Origin: an uncultured Clostridia bacterium | GTDB taxonomy: Bacteria > Bacillota > Clostridia > Christensenellales > UBA1242 | Length of the DNA stretch: 64,000 nucleotides | Assembly: GCA_947649575.1 (NCBI GenBank) | Contig: CANSRZ010000003.1 | Span: 35,996-99,995, forward strand | Direction of reading: 5' to 3' | Shown here: in pieces, positions 1-64,000 of the stretch | Layout of the letters: every line of letters begins with the position of its first letter | How positions within the stretch are numbered: the stretch's first letter is position 1 | Notes under the pieces: generated by a model | Told to the model about the DNA's origin: nothing | The model's database searches: none | Seen by the model: the letters and a program-made list of their open reading frames with translations, nothing else | Program-made: the position numbers and the translations under genes

Positions 1-474
1 TGCGTTAACTTTATAAGAAAGCCCAAATCGCCATTTGCCAGTATTGCGTTTCATCAGATAGCTCATGCCAAAGCTGTCAACCAAAATGTTAAAAACAAAC
101 AAAAGCAGAAGCAAAAGCACTGGGCCTGCATGAATAACAAGTCCAACAGGCGCAACGACCTTTTCTTTTGTGAGCTGATAGACCAAAATTCCAGCCACAA
201 CAAGCACGTTAAGAGCAAAGAACACCCAATTTAAGATTTTACTTTTTTTGCTACTTTTTTTGGAAACTGTTTGCTCAATATCATCAAGCTTTTTTAGTTG
301 AGCCTCTTGCTCTTTCTGCAACAAAGTTTCTTGTTTATCTTTTACAGGCTCTTGAATCACAGAAGAGTTTTCCAAAGGTTCTTTTATCTCATTATTTTCA
401 GCATAAACACTGCTCTCTTCTTTGAGAACAGTTTGATTTTCTTGCAAATCCTGTTTATGCGAATTTTTACTCAT
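1..474 (-). CDS. Partial CDS (N-terminal part; gene continues past window start). Multi-pass membrane protein, tentatively of the flippase-like / LPG-synthase-TM (UPF0104) type
   Basis: Absent from the ORF track because it is open to the window edge. Reverse-strand ATG at 474-472 reads MSKNSHKQDLQENQ...SKILNWVFFALNVLVVAGILVYQL...LLLLLLFVFNILVDSFGMSYLMKRNTGKWRFGLSYKVNA with no stop down to position 1. The + ORF 298..495 is its antisense shadow. Confidence 0.55.
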   Translation of the reverse strand, partial: MSKNSHKQDLQENQTVLKEESSVYAENNEIKEPLENSSVIQEPVKDKQETLLQKEQEAQLKKLDDIEQTVSKKSSKKSKILNWVFFALNVLVVAGILVYQLTKEKVVAPVGLVIHAGPVLLLLLLFVFNILVDSFGMSYLMKRNTGKWRFGLSYKVNA

Positions 475-538
475 AACAATATATTAACAAAATAAAAAGC
501 CCTTTGTCAATCTTTTAACAAAGGGTTTTATAGAATAT

Positions 539-2371
539 TTAAACTTTAAACAAATCTTTATAGTTATGTTGATTGCGTTTAAATTGACAATTCTCTCTTA
601 AAACAAGGATATTAGCATTCTCGAAAGTAGAAAAATTGTCAGTGTTAAGTTCATCATAAAGCTTGTCAAAGATTGTTTTATCAACGCAAACATTAAGTCT
701 TTCTGTGTAAAGAGTTTGAATAGCGCCGTCGCCAAGAGCAACTTGCACACCATTAACGCCATTTACAATAATATCAAAAAGATTTTTGCACTCACCAGTA
801 TACATCATAATATGAATGCCGTTTTCAGTCATAACCATGCCAGAAAGGTCACCAATTTGACCTTCGCCATCATTATAAAGTTCAGCCCCTGCAAGAGTGA
901 ACTCTGAAACCATTTGAGAATAAGATTTATATCTTCTTCCGTCAGCAAGTTCAATAAAATCATCTTCTGTTGCCTGTGATTTGTTAACGCCCATAACATA
1001 ATTGCATTCTGCGTTCATAATGCCAGGGTCTTCATTATATTTATAGATAAATTCGTTGAATTTTTCCGCTTTAGCAATTGCAATTTGATTTTTATCAGTC
1101 AAGCCATCGCCAGCATGTTCAACTTGATATTTAATTTCTTCATACAAAGCTTTTGCGCTTCTTTCATAAACCATCAAATCTTTATCTTCAACCTCGTTAT
1201 AAATGCCTGTTGTGCTGTCTTTTGCTCTAACTGTTGGAGTTATTGCATCATATAAAGCGTCCATCTTTTCATTATAAACATTGATTGAAATGCGACCTGC
1301 TTCCAAGTCTGATTTAGCTTTGTTATATTGCTCAGTTTGAGTATCTGAGAATTTGAACAAAATATGAGAAACAGTATAAAATTTTGTATCGTTTTGACCG
1401 TCTTTGAAATAATAAATATCTTTAAGACCACTTAAAACATTATTTTCATATTCGCTGTCACCCTCAAGCACATATTGATTGTAAGAAGACAACACTTTAT
1501 TTGTGTAAAGTTCCAAAAGTTTAGAGTTTGTTACGTTTGAAGTTGTTGATTTATCTTTAAAAGAATCAGAATATTTTTCAATCATAAAGTTTTCATATAA
1601 AACCTTATAAATTCTGTCAATTTCTCTATCAAACAAAGCAGTCACAGTTTTGTCTTTTATGCTAGTCAATCCCTCTTCGCTTCTTTCAAGAGCTTTTCTG
1701 TATTCATTAAATGCTTTTGAATAAACATTTCCGCTTGTTGACATAACAAGTTTTACAAGATTATCATAAATAAGTTTTTTATCTTCTGGATTTGCAATAT
1801 CTTTTGCATTGGCAGGATCGAATTCAAAATCTGAAAGAAGTTCATCAAGACCTTTAACTTTCTCAATTTGATTTTGCTCATTTAAGATTGCTTGTTTTTC
1901 ATAGCCATTAAATTTAACAGCACTATCATCCTCTTCTTCTTCCTTAGAAGTTGTTCCAGTCACTTGATTTACATAGCTCATAAAGTTTTCTTCAAGTGCG
2001 TCGCTTGTTTCTTTCCAAAGATATGCCTTTTCTTTATCAGTCAAAATTTGGTCATTGCCATTTTTTTCTTTAAACATTTTTTCAGATGCTCTGATTGTAA
2101 GCTTCCTTGACTCAAGTTGTTCAAGAGTGCTTTTAACAGCTTCCTCTCTTGTTTGACCATAATATTGTTCAAAATAATAGCCATAACTGTTGTAAGCAGT
2201 TATCAAATCGCGCTTTGTGATTTCAATTTTGTTTTTATCCTGGTCAATGATTGTAGAAACAACGGCATTATAATATTTCTCCCAATTTCTTGTAATAAGA
2301 GAACAGCCTGTTAAAACAGACATTGAAAGCATCAAAACAGCCATGATAATTATAGTAAATTTTCTTTTCAT
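539..2371 (-). CDS. PrsA/SurA-like foldase lipoprotein with a C-terminal parvulin-type peptidyl-prolyl isomerase domain
   Basis: Start moved to MKRKFTIIIMAVLMLSMSVLTGCS, which has a lipobox (LTGC) and a GGAG 8 nt upstream. Parvulin-like motifs are present (FYTVSHILFKF and NGIHIMMYTGE). The position after mfd is typical for Clostridia. Confidence 0.7.
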   Translation of the reverse strand: MKRKFTIIIMAVLMLSMSVLTGCSLITRNWEKYYNAVVSTIIDQDKNKIEITKRDLITAYNSYGYYFEQYYGQTREEAVKSTLEQLESRKLTIRASEKMFKEKNGNDQILTDKEKAYLWKETSDALEENFMSYVNQVTGTTSKEEEEDDSAVKFNGYEKQAILNEQNQIEKVKGLDELLSDFEFDPANAKDIANPEDKKLIYDNLVKLVMSTSGNVYSKAFNEYRKALERSEEGLTSIKDKTVTALFDREIDRIYKVLYENFMIEKYSDSFKDKSTTSNVTNSKLLELYTNKVLSSYNQYVLEGDSEYENNVLSGLKDIYYFKDGQNDTKFYTVSHILFKFSDTQTEQYNKAKSDLEAGRISINVYNEKMDALYDAITPTVRAKDSTTGIYNEVEDKDLMVYERSAKALYEEIKYQVEHAGDGLTDKNQIAIAKAEKFNEFIYKYNEDPGIMNAECNYVMGVNKSQATEDDFIELADGRRYKSYSQMVSEFTLAGAELYNDGEGQIGDLSGMVMTENGIHIMMYTGECKNLFDIIVNGVNGVQVALGDGAIQTLYTERLNVCVDKTIFDKLYDELNTDNFSTFENANILVLRENCQFKRNQHNYKDLFKV

Positions 2372-2504
2372 TTTAGCTCCAATTTTAAGTTTAGATTTTT
2401 TGATAAACATATAATAACACATTTAAACAAGATTTTTCAAGTGTTTTGATAAGTTTTTTATAACTTTAATATAAGTTATTGCCAGTTTAGGCAAATAAAA
2501 ACCC

Positions 2505-5500
2505 TTATTTATTACTGTTTTTGACGCTTTTAAAGAATGAAATTAAAAATTCAAGCTTATCTTTAACTGTTCCTTTAGGCTCAAACACAATTTTTGCAAG
2601 ACTGTCAAAAGCAAGTTTGCCGCCAAACTCACCCATTTTGAGTGCAAGCATAGGATTTACAACATCCTGCGATTTTTCTAGATAGATTATGCAGTCAGAA
2701 TTATTTATTCTTATCCTGTTTATGCCATAGCCGTTTGCCATATTTTTAAGAAGTGCAATATTACATAGATTTTTAACTTCATTAGGCACACTTCCAAAGC
2801 CGTCAGATAAAGATTTTAAAAGTTCATCACGATTTTCAGGAGTGCCAAGCTCGCTGATTTTTGTGTAAAGCACAATGCGCTCGTCACTGTCAGAGATATA
2901 ATTGTCTCCTATATAAGCGTCAAGAGCAACTTCCATTTTGATTTCTTTGCTTTCTTCTTTTGTTTGACCTTTAAGTTCTTGCGTTGCCTCGTCAAGCAGT
3001 TTCACAAACATGTCATAGCCAACTTTGGCAATATGACCATGTTGCTCTTTGCCAAAAATATTGCCAGCCCCTCTGATTTCAAGGTCGCGCATTGCGATTT
3101 TAAATCCGCTTCCAAGAGTAGAGAACTCTTTTATAGCACTCAGCCTTTTGTAAGCGTCAACAGAAAGCACTTTGTTTTTATCAAATGTAAGATATGCATA
3201 GCTAAGTTTATCACTTCTGCCAATTCTTCCGCGGATTTGATAAAGTTGTCCAAGCCCAAGTTTATCAGCGTCAACAATTATCATTGTGTTGGCAGATGGC
3301 AGGTCAATGCCGTTTTCTATAAGCGTTGTTGAGATAAAAACATTAAATTCTTTCTCATAAAGTTTGTTTATCACATTTTCAAGCACGCGCTCTTGCATTT
3401 GACCATGCGCAACTCCTACTTTTGCCTCAGGAACAAGCCTGCGAATATGAGAAGCAAACTCGTCAATATATTCAACGCGATTAAAGATTACAAATGCTTG
3501 ACCGCCTCTTGCAAGTTCGCGAGAAAGCACATCTTTGATAAGCTGGTCACTGTTTTCAACAACGTAAGTTTGAATTGGCAATCGATCACGAGGCGGAGTT
3601 TCTATTATAGAAATGTCCCTTATGCCTGAAAGCGACATGTTAAGCGTTCTTGGGATAGGCGTTGCTGAAAGAGAAAGTACATCGATATTTCTTTTGGCGT
3701 TTTTAATTTTTTCTTTGTGTTCAACGCCAAAACGCTGTTCTTCATCAAGCACCAAAAGCCCAAGATCTTTGAAAACAACGTCGCTGCCAAGCAAGCGATG
3801 AGTGCCAATAAGCATATCGATTTCGCCATTTGCAAGTTTTTTGAGGATTTCTTTTGTCTGAGCAGGAGTTTTAAAGCGATTTAACACTTCGACGTTAACT
3901 CCAAAAGGTTCAAGCCTTGCTTTGCTGTTTATATAATGTTGCTGAGATAGGATTGTTGTTGGGCACAAAAGTGCAACTTGTTTGACGTTATAAGCACACT
4001 TAAAACAAGCCCTGAGTGCAACTTCAGTTTTGCCAAAGCCAACATCTCCGCAAATTAGCCTATCCATAACTTTATGACTTTCCATATCATGACTGATATC
4101 CGCAATAGCCTTTGCTTGGTCAGTTGTAAGTTGAAAGCCGAACGCGTCGTCAAAAGATTTTTCAAGATATTCATCACGTTTAAATTTATATCCAACAGCC
4201 TTTTCGCGCTCTTTATACATTTCTGTCAAAGAGAATGCCATCTCTTTGAGGCTGTCTTTAACCCTCGCTTTAAGTCTAGCAAATTCAGCTCCTCCAAGAG
4301 AAGAAAGTTTTGGCTCTTCTTCGCTTCCAATATAAGCCGAAATAGAGTTTGCCTCTTCTGTTGGAAGATAAAGCATGCCACCATTTTTATATTCAATCAC
4401 AAAATAATCCTTTTCATAATCTCCAAGACGCATGCGCTCAATTTTGATGCACTTGCCAATGCCGTGAAAAGTGTGAACAACATAATCGCCAAGCTTAGGC
4501 AGATAGAAAACTGAATGTTTTCCTTTTGAAAAAGCCGTTGTTTGTTGACGGAAAAGATTGTCTGCGCCAATGCCAACAATATTTTCTTTCAAAAATGAAA
4601 AAGAATATGGAAAATTCAACTCAGAAATATATACTTTGCTTTCCCAAAAAACCTCGCTATCAAAATCATGATAAAGCACGCCATTATCTGTCAAAAACTC
4701 AGCAAGTTTTTGTTTGCCTTTATCGCTTCCGCCAAAAAGGATAACCCCCTGCCCCATTTTGAGATAACTTTCTATGTCATATTTTAAAGCCATAAAGTCT
4801 GTTATATAATTTCTTGTCGCCGTTGATTGATTAAGATAATCACTGTCAAGACCGCTGTTATCAAAGCAAAAATCTGCTTTTTGAGATAAATTTTCAAAAT
4901 CAACATAGTTTTTTTCGTCAAAAACGCTCATTGCTTTATAACTTGATTTTAAAAGTTCAAACTCGTCATCAATTCGCTTAGGCTCGTCAATGATTTTGCA
5001 GCCATTTAAGTCAAAGATATTATTCTCGCCAATTGGCAAGCTTGAAATTGATAAAGAAACTTTATCAATTTCTTGCAAGTTTTTCATCTCGGCAGGGTCA
5101 AAATAATGAATTGCCTCGACCATATCATCAAAGAATTCAATTCGAACAGGCTTTTCGTTGCCCACCATAAAAACATCTAAAATGTCACCTCTCAAAGCAA
5201 ACTGACCTTTATCAGAAACAAGACTGACACGTTCATAGCCATTTTTTGAAAGATGTTCAATGATTTTATCAATCGAATAATTCTCACCCTTTTTGACAAC
5301 AACGTTGTGCAAAAAAACTGAAAGGTCAAATTTGACCATTGCTGAGCATGGCAAAAATATCAGTGCGTCAAGTTTGTTTTCAAGATAAGCATTAATGCCC
5401 TCAACAAAAGGAAGAAGATTTTTATCATCCGCCTCTATATTTTCCCTTGCCGAAGATATAATCTGAACGCGTCTGCCAAGTCCCTCAAGCCCGCGCTTGA

Positions 5501-5651
5501 TTTTGCCAGCCTCAGAAAAATCTCCGCACACAAAAATCAGAGGTGACTGCATCTCCGTCAAAACAATTTTTTCTCCTATGCCAAGGCCTGAAATCTTTTT
5601 GCCTTGCATAAAAAGTTTTTTAAGTCTTAAATTAAAATTTGTGTTTTTCAT
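2505..5651 (-). CDS. mfd: Transcription-repair coupling factor Mfd
   Basis: SF2 helicase motifs GDVGFGKTEVA, LVLDEEQRFG, SATPIPRT and QLYQIRGRIGR, plus a C-terminal TRCF domain. Overlaps the pth stop by 4 nt, matching conserved pth-mfd synteny. Confidence 0.95.
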   Translation of the reverse strand: MKNTNFNLRLKKLFMQGKKISGLGIGEKIVLTEMQSPLIFVCGDFSEAGKIKRGLEGLGRRVQIISSARENIEADDKNLLPFVEGINAYLENKLDALIFLPCSAMVKFDLSVFLHNVVVKKGENYSIDKIIEHLSKNGYERVSLVSDKGQFALRGDILDVFMVGNEKPVRIEFFDDMVEAIHYFDPAEMKNLQEIDKVSLSISSLPIGENNIFDLNGCKIIDEPKRIDDEFELLKSSYKAMSVFDEKNYVDFENLSQKADFCFDNSGLDSDYLNQSTATRNYITDFMALKYDIESYLKMGQGVILFGGSDKGKQKLAEFLTDNGVLYHDFDSEVFWESKVYISELNFPYSFSFLKENIVGIGADNLFRQQTTAFSKGKHSVFYLPKLGDYVVHTFHGIGKCIKIERMRLGDYEKDYFVIEYKNGGMLYLPTEEANSISAYIGSEEEPKLSSLGGAEFARLKARVKDSLKEMAFSLTEMYKEREKAVGYKFKRDEYLEKSFDDAFGFQLTTDQAKAIADISHDMESHKVMDRLICGDVGFGKTEVALRACFKCAYNVKQVALLCPTTILSQQHYINSKARLEPFGVNVEVLNRFKTPAQTKEILKKLANGEIDMLIGTHRLLGSDVVFKDLGLLVLDEEQRFGVEHKEKIKNAKRNIDVLSLSATPIPRTLNMSLSGIRDISIIETPPRDRLPIQTYVVENSDQLIKDVLSRELARGGQAFVIFNRVEYIDEFASHIRRLVPEAKVGVAHGQMQERVLENVINKLYEKEFNVFISTTLIENGIDLPSANTMIIVDADKLGLGQLYQIRGRIGRSDKLSYAYLTFDKNKVLSVDAYKRLSAIKEFSTLGSGFKIAMRDLEIRGAGNIFGKEQHGHIAKVGYDMFVKLLDEATQELKGQTKEESKEIKMEVALDAYIGDNYISDSDERIVLYTKISELGTPENRDELLKSLSDGFGSVPNEVKNLCNIALLKNMANGYGINRIRINNSDCIIYLEKSQDVVNPMLALKMGEFGGKLAFDSLAKIVFEPKGTVKDKLEFLISFFKSVKNSNK

Positions 5652-6169
5652 TTCTTTATCTTTTCAATTATAACTTCACAAGCCTCATCAGTCGCCTTAT
5701 CAAAAAGCTGACTGTCCTTGATTTTTGATAGCACAAAATCAGCCAAGTCAAGCCTTTCATCTCTGCCAATTCCAACGCGAACTCGCTCAAACTCTTGACC
5801 GATATAGCTCACAATAGAGCGCAAGCCGTTGTGCGTTCCTGAACTTCCATTTTGTCTGTATCTTATCACGCCCGCTGGCAAATCGATGTCATCTACAACA
5901 ACGATTATCCTTGCATCTTTATATTGTTTTTTAAGCAGCACAACGCATTCGCCCGAGTTATTCATATATGTCAAAGGCTTAGCCAAAAGCACCTTTTCGC
6001 CCTCTATTATTCCCTCCGCGATTTGCGCTTTGTATTTTTCTTTATTAAAATTTGTTCCAATCTTTTTTGCAAGTTTATCAACCGTCATAAAGCCAATATT
6101 ATGATAAGTATTTTCATAATTTTTGCCAAAATTGCCAAGTCCAACAATAATAACCATAATCTTCTCCAA
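5648..6169 (-). CDS. pth: Peptidyl-tRNA hydrolase
   Basis: N-terminal IVGLGNFGKNYENTYHNIGF, then GTHNGLRSI and RVGIGR motifs. Length is 173 aa. Confidence 0.95.
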   Translation of the reverse strand: MEKIMVIIVGLGNFGKNYENTYHNIGFMTVDKLAKKIGTNFNKEKYKAQIAEGIIEGEKVLLAKPLTYMNNSGECVVLLKKQYKDARIIVVVDDIDLPAGVIRYRQNGSSGTHNGLRSIVSYIGQEFERVRVGIGRDERLDLADFVLSKIKDSQLFDKATDEACEVIIEKIKK

Positions 6170-6282
6170 TCATAAATTTTAATAATTTATCAATATTTAA
6201 CGTTTTTTGATATTTTTTATTAAATATTTACATATTTTCTATAAAATTTAAAGCATACAAAATTTTTGTATGCTTAAAGATT

Positions 6283-7155
6283 TTAATATTTTCTCCCTGC
6301 AATGTCAAGACCTTTTAAGGTTTTTCTCATTGCAATATTACTGTCTATAATTCTGCAACCAAGCAAATCACACTCTTCGCCAATAATGGAATTTGCAATA
6401 ACATTGTTTTCTTGCAAAGTTACTCCTCGACCAATCACGCAAGAGCCTTTTATTGCATTGTTTGGCATTATGACAACATCATTGTCAATCTCAACATCGG
6501 CATCAATAATTGTTGTGTTTCTATCAAAAATCACAACTCCATTTTTTTCATGATAATTCAAAATTTTCTTTTGCAAATATTTTGTTGCTTGAATCAAACT
6601 TTGCCCATCTTTAACTTGCAAAAAAGCCTCTTCATCAAACTTTTCAAGACAAGTCAAAATAAAGTTATCAATGTCTTTCAAAAATGCTGTTTTAAAAACA
6701 TAGCCACGCAGTAAAGTTAACGCATTAAGTCTATTGCGAGAAAAATAGTCCATAATCTTCAAAAGCAGATTTTTGTAAATCAGCGGTGTATCGCTATAAA
6801 GCACAAATATAAAAGGTTTGTTTGTTTGAATAAGTTTAAGCGTGTCAATAATGTTTTCATTATCACCCACAAACTTTGTTTCAAAGCCCCCTGTTGACAT
6901 AAGAAGCCAATCAAGCATTGGTCTGCCACAGATATGCGTTCTGTAATGATTAAATCTGTTATCGCCGTCTTTTTTGACAATAACAAACAGCACCTCATCT
7001 TTAACCCAGTCAACTGTATTAGGTGCAAACGCCTCTTCTGGCAAAACAGAACTTTCCTCTTCAAAATCCTCCTCTTTTGGAAGATTGTCAAGGTCAAATG
7101 CAATCTGATTTTTTGCAATTTCTTTTTCAAATTCAATGATTTCAGTAGTTTCCAT
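6283..7155 (-). CDS. GlmU-like protein: nucleotidyltransferase-like N-domain plus a short left-handed beta-helix, with a degenerate active-site signature
   Basis: Occupies the glmU position upstream of pth. The C-terminus has hexapeptide-repeat character (DADVEIDNDVVIMPNNAIKGSCVIGRGVTLQENNVIANSIIGEECDLLGCRIIDSNI). Where GlmU has LAAGxGTRM this protein has VKKDGDNRFNH. Only 290 aa. Confidence 0.45.
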   Translation of the reverse strand: METTEIIEFEKEIAKNQIAFDLDNLPKEEDFEEESSVLPEEAFAPNTVDWVKDEVLFVIVKKDGDNRFNHYRTHICGRPMLDWLLMSTGGFETKFVGDNENIIDTLKLIQTNKPFIFVLYSDTPLIYKNLLLKIMDYFSRNRLNALTLLRGYVFKTAFLKDIDNFILTCLEKFDEEAFLQVKDGQSLIQATKYLQKKILNYHEKNGVVIFDRNTTIIDADVEIDNDVVIMPNNAIKGSCVIGRGVTLQENNVIANSIIGEECDLLGCRIIDSNIAMRKTLKGLDIAGRKY

Positions 7156-7270
7156 AACTCAATTATATACAAAACCTATAAAAAATCCAAACAATTTCAA
7201 AAAAACTATCAAATTCATTTCTATTATTTTGAAATTTGTGTTAAAATGTGAGTGTTAAAAGGAGAAATTT

Positions 7271-8395
7271 ATGACAAAATTAAAATCAAGTTATAAAAAT
7301 CTATTATTTATTATTGGCGCAATCCTTATGCTTGTGGCATTATCTTTTTCTTGCTTTACAATCTCAGCTCCTGCTGAGGCAAGCGACAATGCAACAACTA
7401 CTGCTGCTGAGGCAACCTCAAACTCAATCAGCGTAAGCGTAAAAAACAGACAAGGCGAAAATTATTCACCAGAAGTTTTAGGCATTCCTGACAAGTTTGA
7501 CGGCATTGATGAACAAGGCTACATTTGGGCAAATACTGGCTATTTCAACATTGGCTATACAACAGGAAGCGAAACTATCAATGCAAATGCTGACGGCAAA
7601 TATAACTATTCATTATCAGTTCAATTCTTGCAAAAAAGACCAACCTCTGACGGCATTTGGGGTCTTGGAGAGGGAGACCAAGCTGAATACTTCAACAAAC
7701 GCCCTATTCAAGAATTCACTGGCGTGAAAGATAGCCTTTCTGAAATTGCAAACTTTAATTATTATGTAGACAAAGACGAAAATGATGAAAGCAAAGTTTC
7801 TTTCGATTATGGTTGGGGTTTATACAGATTTACACTCACAATCAATCAAGTGAATATACCATCTATTCTTTATTATGTAGAGCCATCAAGAATTATTGAA
7901 GCCCCTACTGTAACAATGAAAGAAATTGAATCTTTGGAATCTTATGAAAGTTCATATCTTTTCACTATCACAACAGAAAGCTATAAATATGTTGACCAAA
8001 ACTTAATTCGCTGGTATTTGAAAGGCGAGGGTTATAATGGCAAAACTTATTGCTTGCAACAAGCAGACCTTGGGACATCAAAATTCCCATCTTCTGAATA
8101 CAGAGCGCTTTTCACTGAAGAAATCCAAAGAACTGGAAACACATTTGAACTTCAAACAACCACTGGTGGAGTTTGGAATGTTTATTGTGAAATTTATGAC
8201 ACAGTTCCAACTGCAGAAAATTTTGATCAATTAACTCCTGTTTATTCAACAGAGCAAAATCCTATCTCTGTTGAAACTGGCAAGAAGATGAACAAGCAAT
8301 GGATAATCTGGGTTATTGTTGGATGTGGCGTTGTTCTTCTTGGAGTTATCATTTTTATCATTGTTAAATCAGTTAAGAAAGAAAAAGTTTGGTAG
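7271..8395 (+). CDS. Hypothetical type-I surface/membrane protein (signal peptide plus C-terminal TM anchor)
   Basis: AAAAGGAG RBS. N-terminal signal LFIIGAILMLVALSFSCFTISAPAEA. C-terminal WIIWVIVGCGVVLLGVIIFIIVKSVKKEK. No motif I recognise. Confidence 0.7.
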   Translation: MTKLKSSYKNLLFIIGAILMLVALSFSCFTISAPAEASDNATTTAAEATSNSISVSVKNRQGENYSPEVLGIPDKFDGIDEQGYIWANTGYFNIGYTTGSETINANADGKYNYSLSVQFLQKRPTSDGIWGLGEGDQAEYFNKRPIQEFTGVKDSLSEIANFNYYVDKDENDESKVSFDYGWGLYRFTLTINQVNIPSILYYVEPSRIIEAPTVTMKEIESLESYESSYLFTITTESYKYVDQNLIRWYLKGEGYNGKTYCLQQADLGTSKFPSSEYRALFTEEIQRTGNTFELQTTTGGVWNVYCEIYDTVPTAENFDQLTPVYSTEQNPISVETGKKMNKQWIIWVIVGCGVVLLGVIIFIIVKSVKKEKVW

Positions 8396-8410
8396 TGACC
8401 AAATATCACC

Positions 8411-8602
8411 CGACTGTCAGCAATCTTAATTCAAATTTAAGTTTTATCCGTTCATAACAAGCCTCACGCTTGGCGACTGTCTGATAACTTAATTCAAATT
8501 TAAACTTTATCCGTTCATAACAAGCCTCACGCTTGGCGACTGTCTTAAAACTATACTCAAATGCAAACTTTATCCGTTCATTTCAAGCCTAACGCTTGGC
8601 GA
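8411..8602. repeat. Three tandem copies of a 63-bp unit in the convergent intergenic region (3' UTR of 7271..8395)
   Basis: Units start at 8411, 8474 and 8537 (CGACTGTC...). They share a conserved ~41-nt core, ACTTTATCCGTTCATAACAAGCCTCACGCTTGGCGACTGTC. A ~22-nt AT-rich part diverges most in copy 3. Confidence 0.9.
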
Positions 8603-8640
8603 GCAACCAAATGTTGCACGAGTGGCAAAAAACGAAATCA

Positions 8641-8673
8641 AAAAACGTTTAACAAATTGTTAAACGTTTTTTT
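8641..8673. terminator. Bidirectional intrinsic terminator
   Basis: AAAAACGTTTAAC-aaatt-GTTAAACGTTTTT: a perfect stem flanked by an A-run and a T-run, lying between convergent genes. Confidence 0.8.
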
Positions 8674-8674
8674 G

Positions 8675-9073
8675 TTATAAAACATTGTGGATGCTTGCGC
8701 CCATAAAATGCAGATAGCTATGGCAATACAATGACAAATGTTCAAGACTGATGCGGAAATCATCAATATTATCAATCACAATACACCCTTTCAGCCTGGC
8801 AATTTCAACTCCAATCTCTTGAATTGATTTATGGTTGACCATATAGCACATCTTGCTTTCATTCTTAGCCCATGTATATTCGAGATTGTCCACCATTATA
8901 ATAATTTCACTGTCAAGCAGCGCATCTTTCTCTTGCAAGACTTGTTCAATAGCTAAAACATCATTTTGCACAGCTTTAAGCGAGCCACTTACAATAACCT
9001 CTTCCAAAATGCAAATTCCAACAAGAAAGAGAAATATTAAAGCAAAATTTATGTAATGAAAAATTTTTGTCAT
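8675..9073 (-). CDS. DUF4363-type small membrane protein
   Basis: 132 aa with a single N-terminal TM. Its start overlaps the stop of the upstream DUF421 gene by 4 nt, which is the usual DUF421/DUF4363 pairing in spore formers. Confidence 0.6.
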   Translation of the reverse strand: MTKIFHYINFALIFLFLVGICILEEVIVSGSLKAVQNDVLAIEQVLQEKDALLDSEIIIMVDNLEYTWAKNESKMCYMVNHKSIQEIGVEIARLKGCIVIDNIDDFRISLEHLSLYCHSYLHFMGASIHNVL

Positions 9074-9783
9074 GCCTGCACCACCCCGCTGGTTGCAAAG
9101 CTTTGAGCCTCACCTTTTTTGCATTGCAAAAATGCTTGACCGTTTTGGTCAACTGAAAACAAAAGCACATCTTTATAACTTTTGCAACCTTTGCTTTTTA
9201 TGATTTCTTCAAGTTTGCTTCTTTCTACGCCAGCAAGCTTCAAGTTTTCTTCCATAAACTTTCCCTCGTTGATAAGAGTGATTGGAATAAAGCTATCCTC
9301 CGCACCTGTTTCAAGATCTCCATTCGTTGCAGGAGAAAACTCAGCCTTTGGCAGCACGCTAATTTTTCCGTTTGTTTCCATAATTGCATACTGCACCTGA
9401 GCAATAGAAAAGTATCCGCAATTGCGCAGAGCAGCCAAAATATCATCTATAGAAAGATTGAGCATTTTGATAGCCTTATAATCAATGCCTTTTGGATTTA
9501 TCACAATCACAGGTTTGCCAGAGATGAACTTGCTAAACCAAGTTGAACTTTTTGAGATTAGAGTTAAAATAAAATGCAAAATTGTCAGTGTAAACAATGG
9601 AACAATGCCATGAAGCACTGGCACAGAAACCTCTGCCATTGGGATTGTGGCAAGGTCAGCGATAATAAGGGTCAAAACAAGCTCAAAAGGTTGCATTTGA
9701 CCAATTTGCCTTTTGCCCATAATTCTGAAAATCAATAATACAATAAGATAAATTATGATTGCTCTTAAAACTATTGTAACCAT
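9070..9783 (-). CDS. DUF421 (YetF/YdfS-like) membrane protein
   Basis: N-terminus AIIIYLIVLLIFRIMGKRQIGQMQPFELVLTLIIADLA is the characteristic DUF421 opening. Length is 237 aa. Confidence 0.75.
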   Translation of the reverse strand: MVTIVLRAIIIYLIVLLIFRIMGKRQIGQMQPFELVLTLIIADLATIPMAEVSVPVLHGIVPLFTLTILHFILTLISKSSTWFSKFISGKPVIVINPKGIDYKAIKMLNLSIDDILAALRNCGYFSIAQVQYAIMETNGKISVLPKAEFSPATNGDLETGAEDSFIPITLINEGKFMEENLKLAGVERSKLEEIIKSKGCKSYKDVLLFSVDQNGQAFLQCKKGEAQSFATSGVVQA

Positions 9784-9820
9784 AGTCTTATGTTAAGCAA
9801 ATTTCAAAAATATATTCATG

Positions 9821-11353
9821 TTAAGCCTTTGCTTGAGCCTTTGGCTTTCTTGCGAAACGCTTTTTTGCCATAATCCAAAAAGAATGCACGTCAACAACGT
9901 TAAACACAGCACATAGCAAAGCAAAACTTGCAACAGCAACAAAACCTCCAAGACATATTGAGATAAAGTTTGGAAAGAAATGCCTGCATAAGCTTGTTAC
10001 AAAAGCAGACAGTGCGGAACACGGCAAAATTAAAAGCGAAATCATCAAAATTGGCTTAAAAAGTTTAAGTTTGATTTTTGTTTTCTTTTGAAGCATTCTT
10101 ACATTCAAAATAGCAGTCACAACAGCGCTTACGCCCATCCCCCAAACAAGAGAATTTATCCCGACCAATCCTGGCAAAAACCAAATCGCCACAAACATAA
10201 AAATTGCGCCTATCAAATAGTTAACAAAACTCTTAACTTCCAGCCCTAGCGAATTTAACAATGCCGAGCTTATATTTGTTATGCCCATTGGAAGCATAAC
10301 CCATGCAGCCGTTTGAAGAAGCGTTCCACTTAGCACATTATCATAAAGAAACACGCCAGTAAGCTCTCCAACGCCCATATAAGCAGGGATGAAGAGTGCT
10401 GAAACGAACAATGCAAACACTATTGAAGTTCTTGCTCTGTTTTCAATATGCCCATAATCGTTTTTTGCCACCGCTGTTGAGATGTCTGGCACAATCGCGG
10501 TTGAAAGTGAGCCAATCACTGTGTTTGGAACAAACAACAATGGCAAAGTCATGCCAACTGCTATCCCATAAAGTGACATGGCTTGGCTTTGAGTGTATCC
10601 AATTGCCATCATTCTTGCAGGAATAATAAGAGCAATCAAGGGTTGAACAAAACTGCCAGCAATTCTTATGGCAGTAATTGGCGAACTTTCCTTGATAAGT
10701 GGCTTCAATATTTTTCTTGACGGCTTTTTCATTTTGCCGCCATAATAGAAATACAAAAGCACAACAAAAATCATAGAGCCAATGCATGCAAATGTCAAAG
10801 ACCATGCCACATTTAAAGCATTTTCGATTGCCGACAACGATGAGCCAACGATAAGCACGCAAATAAATATTCTAAGCACTTGCTCATATAACTCGCTGAC
10901 GCAAAGAGCAAAATAATTCCCCTGTCCCCAGAGCGCACCTCTGCAAACGCAATATACAGAGCTGGCTATTAAACTTGGAAGCAGCACAATCAAGATTTCA
11001 ACGCAGCGAGCATCTGTAAAAAGTGAAGAAAACAATGACTTAAACAAAAATACAACACCACAAAGCACTCCGCTTATCACAAGCGCAAAAATTAAAGCAG
11101 TGGAAACAAGAGCTCCCTCGCTTTTCCCGTCTTTTTTAACTCGATAGCCTGCGCTCATGCGCGAAATAATCAGCGGAATTCCGCTTGACACCACCGTTAA
11201 AAGCACCATGAATATCGAGGATGCCACTTGATACATGCCCAAACTTTCAGCGCCAATCGTCCTTGAAAGATAAATTCTAAAAAAGAACCCTAAAATTCTT
11301 GTCAAAATAGAGAAAAAAGTAATAAGTGCAACCGTTTTAAATAAAGATTTCAT
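9821..11353 (-). CDS. MOP-superfamily flippase (MurJ / SpoVB-like polysaccharide or lipid II exporter)
   Basis: 510 aa with about 14 TM segments. N-terminal ALITFFSILTRILGFFFRIYLSRTIGAESLGMYQ is typical of MurJ/SpoVB proteins. Confidence 0.75.
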   Translation of the reverse strand: MKSLFKTVALITFFSILTRILGFFFRIYLSRTIGAESLGMYQVASSIFMVLLTVVSSGIPLIISRMSAGYRVKKDGKSEGALVSTALIFALVISGVLCGVVFLFKSLFSSLFTDARCVEILIVLLPSLIASSVYCVCRGALWGQGNYFALCVSELYEQVLRIFICVLIVGSSLSAIENALNVAWSLTFACIGSMIFVVLLYFYYGGKMKKPSRKILKPLIKESSPITAIRIAGSFVQPLIALIIPARMMAIGYTQSQAMSLYGIAVGMTLPLLFVPNTVIGSLSTAIVPDISTAVAKNDYGHIENRARTSIVFALFVSALFIPAYMGVGELTGVFLYDNVLSGTLLQTAAWVMLPMGITNISSALLNSLGLEVKSFVNYLIGAIFMFVAIWFLPGLVGINSLVWGMGVSAVVTAILNVRMLQKKTKIKLKLFKPILMISLLILPCSALSAFVTSLCRHFFPNFISICLGGFVAVASFALLCAVFNVVDVHSFWIMAKKRFARKPKAQAKA

Positions 11354-11424
11354 AATGTATTTGTATTAAACAGCTTGTCAATTTAATACAATACTTTAAA
11401 ACAAAATAAAAAAAGGAGCATATT

Positions 11425-11586
11425 ATGCAAATCACACACAGCGAACTATATTGTGTTCAAGAAAATGACACCCTCGCTTCAATAGCCGAGAAATTCAACC
11501 TCAACCCGACCAGCATATTAATAATCAACAACATCACCCCAAAAAACATCCGCAAAGGCTTTGTGCTTTATATACCTCAAAAATAA
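11425..11586 (+). CDS. Small LysM-domain protein (53 aa; below the ORF-track cutoff)
   Basis: AAAAAGGAG RBS 7 nt before the ATG. MQITHSELYCVQENDTLASIAEKFNLNPTSILIINNITPKNIRKGFVLYIPQK fits the LysM pattern (Y.V..GDTL..IA..F......L...N......L..GQ.L.IP). A terminator hairpin follows. Confidence 0.75.
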   Translation: MQITHSELYCVQENDTLASIAEKFNLNPTSILIINNITPKNIRKGFVLYIPQK

Positions 11587-11590
11587 GTGT

Positions 11591-11624
11591 AAAAAAGAAT
11601 AAGTTTTTATCTTATTCTTTTTTA
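11591..11624. terminator. Bidirectional intrinsic terminator
   Basis: AAAGAATAAG-tttttat-CTTATTCTTT with flanking A- and T-runs. Confidence 0.75.
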
Positions 11625-11633
11625 CTTTTAAAT

Positions 11634-12044
11634 TTATGTCAAAACATATCCGTGTTCCGCAAACCATTGAGGAGAAACACTATCTCCACAATCTGCCATC
11701 CAGAAGAGTGCTTTTTGCATAGGCAAATCATTGTTCATTCCATCAACTAATCCCCAATCAGCGAAATCGCCACTAGAATATGCTTTGTTCCCATTCATAA
11801 TGCTGTAACAACTTGAAATTGTTGAATTCTCGTTTGCAAATTTTGCTAATGCAACATTACTGTTAACAATCGCAGAACAGTTTGTCAATGTTACAGAACT
11901 GCTTGCACTTCCTGCCATCGCACCAGCTGAAGAAATATCACTGCCAGTGAATTTTATATATCCGTTCCCTGACAAATTGCTTAAAGTTGCTGAATTTGCA
12001 TTTCCTATAAACAAACCTGCTGCGTCTGAAGCCTTAATCAGCAA
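11634..12044 (-). pseudogene. Displaced 3' portion of the GLUG-repeat surface protein gene (frameshifted relative to 12038..14200)
   Basis: It would have to start at a TTG with no RBS. Its sequence (LIKASDAAGLFIGNANSATLSNLSGNGYIKF...LTNCSAIV...ISSCYSI) continues the repeat periodicity of the upstream ORF. See the finding at 12030..12050. Confidence 0.7.
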
Positions 12045-14200
12045 TTTGTGACAATGCTGTTGTTGATCTTAGGCTGATAACCATCTCCAGACAAACCGCC
12101 CGCCTTTGAACCCTTTATGTTAGAGTTAGAAACATGACAGTTTGACATTGTTCCCATCATATGAGCGGCTGCTATTCCGCCTGCACAACTACTACTTCCC
12201 GTTGCAGTGACATTGCCAATAAATACACATCCTGTTATGGTAACAGTACTACCTGAAGTTGTAAAAATTCCGCCTGCATATCCGCTTGCATGGGTATTCT
12301 CAAGAGTAACTTCACTTCTGCAATTGATAATATTCCCTGAATATTGTGCCAAACCAACAATTCCGCCTAAATATTGCTTGCTTGTTGTCATATATGAGTT
12401 CTTTACAATAACATTTTTTATTGTTGCATTACAGTTAAAGTCGTTTCCAACATAGCCAAACAGTCCTTGATAATCACCCTGTGAATCATCCAAGTTGATT
12501 CCACTAATAGAATAATTTCCGCCGTCATACTTGCCATTAAATGCTTGGTCAAAACCCTTGCCAATAGCAATCCATTTGTACTTACTTAAGTCAATGTCAC
12601 AGGCCTGCAAAATAAATTTATTTTCAAAATTATCCACGCCGTCATTAACAAGCTGAGCCAATCCCGCCAACTTCTCCGCCGAGTCAATTATATAAGGATT
12701 GCTTTCGCTATCCCCCACCCCCTCAACATGCCATGAAGTGTCAGTCAAAGCTATCCAATGAGTGGCTTTCCAAATAGCTTTTACAATTGACTCCTCTTCA
12801 CCGAATATAAAAGTATTTCCACTAATAGAACCATCACCTGTTACCTCCCAATAATCAAATATATGATATTGTTTTGTAGGAACTGAAAGTACTAATTCAG
12901 TTCCTTTCTTATCCAACACTTCTAACAAACCATCATAATCTCCACCGTTAACATCAATAGTCACTTTACTCAACGCTGCGTTATTATTTAAAAATATTGG
13001 ATACCCATTGTTTTGACTATTTATTATTGTCCAAACATTTTCAAAATCCCATTTATAAGTTTCATCTTTCACAGACCAGTTACTATCATCTAAATACCAA
13101 TTTTTATTTTTAGCATATTCAGTTGAATTTAAATCAACTATTTTTGTTCCAGAGGCAGACATATTACTATATGTAGGCTCCCCATGACCGCTGAATGAAG
13201 AGCATTCGCCTCCATAATAACAATTATTTGTATGAACATCAAGTTCATACTGAGTAATAGAATCTCCTCTAACGTATTTATATCCAATCAAACCACCTGA
13301 CTTACTACCTGAGCACTTACCAACATTAAAACAATTTGTTATAGTTGTGCCCCTAGCGTATCCGACAAGTCCGCCTGCATAATAACCTTGTATTGTCCCA
13401 GTATTATAACAATTACTTATTTTTATGTAATTCCCCGCACTATCCCCTGCTATGCCTCCAACATAGGCTGAAGATGCAGTAGCACTCACGTTTGCAGTAC
13501 TATAACAGTTTTTAATATTTACATATGAATCTACACGCCCCACAAGTCCGCCAACTCTATTACTTCCTTCAATAACAGAGTCAATTACACCCAAATTTTT
13601 TATCGTTATTTCAGTTTGATACGGATAACTCGGACCTCCACCTTTAACATAACTAAATAAACCTTTATAATCACCAGATTTTGTAAACACTCCTGATACT
13701 GTATGTCCATCACCATCATAATTCCCATGAAAATATCTGTAACTGCTACCAACTCCAATCGGTTGCCACCAATAATCTGAAACATCAATATCACAAGTTT
13801 GTCTAAAATAACATTTGGAATAGTAATAATATGATACAGTACCATACGCCCCATTAACTGTGTCATAACTCACTGTATTTTTATATATTGTATATGACAG
13901 CCCTGCTAATTCTTCCGCACTAGAGATTAAATAAGGTGAATCTTCAGAGCCACTACCTTCCCAGTCAAAATCAAGCGTTATGTTCCCACTGTCATGTGCT
14001 TCATTCCAATATTTATCATTTGTTGGCTCCGTTGCGCCTTGGGTTAACTGGCCTGGCTGGACAATTTGTGATTTAGATGAAAAATTGCCTAGGCCAAAAA
14101 CCAAGCCAAAGGTTAAAGCTAATACGCCAAGTGCTGATAAGCCGCCTGTTAGCCATGAAATCAATTTCTTTTTATTGATACCATTTCCAACCTTTATCAT
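12038..14200 (-). CDS. Large surface protein with GLUG-motif repeats and an InlB-B/Listeria-Bacteroides-type repeat, on an N-terminal signal anchor
   Basis: ATGGAGG RBS. N-terminal LISWLTGGLSALGVLALTFGLVFGL. Repeated GGLVG/GGIAG/GGLIG units are separated by N-C-(Y/F) turns. Two PYxIxSAEELAGL...CDIDxSxYxWxPIG modules are present. VTIDVNGGDYDG...FDYWEVTGDG is the InlB-B-type repeat. Confidence 0.8.
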   Translation of the reverse strand: MIKVGNGINKKKLISWLTGGLSALGVLALTFGLVFGLGNFSSKSQIVQPGQLTQGATEPTNDKYWNEAHDSGNITLDFDWEGSGSEDSPYLISSAEELAGLSYTIYKNTVSYDTVNGAYGTVSYYYYSKCYFRQTCDIDVSDYWWQPIGVGSSYRYFHGNYDGDGHTVSGVFTKSGDYKGLFSYVKGGGPSYPYQTEITIKNLGVIDSVIEGSNRVGGLVGRVDSYVNIKNCYSTANVSATASSAYVGGIAGDSAGNYIKISNCYNTGTIQGYYAGGLVGYARGTTITNCFNVGKCSGSKSGGLIGYKYVRGDSITQYELDVHTNNCYYGGECSSFSGHGEPTYSNMSASGTKIVDLNSTEYAKNKNWYLDDSNWSVKDETYKWDFENVWTIINSQNNGYPIFLNNNAALSKVTIDVNGGDYDGLLEVLDKKGTELVLSVPTKQYHIFDYWEVTGDGSISGNTFIFGEEESIVKAIWKATHWIALTDTSWHVEGVGDSESNPYIIDSAEKLAGLAQLVNDGVDNFENKFILQACDIDLSKYKWIAIGKGFDQAFNGKYDGGNYSISGINLDDSQGDYQGLFGYVGNDFNCNATIKNVIVKNSYMTTSKQYLGGIVGLAQYSGNIINCRSEVTLENTHASGYAGGIFTTSGSTVTITGCVFIGNVTATGSSSCAGGIAAAHMMGTMSNCHVSNSNIKGSKAGGLSGDGYQPKINNSIVTNC

Positions 14201-14320
14201 ATATAACCTCCATATTTATCATAAACCATTGTAACATTTTTATCAAAAATATCCAAATATTTCAGGCAGTTTTTGCGTAATATTACAATTTTTGAAAATA
14301 GATTTATAATTTTCAAAATC

Positions 14321-14348
14321 AGTATAGCAAATCCCCCCCCCGTGTCAA
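14321..14348 (-). promoter_or_regulatory. Sigma-A-type promoter with a G9 tract (C9 on the + strand) in its 16-nt spacer, upstream of the GLUG surface protein gene
   Basis: The reverse strand reads TTGACA(14348-14343)-CGGGGGGGGGATTTGC-TATACT(14326-14321). The tract spans 14333-14341. Confidence 0.6.
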
Positions 14349-14547
14349 CTAAATCTTAAACAAAGTTAAATTATTTTCAGTTGACACGGGAACAAAGCCA
14401 GACTTCGCGGGTCTTGTATATTTTTGACATGTGGGCAGTCAACTTTTTGTGAAAGAAAGTTCAAACTTTTTTTCGTTTCCACGGGAACTCGGCCTGACCT
14501 ACGAAGAAATAATGCATATTTTTATACAAAAATTAGTGTCAACGGCA

Positions 14548-15276
14548 CTAAACTTTCTTTTTTCTAAACAATCTGCTCATAAAATTTTCAATTTGGTCTT
14601 TGTATTTGATTGTTATTATAATCATAACAAGTGCCAGCAAGATTATTCCGCCCCACACAAATAAGCCCCAACCATTATAAGGAATAAGCTCGCCGCCACC
14701 TAAGTAAGCAGTTGTTATCACGCCGACTGGCCTTGTCAAAAACTGAGTTACTATAAAAAACAGCCAAGTCATGTCCGTCACGCCTGCCACAAGACATAAA
14801 ACATCATCTGGGAAAAATGGAAGAAGCATCATAATCACATAGCTATATTTGCCGTTGTCTAAAAATTTTATCCATTTGTTGCAACTCTCTTTTCCGACCA
14901 TAAAAACAACAAGTTTTTTCCCAAAAGTTTTGCCTAAATAAAACGCAAGTGCAGAGCCAAGCAATATTCCTGAAAGAGAAAGCAGCGACGCTTGAATTGG
15001 ACCATAAACAAGGCTGCCCGCAATCACAAGCACGCTTGCAGGGATTGGCAAAAAAGTCACTTGCAAAAATTGCAGTAACACAAAAATAGCTCTCCCATAA
15101 AAGCCCATGCTGAGAATAAGATTTTTCACTTTATCAACACTGTTAACCTTATCCCAAAGCCCAGTCCAAACAAGGAGTCCATAAACTCCGCCAAAGAACA
15201 ATGCTATTGCCAAGATTACAATAACAATATGCACAATCTTTTTACGCGTTGAAAACTCCTCTTTATTCTCATTCAT
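14548..15276 (-). CDS. TVP38/TMEM64 (DedA-related, SNARE-associated) family membrane protein
   Basis: FVLLQFLQVTFLPIPASVLVIAGSLVYGP...LGKTFGKKLV and FFPDDVLCLVAGVT are typical of the family. Length is 242 aa. Confidence 0.75.
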   Translation of the reverse strand: MNENKEEFSTRKKIVHIVIVILAIALFFGGVYGLLVWTGLWDKVNSVDKVKNLILSMGFYGRAIFVLLQFLQVTFLPIPASVLVIAGSLVYGPIQASLLSLSGILLGSALAFYLGKTFGKKLVVFMVGKESCNKWIKFLDNGKYSYVIMMLLPFFPDDVLCLVAGVTDMTWLFFIVTQFLTRPVGVITTAYLGGGELIPYNGWGLFVWGGIILLALVMIIITIKYKDQIENFMSRLFRKKKV

Positions 15277-15285
15277 AGCTATTGT

Positions 15286-16896
15286 TTAGGCTTCAAAAGA
15301 AGCTGGATATGTTTTTGTAAACTTTGTCCTAATATTTTCCAAATGTTCCTGAGTAACCTTTTGAGCAGGGATTAATTTAACATCACTGTTTGGAATTGTC
15401 ATTCCCTCGCCAATTTGGTCTTTGCCCTCAACAACAACGCCCTCTTGTGGCCAATAATAGTCGTGACGCAGTTCTTTCTCTTTTTTCACTTCTCCGTCTT
15501 TAATGTATTGCACATAGGCTTTTGTTTCATAACCCTCTTTTGGATATTTTACTCTGTAATATTCGCCTTTGTATAAAACTTGATTTGCATATTCCCCATT
15601 AGTGTCCTCAACAATCTTATCTCCGTTATGAGCTATTATATCAACAAGCTCACTGCGCAATTTTATACATTCTCCCTCTGGCAAACTTTCGCCAAAAATC
15701 TGAACATTAACAGTATTTGCATCACAAAAAGTTTTGATATATAGTGGTGAGCCTGTTGTATTTTTGAAAACCAAATCAGCATAGCCCTCAGACACCATGG
15801 CGTCAGTTGATAATGGCACATAAGAAACAGGAAGAGAATGATGATGAACTTCCAAGATTTCTACATCGCTAAGCACAAGCGCATTGTATAAAGTTGTGGA
15901 AGCCTGGCAAACGCCACCTCCGCTTCCCTCAACAAAAACACCATTTTTGATAATGTTAGCTTTTTGATAGCCGTTCTCTTCACTTCGCACACCTGTAACT
16001 TGATTAAAAGAAATCTCTGCGTCAGGCTCGACAATCATTCCGTTAAACTTTGAAAGTGCAAGCTTAACATTCTCCTTTCTCTGCTTTGACGAAGTTGAAT
16101 AATTTGTGCTGAAAGTGCTTCTAAGCGCTATTTTGCTTGATAGAACTTCTTCCTCACCCTCTGGCAAAACTGGATTTGTTGGAATTTCTAACTCAACCTG
16201 TTTTGACTCTGAAAGTGCATGTTTAAGGTCATTTAAAAGTTTTTCTCTATCAACCACCTCGCCAGCCTGAGCGTCTTTGATTTGAAACATAACTTCATCA
16301 TCTGGCTGAAAAGATACATAAGCCAATTGTGGCTCTTTGTTTATTTCATTAGAAATCTCATCAATGCGATTTTCAAGACCGCCAAGAATTTCAGCATAAG
16401 AAATGTTATAATCCAAGCCCTCCTCTTTTATCTTTTTGGCAATCTTATTCTTTTCAAAAACATTACCCTCTCTGCCATAAGCAAGAACCTCCAAAACTTG
16501 CTGTGAAATATCAGGATTAACCTCAAAATCACTGCCCTTAAATTGCCAAATTTTATCATCATATTTTAATGTAACATTGACTTCATCAACTTTTTCAAGC
16601 ATTTTAGCACTTACAACATTGCTGGCTTCTTGCCTGTTAAGCCCTGAAACATCCACGCCATTGATATGCGTGTTTTGATAAAAAACCGTATTTTCGTTTA
16701 AACTATCACCGAAATAAAATTGGCAAAATAGAAGCAATCCCACAGCCACAAAAGAAACTCCCAAAAGCCAAAATGCTCCTGCGCGCTTTTGCTTTTTGTC
16801 AGATTTGACATTTCCTTTTTTATCGGATTTTTCAACTTTTTCTTGCTTTTTAACAACTTTTTTGTTGTTTTTTACTTTATTTTCTGATTTAGTCAT
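15286..16896 (-). CDS. VanW-family protein (membrane-anchored)
   Basis: VanW core motif GYQKANIIKNGVFVEGSGGGVCQASTTLYNA, an N-terminal lysine-rich tail, and a TM segment (AFWLLGVSFVAVGLLLFCQFYF). Confidence 0.8.
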   Translation of the reverse strand: MTKSENKVKNNKKVVKKQEKVEKSDKKGNVKSDKKQKRAGAFWLLGVSFVAVGLLLFCQFYFGDSLNENTVFYQNTHINGVDVSGLNRQEASNVVSAKMLEKVDEVNVTLKYDDKIWQFKGSDFEVNPDISQQVLEVLAYGREGNVFEKNKIAKKIKEEGLDYNISYAEILGGLENRIDEISNEINKEPQLAYVSFQPDDEVMFQIKDAQAGEVVDREKLLNDLKHALSESKQVELEIPTNPVLPEGEEEVLSSKIALRSTFSTNYSTSSKQRKENVKLALSKFNGMIVEPDAEISFNQVTGVRSEENGYQKANIIKNGVFVEGSGGGVCQASTTLYNALVLSDVEILEVHHHSLPVSYVPLSTDAMVSEGYADLVFKNTTGSPLYIKTFCDANTVNVQIFGESLPEGECIKLRSELVDIIAHNGDKIVEDTNGEYANQVLYKGEYYRVKYPKEGYETKAYVQYIKDGEVKKEKELRHDYYWPQEGVVVEGKDQIGEGMTIPNSDVKLIPAQKVTQEHLENIRTKFTKTYPASFEA

Positions 16897-16960
16897 AAAA
16901 AAACCTCTAAATTATTATGCAAACAAAATTTGTTTTTATGTTAATTTAAAGGTTTTATTT

Positions 16961-18196
16961 TTATAAATATTTAAGTTTAGAATCTAATGCGCTCAGCAAA
17001 TCCTCTTTTGTGTTTTGCAACTTCCCGTCAAACACGTCACTTAATAAGCTTTCCAAAATTGCCTTATATCTTTTTGCCTCAACTTTAGGCGCAAATTTTT
17101 TGATGTCATCGCCATTGATTTTAAGGTCTTTGACTTGAATAACAAGTTTATGTCTGATAATGTATCTATAAAAAAAGTCATATTTATTTGCAAGCGTTCT
17201 TGATTTATGAATCAACAACTTGTAAATTGTTGCAAAATTTTCAAAATATTTAAAGAAATAGCTTTTGTTTTCAAGCCCATTCAAAGCATCATAATATCCT
17301 GACAAAATGTTGATAAGGTTTGCCATGATTTTTTTGTTAACACCCGATTCAGTCAAAAAATGCTCAAGAAAATATGAAATTGAAATTGGATTTGTTGTGT
17401 CCACAAGGTCAATCAAAAAACCTTGCGTTTTATGTTCCACTTTTTTGACCATATTCAGTTTAAGCTTAGGCTCATCAATGCCAAAGCAGTGCCAAAGATT
17501 GTATTTGTTAAAAAGTTTAAAAGGCTTCATAAATGCGTTATTTTTGCTATGTCCTGGATAGCGCGTTGAACTATGCAAAAGTTTAACCATTTCGCTCAGT
17601 TTGCGGTCATCAGAAAGCGCAGAAATATTGCTTGAATATTTAATCGCTGTCAGCAAAGTGTCTTTATCAATTTTAAAGCCAAGTTCTGCCTGAAATCTGA
17701 ACAGCCTTAAAATTCGCACGCCGTCTTTTGATAAAACATATTCAGGAGTTTCAACAGCTCTGATAACCTTTTGCTTCAAGTCCTCAATGCCGTTATAGAA
17801 ATCCAAAAGTTCATCCCTTGAAATGTCATAATATATTGCGTTTATTGTGAAATCTCTTCGTTTTGCATCCTCTTCTGGACTTGTAATAAATTCAACAGCA
17901 ATTGGACTATGCTCGCCATTGTCAGAATACTCCTCTTTTCTGAAACAAGAGTATTCATATTTTTGTTCGTCTTTGCTTATAATTGCAGTGCCAAGCGTTT
18001 TGCTTTTGATTTTAACTTCAAATCCGCTGCCTTTCAAAAGTTCATGCAAATGCTCCACTTTGATATCAGAACAAATATCAACATCGTCAATAGGGAGTCC
18101 TAGCAAACTGTTGCGAACAAAACCGCCAACAACAAAAAGTTTGTTGTTAAAGCATTTGCATAGATTTTTCAAATCACTTGAAATTTTTATTTCCAT
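16961..18196 (-). CDS. cca: CCA-adding tRNA nucleotidyltransferase / poly(A) polymerase-family enzyme
   Basis: Head-domain motifs LFVVGGFVRNSLLGLPIDDVDI and RRDFTINAIYYD. Confidence 0.8.
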   Translation of the reverse strand: MEIKISSDLKNLCKCFNNKLFVVGGFVRNSLLGLPIDDVDICSDIKVEHLHELLKGSGFEVKIKSKTLGTAIISKDEQKYEYSCFRKEEYSDNGEHSPIAVEFITSPEEDAKRRDFTINAIYYDISRDELLDFYNGIEDLKQKVIRAVETPEYVLSKDGVRILRLFRFQAELGFKIDKDTLLTAIKYSSNISALSDDRKLSEMVKLLHSSTRYPGHSKNNAFMKPFKLFNKYNLWHCFGIDEPKLKLNMVKKVEHKTQGFLIDLVDTTNPISISYFLEHFLTESGVNKKIMANLINILSGYYDALNGLENKSYFFKYFENFATIYKLLIHKSRTLANKYDFFYRYIIRHKLVIQVKDLKINGDDIKKFAPKVEAKRYKAILESLLSDVFDGKLQNTKEDLLSALDSKLKYL

Positions 18197-18297
18197 AACC
18201 TATCCTTTTTAATAGAATAACTAATTTTTTTTAGAAAGTCAACTTTTTAACGCATATTTAATTTGACATTTCTTTTAAAGATTTATATACTATAATT

Positions 18298-20868
18298 ATG
18301 GCAAAAATAAATGTTGTGAAAGAAAAAAGCAAATTCACAGAATTGTTTATAAAAAAGAAAATTGTTGGGTTAAAGATAAATCAGACCCAAAAGTTTTCTA
18401 ATGTTAAAATAAAAAAACTGTTTGATATTGACGATTTCAAAATTTCTTTCAAGAAAAAACAAAAAGAGCCTGCTGAGCCTCCAAAGCCTGTCGTGCGATA
18501 TGAGGTTAATCATCAAACAGGGCTGACTGATGAGCAAATTCTTGAACGCAAAACTTCTGGACTTATAAACAACACAAAAATCAAAACTTCAAAATCTTAT
18601 GTTTCAATTTTTGTTAAAAACATATTCACCTTTTTCAATATGATTTGGCTTATAATCGCAGTTGCACTCTGCCTTGTGGGAGCAATCACTGACTTAATGT
18701 TCTTGGTAGTCGTTGTATCAAACACTGCAATTGCAATCATTCAAGAAATCAGAGCAAAAATAACAGTTGAAAAATTGTCGCTTCAAACTCTTCCTCACGT
18801 AAAGGTTATCAGAAATAGTCAAGAGGTTGACATAAATTCTGAAGAAATTGTGCTTGACGATATAATTCAACTTGGCAATGGCAATCAAATCCCTGCTGAC
18901 TGTATACTTGTTGACGGCAAGGTTGAGGTTAATGAAAGCCTTTTGACTGGCGAAAGTAATTCTATTGTAAAACGCAAAGGTGATATGCTTTTATCAGGCT
19001 CATACATCGTTTCAGGCTCTTGCCTTGCAAGAGTTGACAAGGTCGGCAAAGATAACTATATGTTTCAAGTGGCTGCCAAAGCAAGAGAATTTAAAGCACC
19101 TCAAAGCAACCTCTTTAAAGATATCAACCGCCTTATCAAATACATTGGCATTGCGCTTATCCCAATCGCAGGACTAACGTTCTATAAAGAATTCAACAAA
19201 CTTGGAATTGAAAAAATACAAGAAGTTGTTCAAAACACAAGTGGCTCACTTGTGGCAATGATTCCATCAGGCATGTTCCTTTTGATAACAATCTCGCTTG
19301 CAATAGGCGTTATCAAATTGGCTAGAAAAAAGACTCTTGTTCGCGATGTTTATTCAATAGAAATGCTGTCAAGAACAAATGTGCTTTGCCTTGACAAAAC
19401 TGGCACAATAACTGACGGCACAATGAATGTTGTAGAATTTAAAACTTTTACAAAACAAAGAAAAAGCACTGTTAAAAATACCCTTTCATCTATATTGTAC
19501 AATCAAAAATCTTCAAATGCAACTTCAAACGCTTTAATCAAAGAGTTCGGCATAGTTGATGGCATCGTAGCCAGAAACACAATCGAATTTTCATCTGAAA
19601 GAAAATATTCTGTCACTGAACTTGAAAAGAACAAGATATATTTCCTAGGTGCAACCTCATTTATCAGATGCAAACTGACTGCTGAACAAAAGTCGTTTAT
19701 TGATAACGCATCAAACAAAGGACTTCGCGTTATTGCTTTAACAGAACTTAACACGACTTTCAATGAAAATATAACCGGCGAGAACTCTTCTGTGCTTGCA
19801 CTTATCGCACTAGAAGAACATATCAGAAAAGATGCAATAGAAACAATAAATTGGTTTAAAGATAATGGCGTGCAGGTTAAAATTATATCTGGTGACGCAC
19901 CTGCAACAGTATCTAAAATTGCATCGCGCGTTGGCGTTGCCGATTGCGATAAATATGTATCTCTTGAAAATGTTAGTTTAAATGAAGTTGAGCAAATTGC
20001 TGATCAATTTACAGTTTTCGGACGTGTTACACCTGAACAAAAATATACAATTATCAAAGCATTGAAGAAAAAAGGAAATGTTGTTTCAATGACAGGCGAC
20101 GGCGTTAACGACAGTCTTGCTCTTAAAGAGGCTGACTGCTCTATTGCAATGGCTGACGGCAGTGAAGTTGCTAGAAATATTTCAAACATAGTTCTGCTAA
20201 ACTCAAACTTCTCTTCGCTTCCCGCAATTGTTAAAGAGGGCAGGCAAGTTGTCAACAATGTTCAAAACTCCTCTGCCCTTTATCTTATGAAAACATTCTT
20301 TGCAATCATTCTAAGTTTAACTACCCTTATCTTTGGTCTAAATTATCCGTTCATTCCTCGAATGATGTTCTTGCTTGAGTTCTTCATTATAGGAATTCCA
20401 TCATTCCTTATGACATTTGAGCCAAATACAAAACAAATTAAAGGCAACTTTATCCCGCAAGTTATGAAACGAGCCTTGCCAAGATCACTTTTGATGCTTG
20501 TAAGCATATTGATAATAGTATTCTTATCAGCAAAAGCTACAAGCCCATTTACGCCAGAAGAAGTCAGCACTTTATGCGTGCTTGTTCTGACTTATACAGG
20601 TCTCATAAATCTTATCACACTTTGCATTCCTTTTACAATCATAAGAGGCCTAGCAATTGGCATTTGCGCAGTCGGACTTGTCTTAACAAGTGTGATTATG
20701 CCAGAATTTTTCAATATGACAGCCTTTACAGCGCCTGTTATGATAACTTTCTCGGCTGTTATATTCGTGGCAATTGTGCTTTTGATTTTAATAAAATTTA
20801 ACAAGAATTTGATTAATAAAGTCAAACAAAGAATTATCAGATTGTTACAGAAATCTGACGAACAATAA
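18298..20868 (+). CDS. Cation-transporting P-type ATPase (P2/HAD-IC type) with a lysine-rich ~70-aa N-terminal extension
   Basis: Motifs CLDKTGTITDG, MTGDGVNDSLALKEADCSIAM, TGES and PAD, with about 10 TM segments. The ATG lies 7 nt after a TATACT -10 box, so the mRNA may be leaderless. Confidence 0.9.
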   Translation: MAKINVVKEKSKFTELFIKKKIVGLKINQTQKFSNVKIKKLFDIDDFKISFKKKQKEPAEPPKPVVRYEVNHQTGLTDEQILERKTSGLINNTKIKTSKSYVSIFVKNIFTFFNMIWLIIAVALCLVGAITDLMFLVVVVSNTAIAIIQEIRAKITVEKLSLQTLPHVKVIRNSQEVDINSEEIVLDDIIQLGNGNQIPADCILVDGKVEVNESLLTGESNSIVKRKGDMLLSGSYIVSGSCLARVDKVGKDNYMFQVAAKAREFKAPQSNLFKDINRLIKYIGIALIPIAGLTFYKEFNKLGIEKIQEVVQNTSGSLVAMIPSGMFLLITISLAIGVIKLARKKTLVRDVYSIEMLSRTNVLCLDKTGTITDGTMNVVEFKTFTKQRKSTVKNTLSSILYNQKSSNATSNALIKEFGIVDGIVARNTIEFSSERKYSVTELEKNKIYFLGATSFIRCKLTAEQKSFIDNASNKGLRVIALTELNTTFNENITGENSSVLALIALEEHIRKDAIETINWFKDNGVQVKIISGDAPATVSKIASRVGVADCDKYVSLENVSLNEVEQIADQFTVFGRVTPEQKYTIIKALKKKGNVVSMTGDGVNDSLALKEADCSIAMADGSEVARNISNIVLLNSNFSSLPAIVKEGRQVVNNVQNSSALYLMKTFFAIILSLTTLIFGLNYPFIPRMMFLLEFFIIGIPSFLMTFEPNTKQIKGNFIPQVMKRALPRSLLMLVSILIIVFLSAKATSPFTPEEVSTLCVLVLTYTGLINLITLCIPFTIIRGLAIGICAVGLVLTSVIMPEFFNMTAFTAPVMITFSAVIFVAIVLLILIKFNKNLINKVKQRIIRLLQKSDEQ

Positions 20869-20897
20869 AAAAATCACGATTAAATCGTGATTTTTTA
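20867..20897. terminator. Bidirectional intrinsic terminator
   Basis: AAAAAAATCACGATT-a-AATCGTGATTTTTT lies between convergent genes. Confidence 0.8.
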
Positions 20898-20899
20898 TT

Positions 20900-21682
20900 T
20901 TATTGAATAAAATCTTCAACTGCTTTAGAAAATCTATAAAGATTTGCTTTTACATTAAATGTAAAGACTAAAGCAACATCTTCAGGTTTATCGTCTGGCT
21001 TAACATAGTTGCCATAAACAGGAATGATTACTTTAATGTCTTTAAATTGATTTTCTTCTTGAAGAGCAATATAATATTCATTAAAATAAATTTTTTCTGC
21101 TTGTGGATTTCTGATAGATTTATAAACACTTCTATCGCTGTTCAATACAGGCAAATCTTTGTCAAATTTCACTCTAAGATAGTTTTGGCTGTCAAGCAAA
21201 GTTGTGATATTTGATTGACTGAACTGTTGATAAGTTTCATTGTCCTCATCAAAGCTGTAGTTGCCAACTTGACCAGAAAACATAGCACTGAAAATTGACA
21301 TATTAAAGGCTTTTTGATAAAGCTTATTAAACTCATCATATCTTGAATTAGAAATATCAACAACGCATGTTGGTATGTTGCTTCCATTTTGATAAACTGA
21401 ATACTCTACTATCTCTGTTTCCATAACAAAATGAGGCATAACATTTACTTGCACGCAAGCAAGCACCAAAATCAAAACTGCAAGCACAAAAGAGGCGCTT
21501 AAAGCAATGATATAACTAAGTTTTTTCTTAAAACTTTTCTTAGCAATATATTTCTCTAAAACTTGATTTTTTGTTTGTTCTTCTTTTTCAGCCTGAGCTT
21601 GCTCTTGAGCCTTAGCAGTTTCTTCAACTGGCAAAACTTCTTGTTCAAGTTCTGGTTGTAATTTTTCTTGTTTCTCTGTCAT
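20900..21682 (-). CDS. Hypothetical single-pass membrane protein (acidic/Gln-rich N-tail, external domain)
   Basis: One TM segment (LSYIIALSASFVLAVLILVLACV). Tightly coupled to ftsH, 3 nt downstream of its stop. No recognised motif. Confidence 0.6.
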   Translation of the reverse strand: MTEKQEKLQPELEQEVLPVEETAKAQEQAQAEKEEQTKNQVLEKYIAKKSFKKKLSYIIALSASFVLAVLILVLACVQVNVMPHFVMETEIVEYSVYQNGSNIPTCVVDISNSRYDEFNKLYQKAFNMSIFSAMFSGQVGNYSFDEDNETYQQFSQSNITTLLDSQNYLRVKFDKDLPVLNSDRSVYKSIRNPQAEKIYFNEYYIALQEENQFKDIKVIIPVYGNYVKPDDKPEDVALVFTFNVKANLYRFSKAVEDFIQ

Positions 21683-21685
21683 AAA

Positions 21686-24043
21686 TTATTCCCCTTTGTT
21701 GTCATCGTCTGTCTTTGTTGATTTTTGTCTGTTCAATTTCTCTTTCAAGATTTCTTTTGCAGAACGCTCTTTTGTTGGCTCTGCTTTTTTCTCTGCTAGC
21801 TTTGGCTCTTCTTTTTTAACAGTTTCAACCTTTTTTGTCGCAACTTTTTTAGCAGGTTCTTTTTTCTCAGTAGCAGGTTTAGCACTTGCTTTTGGCTTTT
21901 CCCCAGCAGTGATTGTTACCTTAACCTCAGCAGGTTTTTCTGCCTTTTCAAGTTCGCTAACAAAATTTTCATATTCTTTTTTGATTGCGTCATATTCTTC
22001 TTTAGAAATTATGCCAGCATTCAAAAGCTTTTCGCCGTCAATAATTTTTTGCTTGTAAGTGTCAAGCTTTGCTTGTTGAGCCAAGCGTTTACGTTCTTCA
22101 TCTTCCTTGGCTTTTTGTGCCTTATCTTTCTTTTCAAGCAGTTTCATAATTTCGTCAGCAGATTTGCCCTCAACAAGAAGATCTGTTTCATATTTGTAAA
22201 TTGTTTCCCTTTCCAAAAGAAGTTTAACCATCTCATGCAAAAGAGTTGTGTTTTCGCTGAGAATTTTCTTAGCGCGTTTATAGTTATAATCCAAAATTTC
22301 TCTGATTTCATCGTCAGCCTCAGAAGCAAGTTTGTCAGAAAAATCATTTTTAGTTTGATAATCTCTGCCAATAAACACTTGTTCAGAGGTGTCAAGCGAA
22401 ATAAATCCAAGACGTTTGCTCATGCCATAGCGATAAACCATGTTGTGAGCGATTTTTGTAGCATGATTGATATCTCCTGATGCACCAGTTGTGATATCTT
22501 TAAAGATAAGTTCCTCTGCAATTCGTCCGCCCATACTCATTGCAATTTCATCCATAAGATGATTGTATGTGTCGCTTCTATCATCGTTTTCAGGTCTTTG
22601 CATTGTGTAGCCTGCTGCGCCTCCACGAGGAATGATTGAAACTTCTTGAACTGTGTCGCAGTGTGGCAATTTTCTTGCTAGGATTGCATGGCCTGCTTCA
22701 TGATAAGCAGTAAGTTTTTTGTCTTTTTCAGTAACAAGTCTGCTCTTCTTTTGAGGTCCCATCATAACTTTGTTGATACCCTCTGTGATATCAGTCATAA
22801 TGATTTTTGGTCTGTTTGCTCTTGCAGCCAAGATTGCAGCTTCGTTAAGCATGTTTTCAATATCAGCGCCTGTAAAGCCAACAGTTATTTTTGCAAGAAC
22901 ATTGAAGTCAACGTTTTCGTCAATAGGCTTGTTTTTTGCATGAATTTTTAAAATTCCCTCTCTGCCTTTGACGTCTGGAATGTTAACATAAATTTGTCTG
23001 TCAAATCTGCCTGGACGCATAAGCGCTGGGTCAAGAACGTCGCTTCTGTTTGTTGCTGCCAAAACGATAATTCCCTCGTTTGACTCAAAGCCATCCATTT
23101 CAACAAGAAGTTGATTGAGAGTTTGTTCACGTTCATCATTTCCGCCGCCAAGGCCAGCACCTCTTTGACGACCAACAGCGTCGATTTCGTCAATAAATAT
23201 GATGCAAGGCTTTTTAGCTTTTGCCTGTTCAAACAAATCACGAACTCTTGAAGCACCAACACCGACAAACATTTCAACAAAGTCTGAGCCACTTATTGAA
23301 ATGAATGGAACATTAGCTTCACCTGCAACGGCTCTTGCAAGCAAAGTTTTACCAGTTCCTGGAGGACCTACAAGAAGCACACCTTTTGGAATTCTTGCAC
23401 CAAGTTGAGTGAATTTTCTAGGATTTTTCAAGAATTCAACAATTTCAGCAAGTTCTTCCTTTTCTTCCTCAGTGCCAGCAACATCAGCAAACTTAACTTT
23501 GCTTGAAATATATGCTCTTGCGTTAGATTTGCCAAAGCTCATTGCACCTTTGTTAGCTCCGCCAATCATCTTAAATATCATCCAGATAAGGAAGATGCCA
23601 AAGCCAATGTAAAGAATTGGATAAATTATATCCCACCAGTTAATGCCGTTTGGCATTGGCCCTGAGTTTTGAATTTGAATTGCTCCCTCAGTGCTGTTAT
23701 GCTCTTGAATAAGCTTGTTTATTCTGTCAATCATGTCGCTTTCAGCGTATCTGTCAAAATAGAAATAATAGTCAGAATATTTTGGAAAACTTGCTTCAAA
23801 TTTTGAGTCTTTTACAAGCACATAAGCAACTCCGTCTTTGTGATAAAACGCAATTATTTGTTGAGCTTCGCTTTGGTCATCGCGTTTATATTCACCGTTA
23901 ATAAGTTCAACCATGTCGTTTTCACGGTCAACCAAAAGTACGCCCTTGTATCCGCTTGGAATAAATATCAAGCATAATAGTGCCACAATCAGTAACAACA
24001 TTACCACATATGACATTTTAAATTTAGATTTTTGATCTTTCAA
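21686..24043 (-). CDS. ftsH: ATP-dependent zinc metalloprotease FtsH with a long Lys/Glu/Ala-rich C-terminal extension
   Basis: Walker [23 protein letters not shown], Walker [10 protein letters not shown], the SRH region and the zinc site HEAGHA. The start is placed at TTG 24043, 5 nt after AGGAGG; ATG 24016 is an alternative. Confidence 0.9.
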
Positions 24044-24193
24044 TTTAGCCTCCTGTTTTGCAATATTACAAGATATTTTAGCACAAAATTTGGAAATTAG
24101 CAACAGTTTTTAAGGCTACTTTATAAATATTTATATATAAAGCACACAATTGACGCAAATTTCGACAAATTTTTATAAAACAAAAGAGCGATT

Positions 24194-25636
24194 TTATTCG
24201 CTCTTACAGTTTATGTTTAATATAAAGTTAACATTATTCAAAATATCTTCTTTATTTTCAAGTTTTTCATAAAATTCTTTAAATTTGCCACCAGAACTCA
24301 TCATCATTCCTGTAACATTAATAACGTCTGCTTTGTTTTTTCTAAGCTCTTTTATCGCGCCTGCAAATGAACGCTTGCATTCAGCTTCAATTTTGTCCTT
24401 TATCTTTTTTGATAAAACCGTGAATTCGCTGTTTAATTTAAGGTCATCTTTTTCACCTTGAATTTCAATAAGTTCAAGTCCAAGAGTAACGTCAAGTGAT
24501 AAAATCGGATTGCCATTTTGCATCTTTAATGATTGGCGCACTGTTTTTTTTCTGACTGCATAAGTGAGTTTAGCATCCTTAAAAATATCATCCTCAATAT
24601 GCTCAACTGCAATAAGTTGCCCAATTGCTTTCTGATTCATAATATTAAGCCCCTCAACAATCTTTTCATCCAGCATTTCAACACGTTTGCCGTCTTTGAT
24701 TAAAACAACTTTGCCATCATTGACAATTTTGCGCTTGCTTTCAGAGGTCGTCTGTCCAGAAGAGCCACTTTCTCCTCCGTTTTCACCGCCAGCTTCACCG
24801 CCCTCTTCTCCACCAGAGTTTCCGCCAGCATCACCACCAGAATTGCCTCCACTTTGACCGCCATCAGAACTAGAACTGTCACTAGACTCGCCGCTGCTTT
24901 CGCCCTCGCCACTGCCTGAGCCTCCACCATCATCACTTCCGCTTTCACCGCCACCGCCTGAGCCACTACTGCCAGAGCATGACGTAGAGCCTGATTGCCC
25001 TGATTCCATTGATGCAACATCGGCATCATTTTCGTCAACAAGTTCAAGATAGCCTACAAGTGAAGCGCGCACGTCGCTGAAATAGCCTTTATAGAAAGAT
25101 TCCAAAGTTGTGTCAGTTACATAAACATTTTTTACATCATAAGCAATAAGTTGGTCAAGTTTTAAGCCCAAGTCTTCGCCCAAAGTTTGTGAAGCTTTTA
25201 AAAAATCTTTAGCACAACTGTTTGTTGTGATAAAAATTGTATTTTCTGAAAGTGACGCAATTCTGCTTAGATAATCCAATGTTGGAGCAATATCTTCTTC
25301 AAGCAAGAAATGCCCAACAACAGTGGTTCTTGCATGAGATAGCCCAACTCTTTTCCCCATTGCAATCTGAGCTTGATAAAGTGCGTCTGCAATACAACTG
25401 CCCTTTGCGCTGATGACTGAATTTGTTTCGTTATATGTCGGATTTGCTGTTGGAATAAAAGTTAAAAGTGAAAGTTCAATTTCATCATCAACTCTGTCAA
25501 TGCCGACCGCTGTAACAACTGCTCTGTCCTTGTTTTCTCCTGGGGAGAAAATTGCAATTGGAGTAAAAAACACCAAGATAATAATAAACACCAAAAGCAT
25601 AGGCGTTTTTTTGAAGTTTTTAAAAAATCTTTTCAT
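24194..25636 (-). CDS. Ger(x)C-family spore germination protein: atypical, with no lipobox Cys and a ~90-aa Gly/Ser/Glu insert
   Basis: Third gene of the gerA-type operon. It has the N-terminal RAVVTAVGIDRVDDEIELSL motif and a C-terminal Ger(x)C-like domain. The insert reads GQSGSTSCSGSSGSGGGGESGSDDGGGSGSGEGESSGESSDSSSSDGGQSGGNSGGDAGGNSGGEEGGEAGGENGGESGSSG. Confidence 0.7.
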   Translation of the reverse strand: MKRFFKNFKKTPMLLVFIIILVFFTPIAIFSPGENKDRAVVTAVGIDRVDDEIELSLLTFIPTANPTYNETNSVISAKGSCIADALYQAQIAMGKRVGLSHARTTVVGHFLLEEDIAPTLDYLSRIASLSENTIFITTNSCAKDFLKASQTLGEDLGLKLDQLIAYDVKNVYVTDTTLESFYKGYFSDVRASLVGYLELVDENDADVASMESGQSGSTSCSGSSGSGGGGESGSDDGGGSGSGEGESSGESSDSSSSDGGQSGGNSGGDAGGNSGGEEGGEAGGENGGESGSSGQTTSESKRKIVNDGKVVLIKDGKRVEMLDEKIVEGLNIMNQKAIGQLIAVEHIEDDIFKDAKLTYAVRKKTVRQSLKMQNGNPILSLDVTLGLELIEIQGEKDDLKLNSEFTVLSKKIKDKIEAECKRSFAGAIKELRKNKADVINVTGMMMSSGGKFKEFYEKLENKEDILNNVNFILNINCKSE

Positions 25637-26747
25637 ATTCTTTCCCCTTTTTCTTAGTTAACGCAATTATCGCGACAGTCAATGGAACAAGGAAATTGAC
25701 AACTATCATGAAATATGGAAAATAATTTTCTGTTGAATCAATAAAGAAATCATATTGACTAAGCAAGCCATAATACAGCACAAAAAAGGTTATTATATAA
25801 AGAACAACCGCATGTATATTGTTTAATTTTGGGAAAATATCCAAAAAACTGCTACAAAAGCCATAAATAAACAGCTCCAACTGAAAATATGTCATCATCA
25901 TAACAGTTATCATTGCAATGATATCAAGCCTGCCAATTCCTGTGAACTGCGCAGGAACAGAAGAGATATCAACAATAGCGTTTGTGTGCATAAATGCTGT
26001 AACTTGATAAATTGAATAAAAACGGATAAGAAGCAACAGCATCAAAGTTATGCCAACAAGAGCAAATGATAAAATTTTTCTGCCCTGACCTTTTTTGATT
26101 TCAATTTTATCCATGATGATAAACAGCAATAAATAATCTCCAAAAGAAAAGGCGTGTTTAAAACTTGAACTTAAAAATGATTGAATTTGAGTTTGAAAAA
26201 GTTGAGGCATTCCACCTCCATTTGTAAATGAAATACCAATGCAAACAACCAATCCAGCAACAACAATATAAAAGAAAAGCTCAATTGTACGCGAGATTGT
26301 TCTTATTCCGCAAAACACTCCGTGGCAGATAACTGGAAATATTGATATTATTGCAATAAGTTCAAATTGGTCTTGATAAACCTGTTGTTTTAAAAACAAT
26401 AATACAACTGAATATGCAAGCAAAGATTTAAACAAGAAAAATATCATAAACAGTGCCAAAATTATCTTTGCCAAAATTTTGCCCAAATGGTCTTTTAAAA
26501 TATCATAAAACTTATCATCTGGAAAACGAGCTTTAAGCAAGAAAAACGTACCCAAAACAAGCAGGTCAAAAAACATTAAACCTGCAACAACAAAAAAGCC
26601 GTCAGCACCAACCTCACTGTGCAAAAGTGAAGGCAAAGTTAAAAATGCGTTGGCAAAAATAAGCATAACACATATCATTCCTGTCTGTCTTGCCGAAATC
26701 TTTAAATCTTTCATTCTTCCCTCACTTTGTTTGGACTGTTCATACAC
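25620..26747 (-). CDS. Ger(x)B-family spore germination protein (APC-type permease fold)
   Basis: KISARQTGMICVMLIF opening, about 10 TM segments, and overlaps with both the gerA-like and gerC-like genes. Confidence 0.8.
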   Translation of the reverse strand: MYEQSKQSEGRMKDLKISARQTGMICVMLIFANAFLTLPSLLHSEVGADGFFVVAGLMFFDLLVLGTFFLLKARFPDDKFYDILKDHLGKILAKIILALFMIFFLFKSLLAYSVVLLFLKQQVYQDQFELIAIISIFPVICHGVFCGIRTISRTIELFFYIVVAGLVVCIGISFTNGGGMPQLFQTQIQSFLSSSFKHAFSFGDYLLLFIIMDKIEIKKGQGRKILSFALVGITLMLLLLIRFYSIYQVTAFMHTNAIVDISSVPAQFTGIGRLDIIAMITVMMMTYFQLELFIYGFCSSFLDIFPKLNNIHAVVLYIITFFVLYYGLLSQYDFFIDSTENYFPYFMIVVNFLVPLTVAIIALTKKKGKEYEKIF

Positions 26748-28138
26748 TTAGGCCGAGTTTTCATCTCAGTTAGCGCAGACTTGAATATGCCGTCTTTAAG
26801 GTCTTGCGGAATGCGCGGACTATATGGCGCAAGATAAGGCGTGCCATAACTGTCAAGAGTTGTTAGATAATTTACAAAATATACAAGTCCTCCTGCCAAC
26901 CCCAAAAGCCCAAGCGAGCCACCCAAAATCAAGAAAATAAACTGTAAAACTGTGATTTGAGAAGCCTCCTCAGGCGCAGTATAAAGCGCAATTTTTGCAA
27001 GAGCCACAACAATAACACCTGGCGGCGAAATTAATCCTGCTTTAACACCTGTATCGCCCAAAATTAAAGCTCCCACAATTGAAGTTGCAAGCCCAAGATA
27101 ACTTGGCAAGCGCAAAGAAACCTCATACAAGATTTGGAATAGCAAAGCAATAAACAGCATTTCAAGGAAAGGAGTAAACGGCAACCCTTGCGTTGTATCT
27201 GCCACAGTTATCAAAAAGTTTAAAGGCAAAACGTTATAATGAAACAGTTGTAATGCCAGATATGCGCCAGGCGCTAAAATTGCAATGATAATTCCAAGCA
27301 TTCTGACAACTCTGACCAGAGAAGCATAATGGTGATTTGTATAATAATCATTTGACGACTGCATTTCTTCAATCAAAATAAACGGAAGCGTCAGTACTAT
27401 TGGCGAATTGTCCACAATAATTGCAACTCTGCCCTCAAGCATTCTGCCTGCAACAATGTCAGGCTTTTCTGTGTTGCCCACCTGCTTAAACAAAGAGTCA
27501 GGCTTGTTCTCCAAAAACGAAAGTATGTAATAACTATCCAAAATGCCGTCAATCTTGATATTTTTTAATCGCTTTTCTATGTCTTTAATGACCTGCTTAT
27601 TTGCAATGCCGTCAAGATAAGCAATAACAATTTGGGTATTTGAATACTTGCCAATTTTCATTTGTTTAAAGACCAAGTCTTTGCTGTAAAGACGCCTGCG
27701 CAAAAGAGTTATATTTGTTTTGATATCCTCAACAAAGCCCTCTCTTGGGCCTTGAATAACTGGCGATGTCGGAGGCTCTGACGGCATACGCGTTGGATAA
27801 AATTGGATATCCACAGCCAAATATAATCCTGCTTTTTCAGTAAAAATAATAACTGCACCTTTCAAAATATTATCAATAATCTCATTTGTTTTTATTTCTT
27901 GAACATCGCTGTTTTTTACAATTTTATCTTGTAAAACATCAAGCGTTATATCGCCTTGATAGCGTGAGATTGGCTCATAAATGCCGTCAACAAAAAGTTG
28001 TTGGTCAGTAAAAGATTTGAGATACAAAAAACCTACTTTGTCGTCACCCTTAATAACAATTCGGCTGGCAACGTCAAAGCTGTTATGTAACTCTTGCTTG
28101 TATTTTTCAATTTCCTTTTCTACATTTAAAAAAGCCAT
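26711..28138 (-). CDS. Ger(x)A-family spore germination protein
   Basis: PSEPPTSPVIQGPREGFVEDIKTNITLLRRRL and a C-terminal TM bundle, typical of the GerAA/GerKA family. Confidence 0.85.
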   Translation of the reverse strand: MAFLNVEKEIEKYKQELHNSFDVASRIVIKGDDKVGFLYLKSFTDQQLFVDGIYEPISRYQGDITLDVLQDKIVKNSDVQEIKTNEIIDNILKGAVIIFTEKAGLYLAVDIQFYPTRMPSEPPTSPVIQGPREGFVEDIKTNITLLRRRLYSKDLVFKQMKIGKYSNTQIVIAYLDGIANKQVIKDIEKRLKNIKIDGILDSYYILSFLENKPDSLFKQVGNTEKPDIVAGRMLEGRVAIIVDNSPIVLTLPFILIEEMQSSNDYYTNHHYASLVRVVRMLGIIIAILAPGAYLALQLFHYNVLPLNFLITVADTTQGLPFTPFLEMLFIALLFQILYEVSLRLPSYLGLATSIVGALILGDTGVKAGLISPPGVIVVALAKIALYTAPEEASQITVLQFIFLILGGSLGLLGLAGGLVYFVNYLTTLDSYGTPYLAPYSPRIPQDLKDGIFKSALTEMKTRPKCMNSPNKVREE

Positions 28139-28194
28139 ACTCCTGTCCTTTAAAGGTAGTATGACTAAAACTTTTGTTTTTATGTGAATAAAAC

Positions 28195-29115
28195 TTAATT
28201 TGCAAACACAAAGTCGCCAGAATAAGTAATGTATTTGTTGTTTGAAACTGGCTTAGCTCCGATTTGTGCGTTAGCAACCATAATGCTTGAAATATCCACT
28301 CTGTAAGTATAAACTCCGCCAGCAACAGAAACTGAAAACTTTTCAGAAAGATAACTTTTGCCGTTTATATTAATTTCAATAGTGTCAACCTTATCACGCC
28401 CAACAATAATCAGTGTGTTTGAAGTTTGGCTTAGCGTAACGCTAGAAAACTGAGAAAGTTCTTGTGTAATTGTAAAGTTTTTTGTAAGCGGTTTTATTGT
28501 AGGTCTAAAATATTCACGATTTGAACGAGCAATAACTTGCACATCAATCACGCCAGGTGTAAGTTGATTAAAGTTAACAAAATTTGTTGTAACAGTTATT
28601 TTGTTGATTTTATCGCTTATCCAAACAACCTCATAGAAATCAGCATTTTCAACACTTTGCCAAGTGATTGTATCAGCATCAATTTCAGTAACAGGCGCGT
28701 CCAAATATGTATAATATTGCCAAGTTGTTATTCCGCTTTCTTCACTGTTGCCACCCTCAATTTCTCCAAGATAACAAACGGACACATTATAATTTGTGCC
28801 AAAAGTCAAGCCTTGCAATTGATTTATATGCAAAACACTGCTTTTGCTTTCAAAAGTTAGTTTATTTTTGCCGTCGTCAAATGAAAAACGATATCCCTCA
28901 AAATTATCATTTGCCTGAGCAATACAATAAATTTCGCCTTGCTGGTCAACAAATTTTACTCTTTCTGGAATAGTTTTGTTAAAGTTTAGAATAAAAATAG
29001 TAGTAAAGGCAACAAAAATACAAAGCATAATCACGCCAAAAGCCACAAAGCCCCATATTTGCTTTTTGCTTAGTTTTTTAGTTTTATTGTTGTCAACAAC
29101 AAGATTTTCTTCCAT
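28195..29115 (-). CDS. Hypothetical signal-anchored exported protein with FN3/Ig-like beta-rich repeats
   Basis: TM segment IWGFVAFGVIMLCIFVAFTTIFIL. ITWQSVENADFYEVVW is an FN3-like motif. Start is uncertain: ATG 29115 or TTG 29145. Confidence 0.55.
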   Translation of the reverse strand: MEENLVVDNNKTKKLSKKQIWGFVAFGVIMLCIFVAFTTIFILNFNKTIPERVKFVDQQGEIYCIAQANDNFEGYRFSFDDGKNKLTFESKSSVLHINQLQGLTFGTNYNVSVCYLGEIEGGNSEESGITTWQYYTYLDAPVTEIDADTITWQSVENADFYEVVWISDKINKITVTTNFVNFNQLTPGVIDVQVIARSNREYFRPTIKPLTKNFTITQELSQFSSVTLSQTSNTLIIVGRDKVDTIEININGKSYLSEKFSVSVAGGVYTYRVDISSIMVANAQIGAKPVSNNKYITYSGDFVFAN

Positions 29116-29269
29116 AATCAACTTTATTATATATGTTTTTTGCAAATAAAGTCAACTTTTGGAAGAAAATTTAACAAATTTGCACAATATTTTGAAGATT
29201 TTTTATAAAAGCATATTGACTTACATCAAAAATTGTGCTAAAATATAGTTGAATTTGGAGGTATTATAT

Positions 29270-30055
29270 ATGTTTACAAACCTTACAGTAACTCAATTAG
29301 TTGCTTTCATCTTAGGAATTGTCTTTTCTATCATCTCAATCGCTTGTTGCTTCTTTGCTTACAAATGGTCAAAAAAGTTTAAAAGCAGAGTCCTTGCCTG
29401 CACCATCACAATGATTGCTCCTTTCATAGCAATCGCATCATGGTTCTTCTTGATTTTCAGCTTTGTAAAAGGTTTGAAAAATGATGAAGTGCTTAACTTG
29501 TTTGTTTCACTTGCACTATCAATTGTTGCTTGCTTTATGATTTTGATTGTGTCTTCACTTTTATATCGCAAGAACAAAGCAAGACTTGCAGAACTTGAAA
29601 AACAAGCAGAAGAAAAAGAAAGAACAGAAAAAGCAAAAGTTCTTGCAATGGCAATGGCTGAAAGCAAAAGACTTGAAGAAGAAAGAAAAGCAAAAGAACT
29701 TGCTGAAGAACAAGCTCGTTTGGCTGAAGAAGAAATGATATCTGAACAAGCTCAAGAAATTGAGGATGAAGAAATCGTGGATGAAGAAATCGAAAGCGAG
29801 GAAGAAGAGGAAGTTATCTCAGCCGAGGATTTTGAAGAAGAGGAAGTTGAATCAGCTCCTGAAGAAATCGAAGATTATGAAGTATCAGACGAAGAAGTCG
29901 AAGAAGTTGAAGATGACTCTGAAAACTTTGAAGAAACTGAAGATGAAGAAATCTTTGAGGAAGAAGCAGAAACTGAAGAAGTTGAGGAATTGGAAGAAGA
30001 GTCAGAAGAAGTTGAAGAGAACTCAACTGAAGAAGACACTGACGACGAAGAATAA
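29270..30055 (+). CDS. Hypothetical membrane protein (4 TM) with a coiled-coil and an extremely acidic (Glu/Asp) C-terminal tail
   Basis: GGAGG RBS 8 nt before ATG 29270. The tail reads EEIESEEEEEVISAEDFEEEEVESAPEEIEDYEVSDEEVEEVEDD... and a terminator hairpin follows. Confidence 0.7.
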   Translation: MFTNLTVTQLVAFILGIVFSIISIACCFFAYKWSKKFKSRVLACTITMIAPFIAIASWFFLIFSFVKGLKNDEVLNLFVSLALSIVACFMILIVSSLLYRKNKARLAELEKQAEEKERTEKAKVLAMAMAESKRLEEERKAKELAEEQARLAEEEMISEQAQEIEDEEIVDEEIESEEEEEVISAEDFEEEEVESAPEEIEDYEVSDEEVEEVEDDSENFEETEDEEIFEEEAETEEVEELEEESEEVEENSTEEDTDDEE

Positions 30056-30060
30056 TAAAC

Positions 30061-30093
30061 AAAAAATATCCGCAAGCAAGCGGATATTTTTTT
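30061..30093. terminator. Bidirectional intrinsic terminator
   Basis: ATATCCGC-aagcaa-GCGGATAT with flanking A- and T-runs, between convergent genes. Confidence 0.8.
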
Positions 30094-30103
30094 ATTCATT
30101 AAG

Positions 30104-31123
30104 TTAAACTTCTGGAGTGACTGAAGCAAATGTCACTGTTCCAGCAAAACCTTTCACTGTTTCTAAAGCAAATGGAGCAATTTCATCATAGCTTGTAAAG
30201 TTAACAAAATAAACTTTATCTTCATTTTCAAACACAAAGCAAACTGATGTTGATGCAAGTGTTTGAGCATCCTCTTCTTTCACTTCAAAATATACAAGGT
30301 TGCCATCTTCTTGAAGTTCTGGGCAATCAGCCTCTTCAAAAGTATCAACTAAGAAAGCATTGGCATAATCTTTTACAGTTGGCTCAGTAGAATCAACAAA
30401 TGTAAAGCTGTCTTTGTTTTTTGTAGAAACTGAGAAAGTGCTAAATTGATTTGTTGTAAGTTCAAAATAAGTTCCAGCAACTGTATCTTTTGAAGCATTA
30501 AATTCATTAGTCAATGAAATATTCAAGCCAAGGTCTGTCTCAAAGTCTTTTGCAGTCACAGCCTCTGGTTCAGTCATATTATACTTTGCTGATTTTGCAA
30601 ATTCTTCAAACTTGTTTTTGCATTTATTTGCATCTTCTCTAAAGCATGTGAAATCGACAGTGAAGAAAGCATCAGCACTTCTATAAATATAAGATTGTGT
30701 ATAGAATGCATCACCATCCAAAGAATAATTATATTCAAAATTTGCAAAGCCATTTTCTGCATCAACTTTTACAGAACTTGCTGTCACACCCAAAGGAATG
30801 CTATCCCTTGTATAAATAAGTGCTACAGCAAACTGTTTGCAAGACATTACATCAGGATTATAGCCAAGCTGTTTAACCTCTTCAAAAGTTTGTTTGCTTA
30901 ACATAAACAGCATTTCATCAGTTGCAGCTGCATATGTCCCCGCTTCAGTTGTAGACTCCACCTTAAACTCTTTAGTAAGCGTGATCGAAAGTCCTAAGCC
31001 TGTGTCAAACTCTTTAGGTTTCTTTTTTGCATTGTTTGCAAGATAAACACCCAAAAAGCCAAGCGCAAACACAAGAACACAAACAACTATATATATTATT
31101 TTCTTTGTTTTTGTCTTTTCCAT
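30104..31123 (-). CDS. Hypothetical signal-anchored exported protein with an internal two-fold domain duplication
   Basis: AAAGGAG RBS before MEKTKTKKIIYIVVCVLVFALGFLGVYL. The two halves start with TGLGLSITLTKEFKVESTTEAGTY and TDLGLNISLTNEFNASKDTVAGTY. Confidence 0.65.
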   Translation of the reverse strand: MEKTKTKKIIYIVVCVLVFALGFLGVYLANNAKKKPKEFDTGLGLSITLTKEFKVESTTEAGTYAAATDEMLFMLSKQTFEEVKQLGYNPDVMSCKQFAVALIYTRDSIPLGVTASSVKVDAENGFANFEYNYSLDGDAFYTQSYIYRSADAFFTVDFTCFREDANKCKNKFEEFAKSAKYNMTEPEAVTAKDFETDLGLNISLTNEFNASKDTVAGTYFELTTNQFSTFSVSTKNKDSFTFVDSTEPTVKDYANAFLVDTFEEADCPELQEDGNLVYFEVKEEDAQTLASTSVCFVFENEDKVYFVNFTSYDEIAPFALETVKGFAGTVTFASVTPEV

Positions 31124-31235
31124 AAAAACTCCTTTTTTCGATATTATTATAACCAAATTATAGTATGTTATGTCAAGCAAAATGACAAAAATTCGTAAAT
31201 TTTTATCAATTTCAACAAAAAAAGCCTTAATGTAA

Positions 31236-32207
31236 CTAAGGCTTTTTGATGTCTATTTCTTGATTATATAAAGTTATAACTTGAGTAGCAGACACATGAC
31301 TTTCAACTGTCACGCCAAAAGCAGGATTTGTCCCCACCAAGTTCCCCTCTGTTTGCATTTTAAAAATTTGAGCGTTATCTTTATAGATATAAAATGTATA
31401 AGTTGCATCAATTCCCCTAACATTAGCCATATCGCCAGTGCTTTCAAAAAAGTGGAGATATCTGTCTGTCCAAACAGCAGTGTTAATAACCTTTGCATTT
31501 ATGATATAATACTCTTTTCCATTTTGATCAATTTGCGTAAGCGTTGTGGCATTAAAATATTGAGTAGAAAAATCTATTAGTGGTCTTTCGGCAACAAGAA
31601 AAGCTTGCGCATCAATAAATTCAGGTTCTGTAAATTCAGTCTTCATAGCCGAAGAGAAATCATAATTAAAATCTGGCGTTTGATAACGAGTATAAGAATT
31701 GCCCTCTTTATAATAGCCTCTTATATAGTTTGAAGCCTGATCGCTCATTGGCCCCTCAGCTTTGAATTTAAAAATTTCATAAGCTTTATCCTTGCATTTA
31801 TCAGCCGTTCCACTAACATATTGCTTAACTGTTATTTTTGAGCCAAGAACAATTGCATCATTTGTTAAAACAGCGGAATAATTTGACTTATATCCCTCTC
31901 CGTCATACAGTTTGTCAAACGCATAATTCAATAATTTGATTGGATATTTATAACTTGGCACATTTGGATCAAACTCTTCGTCAGGCAAAGCAGGCTCTTC
32001 ATCGGGCTGACTTGGATTGCTAGGAACTGTTGGCTGTGATGTATTATTTTGATCGCCTGTATTTCCTCCACTTCCAGAATTGCCAACGTCAGGCACAACA
32101 ACCTCAGGAGTAACAGCAATCACATAAGTGCTTATGCCAAAAGCACCTATGACAAGCACAAGCAAAACCGAAAATATAATGTTGTAAACATTCTTTTTAA
32201 ATTTCAT
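31236..32207 (-). CDS. Paralog C of a tandem triplet of signal-anchored exported proteins (unknown family)
   Basis: MKFKKNVYNIIFSVLLVLVIGAFGISTYVIAVTP anchor, a Pro/Ser/Asn-rich linker, and a conserved body shared with 32246..33232 and 33244..34224. Confidence 0.7.
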   Translation of the reverse strand: MKFKKNVYNIIFSVLLVLVIGAFGISTYVIAVTPEVVVPDVGNSGSGGNTGDQNNTSQPTVPSNPSQPDEEPALPDEEFDPNVPSYKYPIKLLNYAFDKLYDGEGYKSNYSAVLTNDAIVLGSKITVKQYVSGTADKCKDKAYEIFKFKAEGPMSDQASNYIRGYYKEGNSYTRYQTPDFNYDFSSAMKTEFTEPEFIDAQAFLVAERPLIDFSTQYFNATTLTQIDQNGKEYYIINAKVINTAVWTDRYLHFFESTGDMANVRGIDATYTFYIYKDNAQIFKMQTEGNLVGTNPAFGVTVESHVSATQVITLYNQEIDIKKP

Positions 32208-32245
32208 TTATACCCTTTAATATATTCGCAAACTATGCCCAAAAA

Positions 32246-33232
32246 TTACTCTTCCTTTTTATCTAAGGGATTTGTCACCTCAATTTTTTGATTGTATGCA
32301 GTTACAGTTTCATTAACGGCAACACGGCAAACAAGATCAATGCCTGTGCCAGGGTTAACCCCTACGATATTGCCATCAATTTGAATTTTAAAAATCTGTG
32401 CATTGTTTTTATAAATATGGAAAGTATAACTTGCATTTTCTACTCTAACTTGTTTTAAAGCACCAGTACTTTCAAAAAACCTCATAAACTCGGCAGGCCA
32501 AGAGTCTTTATCAATGCCTGTTGCAGTAAGAACATAATACTCAACGCCGTTTTTATCAACTTGAGTGACTATTGAAGTGTTAAATTTTTCTTTAGTAAAG
32601 TCAAGAATTGGCTTATCAACCAATGCAAAGCCAAATCTTGCATTATAAGATTCTCTTGTATATTCTGTATTCCCATAAGCAGATGCATCAAACACATTGT
32701 TAGGAGTTTGCATATGATACAATTTATCGCCGTCAATGTAAAGTTTTCTTAAATAATTGGCAGCACCATTGCTTGCAGGACCTGTTGCACTATAAACAAA
32801 ATCTTCATATGCCTTATCCCCGCTTTGCTCAACATAGCCGTCAATAGTTTGTTTGATTGTTATGGCTGAGCCAAGAAGCATTGCGTCAATGTCCATTTTT
32901 ACTGAATAGTTTGCACGATAGCCGTCACTGCTGAACATTTTGTCTAACGCATAATTAAGCACTTTAAGAGGATATCTATGACTTGGAACATTTGGATCAA
33001 AGTCCAAGTCAGGATTGTTTGGATTGTCAGGATTGATATCTCCTGGATTTTGCGGATAAGACGGATCGTTATCACCTGGGTTGTTTGGGTTGTTATCTTC
33101 AGAATCTCCCGCGTCAGGAGAAACAATGGTTGGAGCAGTTGCAATAACATATGTACTCAAGCCAAAAGCGCCTATGACAAACATAAGCATAATTATGAAT
33201 ATAACATTGTAAATTTTCTTTTTAAAAACCAT
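32246..33232 (-). CDS. Paralog B of the tandem triplet of signal-anchored exported proteins
   Basis: MVFKKKIYNVIFIIMLMFVIGAFGLSTYVIATAP anchor and an Asn/Pro/Asp-rich linker. Shared motifs: FDPNVP..RYPLKVLNYALDKMF and YTFHIYKNNAQIFKIQIDGNIVGVNP. Confidence 0.7.
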   Translation of the reverse strand: MVFKKKIYNVIFIIMLMFVIGAFGLSTYVIATAPTIVSPDAGDSEDNNPNNPGDNDPSYPQNPGDINPDNPNNPDLDFDPNVPSHRYPLKVLNYALDKMFSSDGYRANYSVKMDIDAMLLGSAITIKQTIDGYVEQSGDKAYEDFVYSATGPASNGAANYLRKLYIDGDKLYHMQTPNNVFDASAYGNTEYTRESYNARFGFALVDKPILDFTKEKFNTSIVTQVDKNGVEYYVLTATGIDKDSWPAEFMRFFESTGALKQVRVENASYTFHIYKNNAQIFKIQIDGNIVGVNPGTGIDLVCRVAVNETVTAYNQKIEVTNPLDKKEE

Positions 33233-33243
33233 ATGTAACCCTA

Positions 33244-34224
33244 TTATTCCTCTCCAGCAAGAGGGCTTTCAATTTCTATTTTTTGATTGTATGCAGTTAC
33301 AACTTCATTTGCTGACACTTTGCATTCAACATCAATCCCTGTTGCGGGATTAACTCCTGTAACGTTTCCGTCAATCAAGACTTTAAAAATTTGAGCGGTA
33401 TTTTTATAAATATAAAATGTATAACTTGCATTTTTGATTTTAACATTCTTTATTGCGTTTGTACTTTCAAAGAATCTCATAAATCTTTCTGGGAAAGAAG
33501 AGGCATCAATTCCTGTTGTTGTGATGATATAAAATTCAGCACCTTTTTTATCTTTTTGAAGCACAAGTGACGCCGAAAACTTATCCGTTGTGAAATCCAA
33601 ACAAGGTCTTTCAGCCAATGAGAAGCCAAAACGATCATAATATTGGTCTTTTGTATATTCAGTCAAATAGAACTCAGATTCATCATAACTATGTTTTGGA
33701 GTTTTTAAGCGATACGCTTTATCATCTTCCATATAAAGTTTTCTTATATAATTTGCAGCATAAGTTCCCAAAGTTCCAGTGCCCTCAAACCTCAAATATT
33801 CCACGCTCTTATTGCCACTCGCTTGAACATAGCCATTGATTTTCTGATTGATTTTCACATTAGAGCCTACAACACTAGCCTTAACATCAAGATTAACGCC
33901 ACATGTTGCATGGAAGCCCGCACTATTAAACATTTTATCAAGCGCATAGTTAACAATTTTCAATGGATATTTAAAATTTGGAACGTTAGGATCAAAATAT
34001 TCTTCTGGAGCAACTGGCTCACTTGGAATTTCAGGACCTTGCGGAAGTGACGGATTATTGACATCAGGATTGTCAGGATTGTTATCATCAGGATTTTCTG
34101 CATCAGGAATAACAACAGCAGGTGCTGTTGCGATTACATATGTGCTTATGCTACAAGCGCCAATCACAAAGATTAGCAAAATAGCAAATATAACATTGTA
34201 TGCCTTTTTCTTAAATTTCATCAA
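33244..34224 (-). CDS. Paralog A of the tandem triplet of signal-anchored exported proteins
   Basis: MMKFKKKAYNVIFAILLIFVIGACSISTYVIATAP anchor. Shared motifs: FDPNVPNFKYPLKIVNYALDKMF and YTFYIYKNTAQIFKVLIDGNVTGVNP. Confidence 0.7.
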   Translation of the reverse strand: MMKFKKKAYNVIFAILLIFVIGACSISTYVIATAPAVVIPDAENPDDNNPDNPDVNNPSLPQGPEIPSEPVAPEEYFDPNVPNFKYPLKIVNYALDKMFNSAGFHATCGVNLDVKASVVGSNVKINQKINGYVQASGNKSVEYLRFEGTGTLGTYAANYIRKLYMEDDKAYRLKTPKHSYDESEFYLTEYTKDQYYDRFGFSLAERPCLDFTTDKFSASLVLQKDKKGAEFYIITTTGIDASSFPERFMRFFESTNAIKNVKIKNASYTFYIYKNTAQIFKVLIDGNVTGVNPATGIDVECKVSANEVVTAYNQKIEIESPLAGEE

Positions 34225-34314
34225 TAATCCTTATTCTATATATTACATAAAAGTGACTTTTATCAAGTCACTTTTTATTTTAACAAATATTGAATTTTTT
34301 GTCAATACATTTTA

Positions 34315-36741
34315 TTATTTTACTATAAAATTAACAATTCTTCCTGGAACAACAATAGTTTTTACTATATTTTTGCCCAAAAGTGCATTTTTAACACTCT
34401 CATTTTCTTGAACTTTTGACGCAATTTCATCATTTGAGAGATTTGTTTCAACATCAACTCTTGCCACAATCTTTGAGTTAACTTGAACTGCAATTTGAAC
34501 AACCGCCTCTGTTAAATATTTTTCATCATAATCTGGCCACTTTTGGTCAAGAATTTGAGAATCAAAAACGCGTTCAAAAATCTCGCTTGTTATGTGAGGA
34601 GCAATTGGATTAAGCAAAATCAAGAATTGTCTAAGTTCCTCTTTTGTGATAAAGCCATCATCACGAACTTTTTTGATAAATATCATAAAGCTTGCGATTG
34701 CAGTGTTAAGACGAAGTTCTTCCAAATCTTCGCCAACTTTTTTGATAAGTTTGTTAAGAGGGATAATATGTTCTTTGCTGACATCGCCATCTTTGACAAT
34801 ATCTTGAAGCGCCCAAACTTTGTTTATAAAAGAAACTATTCCGCTTATGCCGTCAAAAGTCCAAGGAGTGTTATCTTCATATCCGCCAAGGAAATGAACA
34901 TGCATTCTTGCAACATCTGTGCCATATTTATCAATCACTTCAAGCGGAGAAACGCCGTTTGTTGAACTTTTGCTCATTTTTTTGCCTTGGTCGTCAAGAA
35001 TAAGTCCGCTTCCCATTTTCTTAACAAATGGGTCACGAGTTGGAACAGCGCCAATCTCATACAAGAAATTCTGCCAGAAAAAAGAATACAAAACATGGCG
35101 AGTTATATGCTCAGTTCCGCCAGTGTAACAGTCAACACTGCCCCAATATTTAAGCTTGTCAAAATCTGCAAGAGCATTTTTATTGTGAGGGTCTGTATAG
35201 CGAAGCCAATACCAACTTGACCCTGCCCAGTTTGGCATAGTGTCAGTTTCACGTTTTGCGTCACGCCCGCACTTAGGACATTTGCAGTTCACCCAATCAG
35301 ACACTTTAGAAAGCGGACTATCACCATTCTCATTTGGCAAATAATCATTAGTTTTTGGAAGCGTCAAAGGTAAATCTTTTTCATCAAGAGCAACTGCTCC
35401 ACAATGAGGGCAATTCACAATTGGAATTGGCTCTCCCCAATAACGCTGACGATTGAAAGACCAGTCTGTCATTTTGTAATTTATCTTTTTCTCGCCTACG
35501 CCCATTTTGATAAGTTTTTCAGCAATCTTAGGCTTGCCCTCGCTGATTTTCATGCCAGAAAATTCAGCAGAATTCATAAGACGACTGTCTTTTGCCAAAT
35601 ATTCATACTTTTCAACAGCATGTTCACTTATATCGCCCTCAATAACTTGGATAATTGGCATATTAAATGCTTTTGCAAATTCAAAATCTCTTTGGTCATG
35701 AGTTGGAACTGCCATAACAGCGCCAGTACCATAGCCAGCCAGCACAAAGTCAGCCAAATATAGCGGAACTTTTGCGCTAGTCAGCGGATTAACAGCTTGC
35801 AAACCCTTTACAAGACAGCCTGTTTTTGTTTTAGTGTCGCTCATTCTGTCAAATTCGCTGCGGAGCGCTGTTTTTTCTCTATATTCTTCCACTTCATCAA
35901 AATTTTGAATATAATTTTTCAATTTATCAACAATTTTGTTTTCTGGCGCAAGAGAAAGAAAAGTTACACCATAAATTGTTTCTACGCAAGTTGTAAAAAT
36001 TTCAACCTTGTCTAAAACATTTCCGCTTTCGTCGAGCAGATTGAAAGTAACTTGCATACCCTCACTGCGTCCAATCCAGTTGCGTTGAGCCTCCTTTAAA
36101 TGCTCAGCCATTTTGACTCTGTCAACATTTTCAAGCATCTTTTCAGAATACTCTTTCATCTTTAAAAACCAAACAGAGCGCTCTTTTTGAATAACTGTAC
36201 TTCCACAGCGGTCACACTTGCCACCTTGACTATCTTCGTTTGAAAGCGTAGTTTTGCAGTTCGGGCAAAAGTTGACATAGCCAGTTTTCTTATATGCTTT
36301 GCCATGATTGAAAAGTTGAACAAAAATCCATTGAGTCCATTTGTAATAATCCTCGTCACTTGTGCAAAAAGTTCTGTCCCAGTCAAATGAAAGTCCCAAT
36401 TTTTTAAATTGTCCCCAAATGTTTTTGCTGCCATTTGCAACAAAATCATGTGGGTCAATACCTGTCTTAATAGCCGCATTTTCAGCAGGAAGCCCAAACG
36501 CGTCGCCGCCAATAGGAAACAAAACGTTATAACCCTTAAATCTTTTATATCTCGCCAAAGCGTCGGCTGGAATAGTGCCTTTCAAATGCCCCATGTGAAT
36601 GTTCCCGCTAATGTTAGGGAACTCATAAAGCACATAAAACTTAGGCTTTGTAGGATGGAAATCAACCGCTTTAAACGCCTCTTCTTTCTCCCACCTAGCC
36701 TGCCACTTTTTTTCAATTTCTTTAAAATTATATTCTTCCAT
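34315..36741 (-). CDS. leuS: Leucyl-tRNA synthetase
   Basis: Start at MEEYNFKEIEKKWQARW. HIGH-type signature (NISGNIHMGHL), KMSKS (KMSKSS), and a Zn-type CPxC...CxRC insertion. Confidence 0.95.
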   Translation of the reverse strand: MEEYNFKEIEKKWQARWEKEEAFKAVDFHPTKPKFYVLYEFPNISGNIHMGHLKGTIPADALARYKRFKGYNVLFPIGGDAFGLPAENAAIKTGIDPHDFVANGSKNIWGQFKKLGLSFDWDRTFCTSDEDYYKWTQWIFVQLFNHGKAYKKTGYVNFCPNCKTTLSNEDSQGGKCDRCGSTVIQKERSVWFLKMKEYSEKMLENVDRVKMAEHLKEAQRNWIGRSEGMQVTFNLLDESGNVLDKVEIFTTCVETIYGVTFLSLAPENKIVDKLKNYIQNFDEVEEYREKTALRSEFDRMSDTKTKTGCLVKGLQAVNPLTSAKVPLYLADFVLAGYGTGAVMAVPTHDQRDFEFAKAFNMPIIQVIEGDISEHAVEKYEYLAKDSRLMNSAEFSGMKISEGKPKIAEKLIKMGVGEKKINYKMTDWSFNRQRYWGEPIPIVNCPHCGAVALDEKDLPLTLPKTNDYLPNENGDSPLSKVSDWVNCKCPKCGRDAKRETDTMPNWAGSSWYWLRYTDPHNKNALADFDKLKYWGSVDCYTGGTEHITRHVLYSFFWQNFLYEIGAVPTRDPFVKKMGSGLILDDQGKKMSKSSTNGVSPLEVIDKYGTDVARMHVHFLGGYEDNTPWTFDGISGIVSFINKVWALQDIVKDGDVSKEHIIPLNKLIKKVGEDLEELRLNTAIASFMIFIKKVRDDGFITKEELRQFLILLNPIAPHITSEIFERVFDSQILDQKWPDYDEKYLTEAVVQIAVQVNSKIVARVDVETNLSNDEIASKVQENESVKNALLGKNIVKTIVVPGRIVNFIVK

Positions 36742-36849
36742 AAAGACCTCGCATAAATAAAGTTGGGATAATGATAGCATTAAAAAACAGAAATGTCAAA
36801 CCGCTTTACACCTTTTGCAATATTTTTTTAAATTATTTGTTAAAAAGTG

Positions 36850-36878
36850 TTGACATTTCATTGTTTTATGTGTATAAT
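36850..36878 (+). promoter_or_regulatory. Sigma-A-type promoter of the rplJ-rplL operon
   Basis: TTGACA (36850-55), a 17-nt spacer, then TATAAT (36873-78). Confidence 0.65.
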
Positions 36879-36884
36879 AGTGTT

Positions 36885-37045
36885 GTTAAAATTAAATCTT
36901 GTCCATAGACAGCAAGTGTCAATGACATAAACGCGTGTGCGTGCTTGCCGAGGAAAGTGTTTTTGAAGATTAGATTATTCTATCTCTATGCCTTTCCCGC
37001 GTGGCGTAGAGATTTTTTGTTAACATAACACAAAACTTTAAATTA
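36885..37045 (+). ncRNA. Ribosomal-protein L10 leader-type autoregulatory 5' UTR with a terminator/attenuator hairpin
   Basis: A ~175-nt structured, comparatively GC-rich leader between the promoter and rplJ. It ends in ATCTCTATGCC-tttcccgcgt-GGCGTAGAGAT plus T6 (36982-37018). Position and architecture match the Firmicutes L10 leader. No covariance model was run. Confidence 0.5.
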
Positions 37046-37060
37046 AAAGGAGAAAATACG

Positions 37061-37576
37061 ATGAGTGCTAATTTAGAAGCTAAAAAACTTGTGGTTGAAG
37101 AAATCAAAGAAAAACTTAGCAAAGCAAAATCAGTTACATTCGTTGACTATACAGGGCTTACTGTTGAAGAAGACACTGCTATGCGTCGCGAATTTAAGAA
37201 AAACGGTGCTGAGTATAAGGTTTACAAAAACAAGTTAATGCTCCTTGCACTTAACGAGCTCGGAATTAAGGGTGCTGAAGAATTTCTTCACGGCACCAGC
37301 GCAGTAGCTTTTAGTTATGATGATGAAGTAAGCGGTGCAAAAGTCGTTTGCGAAACTGCAACTAAAACAAAGAAGTTAAGCGTTAAATTTGGATTACTTA
37401 ATGGTTCTTTCGTTGAAGGCAAGGAAATTGAAGCATTGGCTAAACTTCCAAGCAAGGAAGTATTGCTTGCTAAGCTTCTTGGAACTCTTAATGCACCAGC
37501 AAGTGCACTTTGCAGAGTTCTTAATGCCCCTATCCAAGGGCTTGCAATTGCTTTAAATGCAATTGCTACAAAATAG
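37061..37576 (+). CDS. rplJ: 50S ribosomal protein L10
   Basis: AAAAGGAG RBS. KKLVVEEIKEKLSKAKSVTFVDYTGLTVEE...MRREFKKNGAEYKVYKNKL is typical of L10. Confidence 0.95.
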   Translation: MSANLEAKKLVVEEIKEKLSKAKSVTFVDYTGLTVEEDTAMRREFKKNGAEYKVYKNKLMLLALNELGIKGAEEFLHGTSAVAFSYDDEVSGAKVVCETATKTKKLSVKFGLLNGSFVEGKEIEALAKLPSKEVLLAKLLGTLNAPASALCRVLNAPIQGLAIALNAIATK

Positions 37577-37665
37577 TGGCAATGCCACTTTATATTAGTG
37601 CTTGACACACTTAAAAAGTCAAATATAAAATAAATCGTGCATAATGCACAAGGAGGAAATTAAAA

Positions 37666-38043
37666 ATGGCAGATATTACAAAAATTGTTGAAGAAATTGA
37701 AAAACTTTCAATCGTTGAAGTTTCAGAGCTCGTTAAAGCTCTTGAAGACAAATTCGGAGTAAGCGCAGCTGCTCCAGTAGCAGTAGCAGCAGCTCCAGCA
37801 GGTGCAGCAGCAGCTCCAGCAGCAGAAGAAAAAACAGAATTTGATGTTATTCTTGAAGAAGCTGGCGCAAACAAAATTGCAGTTATCAAAGTTGTTAAAG
37901 ACATCACAGGTCTTGGACTTAGTGAAGCTAAAGCTCTTGTTGATGGCGCTCCAAAAGCAATCAAAGAAAAAGTTTCAGCTAACGACGCTAAAGAAATGGA
38001 AGCTAAGCTTAAAGAAGCTGGCGCAACAGTTAAACTTAAATAA
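37666..38043 (+). CDS. rplL: 50S ribosomal protein L7/L12
   Basis: Ala-rich hinge [28 protein letters not shown] and the C-terminal domain [24 protein letters not shown]...[13 protein letters not shown]. Confidence 0.97.
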
Positions 38044-38085
38044 TCACTGGCTAAAAGAAATTGAATATAAAAGTTTTGTGTTAAA

Positions 38086-38112
38086 AAAACGAGCAGCTGC
38101 TCGTTTTTTTTA
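38086..38112 (+). terminator. Intrinsic terminator after rplL
   Basis: AAACGAGCAG-CTGCTCGTTT followed by T8. Confidence 0.8.
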
Positions 38113-38209
38113 TTTTAAAACGCGAAAGCATATAAAAAATATAGCCGCCAAGCGTTTGGGCTTGAAGTTTTGTGTTAAAAAAAAGAAGAACGTAATTGTT
38201 CTTCTTTTT

Positions 38210-38995
38210 TTAATTTTGATTTGGTGTTTCTATATTCTTTTCAGTCTTTTCCCCAAACCGCAGCTTTATCTTGTTTTCAATCTTGTCTATAAGCTTTTCC
38301 AGCTTCCCGCCAAGATTGAATTTATTGCAAATAAAGAAAGTTATTTCTGCCAAGAAAACAGCAGAGATAAGGTCAACAATGTAATGCTGTTTTGTAAACT
38401 GAGTTGCAAGCAAGATAAGGATATCCATAATCAGTATGCCAACTCTGTTTACAAAAGAAATATTCTTTTGCCCACGCACAGAAATATAGCAAAAAGCACT
38501 TAACAAGCAATGTATGCTTGGAAAACAGCCAAATGGCACATAGCCACCGTCAAACATATAAAAATTGCCAATAAATTTATCTATTGGATTATCACTTGCA
38601 AGCATCTCGTCAATAGGTCTTGAAATCGTTGTTGGCATAAAGCAATAAATGATTGCAGTTATCAAAAAACTTATCATAACGGCAATAAACCAGTTACAAA
38701 AGCGTTTTCTGTTTTTTGCAGCAATGATTGGAGCAACAAACCAATAGGCATAAGACAAAAGATAAGGAATGAAGAAAATTTTCACAAGTGGAACTTTGTC
38801 ATCAAAGCCAACAATTGTGAAATCGTGAACTTTGAAATTTCTTGCAATCGGTCTTGTAAGCCAATAAACAATGCAGTCTACCAGAAGCACAATTGCGGTC
38901 AAAATCACTGCGTAGCCATATCGAGCAAGCCACGCTTTAAACTTATCTTTAAATGCCACTTTTTCTGTTGCGTTAACTTGATTATTTTGTTTCAA
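38210..38995 (-). CDS. PAP2-superfamily membrane protein (PAP2_C / inositol-phosphorylceramide-synthase-like type)
   Basis: About 6 TM segments. FPSIHCLLSAF (a PSxH motif) and TKQHYIVDLISA (HYxxD) correspond to the PAP2 C2/C3 motifs. Confidence 0.55.
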   Translation of the reverse strand: MKQNNQVNATEKVAFKDKFKAWLARYGYAVILTAIVLLVDCIVYWLTRPIARNFKVHDFTIVGFDDKVPLVKIFFIPYLLSYAYWFVAPIIAAKNRKRFCNWFIAVMISFLITAIIYCFMPTTISRPIDEMLASDNPIDKFIGNFYMFDGGYVPFGCFPSIHCLLSAFCYISVRGQKNISFVNRVGILIMDILILLATQFTKQHYIVDLISAVFLAEITFFICNKFNLGGKLEKLIDKIENKIKLRFGEKTEKNIETPNQN

Positions 38996-39755
38996 TTTTT
39001 TTCTCCCCTCTTTTGCTTTTATAATATTTAACTATTGTTGGAATATAGAACACAACATTAACTGCAACTATAACCAGAATATACAACAATATTATATACA
39101 CAGCATTTGGCATTGCGCGACTTACATTTTCAATTGGCGTTCCCCTGCCACCGTTTAGATAACAATAGTCCCAATTCCAAATTTTATCAACGATAAGCGC
39201 TGGAATAAACAAAATTGCAAGCGGAATAAAAAATCTGAAAGTATCTTTAATTTGCGGCTTATAATATCCTGTAAACCAAATCAAACAAGAAACAAACAAC
39301 ATCAAAAGATGATAAACAATTGTTCTTACGCCAACAAAACTCAAAACAGGATAATTATTAAGGTTATTATTCAAAATCAACCCCATAAGCCCTGCAAAAA
39401 TATTGAAAGTTGCAAGATAGGCATAACATGTTTGTTTTACTGCTTGTTTTTTGCTAAATACAGCAACATTAAGCACAATAAAGAAAAGACTGCAAAAATA
39501 TAATGGCAAAGTTGTTGAAAAATCAAAGGACTTTGTAACAACAAGTTCCCATATCCAATAAATCGGATCAAGAGTAAGTGCTATTATTGCACAAACAATC
39601 AGAATTTTCTCAACTTTTTTATGTTCAAGCTTTCTTAAGAAAAAGCATGCAATCAAAATTCCAACAAGTCCAAAAACTATTATCAAAATGTGTGCTAAAT
39701 TTAACATAGAATATTCGCCTTTAGGCATATATTCAAAAAATTTTGCCAAAATCAT
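38982..39755 (-). CDS. Integral membrane protein, tentatively of the YwaF/TIGR02206 type
   Basis: About 7 TM segments and a LPLYFCSL motif resembling the LPLHLC of the YwaF family. Overlaps the downstream PAP2 gene by 14 nt. Confidence 0.4.
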   Translation of the reverse strand: MILAKFFEYMPKGEYSMLNLAHILIIVFGLVGILIACFFLRKLEHKKVEKILIVCAIIALTLDPIYWIWELVVTKSFDFSTTLPLYFCSLFFIVLNVAVFSKKQAVKQTCYAYLATFNIFAGLMGLILNNNLNNYPVLSFVGVRTIVYHLLMLFVSCLIWFTGYYKPQIKDTFRFFIPLAILFIPALIVDKIWNWDYCYLNGGRGTPIENVSRAMPNAVYIILLYILVIVAVNVVFYIPTIVKYYKSKRGEKKIETK

Positions 39756-39808
39756 AAAATTACCTCTTATCTTTTGTTATTATAACTCTTTTTTATATAA
39801 CAATCAAG

Positions 39809-42040
39809 TTATTCTCCAAACAAGTCTTTAACTTTGCTATCTTCTTGCATAATAAGGTCTTTCAACATTGTATAACGTTGAACAGTGTGTTTGTTTTTCA
39901 CCATTTTTTTAAGATTTTCTGGCAAGCCGACAAGCACGACCATTTTTTTAGCACGGGTGACCGCTGTATATATAAGATTGCGCGTTAAAATAATCGGCGC
40001 GCCTGAGATTATTGGAATTATCACCACATCAAACTCAGAGCCCTGGCTTTTATGGATTGTGATTGCATAGGCAAGCGAAAGTTGTCCAAGGTCAGTTCTT
40101 GGATAAACACAATGACGCCCGTCCTCAAACACTACAAGAGTTTCTCCGTTTTGGAAATCGATTTTTTCAATAAATCCAATGTCTCCGTTAAAAACGCCCT
40201 CACCCTCCTCTTCAATAAAGCCATTAAGGCGCGTCCAAACAAGATTGTAATTATTTGACGTTTGCATAACCTTATCGCCAACTCTAAAAATTGTTTCGCC
40301 AACTTGAAATTCTTGCTTGTTTATGCTTGGCGGATTGATTTTCTCTTGCAAAGTTCTATTTAAGTTATCAATTCCGCAAACGCCCGCTTTGAGCGGTGCA
40401 AGCACTTGGATTTGCGTCGGGTCTAACCCTGTAAACTTTGGAAGTCTTTGGCAGACCATATTCACAACTGAATTTTTGATAGCGTCAAGCTCGGCACGTT
40501 CCTCAAAGAAGAAATCAGTTGAGGAATTGTCTATCACAGGCATGTGTCCGTCATTGATAAGGTGAGCGTTTGAAATGATAAGGCTGTTGTCTGCCTGTCG
40601 ATATATTTTTGTAAGCATACTGACAGTTATTTTCTCGCATGCAAGGATATCCGCGAGAACATTGCCTGCTCCCACGCTTGGAAGCTGGTCTTTATCGCCA
40701 ACTAAAATAAGTTTGCAATCTCTTGGAAGCGCTTTGCACAAACTGCTCATAAGCGCAACGTCCACCATTGAAACCTCGTCCACAATAACGCAATCAATAT
40801 CAAACGGATTTTTCTCATTGTGAACAAACTGACCAACGCCACCCTCGCCAACTTCAAGAGCGCGATGAATTGTTTTTGCTTCACAGCCTGTGGAGTCGCT
40901 CATTCGCTTTGACGCCCTACCTGTTGGCGCTAAAAGCATAAAGCCCTTTTTGTGTTGGCTGAGAATTTCGATAATACATTTGATAATTGTCGTCTTGCCT
41001 GTTCCTGGCCCGCCCGTGATAACAGAAACTCCACTGTTGATTGAATTTATAATCGCATTTTTTTGTTCTTCATGAAAAATTATCTTTTCGCGCTTTTCAA
41101 AATGAGCAATTTCATCTTCCAAATCAAGTTTCTCTTGAATTGTCGCATTATTCAACAAGCAAAGCTTTTTTGCAACAGTGCTTTCATAAAAATAATATTT
41201 GCTAAGCATAACAACTTCCATTTTGTCACGCCAAAAAATCATGCAAGTTTTATCAAGCGTCAAACTGTCAAGCGCTCTTAAATATAGTTCTTCACACTCA
41301 GTTAAGTCAAGTTCAAGCAAGCCCTCTGCCAAAGATAGCAAAAGCGCTTTTGGCAAAAAAGTATTGCCTGTTTTATCCACCTGAGAATTGATTGTATGCA
41401 AAAGTCCTGCTCTTATTCTGAACTGACTATTAACAGGAATGCCAATACTTTTTGCAATTCTGTCAGCAGTCAAAAAGCCAATGCCGTCAACGTCCTCCAC
41501 CAATCTATAAGGATTGTTTTTAACCACATCAACAGTTTTATCACCAAAGATTTCATAAATTTTAAGTGCTAAATTAGTTGAAATGTTATATTTTTGCAAA
41601 AACATCACAGAATTTTGCATTTTTTTAAGTTCTTTAAACTTTTCGCCAATTTCAAGCGCTTTTTTCATACTGATATTTTTTATCTCTGAAAGCGACGCTG
41701 GCGACATTTCTATTATATCAAAAGTGTCTTTGCCAAAATGCTTAACAATGTTCTGAGCAGTTACTGGCCCAACCCCTTTTATAAGCCCAGACGACAAATA
41801 CCTCTCTATTCCAGCAAGAGAGGTTGGCAAAATCACTTCATAACTAGTAAAGGAAAACTGATAGCCATATTTGGAATTATTGACATATTCGCCCTCAAGC
41901 GAGATATTTTCTCCCACATTTGCCGAAATCATTTTCCCGACAATTGTGACAGGAGTGTCGTTAAAATCAAGAATTCCAACAGTGTATCCGTTCTGCTCGT
42001 TCCTAAAAATTACTTCTTCTAAGACGCCTTGTATATGCAT
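39809..42040 (-). CDS. recD2: RecD2-type SF1B ATP-dependent DNA helicase (RecD/TraA family)
   Basis: N-terminal OB/HhH region, Walker A ITGGPGTGKTT, CVIVDEVSMVD, LILVGDKDQLPSVGAGN, and C-terminal AITIHKSQGSEF...YTAVTRAKK. Confidence 0.9.
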   Translation of the reverse strand: MHIQGVLEEVIFRNEQNGYTVGILDFNDTPVTIVGKMISANVGENISLEGEYVNNSKYGYQFSFTSYEVILPTSLAGIERYLSSGLIKGVGPVTAQNIVKHFGKDTFDIIEMSPASLSEIKNISMKKALEIGEKFKELKKMQNSVMFLQKYNISTNLALKIYEIFGDKTVDVVKNNPYRLVEDVDGIGFLTADRIAKSIGIPVNSQFRIRAGLLHTINSQVDKTGNTFLPKALLLSLAEGLLELDLTECEELYLRALDSLTLDKTCMIFWRDKMEVVMLSKYYFYESTVAKKLCLLNNATIQEKLDLEDEIAHFEKREKIIFHEEQKNAIINSINSGVSVITGGPGTGKTTIIKCIIEILSQHKKGFMLLAPTGRASKRMSDSTGCEAKTIHRALEVGEGGVGQFVHNEKNPFDIDCVIVDEVSMVDVALMSSLCKALPRDCKLILVGDKDQLPSVGAGNVLADILACEKITVSMLTKIYRQADNSLIISNAHLINDGHMPVIDNSSTDFFFEERAELDAIKNSVVNMVCQRLPKFTGLDPTQIQVLAPLKAGVCGIDNLNRTLQEKINPPSINKQEFQVGETIFRVGDKVMQTSNNYNLVWTRLNGFIEEEGEGVFNGDIGFIEKIDFQNGETLVVFEDGRHCVYPRTDLGQLSLAYAITIHKSQGSEFDVVIIPIISGAPIILTRNLIYTAVTRAKKMVVLVGLPENLKKMVKNKHTVQRYTMLKDLIMQEDSKVKDLFGE

Positions 42041-42125
42041 AGTTACATTTTAATACCTTTAAAGTAAAAAAATCAAGCAAAAACGCTTGCAAAAGTAAAA
42101 AATTTTTATTATACTATGTTTGATT

Positions 42126-42509
42126 ATGGATAACGTAGGAAAAATCTTAGAACTTGAAGCTCTAAGTGAAAACTTATTGAAAAGCAAATCAACCTCAGGA
42201 CTGCTCAGGTTGAAAGTTTTATATTTTGCTGAAATTTATAAAAATCTGTCTGTAAGTATGATTATTGAAAAACTTGGCATCAAAAAGTCCAATTTTGCGC
42301 TTATGACAACAGAACTTGCCAAAGAGGGCGTTATTGAAATTAAATCTACTGAAATCGACAGACGATGTCGTACTATTTGTTTAACACAAAAAGGCAAAGA
42401 GGAACTTGGAGCATACAAAAAACAAATAGAAGATAAACTTGGAGCAACCTCGCTGGAAGTTGAACGCTCTTTAAAAGTTTTAACAGACTATTTTAACAAA
42501 ATTGTATAG
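42126..42509 (+). CDS. MarR-family transcriptional regulator
   Basis: A ~127-aa winged HTH (SVSMIIEKLGIKKSNFALMTTELAKEGVIEIKSTEIDRRCRTICLTQKG). Confidence 0.75.
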   Translation: MDNVGKILELEALSENLLKSKSTSGLLRLKVLYFAEIYKNLSVSMIIEKLGIKKSNFALMTTELAKEGVIEIKSTEIDRRCRTICLTQKGKEELGAYKKQIEDKLGATSLEVERSLKVLTDYFNKIV

Positions 42510-42575
42510 CCCTTTGTGGCTATTTTTGTTTTTAAAACATATAAATTGATAAAAATAATTAAAAGGAATACAAAA

Positions 42576-43961
42576 ATGTTAAAATTATACAATTCACTCA
42601 CTCGACAAAAGGAAGAGTTTAAACCCGTTGAACAAGGCAAAGTTAAAATGTACACTTGCGGGCCAACCGTTTATCACTTTGCACATATCGGGAACTTGCG
42701 CAGCTATGTTATGGAAGATGTGCTTGAAAAAACTTTGAACTTTTTGGGCTATAAAGTTACACGTGCAATGAATATCACCGACGTAGGGCATCTCACTGGC
42801 GATGGCGACAGCGGAGAGGACAAAATGCTGCTTGGCGCTCAAAGAGAACACAAATCTGTTTTAGAGATTGCAAAATTCTATACTGACTGCTTTAAATCAG
42901 ATTGCGATAAGCTTAACATCAAGTGGCCAGAGATTGTTATTCCTGCAACCAGCTGCATAGACGAGTATATTAATATCATTTCCACCCTGCTTGACAAGGG
43001 CTACGCATATATCTCAGACGGCAATGTGTATTTTGACGTATCTAAACTTGAAAACTATTATTCGCTGACCAATCATAAATCTGATGACATGCTTGTAGGC
43101 GTGCGAGACGGCGTTGAGGAGGATAAGGGCAAGCGTAATCAAGCCGATTTTGCTTTATGGTTTACAAAATCTAAATTTGCTGAGCAAGAGCTTAAATGGA
43201 ACAGCCCTTGGGGGCTTGGTTATCCTGGCTGGCATATTGAATGCAGCGGGATTTCGCACAAATATCTTGGCGAATATCTTGATATTCACTGCGGCGGCGT
43301 TGATAACAAATTTCCTCATCATACAAACGAAATTGCACAAAGTGAAAGCTTTATAGGCCATAAATGGTGCAATTATTGGTTCCATGTTGAACATCTCAAC
43401 ACAGAAAGCGGCAAAATGAGCAAAAGCAAAGGTGAATTTTTAACAGTCTCGCTTTTACAGGAAAAAGGATACAACCCGCTTGTTTATAGATATTTCTTGT
43501 TAAAGTCACATTATCAAAATCCGCTTGTGTTCAGCTTTGACAGGCTTGACGGAGCAAAAGCCGAATATGACAAGCTTAAAGAAAAAATCTTATCACTCGA
43601 CGAGAATGGCGCTTTTGAGCAAGATATTTATGACAAATTTATTTCTCAATTCAAATCGGCGCTTGAAGACAATTTAAACACCTCGCTTGCAATCACAGTT
43701 TTATATGATGCCCTCAAAAGTCAAGCAAATAGCAACACAAAACGCAAGCTGATCGCAAAGTTTGACGATGTTTTAAGTCTTGACCTTTTAAAGCAGATTG
43801 AGCTTTCAATACCCGATGAAATCAAAGCGTTAGCCGAGCAGCGCTGGCAAGCAAAGCAAGCGCGTGACTGGGCAAAAGCTGACGAGCTTAGACAAATTCT
43901 TTCTGACAAGGGCTGGACTATAAAAGACAGCAAAGATAAATATGAAATTATAAAGAATTAA
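42576..43961 (+). CDS. cysS: Cysteinyl-tRNA synthetase
   Basis: Start at MLKLYNSLTRQKEEF. HIGH-type motif (HFAHIGN), KMSKS (GKMSKSKG), and the WPGWHIECS zinc site. Confidence 0.95.
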   Translation: MLKLYNSLTRQKEEFKPVEQGKVKMYTCGPTVYHFAHIGNLRSYVMEDVLEKTLNFLGYKVTRAMNITDVGHLTGDGDSGEDKMLLGAQREHKSVLEIAKFYTDCFKSDCDKLNIKWPEIVIPATSCIDEYINIISTLLDKGYAYISDGNVYFDVSKLENYYSLTNHKSDDMLVGVRDGVEEDKGKRNQADFALWFTKSKFAEQELKWNSPWGLGYPGWHIECSGISHKYLGEYLDIHCGGVDNKFPHHTNEIAQSESFIGHKWCNYWFHVEHLNTESGKMSKSKGEFLTVSLLQEKGYNPLVYRYFLLKSHYQNPLVFSFDRLDGAKAEYDKLKEKILSLDENGAFEQDIYDKFISQFKSALEDNLNTSLAITVLYDALKSQANSNTKRKLIAKFDDVLSLDLLKQIELSIPDEIKALAEQRWQAKQARDWAKADELRQILSDKGWTIKDSKDKYEIIKN

Positions 43962-43969
43962 TCAAAAAT

Positions 43970-44773
43970 ATGCAAAAAACACAAGAAAAAGTTGAAAAAA
44001 GCGAGAAAAAACGAATTTTTCTCAATCTAAAAAAGTTTTTCGTTAAGGCTGGCAACGCTAGCCTTAATCTTCTTTATCCGCAAAATATGAAATGTATGTT
44101 TTGTGGCAAAGATATCCCCGACTTTGAAAAGCAACCTTTCTGCGATGATTGCAAAAAGCAAGAGATATTCAATAATGGTCATCGTTGTAAATTTTGCGAA
44201 AATCCTTTGCACGACGAAAGTGATGTTTGTGAAAATTGCAAAAATAATCACAACCTATTCCAAAAAGCCTTTTGCCCATTTTTATACAATAACCTTACCC
44301 GCTCGCCAATCCTAAAATTTAAAAATGATTATGGCAAATATCTAACCCAAACTTTTGCAAAATATATTGTTGACGATATCAAAAAAGCCAACATAACAAT
44401 TGACCTAATCATCCCAGTACCACTGCATAAAAAGAAACGTAAAGCCCGCGGCTACAATCAAGCTGAGCTTTTGGCAAACGAGCTTGGCAAAGCATTGAAT
44501 GTCTCAGTTGATACTCAAAGCATATTAAAAATTAAACAAACAAAACAACAAAAGAAACTTGATTATAAACAACGCCAGAGCAATTTGTTTTCAACATTTT
44601 TGCTGACAACTAAAACAAATATCAAGGACAAAAATATCTTAATCGTTGATGACATAATGACAACTTGCGCCACCGTGAACGCCATTTCTGCTCTAATCAA
44701 AAAATATGTAAACAACATTTATGTTGCCACAATAGCCCGCCGCGACTTTAAAGACACAAAAACAAAAAAATAA
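43970..44773 (+). CDS. comFC: ComF-family protein (ComFC; double zinc ribbon plus phosphoribosyltransferase domain)
   Basis: CMFCGK...CDDC...CKFCENPL...CENC zinc ribbons, RGYNQAELLA, and the PRT motif ILIVDDIMTTCATV. Confidence 0.85.
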   Translation: MQKTQEKVEKSEKKRIFLNLKKFFVKAGNASLNLLYPQNMKCMFCGKDIPDFEKQPFCDDCKKQEIFNNGHRCKFCENPLHDESDVCENCKNNHNLFQKAFCPFLYNNLTRSPILKFKNDYGKYLTQTFAKYIVDDIKKANITIDLIIPVPLHKKKRKARGYNQAELLANELGKALNVSVDTQSILKIKQTKQQKKLDYKQRQSNLFSTFLLTTKTNIKDKNILIVDDIMTTCATVNAISALIKKYVNNIYVATIARRDFKDTKTKK

Positions 44774-44800
44774 AAAACGCCTTATTTTTAAGGTGTTTTT

Positions 44801-45007
44801 TTAATAATCTATTCGCCCCAAAATGTAATCAATGCTTTCATCAAAAAAGTTTGCGAGTTTTATTAAAGTTTCAAAATCGCATTCCCTTTTCCCATTCTCC
44901 CAATAAGATACAAGCCTTACGCTTACAAACATTGCATCCGCAAGTTGTTTGCGTGAAATACCTCTCTCCTCTCTTAACGCCTTGATTCTTGAAGCAAATT
45001 TATTCAT
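44801..45007 (-). CDS. XRE-family helix-turn-helix transcriptional regulator
   Basis: FASRIKALREERGISRKQLADAMFVSVRLVSYWENGKRECDFETLIKLANFF is a canonical Cro/C1 HTH. The protein is only 68-70 aa. Confidence 0.85.
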   Translation of the reverse strand: MNKFASRIKALREERGISRKQLADAMFVSVRLVSYWENGKRECDFETLIKLANFFDESIDYILGRIDY

Positions 45008-45018
45008 ATACAAATATT

Positions 45019-45069
45019 AGAACATTTTGTTCTTAAATGCTTGACTTGGAACAAAATGTTCCATATAAT
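45019..45069 (+). promoter_or_regulatory. Divergent control region: two GAACA-N5-TGTTC palindromes, one inside a TTGACT/TATAAT promoter
   Basis: AGAACATTTTGTTCT (45019-33) and GGAACAAAATGTTCC (45048-62). The second fills the 17-nt spacer between TTGACT (45041-46) and TATAAT (45064-69). Confidence 0.7.
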
Positions 45070-45117
45070 ATGTTATGAGGAAATATTTCTCAAATTATAC
45101 AAAAGGAGGTAAAATAT

Positions 45118-45435
45118 ATGTTTTGTCCAAAATGTGGTAAGGAAATTGAAGATGATGCTGCTATTTGCATTCATTGCGGACGCTCACTGGAAACAAAAAA
45201 AGAGGACAAGCCTGAATACAGAGAATCCAAAGCTGGTATTGGCGTTGTTATGGGTTTATTTCTTGGCTTAATCGGGCTTATCATTGGTCTTTGCCTGTAT
45301 CCAGCAGAAACAAATGCACGCAAAACATTCATCAAGGGCTGGGGAATAACCTTTGGTGTCTGTGCAGCAGTAGGCATTATATTGTTTATCATCATTTACG
45401 TTGTTGCACTCAGCACAATAACACCTTACATATAA
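45118..45435 (+). CDS. Zinc-ribbon domain membrane protein (2 TM)
   Basis: AAAAGGAGG RBS. MFCPKCGKEIEDDAAICIHCG zinc ribbon followed by two TM helices. Confidence 0.75.
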   Translation: MFCPKCGKEIEDDAAICIHCGRSLETKKEDKPEYRESKAGIGVVMGLFLGLIGLIIGLCLYPAETNARKTFIKGWGITFGVCAAVGIILFIIIYVVALSTITPYI

Positions 45436-45517
45436 CAAACTATAAAAGAAACGCACTTGCGTTTCTTTTTATCAATTAAACTATTGCTTTTTATCAAATC
45501 TGTGATATAATAAAAGT

Positions 45518-46492
45518 ATGAAAATTGATAATGCATTTGCTCAAAAATTAGATGAATTGTGTTTTCAACGCAAAGCACATGATTTTTATCATTCTATTCA
45601 GCCGTTTATGCATGCGATTAATGGGATATATAATCGCAATATCCACACGACCACTTTTGAGCCTGAAGAGGTTTATCTCAGTTTTAAAGATATGGAAAGG
45701 CTTGCACTGGCTTTTTATAAAGATTTTGATAATGAACTTTATTATAAATTAAAAGAGGTGTTGAATGACCCTTATACAATTTATGAAACTTATAAACCTA
45801 AGCCACAAGATAAGAATAACCCAAACAAAAACTCTTGTGGGATAAGATTTGGACACCCGCATATTGAACTTACTCCTGAAAACAATGTTTGCGGGCTTTT
45901 AGCCCCAGCACATGAATTTTCTCATGCACTTTCACAACGTATTCAAAAATTTATGAAGCAACGCACTGATTGCCTTGGCGAAATTGAAAGTAAATTTATT
46001 GAAAAGGTTTATCTTGACTTTTTGTTGGAGCATGATATCATTTCGCAAGAAGATTATAAAAATTGTCAAAATATAACTCGTCGTGACCTTGCACTTAATT
46101 GCGAACTCTTAATTCAAGAGAATGACATCCTTTCGCAAATCACTCCACCTATCACCAAAGATAAACTTGATAAGTTTTTGGAAGACAACAAAAACAATCC
46201 AAACATAAATAAATTGAAAGAACGCTTAGATGAAATGACTTTTGGTGACACAGAAAATATGTATGGAGAATATATTTTTCGTTATGTTGTAGGCGAAGCT
46301 GTTGCCGCTGCACTTTATGAAGATTATAAAAAAGAGCCAGCAGAGATCAAACAAAAATTTAAAGAGTTTTTACGCACAAACGCTGAAATATCAACTGAAG
46401 AAGCTCTTCAAATATTACTTGGCGAAAATGCAATGGCCAAAATCAATGATGTGTTTTTCCCGCAAGCTCAAAATTCTTTACAGCAAGAATAA
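45518..46492 (+). CDS. Putative zinc metallopeptidase (HEXXH), possibly distantly M3/PepF-like
   Basis: LLAPAHEFSHALSQ contains HEXXH; 324 aa; no signal peptide. The family assignment is weak. Confidence 0.4.
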   Translation: MKIDNAFAQKLDELCFQRKAHDFYHSIQPFMHAINGIYNRNIHTTTFEPEEVYLSFKDMERLALAFYKDFDNELYYKLKEVLNDPYTIYETYKPKPQDKNNPNKNSCGIRFGHPHIELTPENNVCGLLAPAHEFSHALSQRIQKFMKQRTDCLGEIESKFIEKVYLDFLLEHDIISQEDYKNCQNITRRDLALNCELLIQENDILSQITPPITKDKLDKFLEDNKNNPNINKLKERLDEMTFGDTENMYGEYIFRYVVGEAVAAALYEDYKKEPAEIKQKFKEFLRTNAEISTEEALQILLGENAMAKINDVFFPQAQNSLQQE

Positions 46493-46684
46493 AACAAAAG
46501 AAAATACTGCCTAAGTTGCAGTATTTTTGTATTTTGTAGTAGATTTTTCATATTTATTGTAATTTTTTTAATTTATTTGCAAAAAACACTTGACAAGAGC
46601 CTTTGCAATAAGTAAAATAAATATCGTGTCAATTAAAAGTAATTTAATTGCGTATCAAAAATCATATCTCCCTTTTTTTGATAT

Positions 46685-46759
46685 GGCCTCCTGGTCAATC
46701 GGTTAAGACATCGCCCTTTCACGGCGGAATGAGGGGTTCGACTCCCCTGGAGGCTACCA
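46685..46759 (+). tRNA. tRNA-Glu (anticodon UUC), CCA-encoded
   Basis: Manual fold: acceptor GGCCTCC/GGAGGCT, anticodon stem TCGCC/GGCGG, loop CTTTCAC, T-arm GGGGT-TCGACTC-CCCTG, then discriminator A plus CCA. Confidence 0.85.
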
Positions 46760-46934
46760 AAAATACTCGCTTTTGCGAGCATTTTTTATAGGTTTACAAC
46801 TTTGACGATAGTCAAAGGTTTGCGGAAGCAAACTGGGGAGGCGAACGGGCGAAATTGCAAAGGCAATAGTATTGCATTTGTCCGCCCCGGCATGATAGCG
46901 TCACGCTTACAAAGACATACCTGCAAAGCGGAGT

Positions 46935-46957
46935 GACTCCCCTGGAGGCTACCAAAA
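46935..46957 (+). repeat. Exact 23-nt copy of the 3' end of tRNA-Glu (46740-46762), 195 bp downstream
   Basis: GACTCCCCTGGAGGCTACCAAAA occurs at both positions. Each copy is followed by its own hairpin plus T-run (46766-46787 and 46956-46977). Confidence 0.9.
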
Positions 46958-46992
46958 GACCTAACTGGTCTTTTTTGTTTAAAGGAGAAATT

Positions 46993-47166
46993 ATGAATAA
47001 AAATCAATTTGACCAAACTGAAGACATACTTAAAACTTTACAAGCGCTTAGTGGCAAACTGGATAACCTTTCAACCAGTCAAAGAATAGATTACTTAAAA
47101 AGTTTAGGTTTTTCATTGGGCTATAAACAAGAAGACAATGATAAAATAGAGTTAGAGCATTCCTAA
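46993..47166 (+). CDS. Small hypothetical protein (57 aa)
   Basis: AAAGGAG RBS 6 nt upstream of the ATG. MNKNQFDQTEDILKTLQALSGKLDNLSTSQRIDYLKSLGFSLGYKQEDNDKIELEHS is helical and has no TM segment. Confidence 0.5.
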   Translation: MNKNQFDQTEDILKTLQALSGKLDNLSTSQRIDYLKSLGFSLGYKQEDNDKIELEHS

Positions 47167-47173
47167 CTCTTTT

Positions 47174-48598
47174 TTATTCCCCTTTCGCCTTTTTGGCTAT
47201 ATTTATTTTAAGCTGAGTTTTAAGCACATCACTTCGCTTTATTGAAAACTTAGAAAATATTAAAATAGAAAGTGCAAGGGCTATTGAACAGCCACAGAAA
47301 ACAACTATTCCAAGCCCTGTCTGCACGCTCATCGCTTGAACTGGCTGAGTGCTGTCAAATTTGATAAAATCAAGAAGCAGACCAATTATCAAAAGGCTGA
47401 TTGAATTTGCAAGGTTATATGTGAAAGTGTAATAGCCAGTGTATGCTCCTGCATTATTTTGCCCTGTTTTGTACATTTCAAGCGTGACAACATCGGCATA
47501 CATAGACATTGGCAAACTATACATTGCGCCAAGTCCAACTCCACAAGTAGCTATACAAATAAGCACAAGCCAAAACATGGTGTTAGGCTGAGCATAATCA
47601 CGAAAAAGAAAAGTTAAAAGCGTCAAACTTATGCCAAGCAATATTACTGATAAAGCGATAACCAGCGCTTGTTTTTTATCCACTTTTTTAGCCACATTAA
47701 CCCACAACATTTGAGAAGCAATTGCTCCGCCAAACAGAGCAATCAACATAAAAGAAATCTGCGCACTTGAAAAGTGATAGCAATATGTGAATAAATGCAT
47801 GCCAACGCTCATTAAAAAAGCCGAAGCCACCGTTGCCATGGCATAGCCCAAAATTACTGCCCTAAAATTTGGCTTTTTGATAACTTCAAAATATCCGCCG
47901 AGTAGTTTTTTAAAATTAAGTTTTTCTTGCTTAAAAACCATAAAATTAGGACTCCGCCTAACATTTCTTAAAGTCCCAAAAACGGCAATCAGTCCGCAAA
48001 TTAACACAAGGCATGAATTGACCATTGCCATTTTGACATACCCAGCCTGACTGAAATCTGTTTGAACGCCCAGCGATATTGACGGCATAAAAAAGTAAAG
48101 CATAATGCTTGGCAAAATCATGCCAATGATATTAAATACTGTTTTGTAACCTTGTATTTTTGACTGCTCGTTATAGTCAGGCGCAATATCAATCGCCAGT
48201 GCTGAAAATGGCGTGCTAAAAAAAGTATTTGCAGTTTCAATTGCAAGCATCATCACAAGAAGCCAAAAAAATTTACCCAAATCACCAATATTTGCAGGCA
48301 TTGACCAAATAAGAATATTTAAAAATGCAATCACAACAGAGCCACAAAGCATGTACCCCAGTCGCCTGCCAAAAAATTTGCTTTTTGTGTTATCGCTCAG
48401 ATACCCCACAAGCGGGTCACTTACGCCGTCCCAAAGTGATGAAATAGCCACTGCCAAGCCAACAAGCGTGCCTGGAATGCCCATAATTGAAGTGCCAAAG
48501 AACATAATAAAATTGCCCAATGTCTGCGACATTGAGTTATAGCCAAGCCCGCCCACGCCATAACAAACTTTTGTAGCCCACGGCAACTTCTTTTTCAC
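47174..48598 (-). CDS. Glycoside-pentoside-hexuronide (GPH):cation symporter family MFS transporter
   Basis: 12 TM segments. The GPH signature is SLWDGVSDPLVGYLSDNTKSKFFGRR. Confidence 0.8.
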   Translation of the reverse strand: MKKKLPWATKVCYGVGGLGYNSMSQTLGNFIMFFGTSIMGIPGTLVGLAVAISSLWDGVSDPLVGYLSDNTKSKFFGRRLGYMLCGSVVIAFLNILIWSMPANIGDLGKFFWLLVMMLAIETANTFFSTPFSALAIDIAPDYNEQSKIQGYKTVFNIIGMILPSIMLYFFMPSISLGVQTDFSQAGYVKMAMVNSCLVLICGLIAVFGTLRNVRRSPNFMVFKQEKLNFKKLLGGYFEVIKKPNFRAVILGYAMATVASAFLMSVGMHLFTYCYHFSSAQISFMLIALFGGAIASQMLWVNVAKKVDKKQALVIALSVILLGISLTLLTFLFRDYAQPNTMFWLVLICIATCGVGLGAMYSLPMSMYADVVTLEMYKTGQNNAGAYTGYYTFTYNLANSISLLIIGLLLDFIKFDSTQPVQAMSVQTGLGIVVFCGCSIALALSILIFSKFSIKRSDVLKTQLKINIAKKAKGE

Positions 48599-48661
48599 TA
48601 TATTAACTTATGCTTGGCCACAAATGGATATGTTAAAAAGCATCAAAAAAGAAGAGTATAT

Positions 48662-49390
48662 TTACTCTTCCTCTTCTTCTTTTTTCTCTGGAACGAATGG
48701 CTCTGGATGAAGCAAGCGTTGAGCAATTTCAAATCGGCTTTGCTCAAACGGCACAAGTTCTTTGCAATAATGGTCTATCGCGTCTATAATTTCCTTATTG
48801 AATTTTTCATATTTATCTTCGCTTGACATAATGATTGCCACGCCCTCGCGTTTGACTTTTTTATTCGTTTCCAAATCTTTGTAAACAACAAACTCATGCA
48901 AAAGCTTACATTCATAGCCAGTGCCTGAAATAAAGCGATATTTTTCACCAGTTACAGTTATTTCAATCTTAGGAACAGTTTGTCGAACAATTGAAACAAG
49001 GTCAATTGTAAACACATTGGCATAAGAATTTGAAATTGCATTGGCTATTTGAGTTGGAAAATCCTTTGGCGCTTCTGTCTTTTCGCATTCGCCTAAAAAG
49101 AACTTTTGGCTTGGGCGTTTATATCCACCTGGCAGTTTACTTATTTTTCTAACTTTAAAGAAAACTTTATCACCCTCAAATTGTTTACTTAAAACAAGCC
49201 CTGCATTGGACATTAAGTTGTTTTTAACATCATAAACAATCTCATTGCCTTTAAACTTGCCGTCAGAAACAAGTTTATAAAATTTAAGATTTTCATCAAG
49301 TTTTTTATAAATTTTGTTAAAATTGCCAGTAATCAATTGATAATGCACTTTTTTGGTCATTTCATTTTCAAGTTTATCTTTACTTTTCAT
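48662..49390 (-). CDS. Hypothetical cytoplasmic protein with an acidic C-terminus
   Basis: 242 aa, beta-rich, ending in EKKEEEEE. A CYTH-like barrel is possible but I see no diagnostic motif. Confidence 0.5.
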   Translation of the reverse strand: MKSKDKLENEMTKKVHYQLITGNFNKIYKKLDENLKFYKLVSDGKFKGNEIVYDVKNNLMSNAGLVLSKQFEGDKVFFKVRKISKLPGGYKRPSQKFFLGECEKTEAPKDFPTQIANAISNSYANVFTIDLVSIVRQTVPKIEITVTGEKYRFISGTGYECKLLHEFVVYKDLETNKKVKREGVAIIMSSEDKYEKFNKEIIDAIDHYCKELVPFEQSRFEIAQRLLHPEPFVPEKKEEEEE

Positions 49391-49486
49391 AAATCCACCT
49401 CATATATAGAGTTTACTTTTTTTTCAAAAAAAAAGCAAATGTTTAACAATTGTTTTTTAAGGAATAATCATAAAAGGAGGCAAAAT

Positions 49487-50086
49487 ATGAATTTTTTAGA
49501 AAGCAAAACCAAAGAAAACCTTGCAAGAGCTTTTGCTGCTGAATGTCAAGACGGAGCAAGATATCAATTTATGGCAAAGTCTGCCAAAGCAGATGGATTT
49601 TCTTTTATCACAGACCAACTTAAAATGTTGGCTAAAAACGAAATGGCTCATGCGTCACGATTTTATCAACTGATGTTAAAAAACCTTGGAAACACAAAGG
49701 AAGATAATGTGCCTATCGAGGCTGGTTATCCTTTTGAGCCACCCGAGCTGAGTAGCAGTTTACAATCTGCCAGTGACATTGAGCTTTATGAAGCCAAAAA
49801 CATTTATCCTGCTTTTGCCAAGATTGCAAAAGATGAGGGCTATGCAGAAATTGCGGAAGCATTTTTATTGATTGCAAAAGTTGAGCAAACTCATCATCTT
49901 ATTTTGCAAGCATTTGCTGATATGTATAAAAACAACTGCATGTATAAGGCAAACAGCAAATTGCTTTGGAAATGTTCAAACTGTGGCAATGAAGAAGAAC
50001 GCAAAGAAGCTTGGTTAAATTGTCCGTTATGTTCTTATCCGCAAGGCTATGTTATGATTCCACAGCAAAAAATTCAACAAAGTTAA
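49487..50086 (+). CDS. rbr: Rubrerythrin (ferritin-like diiron domain plus C-terminal rubredoxin-type CxxC...CxxC)
   Basis: AAAAGGAGG RBS. MNFLESKTKENLARAFAAECQDGARYQF, ...NEMAHASRF..., then CSNCGNEE...CPLCSYP. Confidence 0.9.
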   Translation: MNFLESKTKENLARAFAAECQDGARYQFMAKSAKADGFSFITDQLKMLAKNEMAHASRFYQLMLKNLGNTKEDNVPIEAGYPFEPPELSSSLQSASDIELYEAKNIYPAFAKIAKDEGYAEIAEAFLLIAKVEQTHHLILQAFADMYKNNCMYKANSKLLWKCSNCGNEEERKEAWLNCPLCSYPQGYVMIPQQKIQQS

Positions 50087-50115
50087 AAAAAGAGCAAAAC
50101 TTGCTCTTTTTTTTA
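50085..50115. terminator. Bidirectional intrinsic terminator
   Basis: AAAAAAAGAGCAA-aac-TTGCTCTTTTTTTT lies between convergent genes. Confidence 0.8.
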
Positions 50116-50730
50116 ACTTAATTCACTTTCAGCACCTTTAACTTTTACTCCCTCTGTTGATAAAAGGCTGATTGCGCTATCCTTTATTATTCTGCAATAT
50201 TGACGAGTGCCAACATCGGTCAAAGATGGATAGAACTCTCTAAAATATCTATTAGCTTTATCCAAATCGCCTGTTGCCTCCATAGTTGTTACACTTGCAA
50301 GCAAATCATGAACAAACAATGCTTGATAAATCATGCTTTCATCCTCAGTCAGTTTGCCACGCTTTACACTTTCATTATTCATTTTGCTACGTTCAGTCAA
50401 CAACTTTTCAAGCAAATCAAGCCCCTCTGCGCTGTTAAGTTTTTGCGAAATCTGTGCAAGGTCATTGTCATGAAGTTCTCGAACTGTTGCAAGATGTTTT
50501 TCAACCTCTTCTGACTTTGTCTCACCCTTTTTATGACTTGCAATCATGCCAAGCGCTCTGCTAAATGTTTTCGAGGCTTGTTTTGCCTCTTGCAAATATG
50601 TAGCCGTGTCCTCCACCTTTGCAGTAGACTTTAAATCTTGTTTATAACTATCTTCCAATATAATATTGGCAAAGCTTTTTTGCTCATCATTAAAAATTGG
50701 AGTATCCTTAACATTCAACCCTTGTTCCAT
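50113..50730 (-). CDS. Hypothetical helical cytoplasmic protein
   Basis: 205 aa with GGAGG upstream. No recognisable motif. Confidence 0.55.
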   Translation of the reverse strand: MEQGLNVKDTPIFNDEQKSFANIILEDSYKQDLKSTAKVEDTATYLQEAKQASKTFSRALGMIASHKKGETKSEEVEKHLATVRELHDNDLAQISQKLNSAEGLDLLEKLLTERSKMNNESVKRGKLTEDESMIYQALFVHDLLASVTTMEATGDLDKANRYFREFYPSLTDVGTRQYCRIIKDSAISLLSTEGVKVKGAESELS

Positions 50731-50857
50731 AACAACCTCCTAAAATATTGTATCACAAAAGCAAATTTCAAGTCAAACTTTCTTTTAAATTTGCCGAAAT
50801 TTATTAAAATATTTTTTTGCTTAAAAAGAAAAAAGAATGTATAAAAACATTCTTTTT

Positions 50858-51133
50858 TTAGCCGTTAAAAATATCTTTAAAACTATTGCCAAATTTGAAA
50901 TTAGGAACTTTGCAAGCTTTGATTTTAACCTTTTCTTTTGTAAGCGGATTGATACCCTCTCTTGCTGCTTTCTTTTTAAGTTCATAAGTGCCGAATCCAG
51001 CAATTTGGATTTTTTCTCCTGCTTTAAGTGCGTCAACGATTGTAGCTGCCATAGCGTCAAAAGCAATGCCTGCGTCTTTTTGAGTAAATCCTGCTTTATC
51101 AGCAAAAGCTTTGATAAATTGTTGTTTATTCAT
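50858..51133 (-). CDS. hup: HU-family nucleoid-associated DNA-binding protein
   Basis: MNKQQFIKAFADKAGFTQKDAGIAFDAMAATIVDALKAGEKIQIAGFGTYELKKKAAREGINPLTKEKVKI..KVPNFK.G is a canonical HU sequence. Confidence 0.95.
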   Translation of the reverse strand: MNKQQFIKAFADKAGFTQKDAGIAFDAMAATIVDALKAGEKIQIAGFGTYELKKKAAREGINPLTKEKVKIKACKVPNFKFGNSFKDIFNG

Positions 51134-51228
51134 AAATTTCATATCTCCTTTTTGATTTTTGACCTCTGCCTAACATAATAATAACATATTTTTTGCCTAT
51201 TAGCAAACGATTTAAACAAATTTATCAC

Positions 51229-52059
51229 TTACCAAGATAAAAAGTTGCTTATATTTTTCCAAAAATAGCCCATCATGCTTTTAAGTTGCGCCCACCAAAG
51301 AGTGCCATTATCTCTATATTGTTTTGCATTATGAACAATGCAAACAACCTTGCCAACAACCCAGTCCTCTTGTGCTATGCCAGAATTTCTTGCATCTCCA
51401 CTGTTTGACCTATGGTCACCCATATAAAACATTTCGCCTTTGCCAAGCACATAAAACTTCATCTTTTTGCCGTTATATTCCACAACCTTGATTTGATTTA
51501 AGTTTACAGGATTTGCAAAATATCCATTATAGAAATCTCTTTCATAGGTATAATATGAATCAGAATCATATCTCGCTGGATATCTTGAAATCCAAAGGTC
51601 GTTGTCTGCTGGGTCAGTATAGTCCTCATTCAACTGTTGAATATAGCCCGTCCCAGATCTAATAACATAAGTGTTATAATTATATTCATCAGTTCCTTGC
51701 AAAGCGGGATCTACACAGATTGAAATCCAATCGCCCTCTTTTGCAATAACCCTCTTAATCACAGTATTTTTTTCATTTGGACGTTGGATGATTGCGATAT
51801 CACGATATTCAACATTTGCTCCCACCCTGATATAAACACCATCTTGCAGTTTATCTTCATCACTGCCTAAAAAAGCGTCAGGGTTTATGGTAGGTTGCAT
51901 AGATGTTCCACTAACAGGATAATATTGATACATTCTATCAAATATATGCATGCCAAGAAAGCCACAGCCGAAGATTAACGCGACAACAAAAACACATGTA
52001 AAAACCCAATAAAGTACATTATTTAATATATTTTTTTCAATTTTTTCATTGTTTTCCAT
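51229..52059 (-). CDS. lepB: Signal peptidase I (S26 family)
   Basis: N-terminal TM segment. Catalytic Ser box VSGTSMQPTI, Lys box IKRVIAKEGD, and GDHRSNSGDAR. Confidence 0.9.
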   Translation of the reverse strand: MENNEKIEKNILNNVLYWVFTCVFVVALIFGCGFLGMHIFDRMYQYYPVSGTSMQPTINPDAFLGSDEDKLQDGVYIRVGANVEYRDIAIIQRPNEKNTVIKRVIAKEGDWISICVDPALQGTDEYNYNTYVIRSGTGYIQQLNEDYTDPADNDLWISRYPARYDSDSYYTYERDFYNGYFANPVNLNQIKVVEYNGKKMKFYVLGKGEMFYMGDHRSNSGDARNSGIAQEDWVVGKVVCIVHNAKQYRDNGTLWWAQLKSMMGYFWKNISNFLSW

Positions 52060-52603
52060 TAAATTTTCTCCTTTCTGCTAATGAAAAAGCGCATCCGCAA
52101 TAATCTTGCCTATACAAATTATATTGTTTAGAAAACTCTATGCTCTTTTTATATCCGTCTTGCTTTTTAAAATTTCCAGCCAAAAACTCTATATCATATT
52201 TTTCACTAATTTCTTGTCCAACCATATTAATAACAGCAGTGTTTTTATGTGGACTAACTGACAACGTTGTTGCAAAAACATCAAAATTATTGTTTTTTGC
52301 ATAAGAAGCCGTTTTGTCTAATCTTAATTCAAAACATAGTTTACAACGCTCGCCACCCTCTCTGTCTTGTTCATGACCTTTTGTTTTACACACAAATTCC
52401 TGTGTGTCATAAGCAATATCAATCACAGGAATTTCAACAATTTTACAAAATTTCTTTTGTTCAGCAAGCCTATGAGCATACTCCTCTTGTGGCTGAATGT
52501 TTGGATTGTAATAAAAAACTGTTATATCATAATCCTTTCTTAAAACATCAATCACTTGCGTGCTACAAGGTCCGCAACATGAATGTAATAAAAGTTTTTT
52601 CAT
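52046..52603 (-). CDS. queH: Epoxyqueuosine reductase QueH (DUF208)
   Basis: LLHSCCGPCS, FYYNPNIQPQEEY and CGC motifs; 185 aa. Confidence 0.9.
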   Translation of the reverse strand: MKKLLLHSCCGPCSTQVIDVLRKDYDITVFYYNPNIQPQEEYAHRLAEQKKFCKIVEIPVIDIAYDTQEFVCKTKGHEQDREGGERCKLCFELRLDKTASYAKNNNFDVFATTLSVSPHKNTAVINMVGQEISEKYDIEFLAGNFKKQDGYKKSIEFSKQYNLYRQDYCGCAFSLAERRKFNGKQ

Positions 52604-52615
52604 GCCTGACCTCGC

Positions 52616-53080
52616 TTATTCAATAGTTTTCAAGATTTTTACAAGGTCTGCAAGCACTTTTTCAGACTTAACAGCCTCGCTAAACTTTGACGGCATCTCT
52701 TTTAAATTAACCATAAAGCATGCCAGGCAATCGCCGCAATTGCAAAATACTTGAACAGTGATAAGTGGCTTATCTCCGTGACCGCGTATTATATAAGTTG
52801 GAAAAACAAAACCATTAGCCTTTAATGCTGGGCAACTGATTAGTGTATATTTGCCAGAAATATTATCAATATTTGTTACAACCCTATCATAACTTTCAAA
52901 AAATTCGTCAGGGTCTCTGTGAATAGCAAACAAAGAAATGACTTCACCTTTTTCTGAAACATAGTTCTGAACATTCACCATGCCTTGCCCGTTAGGCAAA
53001 TCATAGATATCTTGACTTTTGTTCCACCCAGCTGGCAAATCAAAAGAAATTTCATTCAAAGACATAATAACTTCGCGCAT
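52616..53080 (-). CDS. Hypothetical protein (Cys cluster CNCGDCLAC)
   Basis: The start is placed at MREVIMSLNE, 6 nt after AAGAGG. No family recognised. Confidence 0.5.
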   Translation of the reverse strand: MREVIMSLNEISFDLPAGWNKSQDIYDLPNGQGMVNVQNYVSEKGEVISLFAIHRDPDEFFESYDRVVTNIDNISGKYTLISCPALKANGFVFPTYIIRGHGDKPLITVQVFCNCGDCLACFMVNLKEMPSKFSEAVKSEKVLADLVKILKTIE

Positions 53081-53211
53081 AATTAACCTCTTGCACATAA
53101 TTATGCCATATTTCAATAAGTTTGTCAAATATTATAAAGTTTTATTTCTTTACAGTTTTTGTTCTTTGATATCATTTTCATTTGCTTACTTTTCACGCCA
53201 AAAAGTAATAC

Positions 53212-53553
53212 TTACGCTTGCTGACCGAAAACAGCATAACACATAATGTCGTTGACAGATTGATTGATAAGTGAATACACCAAAATTTTGCCGTCCCTAC
53301 GATAACTTACAATCCCTTGGTCTTTCAAAAGTTTAAGCTGATGCGAAATAGTCGTTTGATTGATTCCTAAAAGATTAGATAAATCACTAACACATAAACT
53401 TGAAATAGCAAGACAAGACAAAATCTTAATTCTTGTGTTATCTGCAAAATTCTGAAAATAACATGCCAATTTTTCTACTTGATTTTCTTCTGGCAAACTG
53501 CAAATAATATCATGCTTGTTTCGCTCAGATAATAATAAATATTTACTTTGCAT
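53212..53553 (-). CDS. ArsR/SmtB-family metalloregulator-type transcriptional repressor
   Basis: AAAGGAG RBS before MQSKYLL. HTH region FADNTRIKILSCLAISSLCVSDLSNLLGINQTTISHQLKLLKDQGIVSYRRDGKILVYSL. Confidence 0.85.
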   Translation of the reverse strand: MQSKYLLLSERNKHDIICSLPEENQVEKLACYFQNFADNTRIKILSCLAISSLCVSDLSNLLGINQTTISHQLKLLKDQGIVSYRRDGKILVYSLINQSVNDIMCYAVFGQQA

Positions 53554-53709
53554 AAAAATCTCCTTTAACACTTTTTTTGATTAATTCATACAAATATATA
53601 TGACTAATACCATTGTGCCAGAAAAAAGAAAAAATTCCAAAGAGAAAATTTTATAATTTTACATAATTTTGTTTTATTAAATATTTTTTTGTTGAAAGGA
53701 GAAATAATT

Positions 53710-53907
53710 ATGAATTTATCACGAAATGTTTTGCTTATTTTGATTTTATCAGTGCTAGCCTCAGCAACTGATACAAATCTAGCCACAAATCAAAACTTCT
53801 TGCTGTTATTATTGCTGTCGTTGTCCAATGATAACAACTTTAATAATGGATGTTGCAGCACAAATACTTGCCCAGGCAATAATTTATTCACTCAATTTTC
53901 AATTTAA
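53710..53907 (+). CDS. Small hydrophobic, Cys-containing peptide (65 aa), divergent from the ArsR gene
   Basis: AAAGGAG RBS 7 nt upstream. MNLSRNVLLILILSVLASATDTNLATNQNFLLLLLLSLSNDNNFNNGCCSTNTCPGNNLFTQFSI. Confidence 0.5.
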   Translation: MNLSRNVLLILILSVLASATDTNLATNQNFLLLLLLSLSNDNNFNNGCCSTNTCPGNNLFTQFSI

Positions 53908-53979
53908 GCGTAAATTTTTAGCGCTTTTTTGAGTAAATATAAAAAATTTTTAATTTTTTGAAAAATTTTGAAAAATCAT

Positions 53980-54007
53980 TTGACAAATCCCCCCCCCGCA
54001 ATATAAT
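53980..54007 (+). promoter_or_regulatory. Sigma-A-type promoter with a C9 tract in its 16-nt spacer, driving the first pilin-like paralog
   Basis: TTGACA(53980-85)-AATCCCCCCCCCGCAA-TATAAT(54002-07), with the tract at 53989-53997. The AAAGGAG RBS and ATG 54038 follow 30 nt later. Confidence 0.7.
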
Positions 54008-54037
54008 AGGCTATATTCTAAAACAAAGGAGAAAAAT

Positions 54038-54421
54038 ATGGGGATTTTTTCAAGATTATTGGACACGACAACAAATACAGCAAACACAGCCACCACTGGC
54101 TGGGCAGGCGCTTTTAGTGATGCTAATATTACTGAAAAATTTGGAGCAGAATATGTTAGCAAACTTTCTTGGATTGCAAAAGTATTTGGCCCAATCAGTA
54201 TCGTGATGTACATATTAATGGGGCTTGTTGGTGCTGCTGGTGCGGTTTATGCAATCTATCTTGGCGTTATGCTTGCCAAAGCTGAGGATACATCAAAACG
54301 CGATGAAGCAAGAAAACACTTGATCACTGTTCTTATCGCTGTTGCTTGTACTGTTGTTCTTGTTTTGTTCTTTAATTTATTGTTACCTGAAATAGTTGTT
54401 AAACTAATCTCAGTAAAATAG
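54038..54421 (+). CDS. Pilin-like small two-TM membrane protein, paralog 1
   Basis: Variable N-terminus, then the core FGPISIVMYILMGLVGAAGAVYAIYLGVMLAKAEDTSKRDEARKHLITVLIAVACTVVLVLFFNLLLPEIV. The TM-charged loop-TM hairpin resembles VirB2/TrbC-type proteins. Confidence 0.8.
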   Translation: MGIFSRLLDTTTNTANTATTGWAGAFSDANITEKFGAEYVSKLSWIAKVFGPISIVMYILMGLVGAAGAVYAIYLGVMLAKAEDTSKRDEARKHLITVLIAVACTVVLVLFFNLLLPEIVVKLISVK

Positions 54422-54594
54422 CAAATAAAAAACTTAATATGTTGAACAAAATCGAGATAAAATATTTTTGAAAAAATATTTAAAAAAATATGTCGATTTT
54501 GTTTGACATTTTTTTTTATTTAGTTTATTATTCTTTTGTAACTTATAAATATTTTTGCTTAAATTGAACAATAATAAATGGAGGTATAAAATTT

Positions 54595-54981
54595 ATGAAC
54601 GCATTTTTATCAAAATTATTAGGCTGGACTGGTGTCTTCCCACCAACAGGGAGTGATAATATCGCTGATGCCAGCAAATATAAATATGCATGGGTTGGCG
54701 ATGTTTTCGGACCAATCAGTATTGTAATGTACATTCTTATGGGTTTGGTTGGTGCAGCAGGTGCGGTTTACGCAATTTATCTTGGCATTATGCTTGCTAA
54801 GGCTGAAGACCAATCTAAACGTGAAGAAGCTAGAAAACACTTAATCACTGTTCTTATCGCCGTTGCATGTACTGTTGTTCTTGTATTATTCTTCAATGAA
54901 TTATTGCCATTAATTGTAGAAGCACTTATTGGTACACCAGAGGGCATACTTCCTGGCTTAAAACCAAAACCTTGGAATTAA
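54595..54981 (+). CDS. Pilin-like small two-TM membrane protein, paralog 2
   Basis: GGAGG RBS. Own promoter: TTGACA(54503-08), a 17-nt spacer beginning with T9, then TATTAT. Same core with different N- and C-termini. Confidence 0.8.
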   Translation: MNAFLSKLLGWTGVFPPTGSDNIADASKYKYAWVGDVFGPISIVMYILMGLVGAAGAVYAIYLGIMLAKAEDQSKREEARKHLITVLIAVACTVVLVLFFNELLPLIVEALIGTPEGILPGLKPKPWN

Positions 54982-54999
54982 TTATAGGAGGAAAAAATT

Positions 55000-55383
55000 A
55001 TGCAAATTACAAATTTATTAAGAACTTGGGCGAGTTTGTTTGAAGGTTCAACAGACTTTGGCTGGATGGCAGACGTATTTGAGCCAATCAGTATTGTAAT
55101 GTATATCCTTATGGGTTTGGTTGGTGCTGCTGGTGCGGTTTATGCAATCTATCTTGGCGTTATGCTTGCCAAAGCTGAAGACCAATCTAAACGTGAAGAA
55201 GCAAGAAAGCACTTAATCACCGTTCTTATCGCTGTTGCTGTTACCGTTGTTCTTGTTTTGTTCTTCAACTTGCTTATGCCAGAAATCGTATATGCTTTGG
55301 TTGGTAAAGATGTTGACCACCCTACAGATACAACTCAAAACGCTGGACAAATTATTCAAGCAGTAAAAGCATTCCTTCATTAA
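55000..55383 (+). CDS. Pilin-like small two-TM membrane protein, paralog 3
   Basis: AGGAGG RBS 18 nt after the paralog 2 stop, so probably co-transcribed. Same core with unique termini. A terminator follows. Confidence 0.8.
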   Translation: MQITNLLRTWASLFEGSTDFGWMADVFEPISIVMYILMGLVGAAGAVYAIYLGVMLAKAEDQSKREEARKHLITVLIAVAVTVVLVLFFNLLMPEIVYALVGKDVDHPTDTTQNAGQIIQAVKAFLH

Positions 55384-55388
55384 AAATT

Positions 55389-55416
55389 AAAAGTCATCAA
55401 TTGATGACTTTTTTTA
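55389..55416 (+). terminator. Intrinsic terminator after paralog 3
   Basis: AAGTCATCAA-TTGATGACTT followed by T5. Confidence 0.8.
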
Positions 55417-55481
55417 TTTTATATTGCAATTTATTTGAAAAAAATATTTTTTTGTGGTATATTAATTATAAGGAGTTTGAT

Positions 55482-55790
55482 ATGTTATCACTTTTATTGA
55501 AATCATATAAATTTTTAGGTAATTACGCTTGGCTGAATGAAGTTTACACTGTTTTGCCACCTATTCTTTATGCAATCCTCGGTTGCGTTGGCGGAGCTGG
55601 CACTGTTTATGCAATTATACTTGGAGTTAATCTCGCCAAGGCAGACAGCGACGATACTAGAAAAAACGCTGCCAATCGTTTGAAAAATACAATTATCGGT
55701 GTCGCAATTTTGCTTGTTCTTGTGCTTGTAATCAACCTCTTGTTGCCAATGGCACTTGCAGCATTCTTGCCAGTTGAAGTTATAAAGTAA
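55482..55790 (+). CDS. Pilin-like small two-TM membrane protein, paralog 4 (divergent, 102 aa)
   Basis: AGGAG RBS before MLSLLLKSYKF. Core ILGCVGGAGTVYAIILGVNLAKADSDDTRKNAANRLKNTIIGVAILLVLVLVINLLLP. Own TTGAAA...TGgTATATT promoter. Confidence 0.75.
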   Translation: MLSLLLKSYKFLGNYAWLNEVYTVLPPILYAILGCVGGAGTVYAIILGVNLAKADSDDTRKNAANRLKNTIIGVAILLVLVLVINLLLPMALAAFLPVEVIK

Positions 55791-55836
55791 CACTTTTATT
55801 AATCGTCGCATATAAACTTATGTAAGGAGGCATTCC

Positions 55837-56337
55837 ATGCATAAGTTTTTTTCTTACTTTAATACACTGACAGGTACACGAGAAATTTCTGATACAAACA
55901 GATGGACGATTGGTTTTAATCAAGTTCGAACGCAAGGCGACACACTTATTTTGCCACAAATCAAGTCAACCCTAGACAACCTTAATCAAAAGACGACTGA
56001 CATCAACTATCTTTTAGGATTTTTAGACAAAAACAGCACAGAGCATAACAAACATCTTGACTTTTTACTCACTGAGTCTGACTTTGTCAAAACAGGCATT
56101 GAAAACATCTATATTTCTATTTTTAACGAGCCCTTTGCACTTTTGCAACCTACTTTAAAGGTGGATCAATCTGTAAGTTCCAATATCTATGAGCTTTTGC
56201 GAACTATTTACCTAGATATTCGTTGCGAGCTGGCTGAACTTGAAAAGAAAGTTAATATTGCAGGCATAAACAGGCTTATAACCATTATGAACCGTTCCAT
56301 CACTAACATTTTAGATAGATTGGAAGCATTAGCTTAA
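55837..56337 (+). CDS. Hypothetical soluble, partly coiled-coil protein downstream of the paralog array
   Basis: AAGGAGG RBS. 166 aa, no TM segment, no recognised motif. The start codon is embedded in a hairpin plus T-run. Confidence 0.55.
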   Translation: MHKFFSYFNTLTGTREISDTNRWTIGFNQVRTQGDTLILPQIKSTLDNLNQKTTDINYLLGFLDKNSTEHNKHLDFLLTESDFVKTGIENIYISIFNEPFALLQPTLKVDQSVSSNIYELLRTIYLDIRCELAELEKKVNIAGINRLITIMNRSITNILDRLEALA

Positions 56338-56351
56338 AAAAAGAAATCAAA

Positions 56352-59300
56352 TTACTTTGATTTCTTTTTCTTTCTTCTGATAACATATATCACATTGGCA
56401 ATTGCTATCACTCCAACAGCGCCAATAAGCACACCAAGTAAAATTGAACTTGTCAAATTTAGTGATTTTGGTTTTACAACTGTATATTCGCCAGTTACAA
56501 ATTGAATTTCAAAATTATCAACTTTATTCCCGCTCACTACTGGCATAATCACATATGTGCCAAGAGTGTTAACATCCAAATCTACAACTTCAAGATTGAT
56601 GATAAGTTCACTCACATCAACATCTTCATGCTTTTCAATCAAATATTCCAAATTGCTTGGTTGCTTGCCTCTCAAGCCCTCTTTTGACTGAGCAACAATA
56701 GTTATCTTTGCTGTAACAATCTCAATTTCAATTTCTCGCTCCAAAATATCCCCTGCCTCATTGTTAAGCTTTGCCCTAGCAGATAGTTTATATTTGCCAA
56801 GTGGCAATTTATCTGTATAATGATAAACAGTGTTATTAAATGTCTTGCCATTTAAAGTATAAGTTACTTCTTTAAACATTTTTCTTGGATAATTAAAGCA
56901 AATTGTAAACTTTTGACCATATTGAATTTCCTGCAAAGCTTCTCCGCTTATTGTCTGAGTTGTCAATTGAATATTGTCAATCTTGAAGTCTATCGGCATA
57001 ACGAACACGCATGGATATTCACAATCTTGCTGAATATAGTTGTTTGCTGGCAAGTTTAGCAAATTAAATTTAACTTCATAGCCATCATAATTAATTGTAT
57101 TAACATCAACAGAGGCTGTATTAAAAGAAATTTGCAAAGGCTCATCTTCGATCCAGCCAGTAACTGTATAATTAAACTCTCTGATTGAGTCAAACTGGTC
57201 TATGATTTGGCTGTCAACTTCTATATACAATGGCAACGCTTCTATTGTGTAAGAAATGCTTGTCTCATTTAAATAAATATCGTTTGCAATTGGAATTATT
57301 TTTAATTGATAATTTCCCGCATTGACAGAATCAGGGCATTCTATGTCATAGTCTTTGCCAAGCACAAGCCCCTCAATTGTCACCTCTGGTTTTTGGACTG
57401 ATTTGTTATATTTGAACACTTTTTGGTCATATTTGACCATATAAACAAAATTTTTGATATAAAGTATACGTGAATAGTTATATTCTTTGTTGTCAACTTT
57501 AAATGTAACTGAAATATTATGATTGCCTGAACGCAAAGTATTGATTGAAAAACTTGATGAATTTGAATATTCTTGATTGTCAAGTTTCCAAACAATATCA
57601 GTAGCCTTGCTGTTTGTTAAAGAAACTATAATATTGTCATCAACTTCAAAAGTGTCACTCGTGTTGTTGTCACAAACAAATGAGATTGGGCTTTGCTCTG
57701 CTACATAATTTGCTTTCACAAGCACGCTGTTTTTGTAATTATAATTTGAAACTGACTGGGTCAAGAAATTTCCCTTATTATAATGACGCACTTGCGCTTG
57801 TGTTATATAATATTGTTCTCTAAGGTCGTCATAAGGCAAATCAACCCATTGATTGCTTGCGTTTAAATATTGATAACTTGTAAAACGATAATTTTCTTTA
57901 ACTGGATTTTCCAAATAATAATTTCTGAAAAGAGAGTCGCTTAAAAGAACTTTACTTTGGAAATTCTCACTCAAATGTCCGCCACCAAGGTTTATATTTA
58001 AATATGTTGTATACTTTGTATTAGCCCCGCTTTCGCCATTATAAACGGCATTGCTGTCTGTATTTACATGGATATAATATGTTTTGCTGTGATTTGCATT
58101 ATTGAGTTGCAAAGTTAAGATAGTTGTGCCCTCATTAAACACATTTGTGTCAACTTTTAAACTTATTTTATAGTCATATTTTGTATATTTTGCAAGTTCT
58201 CCGCTTTGCAAGGTTGTTCCACCTTTTTTGAGAGAATAGCTAGTATAATTCGAATATGGTGAAAAATAAATTGCCATGTCTAAATATTTTGACGGAGAAA
58301 TAAAGCTTGGATATTGAGTTTGAGGTTGAAATTGAGTTATATAAATGTTATTGTCCGTCATAGTCAAAGAGTCAATCACCACATTGTCACGAATTACTGT
58401 TTCATTACGTTTATCAACCAGGCTAAGTTCAAGTTCATCAAGCAAGAACAACTGCTTAACAATCCTACGTTTAGTCATAACTCCTCTTTGAGGATAACTA
58501 TAATTAAAAACTAATTTATAACACCCGCTTGGCAAACTGTCTTTTTTATAAACATAGCAATGCATGTCATCTTTAAGAATAGTAAATTTATCATTAACAA
58601 GCACATCGCCACGATAAATTTCTAGATTATAAGTCAGGTTTTCTTTTGCTGGCAGTTGATAATCAAGTTTAAAATCATCATTAACATCAAAAATGTTTTT
58701 ATCTTTTAATGTAGTGCTTTGAGCTGTATAATTGCTTGCTGCGACATATTTGTTTTTCATGTTAACAGTATAATTTGCATTTGATGACAAATAAATATAA
58801 TCACTTGGTAATGAAACTTGAAAGCTGTATGCTATCACATTTCTTTTAATTGTTGTGTTATAAGGCAAATAAACAATTCCATCCTCCAAGAAATCCCCAT
58901 GAGAGTTCAAAATTATATAAGCGCCTTTTGTTCCATTTGTGGCAACATAACTATCATCCCAGCCAAGCACGTTCAAAGCATGACCGCCCACACTGCCTGT
59001 TGTTAATTCATTCTTGTTGTTGTTTCTATTTGTAACTAAGTCCCAATCATCAATAGAAATTGTGCAATTGCCATTGCTCATAAGATAATTTTTAATAACC
59101 GCTGTATTCAAAGAATATTCACTAGCGCTTGGATAAGACATTGTCACAGTGTGAGTGTCTGCCTTGTCTGCAAGCGAAGAAATAACATTCGTGTTATTGT
59201 TATCATTTAAATAATAAATTTCATCATAAGGAAGATCACTATCAAGCACAAGCCCGTTTGCTCTGACTGCATCGTACACATAATATACGTTTCCGCCATT

Positions 59301-59639
59301 CCCGACCAAATCTTGATAAGGAGCATTTAAAGCAATGTAAGTTTCACTAAATTCAAAATGCTCGCCAGTTTTTTGAGCCAAACACTCTTCAATTGATTTT
59401 ACGTTCGCAAAAGACCAGCAAGTACCAAAATAACCTTGATCAGTGAGTTGAATATAATAATCATCGCGCAAACAAAAATAACTTGGATATGCCGTTGCAT
59501 CCGCATTGCTGTTATTATCTTTTTTGAATAATAACAAGCCTCCACTTAAAATAGCCAAAACACTTATCAGCATTGCAAAAAGGCAGACCAAAAGCGGTTT
59601 GCGAGTTTTATGTAATTTGAAACTACTTGATTTATTCAT
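56352..59639 (-). CDS. Very large papain-family (C1) cysteine peptidase surface protein with multiple Ig-like/MBG-type repeats and a C-terminal TM anchor
   Basis: N-terminal anchor LLVCLFAMLISVLAILSGGLLLF. Catalytic Cys box QGYFGTCWSFA, His box GGHALNVLGWDD, and an Asn region (IILNSHG). Repeats such as YNKSVQKPEVTIEGLVLGKDYDIECPDSVNAGNYQLKI. C-terminal LLGVLIGAVGVIAIANVIYVIRRKKKKSK. Confidence 0.8.
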   Translation of the reverse strand: MNKSSSFKLHKTRKPLLVCLFAMLISVLAILSGGLLLFKKDNNSNADATAYPSYFCLRDDYYIQLTDQGYFGTCWSFANVKSIEECLAQKTGEHFEFSETYIALNAPYQDLVGNGGNVYYVYDAVRANGLVLDSDLPYDEIYYLNDNNNTNVISSLADKADTHTVTMSYPSASEYSLNTAVIKNYLMSNGNCTISIDDWDLVTNRNNNKNELTTGSVGGHALNVLGWDDSYVATNGTKGAYIILNSHGDFLEDGIVYLPYNTTIKRNVIAYSFQVSLPSDYIYLSSNANYTVNMKNKYVAASNYTAQSTTLKDKNIFDVNDDFKLDYQLPAKENLTYNLEIYRGDVLVNDKFTILKDDMHCYVYKKDSLPSGCYKLVFNYSYPQRGVMTKRRIVKQLFLLDELELSLVDKRNETVIRDNVVIDSLTMTDNNIYITQFQPQTQYPSFISPSKYLDMAIYFSPYSNYTSYSLKKGGTTLQSGELAKYTKYDYKISLKVDTNVFNEGTTILTLQLNNANHSKTYYIHVNTDSNAVYNGESGANTKYTTYLNINLGGGHLSENFQSKVLLSDSLFRNYYLENPVKENYRFTSYQYLNASNQWVDLPYDDLREQYYITQAQVRHYNKGNFLTQSVSNYNYKNSVLVKANYVAEQSPISFVCDNNTSDTFEVDDNIIVSLTNSKATDIVWKLDNQEYSNSSSFSINTLRSGNHNISVTFKVDNKEYNYSRILYIKNFVYMVKYDQKVFKYNKSVQKPEVTIEGLVLGKDYDIECPDSVNAGNYQLKIIPIANDIYLNETSISYTIEALPLYIEVDSQIIDQFDSIREFNYTVTGWIEDEPLQISFNTASVDVNTINYDGYEVKFNLLNLPANNYIQQDCEYPCVFVMPIDFKIDNIQLTTQTISGEALQEIQYGQKFTICFNYPRKMFKEVTYTLNGKTFNNTVYHYTDKLPLGKYKLSARAKLNNEAGDILEREIEIEIVTAKITIVAQSKEGLRGKQPSNLEYLIEKHEDVDVSELIINLEVVDLDVNTLGTYVIMPVVSGNKVDNFEIQFVTGEYTVVKPKSLNLTSSILLGVLIGAVGVIAIANVIYVIRRKKKKSK

Positions 59640-59728
59640 ATATATATAATACCACAAAAATATAAATTTTACAATAAAAAGAGTGATTAATTTATATTTT
59701 TTAATATAACCAATTCACTCTTTAAATA

Positions 59729-60028
59729 TTACTTTTTCTTTGTAAGACCTTTGCAAGTATTTTCGACAATTTCTTGCAAAAGTTCGACGTTTTCTAAATC
59801 TTCTATCATATACATAAGCTTTGCGCCTTTGTATGGAATTTCCTCTTTCATTCCATATTTTTTATTGCTTTCAACAATTTTGACCAGAACTCGTCCATCA
59901 TAAATCCCGCCAAACAGCGTGCCGTTGTAATATAGCAAATACTCACCCATCATGGGTCTACAAAGTATGTCGCCAAGGCTTGAAAAACACTCTACCACAT
60001 AATCTCTAAACTCTTTTGTTGTTACCAT
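59729..60028 (-). CDS. TfoX/Sxy N-terminal-domain protein
   Basis: 99 aa. CRPMMGEYLLYYNGTLFGGIYDGRVLVKI matches the TfoX_N pattern (MFGgyglyydGk.Fa.i.d..lylK). Confidence 0.65.
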   Translation of the reverse strand: MVTTKEFRDYVVECFSSLGDILCRPMMGEYLLYYNGTLFGGIYDGRVLVKIVESNKKYGMKEEIPYKGAKLMYMIEDLENVELLQEIVENTCKGLTKKK

Positions 60029-60036
60029 AACCCCTC

Positions 60037-60780
60037 CTAAAAGTCCTTGCCAATATCTTTTTCGTCAATGTTTGGATTTATATATCTAAACTTTTTCTTT
60101 TTGTTTTTGTATTCAATCGCCTTGTTTGGACACCTATGATAACAGCTTAAACAAGCCTCGCATTTGTCGCCAAAAACAATTTGCCCGTCTTGCAAAAAAA
60201 TATTTCCAGCAGGACAAATTTGAACACATTTTTGACATTTTACGCATTTTTCATTAGTTTTGAAGCGTTTTGCAATCAAATTCCAGTTATTTTTGTTTTT
60301 TAAATAAGTTTTTTCTTTTGTTTTACGCTTCTTAGGAATAATGAATTTTTCTTGTTTTATCATGTCAATTATCTTTTCAATTCGCTTACCAGACTTTCTT
60401 AGAACTCCGTTCATATAAAATTTTGGCACCGTGAAAGTAAGCGTAAAATTTTCTGGCATTTTGATAACATACACGCTTTTGATGTTAAGCCCAAGCTTTA
60501 AAGCATATTGATAAGCAAAATAATCTGCCCCGCCAATCATTCCGCCATAGTTTTGAATGATAATCAGCTCTTTTGTTTTATCCAGCTTTGGCAGAAACTC
60601 ATACACTTGTTTAGGCAAGCCAAAAGAGTGAATTGGAGTGACCAAAATAATCTTGTCAAATTCGCTTCCATCCCCTTTATATTTTGGCAAAAACATGACT
60701 TTGCCACCAAGGCTCTCTTGAACTTTTTTAGCAATAAACAAACTGTTTCCCGTTGAACTGTAATACAAAATTCCTTGCAT
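60037..60780 (-). CDS. Flavodoxin-like plus 2x[4Fe-4S] ferredoxin-domain protein (EFR1-type)
   Basis: N-terminal ILYYSSTGNS is flavodoxin-like. It also has CVKCQKCVQICPAGNI and CEACLSCYHRCPNKAI clusters. Confidence 0.75.
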   Translation of the reverse strand: MQGILYYSSTGNSLFIAKKVQESLGGKVMFLPKYKGDGSEFDKIILVTPIHSFGLPKQVYEFLPKLDKTKELIIIQNYGGMIGGADYFAYQYALKLGLNIKSVYVIKMPENFTLTFTVPKFYMNGVLRKSGKRIEKIIDMIKQEKFIIPKKRKTKEKTYLKNKNNWNLIAKRFKTNEKCVKCQKCVQICPAGNIFLQDGQIVFGDKCEACLSCYHRCPNKAIEYKNKKKKFRYINPNIDEKDIGKDF

Positions 60781-60792
60781 ATTTCACCTTTC

Positions 60793-60880
60793 TGGCGGTG
60801 AGAAAGGGATTTGAACCCTTGATGCCTTTCGGCATACCGGTTTTCGAGACCAGCACATTCGACCACTCTGACATCTCACC
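60793..60880 (-). tRNA. tRNA-Ser (anticodon CGA), class II with a long variable arm, CCA-encoded
   Basis: The reverse complement is GGTGAGATGTCAGAGTGGTCGAATGTGCTGGTCTCGAAAACCGGTATGCCGAAAGGCATCAAGGGTTCAAATCCCTTTCTCACCGCCA. Anticodon loop CTCGAAA, variable-arm hairpin ATGCC-GAAA-GGCAT, T-arm AAGGG/CCCTT. Confidence 0.85.
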
Positions 60881-60924
60881 AATTATTTTTTACTTGCTTC
60901 TAAGCAAGCAGTGTGACGCCGACA

Positions 60925-60940
60925 ACTCTGACATCTCACC
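60925..60940 (-). repeat. Exact 16-nt copy of the 5' end of tRNA-Ser, 60 bp upstream of the gene
   Basis: ACTCTGACATCTCACC occurs at 60865-60880 (tRNA positions 1-16, reverse strand) and again at 60925-60940. Confidence 0.9.
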
Positions 60941-61151
60941 ATGTTAACAATACGATTATACCACAAAACTCAAAAATTGCTAACATTTTTTAATATTTAT
61001 TTTATTTTAACATTTTGCAAAACAATTTAATAATATGAGAGTGTATATTTAATTAAAAATTATAGATATTATATTTAGCAATCATGTAAATTTACTTTAC
61101 TTTTAATTCCCCAAAATAGTATAATATTTACACATACACTAGGAGAAAAAT

Positions 61152-62222
61152 ATGAAAAAACATAAAATCATAATCGACACTGACCCCGGTGTAGATGACA
61201 CATTAACAATTATTTATGCTCTTAATGAGCCAAAAGTTGATATCAAATTATTCTCTATCTGCCCTGGAAATATCAGTTCGGATATTGGCGTTCGCAATGC
61301 TTGCCACTTGATTGACCTTTATCATAAAGATGTGCCTGTTGTGCAAGGCCCAGCGCATGCTATGAAAAGGGTTTCAGAGGACGCTGCTTTCTTGCATGGT
61401 GACCAAGGTCTTGGCGGATATATTCCCCCAAAGGAAACAAAACATCAACCACTTAAAGAAGATTTTGTTGAAGCTATGTACAGAGTCATAAAAGAAAATC
61501 CTCACGAGATAACAATTATCGCAATTGCTCCTCATACAAATCTTGGGCACTTGCTCACAAAACACCCTGACGCAAAAGGACTTATCAAGCAAATAATCTT
61601 TGAGGGCGCTGCACCATTTGGACTTCCATTCAATCCAAACTATAACTCCTTTAATGCAAGGGTTGACCCAGAAGCGCAAAAAATTGTGCTTGAAAGCGGA
61701 ATTCCAATTGTTATGATAACTTCAGAAATCGGACGTTTCTTTGCTCACTTTACAGAAAGTATGATAAACGAACTTCCTTACATTAACGATACAACTCGAT
61801 TTATACACAAAACTTGTGAAATTTATTGGGAGCCAGGCGCACCAGATAAACGAATTGCAACAAATGATACTTGTGCGTTAATGTATCTGCTCTATCCCAA
61901 AATTTTTAAAACAAAACGCGCTATTGTGACAATCAACACAACTGATAATCCTGGAAAAAATACTGCTATATTTGATAAAAATGGAAATGTCGATATCGTG
62001 GTAGACCTAAATCGCAAAAAATTCTTTAAAATGATTTACAAAAAATTCCATGAACTTGACGATTTTAAATTTGATGAAGATATCCTTGGCGAAGAAATTC
62101 AAAACAAGCGCAGAAAGGCTTTGGAAAAAGAACTTAAAACTGAAATAGAAAATGCAGAAAAAGGAACAAAAGAAAGCGCAAAAATATCAAAAACTTTTTA
62201 TGGAATAAAAAAGAAAGACTAA
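61152..62222 (+). CDS. Nucleoside hydrolase (inosine-uridine preferring, IUNH family) with a Lys/Glu-rich C-terminal tail
   Basis: TAGGAGA RBS. The N-terminal fingerprint is IIIDTDPGVDDTLTIIYAL. Confidence 0.85.
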   Translation: MKKHKIIIDTDPGVDDTLTIIYALNEPKVDIKLFSICPGNISSDIGVRNACHLIDLYHKDVPVVQGPAHAMKRVSEDAAFLHGDQGLGGYIPPKETKHQPLKEDFVEAMYRVIKENPHEITIIAIAPHTNLGHLLTKHPDAKGLIKQIIFEGAAPFGLPFNPNYNSFNARVDPEAQKIVLESGIPIVMITSEIGRFFAHFTESMINELPYINDTTRFIHKTCEIYWEPGAPDKRIATNDTCALMYLLYPKIFKTKRAIVTINTTDNPGKNTAIFDKNGNVDIVVDLNRKKFFKMIYKKFHELDDFKFDEDILGEEIQNKRRKALEKELKTEIENAEKGTKESAKISKTFYGIKKKD

Positions 62223-62235
62223 GTCTTTCTTTTTT

Positions 62236-63306
62236 TTATTGCAGCAAAGAGAAAAATTTTTCATTGTGCTGGACACTGCTGTCGTTGGGATAAATTTGCT
62301 TTGCAATCTCGTGATAATGCTTCGCGTTTTCGATGTCGTTCAAACGATAATAGCAAACGCAAAGTTGAAGCGCTGGCAAAAAGTCATAACAATCTTTGAT
62401 AACAAATGCTCCACTTTTTAAGTCTGGCTTAACTTGGCGCGCAAGTTTATACCAAAATATTGCTTCGTTATATCTACACTCATAAGAAAACACATTGCCA
62501 ATTTCATACAAAATTTCCCCTCTTGGCAAGCCCATATCAAATGACCCAAACAAAGCAGTCAAAGCATTTGAATATTCGCCTTTCATAATATAACATTTGG
62601 CCAAGTTCAAACATGCTTCAATCTTGTTTTCTATCCAGCCATTTTTGTCAATCAAAAATTTTGAGAACTGCCCAATTGCTTCATCAAGCTTGTCATTATA
62701 GAATAACTCGCGTGCATAATAAAACTTTTGGCGTGGCGATAATTCAACTTTTTGATTTATAAGTTTTTGATAGATGGCAAGATTTCTGTCAGATTGCTTA
62801 TGCTCTTTTTTATTGTGATAAATTGATATGTCAAGATATTCTATCTTGCCTCGCGGAATAATCACCTCATGCACAGGGTCATGCCAAACAAAGTTTTTAT
62901 CACGACGCACAATGCGCTCTCTGTAATAAGAAAACAGTGGCGAAAAATTCTCGTCAAAACTAGCAACATATTTAAGCATATAGACATCAGCGTTTAACTT
63001 TCTTTTTCTTTTCAGCGCTTTAAGTTTTTCTATATCTTTTTGCAAAATCAAATCGTCAGCATCAAGCCACATCATGTGCGTGCAAGTGGCTTTTGAAAAA
63101 GAATAATTTCTTGCTTTTGAAAAATCGTCACACCACTCAAAATCAAAAACTTTATCAGTAAATTGACTTGCAATTTCTTTTGTTTTATCAGTCGAGCCAG
63201 TGTCAACAATAACAATTTCATCAGCAAATTGTTTTACAGAATTTAAAATATTTACAAGATTTTTTTCTTCATTTTTCACAATCATGCACACGCTAAAAGT
63301 ATTCAT
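62236..63306 (-). CDS. Family-2 glycosyltransferase fused to C-terminal TPR repeats
   Basis: FSVCMIVKNEEKNLVNILNSVKQFADEIVIVDTGSTDKT and WLDADD (DxD). C-terminal TPR-like helices (AIFWYKLA..., NAKHYHEIAKQIYPND). Confidence 0.8.
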   Translation of the reverse strand: MNTFSVCMIVKNEEKNLVNILNSVKQFADEIVIVDTGSTDKTKEIASQFTDKVFDFEWCDDFSKARNYSFSKATCTHMMWLDADDLILQKDIEKLKALKRKRKLNADVYMLKYVASFDENFSPLFSYYRERIVRRDKNFVWHDPVHEVIIPRGKIEYLDISIYHNKKEHKQSDRNLAIYQKLINQKVELSPRQKFYYARELFYNDKLDEAIGQFSKFLIDKNGWIENKIEACLNLAKCYIMKGEYSNALTALFGSFDMGLPRGEILYEIGNVFSYECRYNEAIFWYKLARQVKPDLKSGAFVIKDCYDFLPALQLCVCYYRLNDIENAKHYHEIAKQIYPNDSSVQHNEKFFSLLQ

Positions 63307-63702
63307 AAAACCTCCAATTATTATTTATGAAAAAAATAATTAAAAGGTTAAAAAATAAAATATAAAATTATTAAATTAATTTTATTAAATAAAAAATTAA
63401 AATAAATAATAATTTAATAAAAAAACATAAAAAATAAAGAAAAAATGCGATTTTTTATTGATTTTTTGCAATTTTTGCATAAATTAAATTATTTTTCAAA
63501 ATATTTATAGCCCCGAAAAATAAAGGCGAATAAATATTTTTTATTTTTATTTTATTTTTAATTATTAAATCAACATAAAAATTGCGTTATTGTTTATTAT
63601 ATATAATATATATTATTTATATATATTTCTTTATTTTATTTTGTTTTTTTGTGAGTATGTGATAAAATATTTGTGTTAAATTAACAAATAAGAGGTGTTG
63701 TT

Positions 63703-64000
63703 ATGAACAGGGTTAAAAAATTATTTAATAATATTATTTTAATTTTTGTGCTTGTAGGAACGTTATTCTGCGGGCTTGCTTTTTATGGTCTGGCAAATAA
63801 AAAATCAAATAACACATCCGCTGTTAGCATTTATGAAGAGATAACAAATTCTTTGCCAGAATATTTCTCACCTGAAACAGACAATGCGATTGCAGGCAAT
63901 GACAACAATGACAGTTTGTTCTTGATTGGCACAAACGGCAAAGTTGATATTGAAGTGACTGATAAAGACCAGCAAGTTGAACGCACTGCAACTGTTGACG
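63703..64000 (+). CDS. Partial CDS (N-terminal part): hypothetical signal-anchored/secreted protein
   Basis: AGAGG RBS. MNRVKKLFNNIILIFVLVGTLFCGLAFYGLA... is open to the window end. Confidence 0.55.
   Translation, partial: MNRVKKLFNNIILIFVLVGTLFCGLAFYGLANKKSNNTSAVSIYEEITNSLPEYFSPETDNAIAGNDNNDSLFLIGTNGKVDIEVTDKDQQVERTATVD

Follow-up and report, generated by a model that had tools for sequence, protein, structure and literature searches.

A G9 tract in the promoter spacer of a GLUG surface-protein gene as a probable contingency element in an uncultured gut Firmicute

A run of nine G's lies in the spacer of a promoter that precedes a gene for a GLUG-motif surface protein in an uncultured, spore-forming gut Firmicute. 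We conclude that this element, at 14309-14348 on the minus strand of the window (the whole 64-kb stretch of DNA that was analysed, with a GC content of 35%), is probably a spacer-tract contingency promoter for the surface protein. It is read in this way because its architecture matches that of the porA promoter type. Judging from the sequences compared below, the class of -35/Gn/-10 promoters to which it belongs is one of length-polymorphic, porA-like spacer-tract promoters.

The promoter lies in the intergenic stretch upstream of a 720-aa ORF (12038-14200, minus strand). The earlier note had described it on the reverse strand as TTGACA (14348-14343), a 16-nt spacer and TATACT (14326-14321), and this description was confirmed. 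The spacer reads C-G9-ATTTGC (14342-14327), its G9 (C9 on the plus strand) occupying 14333-14341, a length within the range of slippage-prone mononucleotide G/C runs (about 7 or more). The -10 box is of the extended type, TG-C-TATACT (14321-14329), with TG at 14329-14328. In a consensus scan, the promoter matched 11 of 12 positions in addition to the TGn extension and ranked first among the promoter-like sites found between 13900 and 14900, which numbered 9 as compared with 2.8 ± 1.5 in shuffled sequences. It was called by consensus match alone, and its start site is putative. Comparison with L009, a Logan contig from another sample, delimited a 40-nt core promoter module, TTGACACG9ATTTGCTATACTGATTTTGAAAAT (14309-14348, minus strand), which runs from the -35 hexamer to about +5. 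We also considered the possibility that the region encodes a known cis-regulatory RNA or small RNA, but rejected it because no Rfam covariance model matched within 14200-14550; across the whole window, Rfam matches were limited to one L10 leader and two tRNAs.

The protein encoded downstream carries an N-terminal membrane anchor and matches the Pfam Glug family (E 1.4e-13). The window derives from the chromosome of a spore-forming Firmicute and carries GerA/B/C, FtsH, LeuRS, CysRS, RecD2, Mfd and Pth. The nearest genomes, found through the adjacent VTT/DedA protein, were four MAGs of uncultured gut Eubacteriales, Clostridia and Firmicutes (61-77% identity), in which no GLUG gene followed the DedA gene and no G/C run of at least 7 was present in 64 kb. 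Exact-protein look-ups returned no record of the GLUG protein or of its closest paralogues, P0002 and P0003, and the sole contig found with the DedA gene stops inside the loop of an inverted repeat described below, short of the tract. In the source MAG, the paralogues P0003, P0002, P0009 and P0018 lie on contigs of 176,877 and 154,929 nt. Elsewhere in the window, we observed an intergenic tandem repeat (8411-8602; 3.0 copies of 63 nt, 87% identity) and four consecutive minus-strand ORFs of 323-358 aa (30104-34224), possibly another paralogous family. None of the four matched Pfam, nor did the two that were checked match NCBIfam.

Long G/C runs are rare in this DNA. Two runs of at least 6 G's or C's occur in the window, at 14333-14341 and 53989-53997. 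Markov-1 simulations predicted 0.015 runs of at least 9 per window and none of 200 simulations contained two, indicating that the pair is not expected by chance. The second run also sits in the -35/-10 spacer of a surface-gene promoter, that of a pilin-like array. This sister promoter, TTGACA-AAT-C9-GCAA-TATAAT (53980-54007, plus strand; C9 at 53989-53997), matches the consensus at 12 of 12 positions and has the same 16-nt spacing, from TTGACA at 53980 to TATAAT ending at 54007. The 'pilins' of the array are VirB2-like small membrane proteins. Among them, the product of 55401-55790 alone scored above the curated cut-off of PF18895 (T4SS_pilin), and against NCBIfam NF045849 (Mbov_0395 family; cut-off 40) pilin1 reached 41.0 bits and the product of 55401-55790 reached 39.6 bits, just below the cut-off. 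An ArsR/HTH_5-family regulator gene (53212-53571, minus strand) is divergent from the array and would be a candidate for its conventional regulator.

The two tracts of the window share a plus-strand 15-mer, CAAATCCCCCCCCCG (CAAATC9G), at 14328-14342 and 53984-53998, and stand in opposite orientations relative to transcription, with G's in the sense strand at the GLUG promoter and C's at the pilin promoter; in both respects our analysis agreed with what had been noticed before. That the tract can stand in both orientations is consistent with a mechanism based on spacing alone. The six bases that flank the tract are identical in the two promoters, for which we estimated a chance probability of about 4e-4 from base frequencies, and the 15-mer overlaps the -35 hexamer in one promoter and the TGn element in the other. 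The idea that CAAAT-C9-G is a motif of the family was rejected, since the 15-mer is absent from two other contigs with tract promoters, L004 and L019, and from the 35-copy gut family presented below.

The tract of the sister promoter varies in length in nature. In seven assemblies it was C9 in the window, L002, L003, L010, L017 and L018, and C7 in L016, in which the spacer is thereby shortened to 14 nt; this was the sole indel in about 195 aligned nucleotides. A second pilin-like gene of the array has its own promoter, TTGACA-T9-ATTTAGTT-TATTAT (54503-54531, plus strand), with T9 at 54509-54517, directly after TTGACA. This T9, one of just two A/T runs of at least 9 in the window (the other being A9 at 49426-49434), had the same length in six assemblies, including L016, where the C tract is C7. 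An invariant T9 beside a varying C tract is what would be expected if G/C runs are the more mutable ones. Tract lengths were read from consensus assemblies throughout, several of the comparison contigs having a coverage of just 2-3x.

The GLUG promoter proved to be no isolated case either. Its 40-nt core (14348-14309) is identical at 40 of 40 positions to nucleotides 1-40 of L009, where it precedes another GLUG paralogue, P0013, which is close to P0018 and shares about 31% protein identity with the GLUG protein of the window. The two sequences diverge immediately past the core. Such perfect preservation in front of such diverged genes implies either constraint or gene conversion. The tract is G9 in both copies of the module that were found (window and L009; n = 2), and no match was obtained in a first metagenome scan, in which the 40-nt module was searched exactly except for a tract of variable length.

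Tract promoters of similar design but with other tract lengths were found in L019, a contig from a related organism (37% GC) that encodes the GLUG homologue P0014 and has three G tracts in 21 kb. One of these forms part of TTGACAC-G12-TATGT-TATACT, upstream of a 173-aa ORF, and another belongs to TTGACT-G7-N10-TAAAAT (17-nt spacer, TGn), upstream of P0014 itself. Besides these promoters, L019 contains a coding G12 (18841-18852) that encodes GGGG within a 272-aa ORF, and a coding G7 in L024 (4478-4484) cuts a surface-protein paralogue to 349 aa, as compared with 509-624 aa in its orthologues. These coding tracts suggest that translational phase variation may exist beside promoter tracts. Four JGI contigs (L038, L041, L065 and L069; 34-39% GC) carry an identical TTGACAC-G7-CTATATTTGC-TATACT promoter with an 18-nt spacer, all with G7 and with ATTTGC-TATACT as in the window, upstream of a 57-aa acidic ORF.

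A broader metagenome scan with the pattern TTGACAC-G(7 or more)-N3-13-TATACT yielded 59 matches, 35 of which form one family in human-gut contigs of about 30% GC. As TTGACAC and TATACT were fixed in the pattern, the likeness of this family to the window in these two elements is by construction; the polymorphism of its tract is not. The family has the layout ...ATAGAA...AAAAATTAAC-TTGACAC-Gn-TTGTTA-TATACT-TTCTATAGAA...ATG, with tract lengths (n = 35) of G9 in 23 copies, G10 in seven, G8 in four and G11 in one. Loci with the same flanks vary across samples, one group comprising five copies of G10, two of G9 and one of G11, and G8, G9 and G10 are all present in contigs at 28-31x coverage. Up to three loci occur per contig, and each promoter precedes a paralogous, signal-anchored protein of 350-715 aa; these proteins had no match in Pfam or NCBIfam. 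In 225 kb of such contigs, all G/C runs of at least 7 but one were in the module, the exception being a coding G7 by which a paralogue is truncated. The loci lie among housekeeping genes (Lon, EF-P, PBP2, RodA), and the named relatives of the lineage's EF-P are labelled 'Mollicutes bacterium' or 'Bacilli bacterium'. The lineage is abundant, its EF-P cluster comprising 194 sequences. A search of phage sequences in IMG/VR gave no match for either of the two promoter patterns.

The recurrence of the length nine raised the question of whether the tract is a fixed element, held at nine by selection as a structural or protein-recognition part of the spacer (for instance a rigid poly(dG).poly(dC) segment or the site of a regulator), with slippage having no regulatory role here. 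The tract is indeed nine bases long in the two promoters of the window and in L002, L003, L004, L009, L010, L017 and L018, L016 with its C7 being the exception; nine is also the mode of the gut family (23/35) and is kept in spacers of 16, 16 and 18 nt, and the entire spacer, beyond the hexamers, is the same in the window and L009. Yet a fixed element is hard to reconcile with C7 in L016, with G7 and G12 in L019 and with G8-G11 at orthologous loci, including those in high-coverage contigs, and with the occurrence of the tract in both orientations. A mode of nine is moreover typical of known hypermutable poly-G loci, such as those of the Campylobacter phasome. We therefore regard the fixed nine-base element as the main rival of the contingency reading, but one that is weakened by the occurrence of lengths 7, 8, 10, 11 and 12 in homologous settings and that is rather unlikely to be correct.

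If the GLUG promoter is a spacer-tract contingency promoter, it would operate as follows. Its core is, as judged by consensus match, that of a strong promoter of the housekeeping-sigma type (sigma-A/sigma-70), with the spacing between -35 and -10 set by G9. The run would lengthen or shorten by one base through slipped-strand mispairing as the DNA is replicated, and the resulting spacers of 15, 16 or 17 nt for G8, G9 or G10 would shift promoter strength. The outcome would be a heritable and reversible cell-to-cell variation in the transcription of the surface protein, which is by definition a contingency locus. The module is one copy of a design reused before other surface genes of the lineage, namely the GLUG paralogues and the pilin-like array, and at least one further lineage of uncultured gut Firmicutes has the design as well. 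A graded output (high, medium, low) would be likelier than a strict on/off switch, in view of the TGn extension at the -10 box and of a promoter without a tract about 90 nt downstream. The earlier note had already proposed that the tract might modulate rather than fully switch expression, and the extended -10 argues for such modulation. Against the contingency reading, G9 gives a spacer of 16 nt rather than the optimal 17, which would correspond to G10, and output could be almost independent of spacer length owing to the extended -10 and the proximal promoter.

The existence of a promoter candidate nearer to the gene had been pointed out before, as TTGATA-17-TATGAT at 14256-14228. Such a candidate is indeed present, but these coordinates merged two overlapping ones: the consensus scan separated TGGATA-16-TACAAT with a TGn element (14255-14228) from TTGATA-17-TATGAT (14246-14218), both on the minus strand and without a tract. 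L009 also has a proximal promoter candidate (TTGACT-17-TACAAT). A feature that had previously been missed is that the reading frame of the GLUG gene is interrupted. The gene is frameshifted at about 12040, and an out-of-frame continuation of 136 aa (11634-12044, minus strand) corresponds to the C-terminal part that is conserved in full-length homologues (P0002, P0003 and P0018), with about 100 residues matched. The junction, ACAAATTGCTGATTAAGG, is not a repeat, and the frameshift reflects either a true pseudogene or an assembly error. The switch may thus control a crippled gene in this genome.

The upstream side of the promoter contains degenerate relatives of promoters. Diverged copies of CACGGGAAC had been reported at 14384 and 14479; the copies are real, but they are part of a larger, diverged tandem duplication of roughly 95 nt, in which 14368-14403 is 72% identical to 14463-14498 and 14344-14377 is 71% identical to 14438-14471. 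Two units can be delimited on the minus strand within 14350-14547 (14443-14350 and 14547-14444), each with GTTGAC at its start, a decayed promoter-like TTGACT/TTGACA...TATACA/TATGCA arrangement and GTTCCCGTG (minus strand, at 14393 and 14488). The hairpin at 14533-14551, which is the terminator of the upstream VTT/DedA gene, overlaps with the distal unit. A description of the region as three tandem promoter units was rejected, since the two upstream units align with each other and the live promoter shares just GTTGAC with them.

This arrangement invites the view that the distal promoter is itself a relic, a decaying copy in a duplicated leader, and that the proximal promoter drives what remains of a pseudogenised GLUG gene. 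The two degenerate units directly upstream, the proximal promoter candidates and the frameshift are all compatible with it. The live copy, however, matches the consensus at 11 of 12 positions and has TGn, whereas the upstream units, with TATACA and TATGCA, lack the final T; furthermore, the distal promoter is 100% identical to its copy in L009. We consider it quite improbable that the tract promoter is such a relic.

Another possibility was that the promoter is governed by the inverted repeat that overlaps its -35 hexamer. The perfect 12-nt inverted repeat claimed at this place, CCCGTGTCAACT (14339-14350) and AGTTGACACGGG (14379-14390) with 28 nt between them, was verified, and it extends to arms of 15 nt (14339-14353 and 14376-14390) at 93% complementarity. 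Its downstream arm is made up of AG and the -35 hexamer, followed by C and by the tract's first three G's. Folded as single-stranded DNA, the repeat gave -14.2 and -14.7 kcal/mol (z = -7.1 and -6.1 relative to shuffles), and the repeat is the sole 12-nt inverted repeat of the window that is no A-run/T-run terminator. As an intrinsic terminator, the hairpin at 14339-14390 was rejected because no U-run stands next to it; the sequence after it is G9ATTTGC on the minus and AACAAAGCC on the plus strand, and the terminators reported around the locus by a dedicated scan were those at 14533-14551 and 14106-14087, with no others. The inverted repeat is not a general feature of tract promoters, as none is present at the pilin promoter (fold z = +0.8).

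The inverted repeat might nevertheless be the real control element, as the site of a dimeric repressor or activator or as a cruciform, with the tract being incidental. It is locally improbable by chance, forms a stable predicted hairpin (z of about -6 to -7) and covers the -35 hexamer with the first three G's, and L004 also has TTGACA and TGTCAA facing each other around its G9. On the other hand, the repeat is missing not only from the pilin promoter but also from the L019 promoters, another repeat (ATAGAA...TTCTAT) flanks the promoters of the gut family, no gene for a cognate regulator lies next to the locus and an operator would be compatible with the tract mechanism. We consider it unlikely that the inverted repeat is the control element to the exclusion of the tract; it may be a locus-specific operator. 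An inverton was rejected, since the arms are 22-28 nt apart, the -10 box is not enclosed, one orientation was seen and no recombinase domain was found among the ORFs scanned.

The last alternative was that promoters or cassettes are exchanged by crossover at the tract and its flanks or at the inverted repeat, the 15-mer marking the core site. An observation that would agree with this came from L004 (ERZ28572879), nucleotides 1-653 of which were aligned with 53945-54580 of the window. The pilin1 cassette is 100% identical, from AAAACAAAGGAG to GCTTAAATT, and stands behind a different promoter, TTGACA-TTTGCATA-G9-C-TATAAT (18-nt spacer), and before a different 3' flank. This arrangement is either a second copy or a strain-specific exchange of promoter or cassette; a simple inversion of the window's pilin promoter was rejected, as no reverse-complement match was apparent by inspection. 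Chimeric pilins in other assemblies, P0227 and P0122, would also agree with a crossover. In these proteins the N-terminal part of pilin1 is fused to the C-terminal part of pilin3, or vice versa, with the junction within the hydrophobic middle part that the pilins share (window array 54038-55383); they reflect either recombination between paralogues of the array or chimeras of short-read assembly. Finally, short-read contigs often stop at tract promoters or within a few dozen bases of them (at the end of L001 and at the starts of L009, L010 and L018), as would also be expected of a multi-copy repeat at which assembly graphs break. Repeats in short-read assemblies do, however, produce both contig breaks and chimeras. 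No recombinase was found among the window ORFs scanned (all listed ORFs of at least 230 aa and some smaller ones), the distance of 22-28 nt between the arms leaves too little room for an invertible segment, the two copies of the 15-mer lie in direct orientation, separated by 39.6 kb with essential genes between them, and the 15-mer is missing from other tract promoters. A role as a recombination site thus appears very improbable.

Going beyond the locus itself, we propose as a tentative idea, more doubtful than the contingency reading, that the 40-bp core '-35, C, Gn, N6, TATACT' is a portable phase-variable cassette. It would have been copied by gene conversion or recombination before unrelated surface genes (the GLUG paralogues and self-recombining pilin cassettes) and would be shared by at least two uncultured gut Firmicutes lineages, one a Clostridia-like spore former and the other Bacilli/'Mollicutes'-like, with the inverted repeat providing an additional, tract-independent control or an exchange site. 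If this were true, these commensals would possess a Neisseria/Campylobacter-style phasome that inverton-centred gut surveys have missed.

Taken together, the data point to spacer-tract promoters that are reused across surface-protein families of uncultured gut Firmicutes and whose lengths vary across human samples. If this is confirmed, a simple signature, in which a G/C run of at least 7 lies within a few bases downstream of TTGACA and precedes a -10 box, could be used to find variable surface antigens or phage receptors in metagenomes. It would also reveal a source of strain-level heterogeneity that consensus MAGs hide, and would call for caution, as the tracts would break assemblies and gene calls.

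The closest known system is porA of Neisseria meningitidis, in which a poly-G run lies between -35 and -10 and slippage leads to graded expression in the order 11G > 10G > 9G (PMC3639595, PMC7371114). More generally, simple sequence repeats in promoters produce low, intermediate or high states (PMC7371114). As in porA, and also in opc and fetA with poly-C, a G/C homopolymer of 9-11 nt makes up most of the -35/-10 spacer of a surface-protein gene. Unlike porA, a single-copy gene of a Gram-negative pathogen, the GLUG promoter belongs to an uncultured spore-forming gut Firmicute, and its core is reused before paralogues; further differences are the TGn element at its -10 box, the second promoter, which has no tract, and the inverted repeat that covers the -35 hexamer, and its effect on expression is a predicted one. 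The vlp genes of Mycoplasma hyorhinis form a surface-gene family with conserved promoters, the spacers of which contain a hypermutable homopolymer, and they switch independently. They resemble the present case as a surface-protein family of the Firmicutes/Mollicutes branch with a homopolymer in the promoter spacer, but differ in that their tract is a poly-A of about 17-20 nt, that they encode lipoproteins and that their switching was shown experimentally, the tracts of the present study being G/C runs of 7-12.

Campylobacter jejuni has a low-GC genome whose long G/C runs almost all serve as functional contingency tracts linked to surface structures (PMC8437040). The DNA studied here is similar in its low GC content, in having its long G/C runs nearly all in putative contingency tracts and in a modal length of about 9. 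The Campylobacter tracts, however, are mostly in reading frames, whereas those of the window and the gut family sit for the most part in promoter spacers, coding tracts being found occasionally (L019 and L024). The intergenic homopolymeric tract between Spy1336 and R28-Spy1337 of Streptococcus pyogenes is polymorphic in natural populations (PMC7098570), but it is a poly-T between divergent genes and not a reused -35/-10 spacer module. Invertons, the invertible promoters by which gut bacteria and C. difficile phase-vary surface genes, have been reviewed (PMC11868660). They resemble the GLUG locus, if it is phase-variable as proposed, in acting on surface genes of gut commensals, and also in having inverted repeats near a promoter. 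They depend, however, on a recombinase and on repeats that lie on both sides of the entire promoter, at a distance of a hundred bases or more, in contrast with the GLUG locus, where the arms are 22-28 nt apart, the promoter is not enclosed and the ORFs scanned included no recombinase.

For gut commensals, most of what is known about phase variation concerns such invertible promoters, and tract-based switching has been described mainly in pathogens (Neisseria, Haemophilus, Campylobacter and mycoplasmas). In the literature searched, no paper connected tract promoters with GLUG proteins or with gut Clostridia. The mechanism itself is well established, and no new one is revealed; what is new, as far as this literature shows, are the host organisms, uncultured gut Firmicutes, and the reused 40-nt module, which had not been described. 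The GLUG promoter is thus probably, as read from its sequence, a mutational dimmer switch of an ordinary kind that occurs here in an unusual bacterial group.

Follow-up and report, generated by a model that had tools for sequence, protein, structure and literature searches.

Homopolymer tracts in promoter spacers that act as switches are a hallmark of mucosal pathogens, namely Neisseria, Bordetella, Mycoplasma and Treponema. In Neisseria meningitidis, the promoter spacer of porA carries a poly-G tract and those of opc and fetA carry poly-C tracts, and one-base changes in these tracts shift the spacing among optimal, sub-optimal and non-functional states and so grade expression. Homopolymer length also controls paralogous surface-protein genes in Mycoplasma hyorhinis, through the poly-A tracts of vlp, and in Treponema pallidum, through the poly-G tracts of tpr. 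In gut commensals, most of the phase variation known so far involves invertible promoters and methyltransferase switching. For the C-stretch promoters of fim2, fim3 and fimX in Bordetella, transcription has been found to change with tract length, and for fimX a tract of C7 versus C8 makes an approximately fourfold difference in expression, with most strains at C7 and a minority at C8 (PMC1891110). Arrays of VirB2-like genes (PF18895 / PF04956) occur in Patescibacteria, Bartonella and Anaplasma as 2–11 divergent tandem genes with a presumed role in antigenic variation or host range (bioRxiv 10.1101/2025.01.22.634366).

The locus that we describe here, from an uncultured gut Clostridia bacterium, places a C9 tract in the spacer of a promoter (P1) directly ahead of an array of four pilin-like paralogs. 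On balance, we favor the reading that this tract is a candidate "dimmer" of a contingency locus, comparable to the C-stretches of porA, opc and fim, with switching as its predicted behavior. The window, by which we mean the whole 64,000-nt stretch of DNA that was analyzed, has a G+C content of 35%, and P1 within it is composed of the following features.

53954-53979, + strand: A/T-rich block TTTTTTGAAAAATTTTGAAAAATCAT abutting the -35 box, a possible UP-element (sequence)
53980-53985, + strand: P1 -35 hexamer TTGACA (consensus scan; identical in the sister species L004 and L006)
53986-54001, + strand: P1 spacer AATCCCCCCCCCGCAA, 16 nt, which reads AATC9GCAA (sequence and consensus scan)
53989-53997, + strand: C9 homopolymer, the candidate slippage tract (run-length count)
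54002-54007, + strand: P1 -10 hexamer TATAAT (consensus scan)
54025-54031, + strand: ribosome-binding site AAAGGAG, 6 nt before the ATG at 54038 (sequence)

The hexamers, spacer, ribosome-binding site and start codon all lie exactly where the initial annotation of this DNA had put them. The two P1 boxes match the consensus at 12/12 hexamer positions, and the C9 tract is wholly within the 16-nt spacer that separates them. The ATG of paralog 1 follows P1 at a distance of 30 nt, and the consensus scan lists no further promoter-like site in this interval, in agreement with the earlier claim that no alternative promoter precedes the ATG. Judging by its boxes, P1 is a real and strong σA-type (housekeeping-sigma) promoter and is presumably used as one. 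Two other promoters that had been cited for comparison are present as well, at 36850 (12/12, 17-nt spacer) and at 45041 (11/12, 17-nt spacer). The start site predicted from the promoter at 36850 is the first base of the L10 leader, since the Rfam match to this leader begins at 36885, and thus canonical σA-type boxes are meaningful in this organism. The A/T-rich block at 53954-53979 is partially conserved in an alignment with L004 and L006, and the DNA farther upstream is unalignable. Rfam and tRNA scans returned no match at either of the two long C/G tracts of the window.

The tract at P1 is an outlier in its own surroundings. C runs in the window number 63 at length 4, six at length 5 and two at length 9, and G runs number eight at length 4 and one at length 5, with none of length 6–8 for either base across the 64 kb; this spectrum bears out the statement that there are only two 9-nt C/G runs and that the next longest is 5 nt. 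The absence of runs of 6–8 nt elsewhere in the window suggests that such runs are normally avoided. A first-order estimate from the observed run-extension probabilities gives 0.018 expected C/G runs of at least 9 nt versus the 2 that are seen (P of two or more ~1.7e-4), and C9 is in this sense over-represented relative to composition, as is expected of a contingency tract, and it has a length at which such tracts are hypermutable. Near-consensus promoter sites with at most one hexamer mismatch number ~30 in the window and have a modal spacer of 17 nt, and from these site counts we infer that the chance of both 9-nt runs falling wholly inside such spacers is on the order of 1e-5. Both runs do sit in 16-nt spacers, as had been claimed, one at P1 (12/12) and the other at a second site (11/12). 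The placement of the C9 tracts is non-random, far beyond chance, and the two probabilities weigh directly against coincidence in AT-rich DNA, an explanation that, taken together with sequencing or assembly artefact, we regard as extremely improbable.

The second tract lies on the opposite strand, ahead of a gene for a repeat-containing surface protein.

14321-14348, - strand: promoter with TTGACA (14348-43), spacer CG9ATTTGC and TATACT (14326-21) (scan, 11/12)
12038-14200, - strand: GLUG-repeat surface protein, 720 aa, with an N-terminal membrane anchor or signal (ORF, Pfam)
14246-14218, - strand: proximal promoter-like site TTGATA-17-TATGAT ahead of the GLUG gene (scan)

Here the tract is a G9 at 14341-14333 (- strand) in a 16-nt spacer with a TG extended -10, and the promoter is ~120 nt upstream of the GLUG-repeat gene, whose product matches Pfam Glug (PF07581, E = 1.4e-13, 4 repeats). 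We propose that this second promoter of the same design would govern the GLUG-repeat protein, so that the window would hold at least two independently switchable surface loci. Switching at the second tract would modulate rather than abolish expression, because of the alternative promoter-like site at 14246-14218. In the relatives L076-L078, which were reached via the neighboring VTT/DedA gene, this position lacks the GLUG block, and thus there is no orthologous promoter with which to compare the second tract; a search for the exact 720-aa GLUG protein found no database record. The two window tracts have in common a 15-nt core, CAAATC9G, whose orientation with respect to the hexamers is reversed from one promoter to the other. 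Once the constraints of the -35 box and the TG motif are discounted, the probability of this coincidence is only ~1e-2, and we give it no weight as evidence.

Downstream of P1, the array and its regulatory sites are arranged as follows.

54038-54421, + strand: paralog 1, 127 aa, two-helix membrane protein whose N-terminal ~50 aa form a variable tail (ORF)
54503-54531, + strand: P2, promoter-like site TTGACA-17-TATTAT with T9 in its spacer (54509-54517) (scan)
54595-54981, + strand: paralog 2, 128 aa (ORF)
55000-55383, + strand: paralog 3, 127 aa, 18 nt after paralog 2 (ORF)
55389-55412, + strand: terminator-like hairpin with a T-rich tail, 3′ of paralog 3 (scan)
55435-55463, + strand: promoter-like site TTGAAA-17-TATATT ahead of paralog 4 (scan)
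55482-55790, + strand: paralog 4, ~102 aa from the ATG at 55482, a divergent member (ORF)

The initial annotation had P1 driving the array as a whole, and this holds for paralog 1 but has to be narrowed for the others, since paralogs 2 and 4 have promoter-like sites of their own and a terminator-like hairpin follows paralog 3. From this arrangement, P1 would directly control paralog 1 and at most reach paralogs 2 and 3 by read-through, and in that sense P1 possibly serves paralogs 1–3. The C tract precedes paralog 1 only; paralog 2 has the T9 of P2 instead, which is the only T9 of the window and is unchanged in L001, L002, L003, L058 and L080.

All four paralogs reach the cutoff of 40 bits for NCBIfam NF045849, the 'Mbov_0395 family pilin-like conjugal transfer protein', with 41.0, 41.6, 44.4 and 40.3 bits for paralogs 1 to 4, respectively. 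For Pfam PF18895 (T4SS_pilin), paralog 4 scores 33.6 bits (cutoff 26.6) and paralogs 1–3 fall below the cutoff; among the homologs in databases, many have a PF18895 hit in their precomputed annotation. An alignment of the paralogs shows a conserved core of two hydrophobic helices and a charged loop (AKAEDxSKRxEA). The tails at both termini vary, a pattern that exposed and diversifying regions would give, and the tails are predicted to be exposed. For paralog 1, the AF2 model, made with 54 homologs, folds two helices (H37-81 and H85-125) into a hairpin (pLDDT 77), and the model together with the conserved loop has the helix-loop-helix hairpin of the T4SS_pilin family. Foldseek against the PDB gave only E >= 0.67 and a PDB profile search gave nothing, and we draw nothing from these searches, since so simple a fold as a helical hairpin does not discriminate. 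The term "pilin-like" that had been given to these genes is thus justified at the HMM level, where the NF045849 cutoff is reached, but it is not accompanied by T4SS machinery: no T4SS component was found in the ORFs scanned for one, which were 8 of the 32 ORFs of at least 250 aa (the ones as large as a T4SS ATPase, together with some others) and two smaller ones. Most of the scanned ORFs are housekeeping in nature (Mfd, FtsH, LeuRS, RecD2, a P-type ATPase, a GerA-type protein and an MFS protein), and three matched no family. The neighbors of the array encode QueH, a signal peptidase, HU, an ArsR-family regulator and a 1101-aa C1-peptidase surface protein.

We then have the tract in six independent assemblies of the species, namely the window, ERZ14650990 (L001/L065), ERZ28572702 (L002), ERZ14864022 (L056), SRR24951065 (L066) and ERZ13657893 (L071). 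All six have C9, as read from consensus sequences that report the majority call and in which minority variants are not visible. This is so even in L066 and L071, where the intergenic DNA differs from the window at 5 and 7 positions, respectively. A search for further same-species samples by way of paralog 2 found no additional contig that reaches the tract. Three contigs (L068, L070 and L075) stop 15–30 nt short of the tracts, which shows that the tracts cause trouble in short-read assembly, and this is what could be said for an artefact. At a coverage of about 2-3x, these endings are not interpretable as heterogeneity. The presence of C9 in six independent assemblies and of a homologous tract in two other species speaks the other way, and the artefact reading is effectively refuted by this replication.

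The same constancy is what one would expect of a static element, and it counts in favor of that alternative, which we rate as less probable than a dimmer. In the static form, the C-run would be fixed and selected, either as a regulator site (T-C8/9-G) or as a stiff G:C block that sets promoter strength; regulation would then be conventional and tract length effectively stable on ecological timescales. C9 in 6/6 assemblies despite nearby SNPs fits such an element. A contingency locus would be expected to show tract-length polymorphism within the species, and none is present across the six consensus assemblies. An invariant C9 is compatible with a prevailing, favored setting of a switch, much as most Bordetella strains share the C7 allele of fimX, yet it lends switching no positive support.

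Differences in length do appear between species. When one genome per species was scanned, 52 related loci came up, all of them from uncultured gut Clostridia that are Christensenellales or 'Eubacteriales' MAGs. The P1 promoter is kept only in the two closest relatives, L004 and L006, and the other 50 of the 52 loci are without it. L004 has TTGACA-AGTC8GCAT-TATAAT with a 15-nt spacer, and L006 has TTGACA-AGTC9GCAA-TATAAT with a 16-nt spacer, here ahead of the second array gene. The core retained in both is TTGACAAGTC(8/9)GCA(T/A)TATAAT. L004 is syntenic with the window from QueH through a hypothetical gene, ArsR, the promoter and three paralogs to the C1-peptidase protein, and the pilin-like proteins of the two relatives are ~60–64% identical to paralog 1. 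Outside the promoter block, the intergenic DNA of L004 and L006 is unalignable, with an insertion of ~200 nt in L004. Since the proteins have diverged this far and the remaining intergenic DNA does not align, the promoter and its tract form a conserved island that differs by one C. Tract length, which the initial annotation held to be changeable, is C9 in all six assemblies of the species and C8 (L004) versus C9 (L006) in the sister species. This one-base difference could be an ordinary fixed indel.

The sister species bear on the static element from both sides. The T before the tract, the G after it and the GCA before the -10 box are conserved in L004 and L006, which is more than a spacer needs if only its length matters, and a divergently oriented ArsR-family regulator gene lies ~430 nt upstream and is syntenic in L004; both points favor a static element. 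Against a fixed element, the spacer itself is of different length in the two species (15 vs 16 nt) and is longer again (18 nt) in a further contig, L003.

There is no C/G run of at least 7 nt in 47 of the 52 loci, all more distant ones, which counts against the dimmer. In its favor, the ~370 kb of related loci contain 7 non-redundant C/G runs of at least 8 nt, far more than the roughly 0.5 expected from the geometric decay of shorter runs. Four of those seven are in promoter spacers of pilin-like genes, one is at a frameshift, and two encode in-frame Gly-Gly-Gly. The frameshift is in a YdeN-like hydrolase gene of L006 and coincides exactly with a G8 tract, and it reflects slippage or else a mistake in assembly.

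The same promoter design was also found outside these loci. In L003, a 653-nt contig of low coverage, 546 nt are 100% identical to window positions 54020-54565, a block that spans the 5′ UTR, paralog 1 and P2, and the flanks on both sides are unrelated to the window. The promoter upstream of the block is a different one, TTGACA-TTTGCATAG9C-TATAAT, with a G9 in an 18-nt spacer. This junction is a reason to consider recombinational switching, in which promoter and gene cassettes would be exchanged or inverted (an inverton) and the tract would be incidental. P1, paralog 1 and P2 lie between the arms of an imperfect inverted repeat of 23 nt (53898-53920 / 54546-54568), and it is within the right arm that the L003 homology stops. 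The repeat matches at 20/23 positions, which is reached or beaten in 13% of region shuffles, the inverted junction is in no contig (including L058, L080 and L081), and the Pfam and NCBIfam scans of flanking genes gave no recombinase domain. In addition, so short and thinly covered a contig as L003 could be chimeric. We therefore judge recombinational switching to be improbable, and an inverton at P1 was rejected on the lack of significance of the repeat, the lack of an inverted junction and the lack of a recombinase match in the scanned flanking genes. A real cassette exchange would still not make the tract incidental, since the promoter in L003 has a G9 in its spacer too.

A pattern scan of JGI metagenomes for the promoter design gave 4 hits, 2 of them with C8 or longer; L061, an unrelated contig, has C9 in a 16-nt spacer ahead of a lipoprotein gene with an LAGC lipobox, and L063 has C8 in a 16-nt spacer. 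Scans of IMG/VR gave 0 and 5 hits. The rarity of the exact design in the JGI and IMG/VR scans gives no sign of a widespread mobile promoter cassette. In a pair of viral contigs (L084/L086), the tract is C9 in one and C8T in the other, and the spacer stays at 18 nt by substitution, which again is more easily understood if the element is static.

Returning to the dimmer that we favor, replication slippage would add or remove one C and the spacing between the -35 and -10 boxes would shift with it. C10 would give a spacer of 17 nt, C9 one of 16 nt and C8 one of 15 nt. By analogy with σ70-type promoters, 17 nt would be optimal, 16 nt, as in the window, would give reduced or intermediate expression, and 15 nt, as in L004, would be weak or off. 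A change in tract length would be both heritable and reversible, and the assembled C9 state would represent the prevailing, sub-maximal setting in the gut. The spacers that we observe are 16, 16, 15, 18 and 16 nt. It is odd that none is at the optimum of 17 nt, and a simple ON/OFF model would not have predicted this.

G/C runs of at least 8 nt are intrinsically slippage-prone in every bacterium examined, and this, like the absence of runs of 6–8 nt elsewhere in the window, counts against a static element. The core shared by both window tracts could be taken as the recognition sequence of such an element, but the reversal of its orientation between the two promoters is a poor fit with a positioned operator. 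We know of no regulator that recognizes a T-C8/9-G site, which also counts against the static element.

The slipped-strand switch that the initial annotation proposed is thus sustained in part. An outlier tract is in the spacer, the arrangement recurs, and the tract is C8 in one sister species and C9 in the other, but the six assemblies of the species show no variation. That P1 is used, that its output depends on tract length, and that slippage takes place at some rate are what we infer from this arrangement. The locus works like a contingency locus and is not yet a proven one.

A broader reading, which we put forward tentatively, is that spore-forming Christensenellales-like gut Clostridia run a small homopolymer-promoter 'phasome', with at least two loci here, that dims orphan VirB2-like pilins and large adhesin-like proteins. 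Other loci of the same design in relatives may belong to it, and cassettes may be shuffled between tract-bearing promoters, as in L003. If the switch is real, commensal Clostridia would gain their first described contingency system based on an SSR promoter, and contingency-locus biology would extend to abundant uncultured gut Clostridia. Such a switch would point to the surface structures of these bacteria that are under fluctuating immune or phage selection, and T4SS-independent VirB2-like arrays would be variable surface structures under such selection. It would also flag short G/C tracts as places where metagenome assemblies hide functional heterogeneity, with contigs tending to break nearby. 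The locus also makes the orphan VirB2-like pilin arrays of monoderm bacteria worth a closer look.

The mechanism that we propose is of a known kind and is essentially undescribed in gut Clostridia. A literature search on SSR or homopolymer promoter phase variation in Christensenellales or other commensal Clostridia found nothing relevant, and to our knowledge no homopolymer promoter control of VirB2-like arrays has been reported. Like those arrays, the one in the window has several divergent members, here four paralogs with a conserved core and variable tails. VirB2-like arrays are usually near virB4, whereas this one is in syntenic core-chromosome DNA between ArsR and the C1-peptidase gene, with no T4SS among the scanned ORFs.

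Like Neisseria porA, opc and fetA, the locus has a G/C homopolymer separating the -35 box from the -10 box in a σ70-type promoter, here that of a putative surface protein. The Neisseria systems belong to diderm pathogens, their switching has been measured, and their tract lengths vary widely among isolates, whereas the window locus is from uncultured monoderm gut Clostridia, has a short tract (8–9) and shows one tract length in all six assemblies of the species. The vlp and tpr systems, in wall-less or small-genome bacteria, resemble it in having a homopolymer in or beside the promoter of surface-protein paralogs. They differ in that the vlp tract is poly-A, the tpr tracts are upstream of the start site and not strictly between the boxes, and the proteins are of lipoprotein or Tpr families and are not pilin-like. 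The fim2, fim3, fimX and fimN promoters of Bordetella pertussis and Bordetella bronchiseptica are dependent on BvgA, have C-stretches of 10–19, and serve chaperone-usher subunits that are unrelated to VirB2-like pilins. In their logic they are nonetheless the closest to the locus described here, as paralogous genes for filament subunits that are dimmed individually.

The C9 tract of P1, the promoter of the first pilin-like gene, and the G9 tract in the promoter of a GLUG-repeat surface protein gene have in common a 15-nt string, CAAATCCCCCCCCCG, which is found on the + strand at 53984-53998 and at 14328-14342 of the window. Relative to the -35 and -10 boxes, the string is oriented oppositely at the two tracts, and the chance of such a coincidence is about 1e-2 once the bases constrained by the boxes are discounted. 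The features around the G9 tract are as follows.

14321-14348, - strand: second promoter with a G9 tract in its spacer, upstream of the GLUG-repeat gene
12038-14200, - strand: GLUG-repeat surface protein, 720 aa
14339-14353 / 14376-14390: inverted repeat, 15 nt, 93%, with a perfect 11-nt core, CCCGTGTCAAC / GTTGACACGGG
14368-14403 / 14463-14498: G+C-rich direct repeat

One arm of the inverted repeat takes in the -35 box together with the G's that open the G9 tract, and the repeat at this promoter could represent an operator or else the scar of an insertion. When compared with three relatives (L076-L078), the entire GLUG block is an insertion, with the VTT/DedA gene on one side and LysM/Polysacc_synt genes on the other. 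The GLUG-repeat gene itself is broken near 12040, where the 720-aa ORF overlaps a 136-aa ORF (11634-12044, - strand) in a different frame. The junction of these two ORFs contains no homopolymer, and the split may mean that this is a pseudogene, that the sequencing went wrong here, or that a frameshift is programmed.

A 653-nt contig (L003, ERZ28572879, 1-653) carries a 546-nt block identical to window positions 54020-54565, joined at both ends to unrelated DNA that includes a different, G9-bearing promoter. Either cassettes have been exchanged between promoters that bear tracts, or this low-coverage contig is a chimera.

Two further features flank the pilin-like array.

53710-53907, + strand: small ORF (about 65 aa, good RBS) in the interval that separates the array from the ArsR regulator gene
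56352-59657, - strand: 1101-aa protein, convergent with the array and syntenic in the sister-species locus L004

The small ORF, which is without a gene call in public contigs, is kept in L004 at 70-85% DNA identity, and its product starts with a sequence resembling a signal peptide, contains a Leu-rich stretch and ends in a Cys-rich tail; it may be a secreted peptide. The 1101-aa protein carries a papain-like C1 peptidase domain at its N-terminus and a membrane anchor at its C-terminus, as well as long repeat-like regions. Within the array, the promoter-like site of paralog 2 (54503-54531) has in its 17-nt spacer the sole T9 of the window. This T9 is the same in five assemblies and could double as the U-tract in a weak terminator behind paralog 1.

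Between the conserved small ORF and its C8 promoter, L004 contains an insertion of about 200 nt (~3060-3290) that is G+C-richer and repeat-like, encodes a spurious ORF '...VEGSIIPCRHFDRSDSEVEKSL...', and looks like a miniature mobile element. The other sister-species locus, L006, has a G8 tract (2447-2454, - strand) within a YdeN-like serine hydrolase gene, at a frameshift that splits the ORF; this is either the OFF state of translational phase variation or an assembly error.

Promoters of the form TTGACA...C8-9...TATAAT also occur in two pairs of related IMG/VR viral contigs (L083/L085 and L084/L086). Within one pair the spacer is 16 nt versus 15 nt, and in the other an 18-nt spacer is retained through a C9-to-C8T substitution.
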